36,303 bases of DNA from a virus, in the UHGV virus genome UHGV-1321070. One strand, given 5' to 3'. Under the pieces are notes generated by a model, which did not search any database, had not been told where the DNA came from, and was given only the letters and a program-made list of their open reading frames with translations. Both the position numbers and the translations under genes were made by a program. Shown piece after piece: positions 1 through 36,303 of this stretch. Numbering within the stretch: the first letter of the stretch is position 1; each line of letters begins with the position of its first letter.

Positions 1-48
1 TTTAAAAAGAGATTTTATCTCTTAAGCGTAGTAATTTTAGCGGAGCCT

Positions 49-217
<169 letters not shown>

Positions 218-607
218 TTACTCTTTTTTCTCCGTATCTGCATCGGGTTCATCAGCAAATAGCTTGCCCTGCATCCGATCCAGTTCTTCTTTTCTTACCC
301 GCTTAACCACGCTGTAGACCCACTGAAGCGAAACACCAAATTTGCGGGCCAGTTCGTGGTGGTTGCGTCCGTTAAACTCCCTGAAGATTTCCCGGTCGCG
401 CTGACTGACCTTCCATACCATGCCCATCGGGAAATAAACGTTTTGCCCGCCCCAGACCTGCATCATTCGGTTCGCGACGGCCTGACCAATCTGGTCGGCA
501 ATTGCGGGCTCAATATCAATAATCTCGCGAACGGTCTCAGAGGTATGCTGTGCCAGTTCCACCAGGAGTTCCGGCCCTTTACTTCGAAACTGATTCAGGT
601 CGCTCAT
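218..607 (-). CDS. mor: Mor/C-family transcriptional activator (middle/late gene activator)
   Basis: 129 aa; pattern GGQNVYFP.G...RDREIFREFNGRN..ELARKFGVS...VY..VKRVR matches the conserved core of Mu Mor/C as I recall it; last gene of the early operon, as in Mu. Confidence 0.8.
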   Translation of the reverse strand: MSDLNQFRSKGPELLVELAQHTSETVREIIDIEPAIADQIGQAVANRMMQVWGGQNVYFPMGMVWKVSQRDREIFREFNGRNHHELARKFGVSLQWVYSVVKRVRKEELDRMQGKLFADEPDADTEKKE

Positions 608-1070
608 GTTTTACTCCCGCAGCTCTGCGCTGCCACTTCTTCAGTTTCTCAATAACACTACTTGCCTGTTCAGTATTGAGCCAGCGCAGGGCGCTGATGC
701 CCGTTTCCCGCTTGATCCACCGCGCTAATGCATTTTCTGAACGGTCACGAACAATGCCGGCAGCAGCCATTTCAAGCCATAGCGCACGGATTTTCCTGGA
801 CTGCGGATGGTTATCCAGCGGTAAACCGGAGCTGGCTTTTCCGGCAGGCTTAACGCGAAAGCCTTTCCTTTTCATGGATTCCAGCACGCAGTTTAGTTGT
901 GTGGTATCCATTCCTTTGGTTGAGGCTTTACCGGTCAGCCCCTGTAACATCTGGCGGTAGGTGTCTTCATCCATACCCAGTTCATTACGGGCAATATGAA
1001 TGAGCTGGATAAGACGTTGTTTAGTCATCATCGTTGCTCCTTTTACCTGCGCCACCGATATAATCGACAT
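579..1070 (-). CDS. gemA: GemA / Mu gp16-like regulatory protein
   Basis: 163 aa; motif LIQLIHIARNELGMDEDTYRQML...KASTKGMDTTQLN is typical of the Mu GemA (gp16) family; sits immediately upstream of mor as in Mu. Start codon uncertain (29-bp overlap with mor). Confidence 0.65.
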   Translation of the reverse strand: MSIISVAQVKGATMMTKQRLIQLIHIARNELGMDEDTYRQMLQGLTGKASTKGMDTTQLNCVLESMKRKGFRVKPAGKASSGLPLDNHPQSRKIRALWLEMAAAGIVRDRSENALARWIKRETGISALRWLNTEQASSVIEKLKKWQRRAAGVKHERPESVSK

Positions 1071-1236
1071 ATAAAGGAAGCGCCACAGGCCAGCACAGGA
1101 ACATCACCGACCAGCTAATCCAGTAGCCAGCACCACTGTAACGTGAATAAAACCCTGAACGGCGGTGCAGTTCAGCAGTACACCAACCGACAAAACAATA
1201 CCAGAACAGGGCACATACAACAGATTCAGCAGTCAT
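1021..1236 (-). CDS. Small hydrophobic protein (about 71 aa, two predicted TM helices)
   Basis: Trimmed from the 123-aa track ORF to the internal Met (MTAESVV...), which is preceded by a GGGGGG Shine-Dalgarno-like run; highly hydrophobic. Coding status uncertain. Confidence 0.3.
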   Translation of the reverse strand: MTAESVVCALFWYCFVGWCTAELHRRSGFYSRYSGAGYWISWSVMFLCWPVALPLYVDYIGGAGKRSNDDD

Positions 1237-1452
1237 TCTGAATATCCCCCCAACTGATATGAATATTACGGGCAGCAATGACAGGGTCGTTATTCCACCA
1301 TGCACCTGACATGTATTTTTCAACCTGTTCGCGTCCGGCAATAACACCAATTGTGATCCCCGGCCTGACGTTCTTAAAAAAGGCGCGGGCAAAAAGGTAT
1401 CTGGCAGATATTCGGCAGGCTTTTAATTTCCGGCTTTTACCTGATAGCGTAA

Positions 1453-2172
1453 TCATCTGGCCTCCAGTTTCTGTTGTTCCTGCCCACTGACCGGGCGGTG
1501 CAGTCTGACGTTCTGCCCTTCAAGAAACCCCGCATAGCGCGAGGCGTCGCCATTGCGGCTTCTTCCCGGTTTACGCGCTCTGGTGGTTTGCGTTTGCGGG
1601 TATTTATGTTCCAGCCACTGCTGCATCAGTTCACGTTCGTCATCGGTCAGGGCGAAGGACTGTATTTCACTGATAACGGCCAGCACCCAGCCTTCAGCAA
1701 ACTGGTCACCACGGCTGGTACGGGTGGCAGTTTTTATTCTTTTGTTCTGTGCGCTGATATATTGCTGACGCGCCTTTTTCAGCTGGCGGGCCAGCACTTC
1801 CCAGGTGTATGCAGCCAGTGCCGCACGTTCCCGGTTGCCGTAGAACCCCACAGACGGATGCGTGCCGGGGTGAATGATGGAGTTAACACCAAATACCTCG
1901 CGGATGATGTTCATCAGGCCCAGCATGTAGCGCGGTGGACGGAGACTGCCTGTCGGCCAGTAGTGACTGATGGTTTCATCAATATCACTCATAGCAATGT
2001 CGGAATGTGTGATGCCGTGAACATCCATCAGTTTACGGGCTCGGCGCAGTGCCAGAGCGGCCTCGTGCGGGTTGCCGGATGCGGCCAGCGCCAGCAACTT
2101 TTTCAGTTTCTCAATGTGTTTATTCTGGTCTGTCATTGTTCTGTATCTCCGGTATTTTTCTGCCGTTTCCAT
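1453..2172 (-). CDS. Conserved phage early protein (DUF2786-like N-terminus)
   Basis: 239 aa; N-terminal KHIEKLKKLLALAASGNPHEAALALRRARKLM resembles the DUF2786 signature found in many prophage early regions. Confidence 0.5.
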   Translation of the reverse strand: METAEKYRRYRTMTDQNKHIEKLKKLLALAASGNPHEAALALRRARKLMDVHGITHSDIAMSDIDETISHYWPTGSLRPPRYMLGLMNIIREVFGVNSIIHPGTHPSVGFYGNRERAALAAYTWEVLARQLKKARQQYISAQNKRIKTATRTSRGDQFAEGWVLAVISEIQSFALTDDERELMQQWLEHKYPQTQTTRARKPGRSRNGDASRYAGFLEGQNVRLHRPVSGQEQQKLEAR

Positions 2173-2348
2173 GCCCGGACAGCGTCGGACAGCTCTTTCA
2201 GGCTGTATGCTGCTTTAAGCTTTTCCCATAACCACTGTGTTGTTATGTGCATCAGCAGGGCAGCCAGGGCTGCCCCCGCACTGAGGCATGTCGCCAGGCC
2301 AGTAAGAATCAGTATCCATGCGGTGATTTCCCTGAGTATGTCAGCCAT
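2133..2348 (-). CDS. Small membrane protein (71 aa)
   Basis: One strongly hydrophobic segment (WILILTGLATCLSAGAALAALLM); tightly packed in the early operon. Confidence 0.35.
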   Translation of the reverse strand: MADILREITAWILILTGLATCLSAGAALAALLMHITTQWLWEKLKAAYSLKELSDAVRAWKRQKNTGDTEQ

Positions 2349-2362
2349 TGAATGCCTCCCGG

Positions 2363-2659
2363 TTACTCGTTCGTGTAAATCACGCCCAGTCGTGCAGCCA
2401 GACGTTCCAGTTTTTTCTGTTTGTGGAAGTCAATCAGCCGGTCCATCCCCTGAAGGCGCAATTGCTCTGTCATGATTTCCACGTCTGCCAGCTCTGCCGC
2501 GAGGTCGCTTTCGCTGCCCTGTCCGTTCAGATTGCGGGCAGCACTGGCCGCCAGTTCAGCGGCCTCTTCTGTCAGTTTCAGGGCCTGTGCGTCCGGCCCG
2601 AAACGCTGCAGGGCCAGACGGTAGAGGGCGGTGCGGGTGAGTATGGTGTTCCGTGTCAT
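2363..2659 (-). CDS. MazG-like nucleotide pyrophosphohydrolase (small all-alpha NTP-PPase)
   Basis: 98 aa with the paired acidic motifs EEAAEL and ELADVEIM characteristic of MazG/HisE-type pyrophosphohydrolases. Confidence 0.55.
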   Translation of the reverse strand: MTRNTILTRTALYRLALQRFGPDAQALKLTEEAAELAASAARNLNGQGSESDLAAELADVEIMTEQLRLQGMDRLIDFHKQKKLERLAARLGVIYTNE

Positions 2660-2668
2660 GCCGCGCCC

Positions 2669-2941
2669 TCAGTGCTTCCGGCTGACGGTGATGTGCAGGC
2701 CGCCTTCTGCAGTGGTTTCCATCCGGTACGGCACCTCATGCGCTGCCGTGTGGGTTAGTGTGTTCACCAGTACCTGCAGGGCAGCCGCCTTTCCGTTGGT
2801 CGCCACAATGGCTTGAGCGGTCATGCTGATTAGCGCCGTCAGGACGTGCTTCACATCGGTGAGGTCGCGGCATTCACACTCGTTGACATAGTGTTCAACA
2901 AGGGTTCGGGTGCGCTGTCGTGCTTCCTGTGGGGTAATCAT
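2669..2941 (-). CDS. Hypothetical early protein (90 aa)
   Basis: ORF in the early operon, stop overlapping the next start; no recognisable motif. Confidence 0.4.
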   Translation of the reverse strand: MITPQEARQRTRTLVEHYVNECECRDLTDVKHVLTALISMTAQAIVATNGKAAALQVLVNTLTHTAAHEVPYRMETTAEGGLHITVSRKH

Positions 2942-3132
2942 TGCGAGTCCTCCCTGTCAGGGCGGGAGAATTCCATGACGGGCACGTCTGCCGAAAAATG
3001 CTGGCTGCAGTACGGGCAGACCAGGGTGACGCGTACCGCAGGGATGTGGTATTTACCGGACATCACGGCGATGGCGCTGTGAAAACGCAGGGCTGTTATA
3101 TCCCTCTCGCACTGAATACATTTAAATATCAT
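2938..3132 (-). CDS. Zinc-ribbon protein (CxxC...CxxC), 64 aa
   Basis: Cys pairs at C5/C8 and C39/C42 (KCIQCER ... VCPYCSQ); similar in size and Cys pattern to small phage zinc fingers such as Mu Com, but no adjacent mom-like gene. Confidence 0.4.
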   Translation of the reverse strand: MIFKCIQCERDITALRFHSAIAVMSGKYHIPAVRVTLVCPYCSQHFSADVPVMEFSRPDREDSQ

Positions 3133-3229
3133 GATTTAATTCTCCTCTGTTTCCGGCGTGCAGAAGCCCGCGGCGCTGACGTCGGAATAAAAAAGAAAAT
3201 GTTTTTATTAAATAATTAACGTGGTGTGT

Positions 3230-3760
3230 TTACTGCACATCCTGCTCAAAAGGAATTATTGAAAAATCCTCAATGTCGCTTTTAATGGAAATACCGGGAA
3301 TATTTTTCACGGCCTCTTTTTCATTCAGGATAGCGTCTTTATTTATTTCCTCTTTTACACGAATAAAGCGCTCAAGCCCCAGACGTCTCAGTAATTCAAT
3401 AACATTATCCGCCCCACGGATACTGACTGATGGCGGACGGTTTCGCCACTGCACCTCGCCGGTGGTGAGGTTAGCGAACTTCACCTTCCCGTTGCCGGTC
3501 AGTTCATCACGGTGTGCCTCACACCATGTCTGAATACCGGACTGCAGTTCGGCCATGCGTTTTTTCAGGCTCTCGGTGAGCGGGGCATAACGTGCGGTGA
3601 TATCGCCAATGGCGTCATTCATTTCTGTTTCAGCCCTGACCAGTTCACGTTGTGCGTCACCGAGTAGTCTGATTCCCTCAATGACCTCTTCACGTGTCCC
3701 CGGCACCCAGAGTGCTGCTGCGGCCTTGATACGTTTTGCACCTTTTGTACTTTTTGCCAT
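3230..3760 (-). CDS. gam: Host-nuclease inhibitor Gam (DNA end-binding, Ku-like)
   Basis: 176 aa; strong similarity along the length to Mu Gam as I recall it (ETEMNDAI...WCEA.RDELT..GKVK.ANL.TG.V.WR.RPPSVSIRG...RLGL.RFIR.K.EINK.AIL...DFSIIPFEQ). Confidence 0.9.
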   Translation of the reverse strand: MAKSTKGAKRIKAAAALWVPGTREEVIEGIRLLGDAQRELVRAETEMNDAIGDITARYAPLTESLKKRMAELQSGIQTWCEAHRDELTGNGKVKFANLTTGEVQWRNRPPSVSIRGADNVIELLRRLGLERFIRVKEEINKDAILNEKEAVKNIPGISIKSDIEDFSIIPFEQDVQ

Positions 3761-3787
3761 TTTTTATGATTTCTCCAGTTGTGCTGA

Positions 3788-4057
3788 TTACCACAAAGAT
3801 TCCGGCCACACGACGCGACAGCCGTGCAGTTCGAAAACGCCCTGACGGAAATATCCCCTGTGGTCATGTCCGGTATACAGATAACAGGCCTTTCCCTGCT
3901 CAAGCATGCGCATGCAATGCGCACTCCGGGAAACGCGGATGACAGGTTTGTTACCCCTGATGGTGATGCTTTGTACATCCGTGTTCGTCGCCTTAAGCGC
4001 CATAATGGCTGACTGCACTTTGCTGATTTGCTGGTTGATACCTGTGGTGGATTTCAT
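3788..4057 (-). CDS. Hypothetical early protein (89 aa), position of kil-type genes
   Basis: ORF between B-like ATPase and gam; no motif recognised. Function inferred from position only. Confidence 0.35.
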   Translation of the reverse strand: MKSTTGINQQISKVQSAIMALKATNTDVQSITIRGNKPVIRVSRSAHCMRMLEQGKACYLYTGHDHRGYFRQGVFELHGCRVVWPESLW

Positions 4058-4059
4058 TA

Positions 4060-5226
4060 TTAAACCCCTTTGACAACGTCAGCGTTGACCTGTGGAACCC
4101 CGATTTCAGCGGCCAGATTCATGGCGGCTATTACCAGGTTACTGACGGCCAGCGGATACAGCAGGCTGACCATATTTTTACGGTGACTTCCCGGATTGCT
4201 CAGGCGGGCACGTATGGCATCCACTGCACCGGCGTCCATAATGTCCGTCAGCTGTTTACCGGCCCGTTGCAGTTTGAACGTCAGAAATTCTTCAAGGTTA
4301 TTGTCCAGAGGCAGAAGTTCGACCACCTCACAGCGCTGAACGACTTCACGGACTTCCATATTGCGTTCAGACAGTTTTGTCGCCAGTTCCGGCTGGCCAA
4401 TCAGCACGATGGACAGCAGTTTTTTGAAACCGGACTCCAGCTCAAAAAAGCGTTTGAGGTGTTTCAGTGTCGGAATGGGCAGACTGTGGGCCTCCTCAAT
4501 CACCAGAACGTGGCTGAACCCCGCCTGGCTGCTGTCTTTCAGGACGCGATGCAACTGGCGAAAACGGGCGTCCTGACTGCGTCTGATGCTTTCCAGTGGT
4601 GCGATGGTACTGATAATGGCTTCGGCAATAGCTGCTGCCTTCAGGGTTTTCCCTTTCACATCGTTGTCTTCCATAGCGATGATGTATGGCTCGATAACAA
4701 TTACCGGCGCATTCTCGCGGTTGATACGTTCAGTCAGGTCGCGGCGCAGCGTGGATTTACCCGCACCGGACTCACCGATGACGGCCATAAACCCACCATG
4801 ACGGGCTGTCTGGTACAGCGCCTCACGCACGTAGCGAATGTCCGGGGTGGTGAACACATCATCAGAACCCTGCATGGCTTCGTCGGCGAACGGGTCACGG
4901 AAAAGACCAAACGCTTTTTTGGTTGCTGGAAATAACACCTGTTTTTTGAGTAACATATTCTCTTCCTCACTGAGGCTCGTTTTATCTGTGGTACCCGCTG
5001 TACGGGGCGTGGCCGCGCCCTGTACAGCATCAAAACTCTTCGTTGTATCAATCCCCTGACTTTCCAGCCAGGACGCAAGACGCCGGCGCACTTCTCCGGG
5101 GCTGGTGCGGGGCCACGCGTTATGATTCACAATCTGGGCCAGCGTGGCCTCAGAAACATCGACAGCTCTCGCCACCACCGCCTGTGGAATACGGGCCTCT
5201 TTCAGTTGCTGCTTCAGTACCAGCAT
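4060..5226 (-). CDS. MuB-like AAA+ ATPase (transposition target-DNA activator) with N-terminal HTH
   Basis: Walker A GESGAGKST, Walker B-like HVLVIEEAH; start set at the Met preceded by GAGGAGGG (track ORF starts 39 nt upstream); immediately downstream of the transposase as in Mu A-B. Confidence 0.7.
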   Translation of the reverse strand: MLVLKQQLKEARIPQAVVARAVDVSEATLAQIVNHNAWPRTSPGEVRRRLASWLESQGIDTTKSFDAVQGAATPRTAGTTDKTSLSEEENMLLKKQVLFPATKKAFGLFRDPFADEAMQGSDDVFTTPDIRYVREALYQTARHGGFMAVIGESGAGKSTLRRDLTERINRENAPVIVIEPYIIAMEDNDVKGKTLKAAAIAEAIISTIAPLESIRRSQDARFRQLHRVLKDSSQAGFSHVLVIEEAHSLPIPTLKHLKRFFELESGFKKLLSIVLIGQPELATKLSERNMEVREVVQRCEVVELLPLDNNLEEFLTFKLQRAGKQLTDIMDAGAVDAIRARLSNPGSHRKNMVSLLYPLAVSNLVIAAMNLAAEIGVPQVNADVVKGV

Positions 5227-5236
5227 GTTTCCCTCC

Positions 5237-7006
5237 TCAGTTGCCGTTAACAATGCTGATAACACTGCTGCGGGCCGGTGTGGTCAGCGTGGCCATGACT
5301 TCATCCAGTGCGGCTTCCGGTACGCCGTCCGGGTACTGTGCCGTTAACTGGCGGTAATGTTCCGGCGTCCAGGTAAGGCCGTCGGCGCTGAACTTATCGC
5401 GCAGGGCTTTCGCGGCCTCCACATGAGTCATGGGACGTTGTTCAGTGCGCGGCCCGCGTACGTCAGAGGCCTGACCACGCTTCGGCATATAGGCCGGAAG
5501 TGTGGTGTCGTCGATATGTTTATACGGGTCAAGCCGCCCGCCGAACGGCAGCGCCTTCGCCTTGCGTGCGGCGGCTGCATCTGCGGCGTTGTCTGTACCG
5601 GTAACCAGCGCTTCGGTTTCTTTTGCCGCCATCTGTGCCGGGGTTTCCGGCAGGGCTTTGTAACTTTCGCCAAATACCGCCGCGCCTTCAGCAAAGCCAA
5701 ACTCGTTCTTTCTGACCTCTTCGACCAGGAAGAACGTCTCGTGGCCGTCCTCACCGGTCAGAACCACCTGTGCCACATCGCTGCGCCATGGGTTACGGGT
5801 AATCATCAGTTTTTCACCAACCAGTACGCCCGGTACCGTTGATACGTCAAATTCAGTGCCCCGGAACGAGACACGAAGTTTTGGCGTGACTTTGCGGAGT
5901 TCTGGTGCCGCCACAGCCAGTTCACGACATACCTCAACGGAAGGCGCTTTTTTCAGCTGCTCAGCAGTAATCTTCAGCCAGATATCCGTGCGGGTTTTAC
6001 CGTGGCGGCTGTGAACAGCCGTGGCGTTAAAGTGGCTGCGCCATTTCGCGGCCAGCGCGTTGAGTTCTTCCAGACTGTGAACCGGCCGGAACTTCAGACC
6101 CGGCTCCAGCTTGCGTTCGATAATGTCACGCGCCTTTTCCACCTGTCCGGTGGCGCGGGCGTTATGCGGCTTGTGCGCTATCAGGTCGATGCCCAGTGAG
6201 CGGCACATGTTTTTCGTCATACCCGCGGTGTTTGCCGAGCCGGGGTCGAGATAGAGTATTTTCGGCACGCCGTGCAGCACGTCTGCGCCGCCACGCTCCT
6301 GCATGGCGTTGATAAGCACAGAACACAGGTTCTCACCTGATTCCGCGCCCGTCACATACTCAACGTAAATCCAGCCGCTGGCATGGTCGGTAATCTCGTA
6401 ACTCCACACGCGGTCACTGGCGATACGGGCAAGGTTAGCGGGCTTGTTCTTGTAGAACTTCGCGCTGTCCATCACCTGCAGCCCTTTATGTCCATTGCTC
6501 AGGTAGTAAAGCGTGCAGAGTGAGGCGTCAATCTGCCAGACATGATTGGGATGCAGACTGGCCACTTCGGTATGTGGTGCAGGGGCATCCAGTTGTTCCG
6601 GGTGCAGGCCATAGTTACGCAGAGCACGGCTGATGGCATCTTCAGACAACGGGAAAAACTCACTGGTGGTTTCATCTGTTCTGCCTGCGGTGATAAAGCC
6701 GTTAGCCCGCAGGGTTTCCACTGCATCTGCGATGGAATAGAGACGCTTACCGTTCTTGCGGGTGGCCTCACGCAGTGTGGCAGATATCAGCGCGGCTTCG
6801 TCGCGGGTCAGGGCGCTGCGCCCGGCATCGGCGCGTTTTTTGCGTTTATCAGTCACAGAGACCTCCTTCAGCCTGCGCAGCAGAGTGGCGCGGGACATGC
6901 CAAGTTCAGCACAGGCAGCGTCGTATATTGCACCGCGTTTACCATGCCCCGCGTCACGTGCCGCGCGGGCGACATAAACCAGTCGTTCAGTCAGGGCAGC
7001 ATTCAT
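5237..7006 (-). CDS. MuA-like DDE transposase
   Basis: 589 aa; N-terminal HTH (GMSRATLLRRLKE), central integrase-core-like region (HVWQID ... D/E-rich), Mu-transposase-like C-terminal region; GGAGG RBS 7 nt upstream of the ATG. Confidence 0.8.
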   Translation of the reverse strand: MNAALTERLVYVARAARDAGHGKRGAIYDAACAELGMSRATLLRRLKEVSVTDKRKKRADAGRSALTRDEAALISATLREATRKNGKRLYSIADAVETLRANGFITAGRTDETTSEFFPLSEDAISRALRNYGLHPEQLDAPAPHTEVASLHPNHVWQIDASLCTLYYLSNGHKGLQVMDSAKFYKNKPANLARIASDRVWSYEITDHASGWIYVEYVTGAESGENLCSVLINAMQERGGADVLHGVPKILYLDPGSANTAGMTKNMCRSLGIDLIAHKPHNARATGQVEKARDIIERKLEPGLKFRPVHSLEELNALAAKWRSHFNATAVHSRHGKTRTDIWLKITAEQLKKAPSVEVCRELAVAAPELRKVTPKLRVSFRGTEFDVSTVPGVLVGEKLMITRNPWRSDVAQVVLTGEDGHETFFLVEEVRKNEFGFAEGAAVFGESYKALPETPAQMAAKETEALVTGTDNAADAAAARKAKALPFGGRLDPYKHIDDTTLPAYMPKRGQASDVRGPRTEQRPMTHVEAAKALRDKFSADGLTWTPEHYRQLTAQYPDGVPEAALDEVMATLTTPARSSVISIVNGN

Positions 7007-7009
7007 TGG

Positions 7010-7924
7010 TTATGCCTCCAGCCCGTTAATCTGTGGCGTCGGCTCAGTCAGCCATGAAGGCGCTGCATTGCCTGTTGGCTCGTCCGGCAGGTCAAATGTG
7101 GAGCGCAGGCTACGCGCTGTGCTTTCCAGTTGACAGACCAGGCCTGCCATGAAGTCTCTGGGGGTATCAATCATGTTTTCAGCACAATATGCGCACAGCG
7201 TCTCAAAAGCGCTGGACAGTCGGACGGCGATAGCAGATTCCGCCTCAACCGCTAATGCTGTTACTTCCGCCCGCAGCTTCTTAACCTCCTCATCAGGCTC
7301 AGGCGGCTGAATACGGGATTTCTTCTCCAGTCTGGTGGAGAGTGAATCTATTTTTTCATTTTTGTCGGCGAGTACGCGCTGTTGTGCTGCGTTGGTTTCG
7401 CGCGCTTCGCGCAGGGCCTGACGCAATTCACGTACTGACATGCGATCAACGTCGTCAAGCGTCAGGCCGGCAACTGTGCCGCCGTCGGCCAATTCATCAA
7501 GTTCTTCATTATCCAGAACCATCAGGTCGTACAGTTTGGCTTTCCCCAAAACGCTCAACGTTGAGCGTTTTGTTGGCTCATCACCTTCTCCCAAAAACTT
7601 CATACTGGCTTGCATCATGCGGCGAGCAACTTGTGGTGCAAGTCCGAGTTCATTTTCTAAAATGTTTGTAAAATCACCGTGTGGCTCATTTTCTTTTAAG
7701 ATGATCAGCCGCTTACCCGCTTCCAGCATAGATTCAGCACTCTGCGCCATATAAAAACGTGCTTCGTGAACAATGCGATCACGTTCATAAGGCAGTCCAT
7801 CACCAAACTGCTGCATAATTTCCATGCGATGCTGTGTCATAGCGTTCAAATTGACATTGATGTTATCTGACAGCGGAACCTCAACATTCAGTTCAGTGTT
7901 AACGGGTGATTTGGTGCGTCCCAT
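7010..7924 (-). CDS. Conserved early protein of unknown function (304 aa)
   Basis: Coiled-coil-rich acidic protein; stop abuts the transposase start; occupies the position between the regulators and the transposase. Confidence 0.45.
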   Translation of the reverse strand: MGRTKSPVNTELNVEVPLSDNINVNLNAMTQHRMEIMQQFGDGLPYERDRIVHEARFYMAQSAESMLEAGKRLIILKENEPHGDFTNILENELGLAPQVARRMMQASMKFLGEGDEPTKRSTLSVLGKAKLYDLMVLDNEELDELADGGTVAGLTLDDVDRMSVRELRQALREARETNAAQQRVLADKNEKIDSLSTRLEKKSRIQPPEPDEEVKKLRAEVTALAVEAESAIAVRLSSAFETLCAYCAENMIDTPRDFMAGLVCQLESTARSLRSTFDLPDEPTGNAAPSWLTEPTPQINGLEA

Positions 7925-7934
7925 TGATTACTCC

Positions 7935-8306
7935 TTACAAACGACTACCTGAAATAACTCGTTGGTTGATTTCGTTAATACGATCCTGTGCACGCGCCAT
8001 CTCGTGACTGTGAGCCATGGCGATCTGTAGTAACTGGATTCCCGGTGCGAAACGTCCGTTCTCTAATTTCATGGCCAGTCCCTCTTCAATAAGGGTATTA
8101 AGTGCTCGATTGATATTCGCCGGGGACTCCCCCAGGGCTGATGCCAGTTCACCGTTAGAAACACCGTTCAGAGCATGACCGCGTAGAGCTTTGAGTACAC
8201 GTAGGATGCGGGTCCCAGAACTGGAAATATTTACTTTACTCATGTCACATTTCCATTTTTGCAATATGTGATAACCTGTTGCATATGTGGAAAATTTATG
8301 CCGCAT
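7935..8306 (-). CDS. Winged-helix DNA-binding protein (MarR/IclR-like HTH)
   Basis: 123 aa; segment GTRILRVLKALRGHALNGVSNGELASALGESPANINRALNTLIEEGL is a typical wHTH. Overlaps the ner-like gene by 11 bp; an internal start (MSKVNISS) is possible. Confidence 0.45.
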   Translation of the reverse strand: MRHKFSTYATGYHILQKWKCDMSKVNISSSGTRILRVLKALRGHALNGVSNGELASALGESPANINRALNTLIEEGLAMKLENGRFAPGIQLLQIAMAHSHEMARAQDRINEINQRVISGSRL

Positions 8307-8484
8307 TTGACGTGGGTTTTAATCCCAGTTTTACGGCAATTTCATGGGCTTTGCCGTAACGAGCTTTGGTCTGTCCATTGAGAACACGATAGACCTCATT
8401 GCGGCTGTAGCCGTGTTCTTCGGCCCAGCGGGTAAACGTGATACCACGCTGACGGAAGAGATTTTTAACTTGTTCGGAAGTCAT
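8296..8484 (-). CDS. Ner/Cro-like small DNA-binding regulator (first gene of early operon)
   Basis: 62 aa HTH protein (RWAEEHGYSRNEVYRVLNG) at the head of the leftward early operon, divergent from the repressor gene: the position Ner occupies in Mu. Confidence 0.55.
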   Translation of the reverse strand: MTSEQVKNLFRQRGITFTRWAEEHGYSRNEVYRVLNGQTKARYGKAHEIAVKLGLKPTSNAA

Positions 8485-8534
8485 TGTTGTCTCCTTTGTT
8501 GATGCAATGATGTTTGTTTTATATGTGATAGATT

Positions 8535-8996
8535 ATGAGAACTATTGTTCTCATTGTCAATGAGGTTTATGTGAATTTTGATTCTCTTTGCGCGTCGCGG
8601 TTCAAAGCTGAGCGTTCGCGGTTATCACTCAAGCAGGCTGAAGTAGCAGCCCTTTGTGGCGTTTCAAGAGAAATGTGGGGGAAATATGAACGAGGGGTTG
8701 CTGTTCCCGGAGGTGAGTTACTTGCAGCCTTTGCAAGAATTGGGGCCAATGTACAGTTCATTCTTACCGGGGAGTCATCAGGTATAACTTTATCACGTGA
8801 TGAAATGGAGTTACTGCAGCACTACCGGCAGGCACCATTACAGGTCAAAGGTTCAGTTTTGTCGGCCTTGACTACTGGCTCCTCCAGAGAACGGGCGGAA
8901 CAGGTTATTCATGGAGATGTTCTGGGGAATGTTATCAAAGGTAACGTAACCATAGGAACAGGTGGAATAATGAACAAAAATACCAAGAGAAGATGA
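8535..8996 (+). CDS. XRE-family HTH repressor (candidate immunity repressor c)
   Basis: HTH LSLKQAEVAALCGVSREMWGKYERG; divergent from the early operon. The true start may be the GTG at 8571, which follows a GAGG RBS and would place the palindrome upstream of the gene. Confidence 0.65.
   Translation: MRTIVLIVNEVYVNFDSLCASRFKAERSRLSLKQAEVAALCGVSREMWGKYERGVAVPGGELLAAFARIGANVQFILTGESSGITLSRDEMELLQHYRQAPLQVKGSVLSALTTGSSRERAEQVIHGDVLGNVIKGNVTIGTGGIMNKNTKRR
8537..8552. promoter_or_regulatory. Candidate operator: perfect palindrome GAGAACTATTGTTCTC
   Basis: 6-bp arms GAGAAC/GTTCTC around TATT in the divergent ner-like / repressor control region. Confidence 0.45.
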
Positions 8997-9979
8997 GTAA
9001 AGAGAAGCAAACAGTTAACGGGGATGTGGGTAACGTTGTCAGCGGTGATGTTACCATTCATAACTATTCTGCTGACATACTTCCTTCGGCCCAGCAACCA
9101 ATTTCGTTGCTGCAAAAACGCGATTTACACAGATTGATGGATGAATTGGTTGATCTGGGGGAAAGTAAGCGCGAGCTATGGATGACGATCCACACGAAAC
9201 TTAATACCAAAACAGTTAATGAAATGACTGCGGCTGATTATCATGGTGCGGTTGAGATCCTTCAGAGATATGCACAACAGATCCAGAATATGAAGGACTG
9301 TAATCTTCTGGTCAGCAAAATAATGGCGCTTACTGACCCTGGGTATCGTCTTGACCGTGACAGATACTGTCTGAAGCATTTCGGTACAACCCATCTTAAA
9401 GGCCTAGACAAAGAGCAGTTGCAGGCTGTGTTTGGTTATTTTGATGATCTGCTGAATATTCGTGATGAGAGTAAAACTCTATCACCTCCATCGGAAAGCG
9501 GTGCAAAATCAGTCGCAACTGTACCAACCAGAAGCCGGAAGCCTCATGTAGTAGTGTTGGGGGGAGTGTTAGTTCTTGTAGCAATATTTTTCGTGGGAAT
9601 GATTGTGTTCGCTGGTAAATGGGGAAATGCCAAAGCAGTAGCTTCTACTGAAACCAGCGTTTTTAACATTAAAACCAACGATAAAATAATAGAAGATTCC
9701 ATCCCCGCACTGCGCAGCATGTTTCCAGGGTTAAATAAGTACTCAGATGATTTCCATTCGGTTTCAAGCTACAAGCAAAAAACGGGCTGGCATACCCTTA
9801 AATTTACTGTATCAGCAAAGGCATCCGTCCCCGAAAATTATAGTGTTAAGGGCAAGGTTTGTTACATTAACATAAGCCCTGATGGTAGTTATGCTCGGGT
9901 TTTGACTGCTCCATGTCGTTCACTGCTACTTGATCAGCAAAGCACTCCTGACAGTAAATACCGTTTTATTCTTAAATAG
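8993..9979 (+). CDS. Single-pass membrane protein of unknown function (328 aa), translationally coupled to the repressor
   Basis: Start ATG overlaps the repressor stop (ATGA). One TM helix (VVVLGGVLVLVAIFFVGMIVFAG) separates a ~185-aa N-terminal domain from a ~120-aa C-terminal domain; visibly AT-richer than the backbone. Confidence 0.55.
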   Translation: MSKEKQTVNGDVGNVVSGDVTIHNYSADILPSAQQPISLLQKRDLHRLMDELVDLGESKRELWMTIHTKLNTKTVNEMTAADYHGAVEILQRYAQQIQNMKDCNLLVSKIMALTDPGYRLDRDRYCLKHFGTTHLKGLDKEQLQAVFGYFDDLLNIRDESKTLSPPSESGAKSVATVPTRSRKPHVVVLGGVLVLVAIFFVGMIVFAGKWGNAKAVASTETSVFNIKTNDKIIEDSIPALRSMFPGLNKYSDDFHSVSSYKQKTGWHTLKFTVSAKASVPENYSVKGKVCYINISPDGSYARVLTAPCRSLLLDQQSTPDSKYRFILK

Positions 9980-10060
9980 AAAATAACAGCTGAATTACCA
10001 TGGGATCAGAAAAAAGACAAAGGCGGCATCATGCTGCGTTCTGAAATTTTAATGTAAAAG

Positions 10061-10651
10061 GTGATGAACATGGCAGGGATTCAGGTTATCGCAGGAAGTT
10101 TTCCTAAAGGGTGGGCAAGCATGGGGTTCGGTACCATCGTGTTTGCCAAAAAACCAAAACAAGGCTTTCCTGAAAATATTGTATTAAATCTGAAAGAAGA
10201 GCTTTTATCGATTGAACTTGCGGATAGTGAAGAGGAAAGCCGTATAGGTAAGGCGGCAGGCGCAGGTTTGCTTGGTGGATTAATCTTTGGTGGTGCAGGG
10301 TTGGTCATTGGAGGTTTGCTTGGTGCGGCGGACAAGACGAAAAAAACTATCACTTTTAAGGCAATGTTTACGGGAAATAGGTTACTTCTGGCTAAAACAG
10401 ATTCAAAAACTTTTGTAAAACTTCAGTCAATTGCTGCTGATAATGCCCATAACGCATCTGTAATCAACATGAAGCAAACTAACAGGGGCGATGTTTCTTC
10501 TCGTAAACAACTAACAGAAAATCCACAGCAGCAAGACTTACCTGCGCCCGCTACAACAGTAAAAATGACTGCCAAAGATAAGTTAGAATCGGCTCTTGGG
10601 CTGGGAATCATCGTTATAGCTGTTTGGGCAATAATACACTTCTTTTTTTAG
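10061..10651 (+). CDS. Glycine-zipper membrane protein of unknown function (196 aa)
   Basis: GKAAGAGLLGGLIFGGAGLVIGGLLGAA glycine-zipper segment plus a C-terminal TM anchor (LGLGIIVIAVWAIIHFFF); same strand as the repressor; followed by a terminator. Confidence 0.5.
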   Translation: MMNMAGIQVIAGSFPKGWASMGFGTIVFAKKPKQGFPENIVLNLKEELLSIELADSEEESRIGKAAGAGLLGGLIFGGAGLVIGGLLGAADKTKKTITFKAMFTGNRLLLAKTDSKTFVKLQSIAADNAHNASVINMKQTNRGDVSSRKQLTENPQQQDLPAPATTVKMTAKDKLESALGLGIIVIAVWAIIHFFF

Positions 10652-10653
10652 TG

Positions 10654-10678
10654 CAGCCCTTCAGGGCTGTTTCTGTTC
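10654..10678 (+). terminator. Rho-independent terminator-like hairpin between convergent genes
   Basis: CAGCCC-TTCA-GGGCTG stem-loop followed by TTTCTGTT; sits 3 nt after the TAG of the 196-aa gene and just past the stop of the convergent P-loop gene. Confidence 0.55.
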
Positions 10679-10688
10679 AGGAGGTATC

Positions 10689-11165
10689 TTAAGGATTATC
10701 CGGGGCGTTTTCCTGTTTGCCGTACTTCGGAGACGAACAACATTCTGTTGGCTGACCGGTGAGTTTACGTAACTCCTTCATGAGCAGCTCCTGATCGTAA
10801 ACTGTCATCAGTGCCGCAATGGTGGCATGCAGTGCATCGGGCAGTATCCAGGGTTGCCGGCCCGTGGGGCATATAACATCCAGCAGCTCATTCGTCCGAC
10901 AGATACGCTCCTCGCCGTATGACAACAGGCCCTGTCCCGTGTATTCCTCCAGCCTGATCACTGTGCCACCCCGTGGCTTCTGCCAGGTCGTCAGATCTTC
11001 GCCATTCATACGGCGCTCATTCTCCACGTCAGCAGCATCGACAATGACGCTGTTTCCGAGTTCCTGTTTCACCATCTCTTCTATCCGCGCCAGTACGTAA
11101 CTTTTACCGCTGCCCACAGGACCGGACACAGTGACAGTGATGACCGGATTCAGTGTGTGCGTCAT
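10689..11165 (-). CDS. Small P-loop NTPase of unknown function (158 aa)
   Basis: Walker A GPVGSGKS near the N-terminus and an acidic stretch (VIVDAADVE) that could be Walker B; convergent with the two preceding genes, divergent from the lysis operon. Confidence 0.5.
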   Translation of the reverse strand: MTHTLNPVITVTVSGPVGSGKSYVLARIEEMVKQELGNSVIVDAADVENERRMNGEDLTTWQKPRGGTVIRLEEYTGQGLLSYGEERICRTNELLDVICPTGRQPWILPDALHATIAALMTVYDQELLMKELRKLTGQPTECCSSPKYGKQENAPDNP

Positions 11166-11223
11166 ATCGTATTCTCCTCTGTGAATAATTCATCGTTTAT
11201 CCTGCACATCCCGTATCCCCGGC

Positions 11224-11246
11224 TCTCTTAACGCGCTTTAAAATCC
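11224..11246 (+). promoter_or_regulatory. Conserved late-promoter motif, copy 1 (upstream of lysis operon)
   Basis: CTCTCTTAACGCGCTTTAAAATC, matching the consensus CTYCTTAA-N4-CTTTAAWATC also found at 24608 and 30698; about 50 bp upstream of the 11296 start. Confidence 0.5.
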
Positions 11247-11295
11247 TTCGCGCCCTGTATTTGTGATGCTGTCTCCACCAGATAAGGAGACACAC

Positions 11296-11646
11296 ATGAA
11301 AAACCTGAAAAAATTCATTCCCCCTGTTAAAAAACCTCGCCTCAGCGGCTGGCTGCTGACCTCAGTGCTGTTGCTGGGCACCATCGCTCTGGTCTCACCA
11401 CAGCAGCTGCCTGTTGTGATCTACAAGCTGGCACTCATCACGCTGGCAGCAGTGCTGGGTTACTGGCTTGACCGTTCGCTCTTCCCCAAAGCCCGTCCCG
11501 GTCAGTACCTGAAACATGACGACAGGCTGATGGCTGAAGGGCGTTTCCCGGTACAGACCGGCCTTCACCTGGTGTTTTCTGCTGCGTTAATCCGCCGTGC
11601 ACTGATTGTTGCAGCGGTCTGCCTGGCTGTTGCGATGGGGCTTTAA
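11296..11646 (+). CDS. Putative holin / lysis membrane protein
   Basis: Start moved to the ATG preceded by AAGGAGA; about 116 aa with three hydrophobic helices; immediately precedes the endolysin. Confidence 0.45.
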   Translation: MKNLKKFIPPVKKPRLSGWLLTSVLLLGTIALVSPQQLPVVIYKLALITLAAVLGYWLDRSLFPKARPGQYLKHDDRLMAEGRFPVQTGLHLVFSAALIRRALIVAAVCLAVAMGL

Positions 11647-11648
11647 TC

Positions 11649-12389
11649 ATGAACTGGCCGCAGATCACCTGGATTGTATGCATGTCCCTGAAACTGGCTT
11701 TCGAAGCCTTTCGGGTCTTCATCAGAACCGAACGCCTGTCAGTCCGCGCCGGGACCTTTCTGGTTCATATGGCATGGGTATTCTTTGTCGCAATGTTGCT
11801 CTGGTGTGGCGGCTTTTTTAGCCAGGCATGCGCAGCACAACCTCCGCAGGCTGCGCTGCAGTATCGCGATGATGTGATCCGTAATGCCCGGCTTGAATGG
11901 GGACTGTCTGCGCCGGTGGCCGATTTCGCCGCGCAACTGCATCAGGAAAGCGGCTGGCGACCTGATGCGATCTCGCCGGCTGGCGCTCAGGGACTGGCGC
12001 AGTTCATGCCTGCCACTGCCGACTGGATAAGCCAGTTGATACCGATGCTGAGCAGTCGTGAGCCGTTTAATCCGGCATGGGCTATCCGGGCGCTGGTCAG
12101 CTATGACCGCTGGCTGTGGCAGCGTGTCAGCGCCGCCAGTGACTGCGAGCGTATGGCCATGACACTGTCGGGCTATAACGGTGGTCTGGGCTGGGTACAA
12201 CGGGACAGGCGGCTTGCATCACAGAAAGGTCTGGACAGCACCCGCTGGTTCGGACATGTCGCCACGGTGAATGCCGGACGCAATGCGGCCAGCTGGCGGG
12301 AGAACCGCCATTATCCGCAGCGCATCCTGCGCGAACTGGCACCGCGATATCTCACATGGGGAGGCAGCAGTTGTGTGGCATCTGGTTAA
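11649..12389 (+). CDS. Endolysin, lytic transglycosylase (SLT domain)
   Basis: SLT catalytic region LHQESGWRPDAISPAGAQGLAQFMPATADW with the conserved E-S and AQGL.Q motifs; N-terminal hydrophobic segment. Confidence 0.75.
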   Translation: MNWPQITWIVCMSLKLAFEAFRVFIRTERLSVRAGTFLVHMAWVFFVAMLLWCGGFFSQACAAQPPQAALQYRDDVIRNARLEWGLSAPVADFAAQLHQESGWRPDAISPAGAQGLAQFMPATADWISQLIPMLSSREPFNPAWAIRALVSYDRWLWQRVSAASDCERMAMTLSGYNGGLGWVQRDRRLASQKGLDSTRWFGHVATVNAGRNAASWRENRHYPQRILRELAPRYLTWGGSSCVASG

Positions 12390-13023
12390 AAAGCTGCCGT
12401 GGCGCGGCATTCTGCTGGCCATTCTTATCAATGCCTTTCTGGTCGGCCTGTATGCCATGGGATACAGAAGTGGTCATGACTCTGCAAAGCGTGACGGTGA
12501 TACCGCGCTCAGTCAGTTGCAGTCAGCATTTGACGCGTACAAAACGGAGCAGGCAACGCTTGAGAATGCTGCGCTGCGGACCTGGGCCAGACGGTATCAG
12601 GAGCAGGTGGCCGCCGGGCAGCGGGCTGAAGCCAGTTATCTTGAGCAGATTGCTCAACTGGAGAGCCGGAATAAACAACTACAGGGGCAAATTAACGATG
12701 TCACACAGCGCTGGATTGATGAAAAAGGTAAGAGCCATCCCATTGAGTGCGTGTTTACTCGCGGTTTCGTGCGCCAGTACAACGCCGCACTCGGATATGA
12801 CAACGCATCCGTCGACACCGGTCATTCAGACTCAGTTGCCGCCGCTGGCACCCGCTCTGGCACAGCGACCGGGCAACCTGAAACCACTGACACCCGGTTA
12901 CGCGATTCGGGTGTCTCCCAGCGTGACGTTCTCGCCAACATCATCGACAACGCAGGACAATGTCGTCGCTGGCGGAACCAGATAAACGCGTTACTGGATG
13001 AACGGGAAGGATTACAGAAATGA
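12373..13023 (+). CDS. Rz-like inner-membrane spanin (i-spanin)
   Basis: GTG start after a GGGAGG RBS; N-terminal TM (WRGILLAILINAFLVGLYAMGY) followed by a long coiled-coil-like region; contains the embedded Rz1 frame. Confidence 0.55.
   Translation: MWHLVKKLPWRGILLAILINAFLVGLYAMGYRSGHDSAKRDGDTALSQLQSAFDAYKTEQATLENAALRTWARRYQEQVAAGQRAEASYLEQIAQLESRNKQLQGQINDVTQRWIDEKGKSHPIECVFTRGFVRQYNAALGYDNASVDTGHSDSVAAAGTRSGTATGQPETTDTRLRDSGVSQRDVLANIIDNAGQCRRWRNQINALLDEREGLQK
12719..12985 (+). CDS. Rz1-like outer-membrane lipoprotein spanin (o-spanin), embedded in +1 frame of Rz
   Basis: MKKVRAIPLSACLLAVSC lipoprotein signal with lipobox LAVSC, followed by a Pro-rich periplasmic segment; fully nested inside the Rz-like ORF. 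Confidence 0.6.
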   Translation: MKKVRAIPLSACLLAVSCASTTPHSDMTTHPSTPVIQTQLPPLAPALAQRPGNLKPLTPGYAIRVSPSVTFSPTSSTTQDNVVAGGTR

Positions 13024-13346
13024 CACTGCAGGTTGAATTCTGGACGGTGGTGAGTTTTCTGCTCACCTTCATGGGGTTTGTGGGAGGGCTCGCCAAATGG
13101 TTGTTCAGTAAAACAGAAGAACGCCAGGCGGCACGATTCGCCTCCCTTGAACAGGCCCTGCAACAATCCGCCTCCAACTGGGGCGAGCTGGAAAAAGAAT
13201 TTATGCGATTTAAAGCGGATTTACCGCTGAATTATGTCCGTCGAGAGGATTATATCCGTGGCCAGACAGTCATTGAGGCCAAACTGGACGCGCTTTATAA
13301 CAAACTGGAAGTGGTACAGCAGTACCGCAATACCGGAGGTCAATAA
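13020..13346 (+). CDS. Small membrane protein (108 aa), possible lysis accessory
   Basis: N-terminal TM helix (FWTVVSFLLTFMGFVGGLAKWLF) then a helical soluble region; start overlaps the Rz stop. Confidence 0.4.
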   Translation: MTLQVEFWTVVSFLLTFMGFVGGLAKWLFSKTEERQAARFASLEQALQQSASNWGELEKEFMRFKADLPLNYVRREDYIRGQTVIEAKLDALYNKLEVVQQYRNTGGQ

Positions 13347-13657
13347 TGGTCGATATTACCCGGGTACGCCGCGAATCCCTGCGCTGGAGTCTGCTGGTTG
13401 CCCTGAACAAGACCCGCCCTTACACCGCCAGCGAGACGCTGCTGCTGGATGTGTCCCGTGCCATCTACCCGGACACCACACCGCTGGAACTGCGCCGCGA
13501 ACTGGATTATCTGGCTGACCGTAAAATGGTTGATCTGGAGAAAAAACCTTCTGGCGACTGGTTTGCTGACCTGACCCGCCTCGGCGTAGACCTGGTGGAA
13601 TACACCGTGGAATGTGGTCCGGGTATTGCCCGCCCGGAAAAGTACTGGAGTGAATAA
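13346..13657 (+). CDS. Hypothetical protein (103 aa)
   Basis: Compact ORF translationally coupled to its neighbours in the late operon. Confidence 0.4.
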   Translation: MVDITRVRRESLRWSLLVALNKTRPYTASETLLLDVSRAIYPDTTPLELRRELDYLADRKMVDLEKKPSGDWFADLTRLGVDLVEYTVECGPGIARPEKYWSE

Positions 13658-14202
13658 TGGCCAGACGCAGCACAATAGAAAAGCTGCCGGAAGATGTGCG
13701 CCGCTGGCTTGAACGGGCGCTGACTGAATCCGGCTTCAGCGGGTATAACGAGCTGGAGTCCCTGCTGCGTGAGCGGGGGTACGTCATCAGCAAATCCGCT
13801 ATCCATCGCTATGGACAGAAGATTGAGCGCCGCTATGGTGCTATCCGTGCGGCAACAGAAGCGGCCCGCATGCTGACCGAAGGCGCAGCAGACGATCAGG
13901 ATGCGCGTTCGGAGGCTGTGATAGCCCTTATTCAGACCGAGCTGTTCGAGAGTATTGTCCAGTTGCAGGAGGCGGAAGAAGGCGAAGTCGATCCTAAAGA
14001 ACGCGTGGCCCTGCTGTCGAAGGTGGCGAAGAATGTGGCTACGCTGTCCCGCGCGTCCGTCAACCTCAAAAAGTTCCAGTCTGAAGTACGGGCCAGAGCG
14101 CAGCAGGCAGCCAGCAACGCCGAGAAAATTGCCCGTAAGGGGGGACTGTCAAGCGACGCAGTACAGGCGCTTCGTCGCGAGATTCTGGGGATTGCCACAT
14201 GA
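13657..14202 (+). CDS. Mu gp27-like protein (putative small terminase subunit)
   Basis: 181 aa, N-terminal HTH-like region, immediately upstream of the large terminase; position and size match Mu gp27. Confidence 0.55.
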   Translation: MARRSTIEKLPEDVRRWLERALTESGFSGYNELESLLRERGYVISKSAIHRYGQKIERRYGAIRAATEAARMLTEGAADDQDARSEAVIALIQTELFESIVQLQEAEEGEVDPKERVALLSKVAKNVATLSRASVNLKKFQSEVRARAQQAASNAEKIARKGGLSSDAVQALRREILGIAT

Positions 14203-15794
14203 CAAAATCATCCGGAGTGATTTTAAACGCCGCTGGCGGTGGCCCCGAAGGGATGAGTCCCATGGACGGGAGGAATAACCTTGCTCCCGTTTTGCCTGAT
14301 ACCTCGGCGCTGGATGCTCCTCCCGTTCTGTTGCCTTACCAGCAGCGCTGGGTGGCAGACACCTCTCCGCTTAAGGTGATAGAAAAGAGCCGTCGTACCG
14401 GTATTACATGGGCTGAGGCATCCGATAACGTACTGACCGCCGCCTCTTCTGCGCCAGCAGGCGGGATGAATGTGTATTACATCGCTTATAACCAGGACAT
14501 GACCGTCGAATACATTCAGGCGTGTGCGATGTGGGCACGGGCATTCAACTATGCGGCCAGTGAAATTGAAGAAGGATTCTGGGAAGAGGACGACGACGAC
14601 AAACACATCAGGACTTACACCATCAAATTTCCTGACTCCGGCTTTCGTATTGTTGCGCTCTCCAGCCGCCCGTCTAACCTGCGTGGCCGTCAGGGTATTA
14701 TTGTTATCGACGAAGCGGCGTTCCATGAGCAACTGGACGAACTGCTGAAAGCGGCGCTGGCGATGCTTATCTGGGGGGGAAAGGTACGCGTTATCTCCAC
14801 CCATAACGGTGACGACAATCCGTTCAATACGCTTATCGGGGATATCCGTGCCGGACGTCAGGGAGGCAGCATACATCGCATCACTTTCCGGGAAGCCGTA
14901 TCTGAGGGGCTGTTCCGGCGCGTCTGTCTGCGCACCGGGAAGGAATGGTCGGAGGCATCCGAGCAGGCCTGGATGGCATCGGTGTACAAATTCTACGGTG
15001 CCGGCGCATCCGAAGAGCTTGACTGTATTCCGGCCAACGGTGGCGGTGCCTGGCTGTCCCGTGCCCTGATAGAGTCCCGCATGTCCGCTGATACGCCGGT
15101 ATTGCGTCTGACCTGCAAGGAAGGTTATGAACTGCTGTCTGATGAGGTTCGCTTCCGCGAGACGCAGGACTGGCTTGATGAGTATCTGAAACCCTTGCTG
15201 GAGGCACTCCCCACTGATGCCCGCTCTTTCCTGGGGCGCGACTTTGGCCGTAGCGGTGATTTGTCGGTGGACTATCCCCTGCTGCAGGAGAAGAACCTGG
15301 TACGACGCGTGCCATTCGTACTGGAGCTGCGTAACGTGCCGTTCAGACAGCAGGAGCAAATCACCTGGTATCTGATGGATGGCCTGCCCGGTCTGCTGGG
15401 TGCAGCGTTTGATGCCCGTGGTAATGGTGCCTATCTGGCTGAATACGCCATGCAGCGCTACGGCTCCAGCCGGGTTCAGCAGGTGATGCCAACCGAAGGC
15501 TGGTACCGGGAGCATATGCCTCCGGTCAAAGCTGCACTGGAAGACGGTAACCTGGTGGACTTACCAAAGGATGAAGACACACTGGATGACCTGCGGGCCG
15601 TTCAGGTGGTGAACGGTGTCCCCCGCGTACCGGAGCAACGCTCAAAAGCAAAGGCTGACGGTGGTAAACGCCACGGGGATTCAGCCATCGCACTGGCGCT
15701 GGCGTATTTCGCCAGCCGTGAAATTAACAAAGGGCCGGTGAAGGCAAGCTCACGCCGTCGTCGTCAGGCGGCCCGTATGCTGGAGGGATTCTGA
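14199..15794 (+). CDS. Terminase large subunit (Mu gp28-like)
   Basis: 531 aa; ATPase-like motifs (IIVIDEAAF), position before portal; start overlaps the previous stop. Confidence 0.75.
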   Translation: MTKSSGVILNAAGGGPEGMSPMDGRNNLAPVLPDTSALDAPPVLLPYQQRWVADTSPLKVIEKSRRTGITWAEASDNVLTAASSAPAGGMNVYYIAYNQDMTVEYIQACAMWARAFNYAASEIEEGFWEEDDDDKHIRTYTIKFPDSGFRIVALSSRPSNLRGRQGIIVIDEAAFHEQLDELLKAALAMLIWGGKVRVISTHNGDDNPFNTLIGDIRAGRQGGSIHRITFREAVSEGLFRRVCLRTGKEWSEASEQAWMASVYKFYGAGASEELDCIPANGGGAWLSRALIESRMSADTPVLRLTCKEGYELLSDEVRFRETQDWLDEYLKPLLEALPTDARSFLGRDFGRSGDLSVDYPLLQEKNLVRRVPFVLELRNVPFRQQEQITWYLMDGLPGLLGAAFDARGNGAYLAEYAMQRYGSSRVQQVMPTEGWYREHMPPVKAALEDGNLVDLPKDEDTLDDLRAVQVVNGVPRVPEQRSKAKADGGKRHGDSAIALALAYFASREINKGPVKASSRRRRQAARMLEGF

Positions 15795-17290
15795 TGGCGA
15801 GGGGTATCTGGGTTTCACCCGATGAATTTGTTGCTTTTTCTGAGCCTCAGAAATCACTGACCGCGCAGATTGCCTCCCGCAGCCGCGCGATCGACTTTTA
15901 CGGACTGGGCATGTATCTGCCCAATCCTGATCCCATTCTCAAGGCTCAGGGACGGGATATCCGTATCTACCGCGAACTGCGCACCGACCCGCTGGTCGGG
16001 GGCTGTATCCGCAGACGTAAAGCAGCGCTTAAATCGCTGGAGCGTGGACTGGAGCGTGGTCACGCCTCTGCCCGGGTCTTCCGTTTCATCCGCGACATGC
16101 TCGACGATCTGGATCTGTCCCGCATCATCGGTGAAATGAGCGATGCCGTGCTCTACGGGTATCAGCCCTGTGAAATCATGTGGGGCCGTTCGGTCAGGTC
16201 GTGGGCGGTGACGGATATTGTCGGCAAACCGCCTGAGTGGTTTCAGTTTGATACGGACAACTGCCTGCGCTTCCGGGCGCGTGATGCGGGTGTGGAGGGT
16301 GAGCTGCTGTCACCGTCAAAATTCGTGGTGCCGGCACAGGATGCCTCGTATGACAATCCTTACGGTTTCCCGGACCTGTCCATGTGCTTCTGGCCGGTCG
16401 CCTTCAAGAAAGGCGGGATGAAATTCTGGCTCCGCTTTGCCGAAAAGTTTGGCTCCCCGTGGGTGATCGGTAAGCACCCGAGGGGCGCAAATGATGCAGA
16501 GATTGAAAAACTGCTGGACTCCATGGAGCAGATGGTGGAGGACGCGGTGGCCGCCATCCCCGATGACAGCAGTATTGAGCTCAGGGCAGCGGATGGCAAG
16601 GCAGACAGCAGCGAGGTATTTCGCGAGCTGATCACACTGTCACGCAGTGAGATCTCCATTGCATTACTTGGTCAGAATCAGACCACGGAAGCGAACAGTA
16701 ACAAGGCCTCTGCACAGGCCGGGCTGGAGGTAACGGCTGATATCCGCGATGCGGATGCGGACATCATTCAGGCAGCAGTGAATCAGGTTATCAGAACGGT
16801 GGTCACCCTGAACTTCGGCGATGTGCCGTGTCCGGTCTGGGCCATGTGGGAACAGGAGACCATTGATGACACCCGCGCCACCCGCGACGAAAAACTCACC
16901 CGGGCGGGTCTGCGTCTGACCCCGCAATACTTTAAGCGTGAGTACCAACTGCAGGACGGCGATATTGACGAGACATCACCGTCGGAACGCCAGAATAACA
17001 TGCTGCCGCTGTCATTTGCCGAGGCGATTGATGCCGATATTCAGGCTCAGCAGCAGCTTGACGACGCGCTGGACATTCTGATGAACGGAGGTGTGTTAAA
17101 TGGCACGCTGGAACCCGTCCTGGCACCTCTGTTTAAGCGGGTCGAAAACGGGGTTAACCCGACTGAGCTGCTGGGCGAACTGGCGGAGCTCTACCCTCAG
17201 ATGAACACGGACGATCTGCAGGAACGGCTGGCCCGTATTCTCTTTGTGGCAAATATCCGGGGACGTCTGCATGAGCGTGACAACGGCTGA
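15794..17290 (+). CDS. Portal protein (Mu gp29-like, DUF935)
   Basis: 498 aa, follows the terminase with overlapping TGATGG junction; size and position typical of Mu-type portal. Confidence 0.75.
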   Translation: MARGIWVSPDEFVAFSEPQKSLTAQIASRSRAIDFYGLGMYLPNPDPILKAQGRDIRIYRELRTDPLVGGCIRRRKAALKSLERGLERGHASARVFRFIRDMLDDLDLSRIIGEMSDAVLYGYQPCEIMWGRSVRSWAVTDIVGKPPEWFQFDTDNCLRFRARDAGVEGELLSPSKFVVPAQDASYDNPYGFPDLSMCFWPVAFKKGGMKFWLRFAEKFGSPWVIGKHPRGANDAEIEKLLDSMEQMVEDAVAAIPDDSSIELRAADGKADSSEVFRELITLSRSEISIALLGQNQTTEANSNKASAQAGLEVTADIRDADADIIQAAVNQVIRTVVTLNFGDVPCPVWAMWEQETIDDTRATRDEKLTRAGLRLTPQYFKREYQLQDGDIDETSPSERQNNMLPLSFAEAIDADIQAQQQLDDALDILMNGGVLNGTLEPVLAPLFKRVENGVNPTELLGELAELYPQMNTDDLQERLARILFVANIRGRLHERDNG

Positions 17291-18092
17291 ACTGGCGTAC
17301 TGCATGACGCTTCCCCCGAAGCGGGCAGTCAGTTACCTGAAGTCCAAAGGGTATCAGATTACCTGGGACTGGGAAGAAATGTGGCAGGAGGCCCATGCCC
17401 GCGCCTTTACCGTTGCTAAAGTGACCCGCCTGGATATCCTGGAAGATATTCGCGGGGCACTGCAGCAGGCTGTCGATGAAGGAAAAACCGATCGCTGGTT
17501 CCGGCAGGAGCTGGAGCCGGTGCTGAAGCGTAAGGGATGGTGGGGACCACGTGACACGACTGACCCGGTAACGGGTAAGCCGGTCACCATTCAGCAGGGC
17601 AGTCCGTGGCGGCTCGATACCATCTTTCGCACCAATATGTCCGTACTCTACAGCGCCGGTCGTTGGGCGGAACAGATGGAAAACGTCGACGACAGGCCGT
17701 ACTGGATGTATACCGGCATCAACGACAGCCATACCCGCAGGAGCCATCTGGCGCTGCATGGTCTGGTGCTGCGCTGGGATGACCCGTTCTGGCAGGCATT
17801 TTACCCGCCGAACGGCTGGCGCTGCCGCTGTAGTGTGATTGCCCTGAGTGCGGCGGATGTACGTGCCCGTGGCCTGAAGGTTATCAGCTCCGGCTCTGCC
17901 ATGGGCCAGGAACTGAAACTGGTCTCAGAGAAAACCGGCGAAATGCGGAACGTGGCCACCTTTAATACCGGCACCACGAAGGTGACCACCGACGTCGGCT
18001 GGTCTTATGCACCGGGGGCAGCATACCGTCCCGACCTGGCCCGCTATCAGGGTACGCTTCAGCCACTGGCACAACAGGAACTGAGAGGATAA
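17271..18092 (+). CDS. Head morphogenesis protein (Mu F / gp30-like)
   Basis: Start set at ATG 17271 (track ORF begins earlier, inside the portal gene); follows portal as Mu F does. Confidence 0.65.
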   Translation: MSVTTAELAYCMTLPPKRAVSYLKSKGYQITWDWEEMWQEAHARAFTVAKVTRLDILEDIRGALQQAVDEGKTDRWFRQELEPVLKRKGWWGPRDTTDPVTGKPVTIQQGSPWRLDTIFRTNMSVLYSAGRWAEQMENVDDRPYWMYTGINDSHTRRSHLALHGLVLRWDDPFWQAFYPPNGWRCRCSVIALSAADVRARGLKVISSGSAMGQELKLVSEKTGEMRNVATFNTGTTKVTTDVGWSYAPGAAYRPDLARYQGTLQPLAQQELRG

Positions 18093-18094
18093 CA

Positions 18095-18553
18095 ATGGCT
18101 TCCGATAACCTGGTCAGTATCACCATTAACGATAAATCCCTGCGCCGGAGCCTCCGTGCGCTGGATCTTGCTGCCACAGACCTGGAGCCCGCGATGCGCA
18201 AAATCGCCGGAACCCTGCTGGCGGAAACACAGTTTAACTTTCTTGATGAGGGGCGTCCGGGGTGGATCCCCTCGCTGGCAGCGGAAGAACGTGACGGGCA
18301 GACACTGCAGGATACCGGGCGTCTGATGGGGTCAGTATCAACCGACCATGACGACCGGCAGGCTGTTGTGGGGACCAACGTTGTTTACGGTGCCATTCAC
18401 CAGTTCGGGGGTAAAACGGGGCGTAATGAGTCTGTTGAACTTCCGGCCCGCCCGTTCCTGCCGGTGACGGGGGATGGAGAACTACAGCCTGAAGTGGTAA
18501 TCCCCATCCTCGATACCATTGTCCGCCATCTTGAATCAGCGGCCCGTCGCTGA
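18095..18553 (+). CDS. Virion morphogenesis protein (Mu G-like)
   Basis: 152 aa, position after F-like gene; size typical of Mu G family. Confidence 0.55.
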   Translation: MASDNLVSITINDKSLRRSLRALDLAATDLEPAMRKIAGTLLAETQFNFLDEGRPGWIPSLAAEERDGQTLQDTGRLMGSVSTDHDDRQAVVGTNVVYGAIHQFGGKTGRNESVELPARPFLPVTGDGELQPEVVIPILDTIVRHLESAARR

Positions 18554-18600
18554 GTTTTCTCTCTTCAGGCGGGTGATTTATCATTGCCAGCGAATGAGGG

Positions 18601-18630
18601 GCTGTATTACCTTTATAAAGGCTTTACAGC
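18601..18630. promoter_or_regulatory. Imperfect 30-bp palindrome in the G-I intergenic gap
   Basis: GCTGTAttaCCTTTATAAAGGcttTACAGC: outer 6-bp arms plus a perfect 12-bp central palindrome CCTTTATAAAGG (18610..18621) in a 214-bp non-coding gap. Confidence 0.4.
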
Positions 18631-18767
18631 CTCTGTTTTATAACCGCCTCCGGTTCACCGCATTGCTTTCCCTGTCCTTCTCCCCTGATGTTTTCTAAAG
18701 CAGATTAAAATCGCCGGGCCTGCATTTCTCACAAACTGTCTCCGACAACATAACGCGGGACAGCAAA

Positions 18768-19883
18768 ATGTCAGCCATTCACATTTTTAAAGCCGGTACT
18801 CATACCGATATGCACGGCAAAAAACTGCCGTTCACGCCAGACGATCTTGCCGCCTGCGTGAAAGCCTATGACCCGTCCGTCCATGAAGCACCACTCGTGA
18901 TTGGTCATCCCAGAACGGAAGACCCGGCGTGGGGCTGGGTGAAAGCCCTGTCGCTCAGCGGCGTCGATCTGATGGCAGAGCCTGCCCAGCTGGACCCGCA
19001 GTTTGCTGAGATGGTCACCGACGGACGATTCAAAAAAGTGTCCGCCTCTTTCTACCTCCCGGATTCACCGTCCAATCCGAAGCCCGGCGTGCTCTACCTT
19101 CGCCATGTGGGCTTTCTCGGGGCACAGCCACCTTCCGTCAAGGGGCTGAAACAGGTGTCCTTCAGTGAGCAGGAAGAAGGTGTGGTGGAGTTCGCCGACT
19201 GGCAGGCCATCACGAATGCCTCCCTGTGGGGAAAGCTGCGCGATTTTCTGATCGCCCGCTTCAGTCTGGACGAGGCAGAAAAAGTCCTGCCGGAATGGCA
19301 GCTCAACAGTCTGCGCGAAGAGGCGTACCGCGACACACTGTCGCAGGATGCAGCAGGTGCACAATTCAGTGAGACAGGCCCGGGGCCGTCTTCCGCAAGT
19401 AACGAGGAATCATCGATGACAAAAGAAGAGATTGAAGCCCTTCAGGAGGAGAACCGCCGCCTGAAGCAGCAGGCTGCTGATCGCGATGCGCGTGATGCAC
19501 AGGTCAGACAGGAGCAACTGCATAAGGACAATGTGGCCTTTGCAGAAAAACTGGTCGCAGAGGGCCGTCTGGCTCCCCGCGCCTCCTCCGTGGTGGTTGC
19601 CCTGCTGGATGCCGTCGCCGGTGGCGACAAGCCGGTGGAGTTTGCTGAGGGGGAAAGCCGCACACCGCTGGCCACCGCCTTTCGTTCATTGCTCTCCGAC
19701 GGGGAGCCGGTGATGAATTTCGCCGAACAGGCCACAAAAGAGCGTGTCGGCGACACGGTGAAGGTGGATGTGGCAGAGTTTGCGGAAGCCGATCCTGAGC
19801 GTCTGGCCCTGCATCAGAAAGCAGTGGCCCTGTCCAAAAAAGAAGGCATCAGCTATGAGGCTGCTGTCGCACGCTGCCTGTAA
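18768..19883 (+). CDS. Head protease / scaffold protein (Mu I-like)
   Basis: 371 aa with a C-terminal coiled-coil/scaffold-like half (EEIEALQEENRRLKQQ); located between G-like gene and major capsid. Confidence 0.65.
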   Translation: MSAIHIFKAGTHTDMHGKKLPFTPDDLAACVKAYDPSVHEAPLVIGHPRTEDPAWGWVKALSLSGVDLMAEPAQLDPQFAEMVTDGRFKKVSASFYLPDSPSNPKPGVLYLRHVGFLGAQPPSVKGLKQVSFSEQEEGVVEFADWQAITNASLWGKLRDFLIARFSLDEAEKVLPEWQLNSLREEAYRDTLSQDAAGAQFSETGPGPSSASNEESSMTKEEIEALQEENRRLKQQAADRDARDAQVRQEQLHKDNVAFAEKLVAEGRLAPRASSVVVALLDAVAGGDKPVEFAEGESRTPLATAFRSLLSDGEPVMNFAEQATKERVGDTVKVDVAEFAEADPERLALHQKAVALSKKEGISYEAAVARCL

Positions 19884-19897
19884 TTTAAGGAGAGAGC

Positions 19898-20851
19898 ATG
19901 TCTGATTACTTAAAAGGTAAACGTGTCGTTGATCCGGTACTGACCAGTATCGCCCGTGGCTATAAAAATGCCGCATTCATCGGCGAACGTATTTTCCCCG
20001 TCGTGCTGACGGACAAGGAAGGCGTGCGTGTACCGACCTTCGGGAAAACCGCCTTTGTGGAATATGACACCGAGCGTGCCGTCGGGGCGGACAGCAATGT
20101 TCTGGTCCGTGAAAAAACAGGCACGCTGGACCTGGTGCTGGGTGAACACGATCTGGCTGCGCCGGTGGACTATCGCGAGCAGGCGGAGTCCATGTTTAAC
20201 GAAGAGAGCAAGGCCATCCGTCGCGCCACGAATGGCGTGAACCTGCGCCGTGAACTTATCGCTGCCCGTCTGGCTCAGGATGAAAAGGTCTACCGTACCG
20301 GGCACGTTAAAAAACTGACAGCCGGCGACCGCTGGGCCGGTGGTAAGGGGGACCCCATCGGGGTAATTGAAGCCGGTATGGAAGCGGTCCGTACGGCCAC
20401 GGGGCTGCGTCCTAACCTGATGACCATGGGGGCCGGCGTGATGGCGCTGCTGAAGTTCCACCCGGCAATTCAGGCAGCCATCGGAGCCAACGAACGCAAG
20501 CGCATCACCACGGAGATCCTGCAGGACCTCTTTCAGATCGAAGAGATCGTCATCGGTGCTCCTGTCTCCCTGCCGTCCATGAAAGCGGCAATGGATAAGG
20601 ACAGCGTGCCGACGGATATCTGGGGAGACAATCTGATGCTGCATTACGTCGGCAAGCCGCAGCCGGGGGCGGACAGCGCGGACGAGAACGAGCCGTCCTT
20701 CGGCTACACCCTGCGCCGTAAGGGGATGCCTGTTGCCGACAAGTACGACGGAGCCGGCGGCAAGGTGAAGTACTGCCGTTATACCGATATCTACAAAGTC
20801 GCCGTGGTTGGTGGCGATGCCGGGTATCTCATTACCGGTATCAGTAAATAA
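19898..20851 (+). CDS. Major capsid protein (Mu T / gp34-like)
   Basis: 317 aa, strong AGGAG RBS, position after protease/scaffold. Confidence 0.7.
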   Translation: MSDYLKGKRVVDPVLTSIARGYKNAAFIGERIFPVVLTDKEGVRVPTFGKTAFVEYDTERAVGADSNVLVREKTGTLDLVLGEHDLAAPVDYREQAESMFNEESKAIRRATNGVNLRRELIAARLAQDEKVYRTGHVKKLTAGDRWAGGKGDPIGVIEAGMEAVRTATGLRPNLMTMGAGVMALLKFHPAIQAAIGANERKRITTEILQDLFQIEEIVIGAPVSLPSMKAAMDKDSVPTDIWGDNLMLHYVGKPQPGADSADENEPSFGYTLRRKGMPVADKYDGAGGKVKYCRYTDIYKVAVVGGDAGYLITGISK

Positions 20852-20860
20852 GGAGGCGTT

Positions 20861-21199
20861 ATGGGAACCACTCAGCAGGTCATTCTGATCACAACCGTAA
20901 CGGCAGGGGCCGCACTGGCACAGCAGCGTTTTGTCGGGGCAGATAATACCCCCTGTAAAGCCGGTGCCGCAGCGCTCGGGGTTGCCGAAGTGGATGCTGT
21001 TACCGGCGACAGCACGCCGGTGAGCGTTCTGGGCATTATTGCTGTCGAGGCCGGGGCCGCTGTCAGCCGTGGTGTGGCTGTTCAGTCAGATGCTCAGGCC
21101 AGAGCCGTGCCGCAGTCCGGCGACGGTAAATCCTGTGGTATTGCACTTGATGAAGCCGGGGGTGAAGGCGACGTCATTCGTATCCTGCGCGGGGTGTGA
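20861..21199 (+). CDS. Small head-associated protein (DUF2190-like), 112 aa
   Basis: Gly/Ala/Val-rich small protein directly after the capsid gene. Confidence 0.4.
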   Translation: MGTTQQVILITTVTAGAALAQQRFVGADNTPCKAGAAALGVAEVDAVTGDSTPVSVLGIIAVEAGAAVSRGVAVQSDAQARAVPQSGDGKSCGIALDEAGGEGDVIRILRGV

Positions 21200-21200
21200 C

Positions 21201-21647
21201 ATGTACTGCACCCTGGAGGATTTGCTTGCGCAGGTGCCGGAACGAACGCTGATCGAGCTCACCAGTGAAGAGATGGACTTCGACTCGCCTGCAACAGTGA
21301 ATACCCGTGTGGTGGACAGCTGTATCCGCTATGCCGACGAGCTGATTGATGCCCATCTGCGCGGACGCTATATCCTGCCACTGGCAGAGATACCGACTGT
21401 TCTGCGGGACATTGCCATCACGCTGGTCCGTTACCGGCTCTACGCCCGCCGCCCGGAAGGTGACCTCCCGGATACGGTGAAGGATGACCACAAAGAAGCG
21501 CTGCGGCAACTCAGGGAGTTACGTGATAACAGGCTCACGCTGGGGCTGCCGTCCACTCAGAAAGATGTGCCTGAGCCTGGCGAGTTTCGTGTACGCAGCC
21601 GCCCGGCCACTTTCGGCGGTCGTGACGGTTTACTGGAGAAATACTGA
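21201..21647 (+). CDS. Head-tail joining protein (Mu gp36-like)
   Basis: Start set at ATG 21201 (MYCTLEDLLAQ...); the track ORF begins upstream in an overlapping frame. Confidence 0.5.
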   Translation: MYCTLEDLLAQVPERTLIELTSEEMDFDSPATVNTRVVDSCIRYADELIDAHLRGRYILPLAEIPTVLRDIAITLVRYRLYARRPEGDLPDTVKDDHKEALRQLRELRDNRLTLGLPSTQKDVPEPGEFRVRSRPATFGGRDGLLEKY

Positions 21648-22111
21648 TGAACGTTCTGCCCGTCCTTGATGCGGTACTGGCCCGGTTACGCGAGAAGCTG
21701 CCGCAACTGCAGGTGGAGTACTTCCCGGAGAAACCGGCTGAATATCGCCTGAACCATCCGGTTGGCGCGTTGCTGCTGAGCTATGCCGGTTCGCGCTTTG
21801 ACAGGCCGGATGATACCGGTGCGGTGATCCAGTCTCAGACTATCCAGCTCTGCGTCACGGTGGTCTTCCGCCAGCTCAACGGTAAAAAAGGGGCGATTAA
21901 TGTCCTGGATGCTGTCCGCCGCATTCTCGGCGGCCACACCCCGCCCGGCTGCCGCCGCCGTATCTGGCTGACCCGCGAGGTGTTTATCGGTGAAGTCAGG
22001 GGGCTGTGGCAATACGCCCTCGACTTCGCGACTGAAAGCGTCTTTATCGAAGACAGCGATTTACCGTCCGGCCCGCTGTTAACCGAAGTGAACTATGAGG
22101 AAAGCGAGTGA
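21647..22111 (+). CDS. Head-tail joining protein (Mu gp37-like)
   Basis: 154 aa, start overlaps previous stop. Confidence 0.5.
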   Translation: MNVLPVLDAVLARLREKLPQLQVEYFPEKPAEYRLNHPVGALLLSYAGSRFDRPDDTGAVIQSQTIQLCVTVVFRQLNGKKGAINVLDAVRRILGGHTPPGCRRRIWLTREVFIGEVRGLWQYALDFATESVFIEDSDLPSGPLLTEVNYEESE

Positions 22112-22362
22112 TGAAAGAATACCGCTATTCCGGCCCGGCCAGCGGCGTCACGCTGTCGGACGGAACCGAAATCCTGCTCTGGCCGGGGAAGACGGTTTCC
22201 CTGCCGGAGGAGCATGACTACGTGAAGGTACTGGTGGCGCTGAAGCATCTGACGCCGGTACCAGAAGATACTAAACCCGCCGTCACACCGGCTGTGCAGT
22301 CACCAAAGCGCAGAAGCAGCAGTGACAGCGAAGTGAAAACGGAGGACTCCCATGGCAGCTAA
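22108..22362 (+). CDS. Small protein preceding tail sheath (Mu gp38-like)
   Basis: 84 aa, coupled upstream of the sheath gene. Confidence 0.4.
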   Translation: MMKEYRYSGPASGVTLSDGTEILLWPGKTVSLPEEHDYVKVLVALKHLTPVPEDTKPAVTPAVQSPKRRSSSDSEVKTEDSHGS

Positions 22363-23779
22363 CTATCTGCATGGCGTCGAAACCATTGAGGTGGAAAACG
22401 GAGCCCGCCCGGTTAAAACGGTGAAATCTGCCGTTATTGGCCTGATTGGTACCGCCCCGATGGGGGATGTCAATACGCTGGTACAGTGCCTGTCTGAGAA
22501 AGACGCTGCGGCATTTGGCAGCCAGTTCACCGGCTTTACCATTCCGCAGGCGCTGGATGCGATTTATGACCATGGTGCAGGCACCGTTCTGGTCATTAAC
22601 GTACTCGATCCGTCTGTGCATAAAATCGCTGTGGTCAGTGAGAATGTGTCGTTCGACAAGGCGACAGGCAGAGCCCGGCTGGCTAATCCGGTGGTCGCGC
22701 AGCTGGTACTGAAACCGGACAGCGACGGTCAGCCTTATGTTGAAGGTCAGGACTACTCGCTTGATGCACAGACCGGGGTGATTACTAACCTGGGTAAAAG
22801 CATTGCTGCAGATGCAACGGTGAAGGCCAGCTATAACTATGCTGATCCGACCAAAGTCACCCCGGCTGATATCATCGGTACCGTTAACGCTGCAGGCAAC
22901 CGTACCGGCATGAAGCTGCTTAACGACAGTTTTAACCTGTTTGGCTACTTCGCCAAAATCCTGATTGCTCCGGTATTCTGCACCCAGAACAGCGTCTCGG
23001 TTGAGCTTATCGCCATGGCTGAGAAACTGGGAGCAGTAACCTATATTGATGCTCCGGTTGGTACCACTTTTGCGCAGGCTCTGGCGGGACGTGGCCCGGA
23101 AGGCACCATTAACTTTAATACCAGCTCTGACCGTGTCCGCCTGTGCTACCCGCATGTGAAGGTATATGACCCGGTGACGAACACGGAGCGTCTGGAGCCA
23201 CTGAGCCAGCGTGCGGCGGGCCTGCGTGCCAAAGTCGACCTGGACAAAGGGTACTGGTGGTCATCCTCCAATCAGGAAATTCTGGGGATCACCGGCGTGG
23301 AGCGCCAGCTGTCGGCAATGATTGACGATCCGCAGAGCGAGGTGAACCTGCTTAACGAACAGGGGATCACCACGGTATTCAGCAGTTACGGCAGCGGCCT
23401 TCGTCTGTGGGGTAACCGGACGGCAGCATGGCCAACGGTCACCCATATGCGTAACTTTGAGAACGTTCGCCGCACCGGTGATGTGATCAACGAGTCCATT
23501 CGTTACTTCAGCCAGCAGTACATCGACATGCCGATTACTCAGGCGCTGATTGATGCACTGACGGAGTCGGTCAACGCCTACGGTCGCAAAATGACTGGTG
23601 ATGGTGCGGTACTGGGCTTCCGTTGCTGGTTTGATCCGGCCCGCAATCCGGAGACGGAGCTGGCCGCCGGGCACCTGTTGCTGAGCTACAAATATACGCC
23701 ACCACCGCCGCTGGAGCGACTGACGTTTGAGACTGAAATCACCTCGGAATACCTGTTAACCCTGAAAGGGGGCAACTGA
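22352..23779 (+). CDS. Contractile tail sheath protein (Mu L-like)
   Basis: 475 aa, followed directly by tube gene; typical myovirus sheath size and order. Confidence 0.75.
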   Translation: MAANYLHGVETIEVENGARPVKTVKSAVIGLIGTAPMGDVNTLVQCLSEKDAAAFGSQFTGFTIPQALDAIYDHGAGTVLVINVLDPSVHKIAVVSENVSFDKATGRARLANPVVAQLVLKPDSDGQPYVEGQDYSLDAQTGVITNLGKSIAADATVKASYNYADPTKVTPADIIGTVNAAGNRTGMKLLNDSFNLFGYFAKILIAPVFCTQNSVSVELIAMAEKLGAVTYIDAPVGTTFAQALAGRGPEGTINFNTSSDRVRLCYPHVKVYDPVTNTERLEPLSQRAAGLRAKVDLDKGYWWSSSNQEILGITGVERQLSAMIDDPQSEVNLLNEQGITTVFSSYGSGLRLWGNRTAAWPTVTHMRNFENVRRTGDVINESIRYFSQQYIDMPITQALIDALTESVNAYGRKMTGDGAVLGFRCWFDPARNPETELAAGHLLLSYKYTPPPPLERLTFETEITSEYLLTLKGGN

Positions 23780-24300
23780 TGTCAAAGATTGAGATAAACC
23801 GAATCACGAATGCCAACATCTATCTGGATGGTACTAACCTGCTGGGACGGGCTGAGGAAGTTAAACTCCCCGATGTCTCCATGATTATGCAGGAGCACAA
23901 GGCACTGGGGATGGTGGGTAAGGTGGAACTCCCGGCTGGTTTTGACAAACTGGAAGGCGAAATCAAATGGAACAGCTTTTACCGCGATGCGATGTTGTCT
24001 GCCGCGAACCCGTACAAGTCGCTGGCGCTGCAGTGTCGCTCCAGCGTCCAGCGCTACAGCTCGCAGGGGCTGATCGACGAAATCCCGCTGGTCACCTTCC
24101 TGACAATTATGTTCAAGAAGAACCCGCTGGGGACGTTCAAACAGCACGAGAACGCCGAGTTCTCCAGTAGCTTCACCTGCACGTATATCAGACAGGTACT
24201 GGATGGTGAAGAGTTGCTGCAACTGGACTATCTGGCCAACATCTTCCGCGTCGGTGGCGTTGATCAACTGACTGACTATCGAATCAATATCGGGGGCTGA
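23779..24300 (+). CDS. Tail tube protein (Mu M-like)
   Basis: 173 aa immediately after the sheath. Confidence 0.7.
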   Translation: MSKIEINRITNANIYLDGTNLLGRAEEVKLPDVSMIMQEHKALGMVGKVELPAGFDKLEGEIKWNSFYRDAMLSAANPYKSLALQCRSSVQRYSSQGLIDEIPLVTFLTIMFKKNPLGTFKQHENAEFSSSFTCTYIRQVLDGEELLQLDYLANIFRVGGVDQLTDYRINIGG

Positions 24301-24302
24301 CG

Positions 24303-24584
24303 GTGAGTGTTGAACTGACTGACAAAGGAGGGCGATGTGCGTCACTGGGCATGTCAAATGGTACGTGGTTTACCCTCCTTGATATTCCGGGGGTGGAAAC
24401 CCTTTTTAATACCCGTAAAACCAATGACCCGATTGACTGCACACGTTCAAAGGCCCGCAAACTGGCGGATTTGATTGAAGCATGGGAGCCTCCCGACCAC
24501 TGGTTCTCCGGCACCGGCAAATCTGAGGGAAAGACGCTTCTCATCGCTTTCCTGCGTAACTGCAAGGGGTTTCGCACTTGCTGA
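24303..24584 (+). CDS. Hypothetical protein (93 aa, GTG start)
   Basis: ORF between tube and chaperone genes; weak start context, coding status uncertain. Confidence 0.3.
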   Translation: MSVELTDKGGRCASLGMSNGTWFTLLDIPGVETLFNTRKTNDPIDCTRSKARKLADLIEAWEPPDHWFSGTGKSEGKTLLIAFLRNCKGFRTC

Positions 24585-24607
24585 CATCACAGGGGCTCTG
24601 GCCCCTT

Positions 24608-24629
24608 CTTCTTAATCTCCTTTAATATC
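24608..24629 (+). promoter_or_regulatory. Conserved late-promoter motif, copy 2 (upstream of tail chaperone / tape measure operon)
   Basis: CTTCTTAATCTCCTTTAATATC; CATACT -10-like hexamer 19 bp downstream (24649..24654). Confidence 0.55.
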
Positions 24630-24681
24630 CGTCACGCGCTTCTCCCGACATACTGCCCTGAACTTACACAGGAGCACAATC

Positions 24682-25017
24682 ATGTCACAGACCCCATCCG
24701 ATACTTTTAAATTGTCTTATCCCTTCACCACTGCTGCAGGCACCAGAATTGAGCAGGTTGAACTGAAACGCCTGACGGTAAAAGACCTGAAGCAGGTGCG
24801 CAAAATCAGCAAAAACCCGGCAGACTGGGACGAACCGCTGATTGCCCGCAGTACTGGTCTTCTCCCGGAAGATCTCGACAATATGGATCTGGCTGATTAC
24901 CTGCAGTTACAGAAACGATTTCAGCTCATCACGGGGATGGGTGAGAGCAACCAGGGCGCTGACGCAGGCGCAGGGGCTGCTGGCGAGATGGTTCCGGTTT
25001 CAGCCGGGGGAGATTGA
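24682..25017 (+). CDS. Tail assembly chaperone (upstream frame)
   Basis: 111 aa acidic protein between tube and tape measure; overlapped by a +1-frame ORF (24842..25099). Confidence 0.55.
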   Translation: MSQTPSDTFKLSYPFTTAAGTRIEQVELKRLTVKDLKQVRKISKNPADWDEPLIARSTGLLPEDLDNMDLADYLQLQKRFQLITGMGESNQGADAGAGAAGEMVPVSAGGD

Positions 25018-25099
25018 TGCCCTCGATACTGACGATCTGGAGATGTGGCTGGAGCAGGCTGAAGAGCAAATCAAAAGCGAGTACGGCGACAAATCATAG
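24842..25099 (+). other. +1-frame ORF overlapping the chaperone 3' end (candidate frameshift extension)
   Basis: The +1 frame stays open to 25099 while the 0 frame ends at 25017; a run of five G (GCC GGG GGA) sits just before the 0-frame stop. Confidence 0.35.
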
Positions 25100-25104
25100 T
25101 ACAG

Positions 25105-25125
25105 ACAGCCGCCAGTAGCGGCTGT
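25105..25125 (+). other. Stem-loop ACAGCCGC-cagta-GCGGCTGT upstream of the tape-measure gene
   Basis: 8-bp perfect stem with 5-nt loop in the 75-bp gap before 25175; no clear U-tract. Confidence 0.35.
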
Positions 25126-25174
25126 TCTGCGTTATCCCCTCACGTCTTTTCACCTTCCCCGGAGGTTAACCACT

Positions 25175-27865
25175 ATGTCGGGACAGTTTTCAGTCGGCGT
25201 TGTTATCGGCGGGATGATTGGCAGCACATTCCGTTCTGCAATGAGCGGTACCCGCCGTGCGCTTGATTCCCTGAGCGATACCTCACGCCGCCTGCAGGAA
25301 CGTCAGAACGCTTTAACCCGTGCAACAGAACGTTATGGTCAACTGGGTTCTTCCCGGATGCAGCATCTCAACAGCGAGCTGCTGCGGGTAAGCCGCACCA
25401 TGGAGCAAATTGAGCGCCAGCAGCGCCGTCTGTCAGCGGCATCCGCTACCAGTGATGCGCTGAAAGCTAACCGCATGGCGCTGTATGGTCAGGGGATTGA
25501 AGCGTATAGCATGGCACAGACTGTTTATCATACGGTTTCCCCTGCCGTTCAGCAGTCCATGTCTTTTCAGGACAAAATGATTGATATGTCGATCACCGCA
25601 AAATATGACAATAAAACGCGGGATGCACTTGCCGGACAGATAAAAGGCTGGGCGCTTAAATACAATCAGTATCAGGATGAGCTGCAGGAGGCGGTGGGTT
25701 CACTCATCAGCGACAATATTGATAATGTGTCAGATATCGGTTTTCTGATGCCGGATATTGCCCGCGCGGCAACGGCAACACGCACGTCTGCTCAGGACTG
25801 GGCAAAAGTGGCCGCAGTCTGGCAAAACTCCCTGAAAGGTGCGGCCAGAGATTTTGGTGCCGTTCAGAATATTATGGCTTATGCCGGTGACCAGGGGTCA
25901 TTTGAAATCCCGGATCAGGTCAAGTGGATGCAGTCCCTGGCCCCAATGATGGCGGGTATTGCCAGTGGAAAAGAGGCTGTTGCTGAAATCGGGGCCAGTC
26001 TCCAGATAGCAAAAATCGGTGCAGGTTCCACCGACGAGGCAGCCAATAATTTTAAAAACTTTCTTACCAAAATTTTTGCCCGCGATACTCAGAAACAGTT
26101 TGCTGATCTGGGTATTGATTTGCAGGGATCTATTGCGAGTTATAAGGCTGCGGGGATCTCTCCGATTGAAGGGATGTTGAGTGTTATAGAACGTTACCTC
26201 AATGCCAAAAGCCCCGAAGCGCTGGCCGACTTCAAATCCGCCATGAAAATAAAGAATGATACGGCAAGAGATGAGGCACTTCAGGCTCTGGCGAAAAACT
26301 TTGGTCTGGGTGATATGTTCGCGGATATGCAGGTCATGGCATTTATCCGCCCGATGCTGGCCAACATGGACAGATATCGCGAGATCCGCGCCGGTGCTCT
26401 CAGGGCTGCGGATAACGATTTGCTTGCCAGTGCTTATGATCAGCGGCTGAAATCTCCCCTTGAAGCCACTAAAGCACTTATGGTCAGCAGTCACGATCTG
26501 GCAATTACGCTGGGCGATCAATTAGCTCCATCTTTTATTTCTCTGACTCAGGACTTGCTCCCACTCATTCAGGGGACAAAACACTGGGTAGCGACTCACC
26601 CGCAATTTGTCAGTGGGGCTTTTAAGCTCATCAGTGCGCTCCTTGCGATTAAGATAGCGACTATTGGTCTCAAACTGGGGCTGAATCTCCTTATTTCCCC
26701 CTTTGTAAGTGTCTGGAAAAATGCTGTTTTACTTCGGGCCAACTGGCTTCGTCTGTCGCTCGCACTGGGGCAAGGCGGTAAGCTCCGCTGGCTGGTGACC
26801 GGATTTAGCGCCGTCGCCAGAGGAGCCAGAACACTGAGTGGCGTGCTCTCCGGGGGGCTGGTTCGCGGAATTATGCTCGCCGGACGTGCTGTTCTCTGGA
26901 TTGGACGTGCGCTGATGATGAATCCCATCGGTCTCGTTATCACCGCTGTCGCGGCAGCAGCTTACCTTATCTACCGCAACTGGGGGGCAGTCAGTGGCTG
27001 GTTTAAACAGCGCTGGGCTGACATTCAGGAAGCCTTTAACGGCGGCATTGTGGGAATTGGTAAGTTGCTGATTAACTGGTCGCCGGCAGGCCTGCTCTAT
27101 AAAGCCTTTGCGGCTGCGCTGAAATATTTCGGCGTTGCTCTGCCGGCAAAGTTCACCGACTTCGGTGGTCATCTTATCGACGGTCTGATTAACGGTATCA
27201 AAAACAAATGGGAGTCGCTCAAATCCAGTGTAACCGGAATGGGTGACAGCATCAGTGGCTGGTTCAGCGAAAAGCTGGGCATTCATTCGCCGAGCCGCGT
27301 GTTTATGGGCTTTGGTGACAATATCGCGCAGGGGGCCGCCATTGGCCTGCAGCGGACCACTCCGCTTGCAGCTCTGGCCGGGCAGCGAATGGCCAGTGAA
27401 CTGCTCCCCAAAATGCCCGTGAGCATTCAGGGGCCAGAAATACGGGATAACACTTCAGGTGTTCGCTTCAGTATGCCGTTGCCCGATATCAATGGGTTTA
27501 TGTCGTCTGCTAAAAATGCGATCGGAGCCGTAATCAATAGTTTGTCTTCCATGCCCGCTATTCCGCTCTCCACCCGGGCATCGATTTTACCAGGGCAACG
27601 TCTGGCAAATGAGATGACACCGGATGTTCCCCGTATCCCCTCGCCTGAAATCCTGGCTGCCGGATATTCAGGCCGTGGTGCAGCTGCAACCGGCGGTGGA
27701 ACGTCTGGTGGTATCCAGGTCAGCTTTAATCCTCAGTTTTTCCTCAATGGCAGGGAAACCACAGCGCCTGCCGGACTGACTGGCGCCCTGAATATGAGCC
27801 TGCATGAGCTGGAAAAAATGCTGGAGCGTCTGCTGGCTCAGAAACAACGTAAGGAGTACCGCTGA
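25175..27865 (+). CDS. Tail tape measure protein
   Basis: 896 aa, helical N-terminal half and hydrophobic central segments, located after the tail chaperone. Confidence 0.8.
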   Translation: MSGQFSVGVVIGGMIGSTFRSAMSGTRRALDSLSDTSRRLQERQNALTRATERYGQLGSSRMQHLNSELLRVSRTMEQIERQQRRLSAASATSDALKANRMALYGQGIEAYSMAQTVYHTVSPAVQQSMSFQDKMIDMSITAKYDNKTRDALAGQIKGWALKYNQYQDELQEAVGSLISDNIDNVSDIGFLMPDIARAATATRTSAQDWAKVAAVWQNSLKGAARDFGAVQNIMAYAGDQGSFEIPDQVKWMQSLAPMMAGIASGKEAVAEIGASLQIAKIGAGSTDEAANNFKNFLTKIFARDTQKQFADLGIDLQGSIASYKAAGISPIEGMLSVIERYLNAKSPEALADFKSAMKIKNDTARDEALQALAKNFGLGDMFADMQVMAFIRPMLANMDRYREIRAGALRAADNDLLASAYDQRLKSPLEATKALMVSSHDLAITLGDQLAPSFISLTQDLLPLIQGTKHWVATHPQFVSGAFKLISALLAIKIATIGLKLGLNLLISPFVSVWKNAVLLRANWLRLSLALGQGGKLRWLVTGFSAVARGARTLSGVLSGGLVRGIMLAGRAVLWIGRALMMNPIGLVITAVAAAAYLIYRNWGAVSGWFKQRWADIQEAFNGGIVGIGKLLINWSPAGLLYKAFAAALKYFGVALPAKFTDFGGHLIDGLINGIKNKWESLKSSVTGMGDSISGWFSEKLGIHSPSRVFMGFGDNIAQGAAIGLQRTTPLAALAGQRMASELLPKMPVSIQGPEIRDNTSGVRFSMPLPDINGFMSSAKNAIGAVINSLSSMPAIPLSTRASILPGQRLANEMTPDVPRIPSPEILAAGYSGRGAAATGGGTSGGIQVSFNPQFFLNGRETTAPAGLTGALNMSLHELEKMLERLLAQKQRKEYR

Positions 27866-28749
27866 TGTTTGCCGTACTGGGTGATATTGAGTTTGAGCTG
27901 ATTACCTACTGGGACGGCTTCGAGGCCACGTTCGGCGTCGATTATGCGGAGCATGCCCGCATCGGGGGTAAGCCTGGCCTGCAGTTCGTCGGCGACAGGC
28001 TGGACGAAATCCAGATAACTCTGGTTTTCCATCAGCATTATTGTGTACCCGATGTGGAGCTGGCGAGACTGCGAACAGCCATGAAAGCCCATCAGGCACT
28101 GGCGCTGGTCTTCGGCAACGGTGACTATCGTGGCTGGTTCGTGATTACCGATGTGACCGCAACCAGCGAGCAGACAGACAGCACCGGTAACGTGCTGGCT
28201 GTCAGTGCCACCGTGTCTCTCCGGGAATACACCGGTGATCCGAAAAATCCTCTGCAACCACCGGCAATACGCACGAAGCTCCCGGGTGTCGGGGCGGTCT
28301 CCGGTGCCATTCCTTCACCTTCAGGGGTGGCGCAGTTCATCCGCAACGGCGTCAACTATGCGAAACAGGCGCAGTCTGTACTCCAGACCACTATCAGCGC
28401 CGTTCGGGTGACACAGAAAATGAAGGATAACCCCGTTGTCGCACTGACCCGTGTGCCGGGGCTGATGAGCGGACTGGGTAATATCTCCGGGGCTCTGGGG
28501 AAAAGTGTTCCGGCGTTTAACGCACTCTCTGAATCCATGCCCGATGCCATCAGTCTGGCCAGAACAGCCAGCGAAGCAGCCACGTATGTACAGCAGGCAC
28601 AGTCTGCGCTGAGTGGTGTGGACAAAAGAAATATTGCAGGTGCTCTGGATACCGTTTCCGGGCAGCTTAACGCCGCCGGCACAGCATTCAACCGCATGTC
28701 TCCGGGATTAAGTGCAATGGCCGCCAGAATACTGACGAGGAGTGTGTGA
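27865..28749 (+). CDS. Tail protein, P2 gpU / Mu N (DNA circularisation)-like
   Basis: 294 aa; N-terminal region (GDIEFEL ... GKPGLQFVGDRLDEIQITLVF ... GWFVITDVT) resembles the gpU-type fold; position after the tape measure. Confidence 0.55.
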   Translation: MFAVLGDIEFELITYWDGFEATFGVDYAEHARIGGKPGLQFVGDRLDEIQITLVFHQHYCVPDVELARLRTAMKAHQALALVFGNGDYRGWFVITDVTATSEQTDSTGNVLAVSATVSLREYTGDPKNPLQPPAIRTKLPGVGAVSGAIPSPSGVAQFIRNGVNYAKQAQSVLQTTISAVRVTQKMKDNPVVALTRVPGLMSGLGNISGALGKSVPAFNALSESMPDAISLARTASEAATYVQQAQSALSGVDKRNIAGALDTVSGQLNAAGTAFNRMSPGLSAMAARILTRSV

Positions 28750-28961
28750 TGTTTCTTGAACATGTTACCCGTGACGGAGAGCGCTGGGATTCGCTGGCAT
28801 GGCAGTACTACGGTGACCCGCTGGGCTATCCCCGGATTATTGCCGCCAATCCGCACGTGGCCATCACGCCGGTGCTGCCCTCCGGGCTGTTGTTACTGAT
28901 CCCGGTGATTGAGACTGAAGAAGCCCGTACAGAAGAGGATATTGCCCCATGGCTGAGATAA
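28746..28961 (+). CDS. Tail protein X-like (P2 gpX family)
   Basis: 71 aa (GERWDSLAWQYYGDP ... IIAANP) resembling the small LysM-like tail protein X. Confidence 0.5.
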   Translation: MMFLEHVTRDGERWDSLAWQYYGDPLGYPRIIAANPHVAITPVLPSGLLLLIPVIETEEARTEEDIAPWLR

Positions 28962-30103
28962 ACAGCACTGCGCAAGTCACATCAGCGTTAACCGGCGTCA
29001 GCGATGTGCTGACACCGGTGTTCACTCTGTGGTATCTGCAGAAAAACATCACCTCTGATATCGCGCCTTATGTCACCCGTGTGACCTGGAGCGATAACAT
29101 CAAAAATGAGTCCGATACCATTGAGGTGGAGCTGGACGACACCGATGGCCGCTGGCTGGATAAGTGGTATCCGGGCAAGGGTGACACGCTGACGCTGAAA
29201 ATGGGCTATCAGGGCGAGAAGCTGCTGTCCTGCGGTACGTTCTCTATAGACGAGATCGAAGTGAGTTCGCCCGCTTCCGTTGTTTCTATCCGTGGGGTGG
29301 CCACCTCGGTTAATAGTGCTCTGCGGACTAAATCCAGCCGTGGTTTTGAGAACACCACGCTGGCAGCTGTTGCGGGGCGGATTGCCAGAAAGCACCGGCT
29401 GAAACTGGTGGGCAGCATTGAGTCCATCAGAATCGACCGGGTGACCCAGTATGCTGAAACCGACGTGGGTTTTCTGCGCCGGCTGGCCAGCGAGTATGGT
29501 TATGCAGTGAAAGTGGTCAGTGACCAGCTGATTTTTTCTCATCTGGCCACACTGCGCAGTCAGGAGACGGTCAGGCAGTTAAAACCGCAGGATGTGGCCC
29601 GCTTTTCCCTGCGTGACACCATCAACCGGGTCTATAAATCTGCAAAGGTAAAACACCAGAAAAGCAGCAGTAAAAAACTGATCGTCCACGAAGCTGATGG
29701 TGGTACCCGTGAAAGCGACAAAAAGCTCAAAGGTGGTAAGGTTACCAGCGCTGACTCACTTAAAGTTAACAGCCGCGTCAGCGACCCGGACAGTGCCCGG
29801 ATTAAAGCGGATTCAGCACTGGCCAGACATAACGAATACCAGCAGAACGGCTCCCTGACGCTGACGGGAACACCTCAACTGACAGCAGGCAACAAAATTG
29901 AACTGGTGGGTTTTGGGCAGTTATCCGGGCCATGGCTCATAACCACTGCCCGCCATGCGTTTGACCGTAACAGCGGCTACACCACAGAGCTGGAAGTGGC
30001 ACGGGGGCCAGTCACAAGAGGGAAAAAACAAAAAACTCAGAAACTCACGGTTTATCACCCGGATGGCAGTACATCGACGGTGATTAAGGAGAAGAAAAAA
30101 TGA
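28949..30103 (+). CDS. Baseplate hub protein (P2 gpD / Mu P-like)
   Basis: 384 aa; position and size match the gpD-type hub that follows gpU/gpX. Confidence 0.65.
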   Translation: MAEINSTAQVTSALTGVSDVLTPVFTLWYLQKNITSDIAPYVTRVTWSDNIKNESDTIEVELDDTDGRWLDKWYPGKGDTLTLKMGYQGEKLLSCGTFSIDEIEVSSPASVVSIRGVATSVNSALRTKSSRGFENTTLAAVAGRIARKHRLKLVGSIESIRIDRVTQYAETDVGFLRRLASEYGYAVKVVSDQLIFSHLATLRSQETVRQLKPQDVARFSLRDTINRVYKSAKVKHQKSSSKKLIVHEADGGTRESDKKLKGGKVTSADSLKVNSRVSDPDSARIKADSALARHNEYQQNGSLTLTGTPQLTAGNKIELVGFGQLSGPWLITTARHAFDRNSGYTTELEVARGPVTRGKKQKTQKLTVYHPDGSTSTVIKEKKK

Positions 30104-30696
30104 CTGGTGTCACTCGTCAGGTCGGTACGGTCAGTGCCGTTGATGCCGACAGGGTTCAGGCCCGCGTTCGTCTGCCTGAATGCGATAACCTGCGCACAAA
30201 CTGGCTTAACGTGCTGCAGCGCAATACCCAGGATAACAAAGATTACTGGCTCCCTGACGTGGGGGAGCAGGTTGAGGTGCTGCTCGATGCCAACGGCGAG
30301 GATGGTGTTATTCTGGGCGCGGTGTATTCAGACGTCGATAAACCACCGTTCAGTGACAAAAATATCCGGGGAACCCGGTTTGCTGATGGTGCAGAGTACA
30401 GCTACAACCGGAAGACGCACACTCTGACCATCCGGGGCGGCATTGAGCATATTGTCATTGAGTGTGGTGCTGATGTGGTATTGAAAACACAGAAAGCCAC
30501 GATTGACGCACCGGAAACCGAACTTACCGGAGATCTGCGTGTCAGGGGAAAGCTGATTTACGAAGGAGGCATGGCGGGTTCTGGTGGTAAAGGTGTTACC
30601 GCGACCATCCATGGCAATATCGAGATTAAAGGGAATGCCCATGCCACGGGCAGTATGCTGTCTGATGGCGAAAACTCCAGCCACCACTCCCACTGA
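30100..30696 (+). CDS. Baseplate spike protein (P2 gpV-like)
   Basis: 198 aa with the gpV-type N-terminal OB-fold-like region and C-terminal beta-strand spike repeats. Confidence 0.65.
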   Translation: MTGVTRQVGTVSAVDADRVQARVRLPECDNLRTNWLNVLQRNTQDNKDYWLPDVGEQVEVLLDANGEDGVILGAVYSDVDKPPFSDKNIRGTRFADGAEYSYNRKTHTLTIRGGIEHIVIECGADVVLKTQKATIDAPETELTGDLRVRGKLIYEGGMAGSGGKGVTATIHGNIEIKGNAHATGSMLSDGENSSHHSH

Positions 30697-30697
30697 G

Positions 30698-30719
30698 CTT
30701 CTTAAACGCCTTTAATATC
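30698..30719 (+). promoter_or_regulatory. Conserved late-promoter motif, copy 3 (upstream of baseplate/fibre operon)
   Basis: CTTCTTAAACGCCTTTAATATC; AATACT -10-like hexamer 19 bp downstream (30739..30744), the same spacing as copy 2. Confidence 0.55.
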
Positions 30720-30750
30720 AGCGTTCCCGCACGGGGGCAATACTGCCCCC

Positions 30751-31098
30751 ATGAAAACGACCTCAGTATTCTGGCAACCAGCCCTGCAGGCTCCCGGCGA
30801 AATTGTCCGGGGGCTGGATGATATCCGGCAGGCGATTCAAATTATCCTGCGGACTCCCCGCGGCAGCGACCCGCATCGCCCGGAGTTCGGCAGCAATCTG
30901 CATCTTTATATCGACTGGCCTGTAGACCGGGCCATTCCGCATGTGGTGCGCGAATCCGTCGATGCCATCCGGCGCTGGGAGCCCCGCTGCCAGCTTATGT
31001 CAGTTAAACCCGCCGTCGACGGCGAACATCTTACGCTCCGGGTGAGCTGGAAAGGCTCAGACGGACAGACCCGGACTCAGGAACTGCTATGGCGCTGA
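30751..31098 (+). CDS. Baseplate wedge protein (P2 gpW / T4 gp25-like)
   Basis: 115 aa with the GPW/gp25 signature region (IRQAIQIILRTPRGSDPHRPEFGSNLHLYIDWPVD). Confidence 0.7.
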   Translation: MKTTSVFWQPALQAPGEIVRGLDDIRQAIQIILRTPRGSDPHRPEFGSNLHLYIDWPVDRAIPHVVRESVDAIRRWEPRCQLMSVKPAVDGEHLTLRVSWKGSDGQTRTQELLWR

Positions 31099-32192
31099 CA
31101 GAACCCGATTTTATTGAACGCGATGCCGACAAAATCACGGCAGAAATGATTGCGAAGTATGAAGCGGATACCGGCAAAACGCTGTACCCGGCACAGGCAG
31201 AACGTCTGCTGATTGATCTGTGGGCCTATCGCGAAATGCTGGTCAGGGTTGCGGTACAGGAGGCAGCAAAGCAGAATCTGGTCGCCTTTGCCCGTGAGCC
31301 GATGATTGATTACCTCGGTGAACTGGTCGGTGTATACCGTCTTGCCGCGCAGCCTGCCACCACCACGCTCCAGTTCTCCGTAGATGAGGCACTGGCCATT
31401 GATGTGCTGATCCCGGCAGGCACCCGCGTCAGCGCTTCCGACAGCGTTATTTTCGCCACCGATACAGATGTGGTACTGAAGGCCGGATTGCTGCTGGTCA
31501 ATGTCACGTCCACCTGTACCGAACCCGGTACCGCTGGTAACGGCTGGCAACCTGCGCAGGTCAGTCAGTTACTCGATGAGATTGATAACGTCGACCTGCT
31601 GGTGAGCAATCTGACGGCTAGTTCCGGCGGTTCAGAACAGGAAGACGATGACAGGCTCCGGGAGCGTATCAGGCTGGCCCCGGAGTCATTCACCAATGCC
31701 GGAAGCCGTGGCGCATACCGCTTTCATGCCATGCAGGCCCATCCCAACATTGTCGATGTTGCTGTGCTTTCCCCGGTTCCCGGGACCGTAGATCTGTATC
31801 CGCTGCTCAGTACCGGTCTGCCGGACGGCGGTGTTCTCACGCTGGTAGAGAGTTTCTGCTCTGATGAGAAAGTCAGGCCACTCACTGATACAGTGCGGGC
31901 TAAAACACCAGTGAAGGTGGATTACACCATTGAAGCCAGGATTACGATCTATCGTGATCAGGATGCCAGGTCTGTAAAAGATGCCGCTAACAGCGCCATA
32001 CAGAACTGGGTGGCATCACATGCCGCCACGCTGGGGCGTGATATTGTCCCCAGCCAGATTATCAGTGCATTGTCCGTTTCCGGGGTGTACCAGGTTGAAC
32101 TGGTGACACCGGCACTGAGGGTGGTGGCAGAAAACGAATGGGCAAACTGTACGGCGATCACACTTAACATGAGTGGAGTGTCTGATGACTGA
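31089..32192 (+). CDS. Baseplate protein J-like
   Basis: 367 aa following the gp25-like gene; order W-J-I is conserved in P2/Mu-type baseplates. Confidence 0.65.
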   Translation: MALTEPDFIERDADKITAEMIAKYEADTGKTLYPAQAERLLIDLWAYREMLVRVAVQEAAKQNLVAFAREPMIDYLGELVGVYRLAAQPATTTLQFSVDEALAIDVLIPAGTRVSASDSVIFATDTDVVLKAGLLLVNVTSTCTEPGTAGNGWQPAQVSQLLDEIDNVDLLVSNLTASSGGSEQEDDDRLRERIRLAPESFTNAGSRGAYRFHAMQAHPNIVDVAVLSPVPGTVDLYPLLSTGLPDGGVLTLVESFCSDEKVRPLTDTVRAKTPVKVDYTIEARITIYRDQDARSVKDAANSAIQNWVASHAATLGRDIVPSQIISALSVSGVYQVELVTPALRVVAENEWANCTAITLNMSGVSDD

Positions 32193-32763
32193 GCCATTAC
32201 AACTCCCGCCACCGCTTGAGGGTGATATCAGTCTCAGGACGCTGGGAAGACTGGCAGGGCGGCTGGATAACATCGACCTGAGCGTACTGATGGTCTTTCT
32301 CGTCGATATCGTCGACAGTTCTGCGCTGCCATGGCTGGGCGAGCAGTTCTCACTGTCTGGCGATGGCTGGGAGCTGGCGGAATCGGACGATGTTCGCCGC
32401 ATGCTTATAAAAGCAGCCATCGAACTACACCGGTATAAAGGGACGCCGTGGTCAATCCGGGAAGTTATCCGCCGTTTTGGCTTTGGTGAAGTGGATCTGA
32501 TTGAAGGCACAGGTCGTCTCAGTTACGACGGCAATCGCAGCTATAACGGACTGTTTGTTCATGGAGATGCAGCCGCCTGGGCGGTTTATCGCGTTATTCT
32601 GAAACAGCCCATTACTAACGATCAGGCCGCGATGCTGCGTCAGACGCTCGCTGCATTTGCACCGGCCCGCTGCCATCTGGCCAGCCTGGAGTATCAGTCT
32701 GTGGCCATTCGCTATAACAATACCGCCATCCATGATGGCAGTTATAACCACGGGAGCAGTTGA
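32173..32763 (+). CDS. Tail protein I-like (baseplate component)
   Basis: 196 aa, between J-like and tail fibre genes. Confidence 0.55.
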   Translation: MECLMTEPLQLPPPLEGDISLRTLGRLAGRLDNIDLSVLMVFLVDIVDSSALPWLGEQFSLSGDGWELAESDDVRRMLIKAAIELHRYKGTPWSIREVIRRFGFGEVDLIEGTGRLSYDGNRSYNGLFVHGDAAAWAVYRVILKQPITNDQAAMLRQTLAAFAPARCHLASLEYQSVAIRYNNTAIHDGSYNHGSS

Positions 32764-34397
32764 TTATGGGAAACCTGAATGAAACAGAAAAGTGGGAAGA
32801 AAATATCTATCAACTGGAGACATCAGATCCGGTTCTGGGTGGTGCTGACGGGATATCAAATCGAGCCCCCCGGCAACTGGCAAACAGGACGAAATGGCTG
32901 AAGAAAAAAACGGAGGAAGCCGCACAGTCACTGGCTGAACACGTACGTTCCCGTAACCACCCGGACGCGACACTGACAGCTAAGGGGTTCACCCAACTGA
33001 GCAGTGCCACCAACAGCACCTCTGAAACGCTGGCCGCCACACCAAAAGCCGTCAAGGCTGCATACGACCTTGCAGCCGGCAAGGCACCCGTCAGTCACAC
33101 TCACCCGTGGAGTCAGATAACGGGAGTGCCTGCTGCCTCGCTGACGGCAAAAGGCACCGTACAACTGAGCAGTGCCACGGACAGTCAATCAGAAACTGAG
33201 GCTGCCACGCCGAAGGCTGTGAAAATCGCGTATGATCTGGCCCGGGGAAAATACACAGCCCAGGATGCAACAACGACCCGTAAAGGGATCGTACAACTGA
33301 GCAGTGCCACCAACAGCACCTCTGAAACGCTGGCCGCCACACCAAAGGCCGTCAAGGCTGCATATGACCTGGCTGCCGGCAAGGCCCCCGTCAGCCACAC
33401 TCACCCGTGGAGTCAGATAACGGGAGTGCCTGCTGCCTCGCTGACGGCAAAAGGCACCGTACAACTGAGCAGCGCCACGGACAGTCAATCAGAAACTGAG
33501 GCTGCCACGCCGAAGGCGGTCAAGGCTGCATACGACCTTGCAGCCGGCAAGGCGCCCGTCAGCCACACTCACCCGTGGAGTCAGATAACGGGAGTGCCTG
33601 CTGCCTCGCTGACGGCAAAAGGCACCGTACAATTGAGCAGTGCCATCAACAGCACGTCTGAAATACTGGCCGCCACACCGAAAGCGGTCAAGGCTGCATA
33701 CGATCTGGCAAACGGAAAACAACCGGCAGATGCCACGCTCACTGCTCTGGCAGGACTTGCCACTGCAGCAGATCGGTTGCCTTATTTTACCGGAGCAGAC
33801 CGCGCAGCGCTGGCAACCCTTACAGCTATTGGTCGCGCGATTATCGCTAAGGGCAGTATAAAAGATGTCCTCAATTACCTTGGTTTGGGGGAAGGCTCTG
33901 CATTGCCTGTTGGTGTACCGGTTCCATGGCCCACCGCCACACCGCCAGCAGGCTGGTTACAGTGCAACGGAGCTACGTTCACCAAAGAACAATATCCTGT
34001 TCTGGCCAGAGTCTACCCGACCCTCCGTCTTCCCGATTTACGCGGTGAGTTTATCCGTGGATGGGACGACGGGCGCAAAGTTGATACAGGACGTAAGTTG
34101 CTGTCCGCACAAGGGGCAACGCTGTTAAGAACAGCAATGCTGGATTATTATAACCAGGACACTACGGGAACCTCGGGGATAGTCGGCATGGGATTCAACA
34201 ATGAAGATTCCATTACAGACCTTCGTGAGGGCAGCTTTAAAATGCCGGACGGGACAACATTCAGCGATCCTGTCATGGCAATGTCAGACAATGGTATGCA
34301 GGCTACTATTCTGACCTCTATCAGAAGCGGGTATGCGAAGGGTATCACTGTCAGACCCCGTAGCATTGCACTTAATTACATTGTGAGGGCAGTTTAA
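32760..34397 (+). CDS. Tail fibre protein (constant N-terminus, repeat region, invertible C-terminus; current orientation)
   Basis: 545 aa; five copies of the phage-fibre repeat (QLSSATNSTSETLAATPKAVKAAYDLA); the 3' third lies inside the invertible segment, whose left recombination site is at 33868..33893. Confidence 0.8.
   Translation: MIMGNLNETEKWEENIYQLETSDPVLGGADGISNRAPRQLANRTKWLKKKTEEAAQSLAEHVRSRNHPDATLTAKGFTQLSSATNSTSETLAATPKAVKAAYDLAAGKAPVSHTHPWSQITGVPAASLTAKGTVQLSSATDSQSETEAATPKAVKIAYDLARGKYTAQDATTTRKGIVQLSSATNSTSETLAATPKAVKAAYDLAAGKAPVSHTHPWSQITGVPAASLTAKGTVQLSSATDSQSETEAATPKAVKAAYDLAAGKAPVSHTHPWSQITGVPAASLTAKGTVQLSSAINSTSEILAATPKAVKAAYDLANGKQPADATLTALAGLATAADRLPYFTGADRAALATLTAIGRAIIAKGSIKDVLNYLGLGEGSALPVGVPVPWPTATPPAGWLQCNGATFTKEQYPVLARVYPTLRLPDLRGEFIRGWDDGRKVDTGRKLLSAQGATLLRTAMLDYYNQDTTGTSGIVGMGFNNEDSITDLREGSFKMPDGTTFSDPVMAMSDNGMQATILTSIRSGYAKGITVRPRSIALNYIVRAV
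32981..33700 (+). repeat. Tandem direct repeats inside the tail-fibre gene (300-bp unit, about 2.4 copies)
   Basis: Sequence at 33001..33230 recurs nearly base-for-base at 33301..33530 (exact 300-bp offset), with a third partial copy to about 33700. Confidence 0.8.
33868..33893. other. Gin/Hin-type recombination site, left (within fibre gene)
   Basis: On the bottom strand reads TTCCCCCAAACC-AA-GGTAATTGAGGA, comparable to hix/gix sites (for example TTCTTGAAAACC-AA-GGTTTTTGATAA); sits at the outer edge of the 199-bp inverted repeat. Confidence 0.7.
33880..34078. repeat. Inverted repeat, left arm (199 bp, perfect)
   Basis: Reverse complement of 35298..35496 is identical over 199 bp by manual comparison; encodes GEGSALPVGVPVPWPTATPPAGWLQCNGATFTKEQYPVLARVYPTLRLPDLRGEFIRGWDDGRK in both fibre variants. 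Confidence 0.85.
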
Positions 34398-35011
34398 TGA
34401 GTAACACTGCAGTTCTGGATGAAAACGGTATCGCCACTGTAGCGGGCGATATCACTGTATATCACTATGACGAGGAAACCCGGGAATACACCTCATCCTC
34501 TGTGGAGTATCTCGCCCTTGGGGTGGGTACTCCGGCACATTCGTGCGCCGATGCACCGCCGGAGGCAATTTCGGGTTACGTGGTTTGTCGGACTGCCACG
34601 CTGAACGGGTGGGAGCATGTGCCTGATCACCGCGGCGAGACGGTATACAGCACGGAGAACGGTAACCCCGTTCTGATTACCCAACCGGGTGATTACCCGG
34701 CGGACACCACCACAAAACAGCCAGCCACGCCATGGGATACCTGGAACGGTGAGGCGTGGGTAACCGATACTGAACGGCAGCGAGCCGCAGAACTGGAGGT
34801 TGCCAGACAGCAACGCCAGCAACGAGTGAAACAGGCGATGGCGTCCGTCGATCTTATCAACCTCAAACTGCGTGCTGGTCGCAGTCTGACACCAGAAGAA
34901 ACGGCAAAACTGAACGCCGTGCTGGATTATATCGACGAGCTGAACGCACTGGATATCAGCACGGCACCTGAAATCAGCTGGCCGGAAGCGCCACTGGCAC
35001 TTGCCAGTTGA
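34397..35011 (+). CDS. Tail fibre assembly chaperone (Tfa / Mu U-like)
   Basis: 204 aa; start overlaps the fibre stop (TAATG); typical Tfa-like N-terminus (LDENGIATVAGDITVYHYDEETREY); lies inside the invertible segment. Confidence 0.7.
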   Translation: MSNTAVLDENGIATVAGDITVYHYDEETREYTSSSVEYLALGVGTPAHSCADAPPEAISGYVVCRTATLNGWEHVPDHRGETVYSTENGNPVLITQPGDYPADTTTKQPATPWDTWNGEAWVTDTERQRAAELEVARQQRQQRVKQAMASVDLINLKLRAGRSLTPEETAKLNAVLDYIDELNALDISTAPEISWPEAPLALAS

Positions 35012-35017
35012 ACGGTA

Positions 35018-35491
35018 TCACGCCGCCCTCACGATATAGTTAAACGCGATATTGCGGGGGCGGGTTATGTTAAAGAATGCTCCGTTTAATTCGGCTTTTG
35101 CGCGACTGTTTGTTCCACCCAGCATTGCGTACCACAAATAATCGCTACGGTAATTCCCCGCAAACACCTTATCGCCGCCATAGTCAATATTATTTCCGTT
35201 ACTCATGTACGAGATATCAAGCGAAGAATCGTTATCGTCATGACCGCCGACCAGTGTACCTTTCTGCCATGAAAGCAACTTACGCCCCTCGTCAATCTTG
35301 CGCCCGTCGTCCCATCCACGGATAAACTCACCGCGTAAATCGGGAAGACGGAGGGTCGGGTAGACTCTGGCCAGAACAGGATATTGTTCTTTGGTGAACG
35401 TAGCTCCGTTGCACTGTAACCAGCCTGCTGGCGGTGTGGCGGTGGGCCATGGAACCGGTACACCAACAGGCAATGCAGAGCCTTCCCCCAA
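35018..35491 (-). CDS. Alternative tail-fibre C-terminal cassette (promoterless; fused to the fibre gene after inversion)
   Basis: Minus-strand ORF whose first ~65 aa are encoded by the right inverted repeat and are identical to the fibre segment; it then diverges to a different tip ending RPRNIAFNYIVRAA (current tip ends RPRSIALNYIVRAV). Confidence 0.7.
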   Translation of the reverse strand: MGEGSALPVGVPVPWPTATPPAGWLQCNGATFTKEQYPVLARVYPTLRLPDLRGEFIRGWDDGRKIDEGRKLLSWQKGTLVGGHDDNDSSLDISYMSNGNNIDYGGDKVFAGNYRSDYLWYAMLGGTNSRAKAELNGAFFNITRPRNIAFNYIVRAA

Positions 35492-35496
35492 ACCAA
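35298..35496. repeat. Inverted repeat, right arm (199 bp, perfect)
   Basis: Exact reverse complement of 33880..34078. Confidence 0.85.
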
Positions 35497-35508
35497 CGTT
35501 TATCTCTC
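35483..35508. other. Gin/Hin-type recombination site, right
   Basis: TTCCCCCAAACC-AA-CGTTTATCTCTC; the inner half-site and core are shared with the left site, the outer half-site is unique; lies 55 bp upstream of the invertase start. Confidence 0.7.
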
Positions 35509-35562
35509 AAATCCTCCCCACATTATCTCAGTACTTTAACCACTCAAAAGGGAGTATTTTTA

Positions 35563-36135
35563 ATGCTGATTGGCTACATACGTGTGTCAACAAATGACCA
35601 AAACACAGATTTGCAACGCAATGCATTAATGTGCGCAGGATGTGAACAGATTTTTGAGGACAAAATGAGCGGAACCAAGTCGGAACGACCAGGCCTGAAA
35701 CGCGCTTTAAAGTGCCTTAAAAGAGGGGATACATTGGTGGTCTGGAAGCTGGATCGGTTGGGTAGAAGAATGAAACACCTCATTGCTCTCACAGAAGAGC
35801 TACGCGCAAAAGGTGTCAATTTTCGCAGTCTGACGGATTCAATCGATACCAGCACTCCGATGGGAAGGTTCTTTTTTCATATGATGGGTGCACTGGCAGA
35901 AATGGAGCGTGAACTGATAGTTGAGCGCACGCTGGCAGGACTGGCTGCTGCGCGAGCACAAGGGAGAGTTGGAGGACGTCGCCCGAAACTGACGAAGGAG
36001 CAGCATGAGCAGATCGCAAGATTGCTCCAGAAAGGGTATGACAGAAAGCGGCTGGCAATTATCTATGATATTGGACTGTCAACGATCTACCGCTATCACC
36101 CTGTTGGGACTGTCATAACGCAACCTGAAATGTAA
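35563..36135 (+). CDS. Serine DNA invertase of the Gin/Cin/Pin/Hin family
   Basis: Start at the ATG after AAAAGGGAG (track ORF begins 129 nt upstream); MLIGYIRVSTNDQNTDLQRNAL ... VVWKLDRLGR ... SLTDSIDTSTPMGRFFFHMMGALAEMERELIVERT is near-identical to the invertase family, with a C-terminal HTH. Confidence 0.9.
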   Translation: MLIGYIRVSTNDQNTDLQRNALMCAGCEQIFEDKMSGTKSERPGLKRALKCLKRGDTLVVWKLDRLGRRMKHLIALTEELRAKGVNFRSLTDSIDTSTPMGRFFFHMMGALAEMERELIVERTLAGLAAARAQGRVGGRRPKLTKEQHEQIARLLQKGYDRKRLAIIYDIGLSTIYRYHPVGTVITQPEM

Positions 36136-36213
36136 TTCTTTTTCAAATAATGAAACGCCGCGTGGATGCCATTTATCGCACAAGATAGAGTGCATTTATC
36201 GCGCGGCGCATCA
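36136..36213. promoter_or_regulatory. Prophage right terminal region with putative transposase-binding repeats
   Basis: ATGAAACGCCGCG ... CCATTTATCGCA ... GCATTTATCGCGCGGCGCATCA resembles the Mu right end as I recall it (ATTTATCGTGAAACGC ... GCGCCGCTTCA); ends in CA. Confidence 0.65.
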
Positions 36214-36219
36214 GCCAGT
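36214..36219. repeat. Right copy of flanking direct repeat GCCAGT (candidate target-site duplication)
   Basis: Identical to 49..54, immediately outside the right terminus. Confidence 0.55.
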
Positions 36220-36303
36220 TTCAGCTTACGCTTTTACTCTCATTTACTCTGCTGAGGCTGGTATATGTTGCATTTTTAGTTTAGAGTTTACTTAATTTAG
36301 AAA

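Follow-up and report, generated by a model that had tools for sequence, protein, structure and literature searches.

Tandem Phage_fiber_2 units of variable number in the tail-fibre gene of a BcepMu-like transposable prophage of Escherichia coli

The prophage and its tail-fibre gene

The stretch of DNA analysed here (the "window," UHGV virus genome UHGV-1321070, 36,303 nucleotides) is a transposable prophage. It carries genes for an rve-family transposase (positions 5237-7006), an AAA+ ATPase (4060-5265) and an HTH regulator (7935-8306) on the minus strand, and for a Mu-type portal protein (15794-17290) on the plus strand. The record of a close phage, PhiKM, is assigned to Bcepmuvirus. The late region was present to at least 80% in 436 of the 5,426 complete E. 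coli genomes (about 8%), many of which are labelled ST131. The chromosomal neighbours of the prophage varied among E. coli genomes, being aroA, yfaL or rstA, as expected for a transposing phage.

The tail-fibre gene is located at 32766-34397 on the plus strand, begins with an ATG that is shared as the start by its RefSeq relatives, and encodes a protein of 543 aa. Upstream of it are a Pfam Baseplate_J homologue (31089-32192) and, immediately adjacent, a Tail_P2_I gene (32173-32763) for a homologue of P2 gpI. It is followed on the same strand by the gene for a tail-fibre assembly protein (34397-35011; Caudo_TAP, 3.5e-28). The fibre protein is composed of an N-terminal region, a shaft of five repeat units, a short constant connector, and a Collar domain with the tip. 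Five separate stretches of the shaft matched Pfam Phage_fiber_2 (PF03406) with an E value of 4e-94 and 308.4 bits at a cut-off of 22, and the C-terminal part matched Collar (3e-15). The gene order and the C-terminal Collar part are those of a baseplate-attached myovirus fibre of the P2 H or Mu S type, in agreement with the original prediction that this gene encodes a tail fibre.

A sequence search of the PDB aligned residues 377-489 with a short tail fibre (9cuy) and with T4 gp37 (2xgf), and a single repeat unit with residues 103-148 of the Mu tail-fibre protein S (5yvq, 8ju3, 9ki1), which contains the same Phage_fiber_2 motif. No solved structure covering a multi-unit array was found in this search, in which the Mu S matches span one unit. 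A single-sequence monomer model of the fibre from AlphaFold2 reached a mean pLDDT of only 34.6, which is too low for use, and hinted, with low confidence, that the SET.AATPKAVKAAYDLA portion of every unit is helical. No homologue retrieved by protein search had less than about 70% identity to the fibre. The database names of several homologues, "short-chain fatty acid transporter" and in one case "endo-N-neuraminidase" (P0015, P0021, P0024, P0028, P0058, P0088 and others), are evidently propagated misannotations. A contig scan with one genome per species revealed no close full-length relative, and found distant ones, such as those in Eikenella and Necropsobacter (44-48% identity), and two tiny draft contigs.

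Anatomy of the repeat array

The array spans positions 32976-33743 and consists of five tandem Phage_fiber_2 units in the order L-S-L-L-S, with three long units ("L," 168 nt, 56 aa) and two short ones ("S," 132 nt, 44 aa). Each unit comprises a core of about 37 aa and, behind it, a linker, which is either a long one of 20 aa containing SHTHPW or a short one of about 7 aa. A motif scan of the fibre protein placed the unit starts at residues 71, 127, 171, 227 and 283, corresponding to nucleotides 32976, 33144, 33276, 33444 and 33612. All units are read from the plus strand. Unit U1 (32976-33143, long, 56 aa) has an NSTSETL-type core and the linker APVSHTHPWSQITGVPAASL, and U2 (33144-33275, short, 44 aa) has a DSQSETE-type core and the short linker YTAQDATT. 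U3 (33276-33443) is long again, with 56 aa and a nucleotide identity to U1 of 92%. The next long unit, U4 (33444-33611, 56 aa), is chimeric: about 74 nt at its 5' end are U2-type, and the remainder including the long linker is U1/U3-type; a nucleotide-identical unit was present in five other genomes. The short terminal unit U5 (33612-33743, 44 aa) runs into the constant connector. ORFs on the minus strand that overlap the array are mechanical listings without supporting evidence and were dismissed.

The original prediction had seen at 32981-33700 a 100-aa unit, repeated with near identity at a 300-bp period and followed by a partial third copy. Long, in-frame tandem repeats are indeed located at nearly that place, albeit with wider bounds, and the period of 300 nt corresponds to one L+S pair (U1-U2 versus U3-U4). 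The two pairs, however, are only 86% identical over the full 300 nt, and near-identity is found in a core of 224 nt on the plus strand, in which 32994-33217 and 33294-33517 agree at 217 of 224 positions (97%). All 7 differences in this core are synonymous third-position changes, which marks the copies as distinct and as subject to purifying selection. Rather than a 100-aa module, the basic unit is the Phage_fiber_2 motif of about 40 aa, present five times in units of 168 or 132 nt. Tandem Repeats Finder, correspondingly, reported a single array at 33282-33710 with a period of 168, 2.6 copies and 85% matches. A third copy in the 300-nt register does not exist, and the array continues at a 168-nt period instead, with U5 starting 168 nt after U4 and 336 nt after U3. 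A repeat finder identified a 282-nt segment with three copies starting at 32960, 33260 and 33428, spaced 300 nt and 168 nt apart, with identities of 89% and 79%.

In the array, exact direct repeats measure 78 nt at an offset of 168, 77 nt at an offset of 300 and 69 nt at an offset of 468, and the maximum in 20 shuffles of the whole window was 16 nt. The array repeats are real and far beyond chance. The longest exact repeat, at 33387-33464 on the plus strand with its partner at 33555-33632, contains the long linker and the start of the next unit.

Array length among related prophages

A megablast of the fibre gene against complete E. coli genomes yielded gene spans of 1632, 1332 (minus 300) or 1464 nt (minus 168). 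Array lengths were then measured with a query composed of the flanks only (31089-32975 joined to 33744-34105), which avoided a bias by the repeats. The sample was an even spread over the ranking and comprised 42 complete-genome records of E. coli in which the flanks were covered at an identity of at least 96.8%. The most frequent array had 468 nt (25 of the 42 records, by strain name mostly ST131), followed by arrays of 1140 nt (5 records) and 1068 nt (3 records). The window's type of 768 nt was found in two records, as was an array of 804 nt, and 132, 600 and 972 nt occurred once each. These eight in-frame lengths are all equal to 168a+132b. The remaining two records carried off-frame arrays of 467 nt (H106, NZ_CM192150) and 1066 nt (H85, NZ_CP014488), for which a frameshift in the fibre gene, a sequencing error or an effect at the edge of the alignment may be responsible.

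For ten arrays, the succession of units was determined. The arrangement U1-U2-U3-U4-U5 of the window was also that of M9682-C1 (L009) and M-17 (L003). An ST131-type allele (L001, NZ_CP102947) contained U1-U4-U5, B36 (L002) contained U1-U2-U3-U5, and FDAARGOS_1299 (L007) reached 7 units as U1-(U2-U3)x2-U4-U5. Long units followed by a terminal U5 were found in R4 (L005; four long units, three of them nucleotide-identical and in tandem), in 2014EL-1343-2 (L008; five long units) and in Z0117EC0055 (L006; six long units). FAM21845 (L004) was left with a single unit, a chimera of the 5' part of U1 and the 3' part of U5. The protein database added 8- and 9-unit arrays behind the same N terminus and many further orders of L and S units. 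Proteins with both the N and the C terminus of the window's fibre had 443, 487, 543, 587, 643 or 655 aa and 2 to 12 other differences. The comparison of repeat number among related prophages, which had been suggested at the outset, uncovered eight in-frame array lengths and, together with the protein records, a range of 1 to 9 units. The expected length steps of 100 aa do occur (443, 543 and 643 aa), but side by side with steps of 44, 56 and 112 aa.

Since 25 of the 42 records share the 468-nt allele and are mostly ST131 by name, the consensus copy number is stable over the lifetime of the clone. Such a stable consensus in ST131 does not exclude minority variants.

With units of 132 and 168 nt and eight clean lengths in frame, the array does not have the properties of a simple-sequence contingency locus, which acts by frameshift phase variation.

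Copy number and assembly

Evaluation of these numbers needs to consider the behaviour of repeats during assembly, and the original prediction had named the array as a likely source of assembly collapse. Short-read assemblies do break here, at the array and at the invertible segment located downstream of it. Among the draft contigs, one of 237 nt and one of 231 nt started in a repeat unit, the former ending at the inversion site, and many "partial" proteins in the database end just past the array, at that same site. These breaks would be compatible with a copy number in the window that had been produced by collapse or expansion of the repeat. The 768-nt array of the window plus its flanks is, nevertheless, nucleotide-identical in the independent complete genome of M9682-C1, and because of this identity the copy number is not attributed to an assembly error. 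Moreover, 26 of 60 complete-genome records among the matches listed matched the 1632-nt gene over its full length as one aligned piece, the 300-nt copies can be told apart by their 7 synonymous sites, and the ORF is intact. An artefactual copy number is, therefore, very improbable, and the part of the prediction concerning collapse applies to short-read drafts and not to the window.

The 237-nt draft contig (L013, 1-237) begins inside the last unit of the array and ends at the inversion core ccttggttt, and the 231-nt contig (L011, 1-231) starts within a long linker. In RefSeq, the PGAP annotation splits the 3-unit allele (L001 3001-4332, NZ_CP102947) and the 4-unit allele (L002 3001-4464, NZ_LR130545) into pseudogene fragments marked "incomplete; partial." Both alleles translate into intact proteins of 443 and 487 aa with the same ATG and the same stop, and the pseudogene fragments look like an annotation artefact caused by the differing repeat number. 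In the record of phage PhiKM (L010 3001-4258, PQ738613, "partial genome"), the fibre gene breaks off approximately at the inversion site, with early genes on the opposite strand directly behind it. At the invertible segment, this record looks permuted or wrongly joined. A minus-strand ORF named "Fe2+ ABC transporter permease" overlaps the fibre gene in PhiKM. Calls of prophage "intactness" can be wrong at this locus, due to the short-read breaks and to pseudogene labels assigned by PGAP to intact short alleles.

Single-step differences and the gain and loss of units

Some relatives differ by one step only. M-17 with 5 units and FDAARGOS_1299 with 7 units are identical over 2080 nt before the array and 130 nt behind it, and a single clean 300-nt indel is the sole difference between their arrays. 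An identical tract of 197 nt contains the breakpoint of this indel, which may lie at any position within it. Between the window and FDAARGOS_1299, this 300-nt indel is found again, together with 2 mismatches. Two further pairs show the same kind of difference: a 336-nt indel with 0 mismatches separates FAM21845 from the ST131-type allele, and a 672-nt indel with 1 mismatch separates the latter from Z0117EC0055. A clean indel of one 300-nt period between relatives with identical flanks bears out the original prediction that unequal recombination varies the length of the fibre. Judged from the sequences, the indels and the protein lengths agree with what homologous exchange in register between the units, or slippage, should produce.

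Mosaicism of tail-fibre genes is well known. The repeats might, alternatively, be old structural elements in which recombination has ceased, with the differences between strains resulting from horizontal exchange of whole fibre genes. The divergence of the copies at synonymous sites and the uniformity of the 468-nt allele across many records, mostly ST131 by name, would fit this explanation. An exchange of whole genes, however, should not leave two relatives exactly one repeat period apart that otherwise agree at every position, both in the remainder of the array and over 2210 nt of flanks. It also leaves unexplained the chimeric units, U4 and the single unit of FAM21845, and the nucleotide-identical units in tandem in R4. 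Horizontal exchange of whole genes as the source of the length differences is accordingly judged to be improbable.

For tandem repeats of this size in E. coli, RecA-dependent unequal exchange and RecA-independent slippage are both plausible. The array is very probably the fibre shaft of a BcepMu-like transposable myovirus prophage that gains and loses units by in-register recombination, which changes the length of the shaft. The exact tracts of 69 to 78 nt and the 224-nt tract with 97% identity would allow the units to misalign in register during replication or recombination, and the misaligned copies would be resolved by RecA-dependent unequal exchange or by replication slippage. The tract at 32994-33217 and 33294-33517 would be the likely substrate of events of plus or minus 300 nt, and the 78-nt repeat at 33387-33464 and 33555-33632 that of events of plus or minus 168 nt. 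As an outcome, whole units would be gained or lost, and chimeric units would arise at the junctions. Every product should remain in frame because each unit has a length divisible by 3 and pairing takes place between homologous sequences, and the fibre would be altered in the length of its shaft only. Additional units would be expected to lengthen the presumably trimeric shaft, and the length of the shaft may affect adsorption or host range.

An invertible segment downstream of the array

An invertible segment (33871-35505) begins about 130 nt beyond the end of the array, so that the array belongs to the constant part of the shaft. The left arm of an inverted repeat (33877-34105, 229 nt) matches the right arm at 35271-35499 to 96%, and a crossover core, TTGGTTTGGGGGAAGG, was read from the ends of the inverted repeat at approximately 33871-33886. 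The segment contains the current C terminus of the fibre, the assembly gene, and, on the minus strand at 35018-35491, an alternative C-terminal cassette of the fibre (Collar, 1.4e-15) that overlaps the right arm of the inverted repeat. It is followed on the plus strand by a gene for a serine invertase of the Gin/Cin/Hin/Pin type (35563-36135; Resolvase, 1e-50; HTH_7, 2e-12). The mechanical ORF of the invertase starts at 35434, and the 573-nt "recombinase family protein" of RefSeq relatives implies a start at 35563. The segment is in the opposite orientation in FAM21845, where the fibre gene and the assembly gene point in opposite directions. A search with a strict gix/hix-like pattern yielded 2 matches compared to 0.84 expected.

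An adjacent serine recombinase with a C-terminal HTH, inverted repeats and the occurrence of both orientations are the characteristics of an invertible segment of the Gin/Cin/Hin/Pin type. A separate assembly gene for each fibre end, as in the S-U and S'-U' pairs of Mu, is absent, and only one Caudo_TAP gene is located between the arms. With one such gene for two C termini, the flipped fibre would be without a co-oriented chaperone gene. A third, partial cassette is present in relatives such as M-17 and FAM21845 and hints at a system of several cassettes, as in p15B Min. The variation of receptor specificity is separate from that of the array and is brought about by this invertible C-terminal segment.

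The invertase gene 1.8 kb downstream raises the question of whether a dedicated diversification system, a site-specific recombinase or a diversity-generating retroelement, may act on the repeats themselves. The crossover sites of the invertase and the 229-nt inverted repeats at 33877 and 35499 are, however, outside the array, and every junction in the array falls in register inside a long tract of identity, as expected for homologous exchange. Concerning a retroelement, the differences between the copies span all four bases and are not adenine-specific, as they should be in the target of such an element, and no reverse transcriptase was present among the 16 ORFs scanned in the window. A dedicated diversification system is, therefore, very unlikely.

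Comparison with known systems

The gene for the fibre occupies the position of S in Mu, between the genes for the baseplate wedge and the gene for the assembly chaperone. The alignment with Mu S in the PDB search spans one unit, whereas the fibre of the window has five units with two linker lengths, and its relatives 1 to 9.

Invertible tail-fibre segments are known from Mu (G/Gin), P1 (C/Cin), e14 (P/Pin) and p15B (Min). The window shares with these systems a constant N-terminal part of the fibre, invertible alternative C termini, an adjacent serine invertase and the existence of both orientations in nature. It differs by having one assembly-protein gene for two cassettes and an array that is positioned outside of the invertible segment.

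In the distal fibre genes of the T-even phages (His-box/GxHxH, gp37/gp38), recombination is mediated by motifs, and gain or loss of repeats occurs in other receptor-binding proteins of phages. Conserved motifs within fibre genes serve, as in the window, as homologous crossover points that lead to in-frame chimeras. In contrast to the T-even phages, the exchanges in the window alter the number of nearly identical tandem units, which is the length, and do not swap adhesin domains. HxH motifs are iron sites on the threefold axis in T4 gp37, in R-pyocin fibres and in spike proteins (PMC6116203). The HxH of the long linker resembles the sites of T4 gp37 and of the R-pyocin fibre (PMC6116203), and by this analogy it may be a putative metal-ion site on the threefold axis.

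The array is also similar to the VNTR-type genes for bacterial surface proteins, with units that are multiples of 3 nt, an in-frame polymorphism between strains, and slippage or unequal exchange. In contrast to these genes, the gene of the window is a virion structural gene. Such a gene is not expressed in the lysogen, and selection is therefore limited to the production of phage particles.

Biological meaning

Tandem Phage_fiber_2 units represent a long-established Pfam family, and motif-mediated recombination in fibre genes is textbook knowledge. Recombination between the copies is an ordinary and well-understood route to a change in fibre length. A limited search of the literature on PF03406 and on variation of the repeat number in tail fibres found nothing on this array, and papers on the Mu fibre and on HxH motifs contributed structural context only; on the basis of this search, the allelic series of 1 to 9 units in this prophage may be undescribed so far.

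A more far-reaching possibility is that the array is a length-tuning module beside an invertible tip. Fibres of 1 to 9 units and thus of different reach would continually arise by in-register recombination, a prophage lineage could match their length to the thickness of the O-antigen or capsule layer of the host, and the putative HxH metal sites of the long units would stiffen the shaft. This is speculative and rather unlikely as it stands. If it were true, host range would vary on two independent axes, the length of the fibre and the receptor specificity switched by the invertase.

The series of 1 to 9 units in nearly identical fibres offers a natural means to ask for the effect of shaft length on adsorption, and it is a practical template for the engineering of fibre length.
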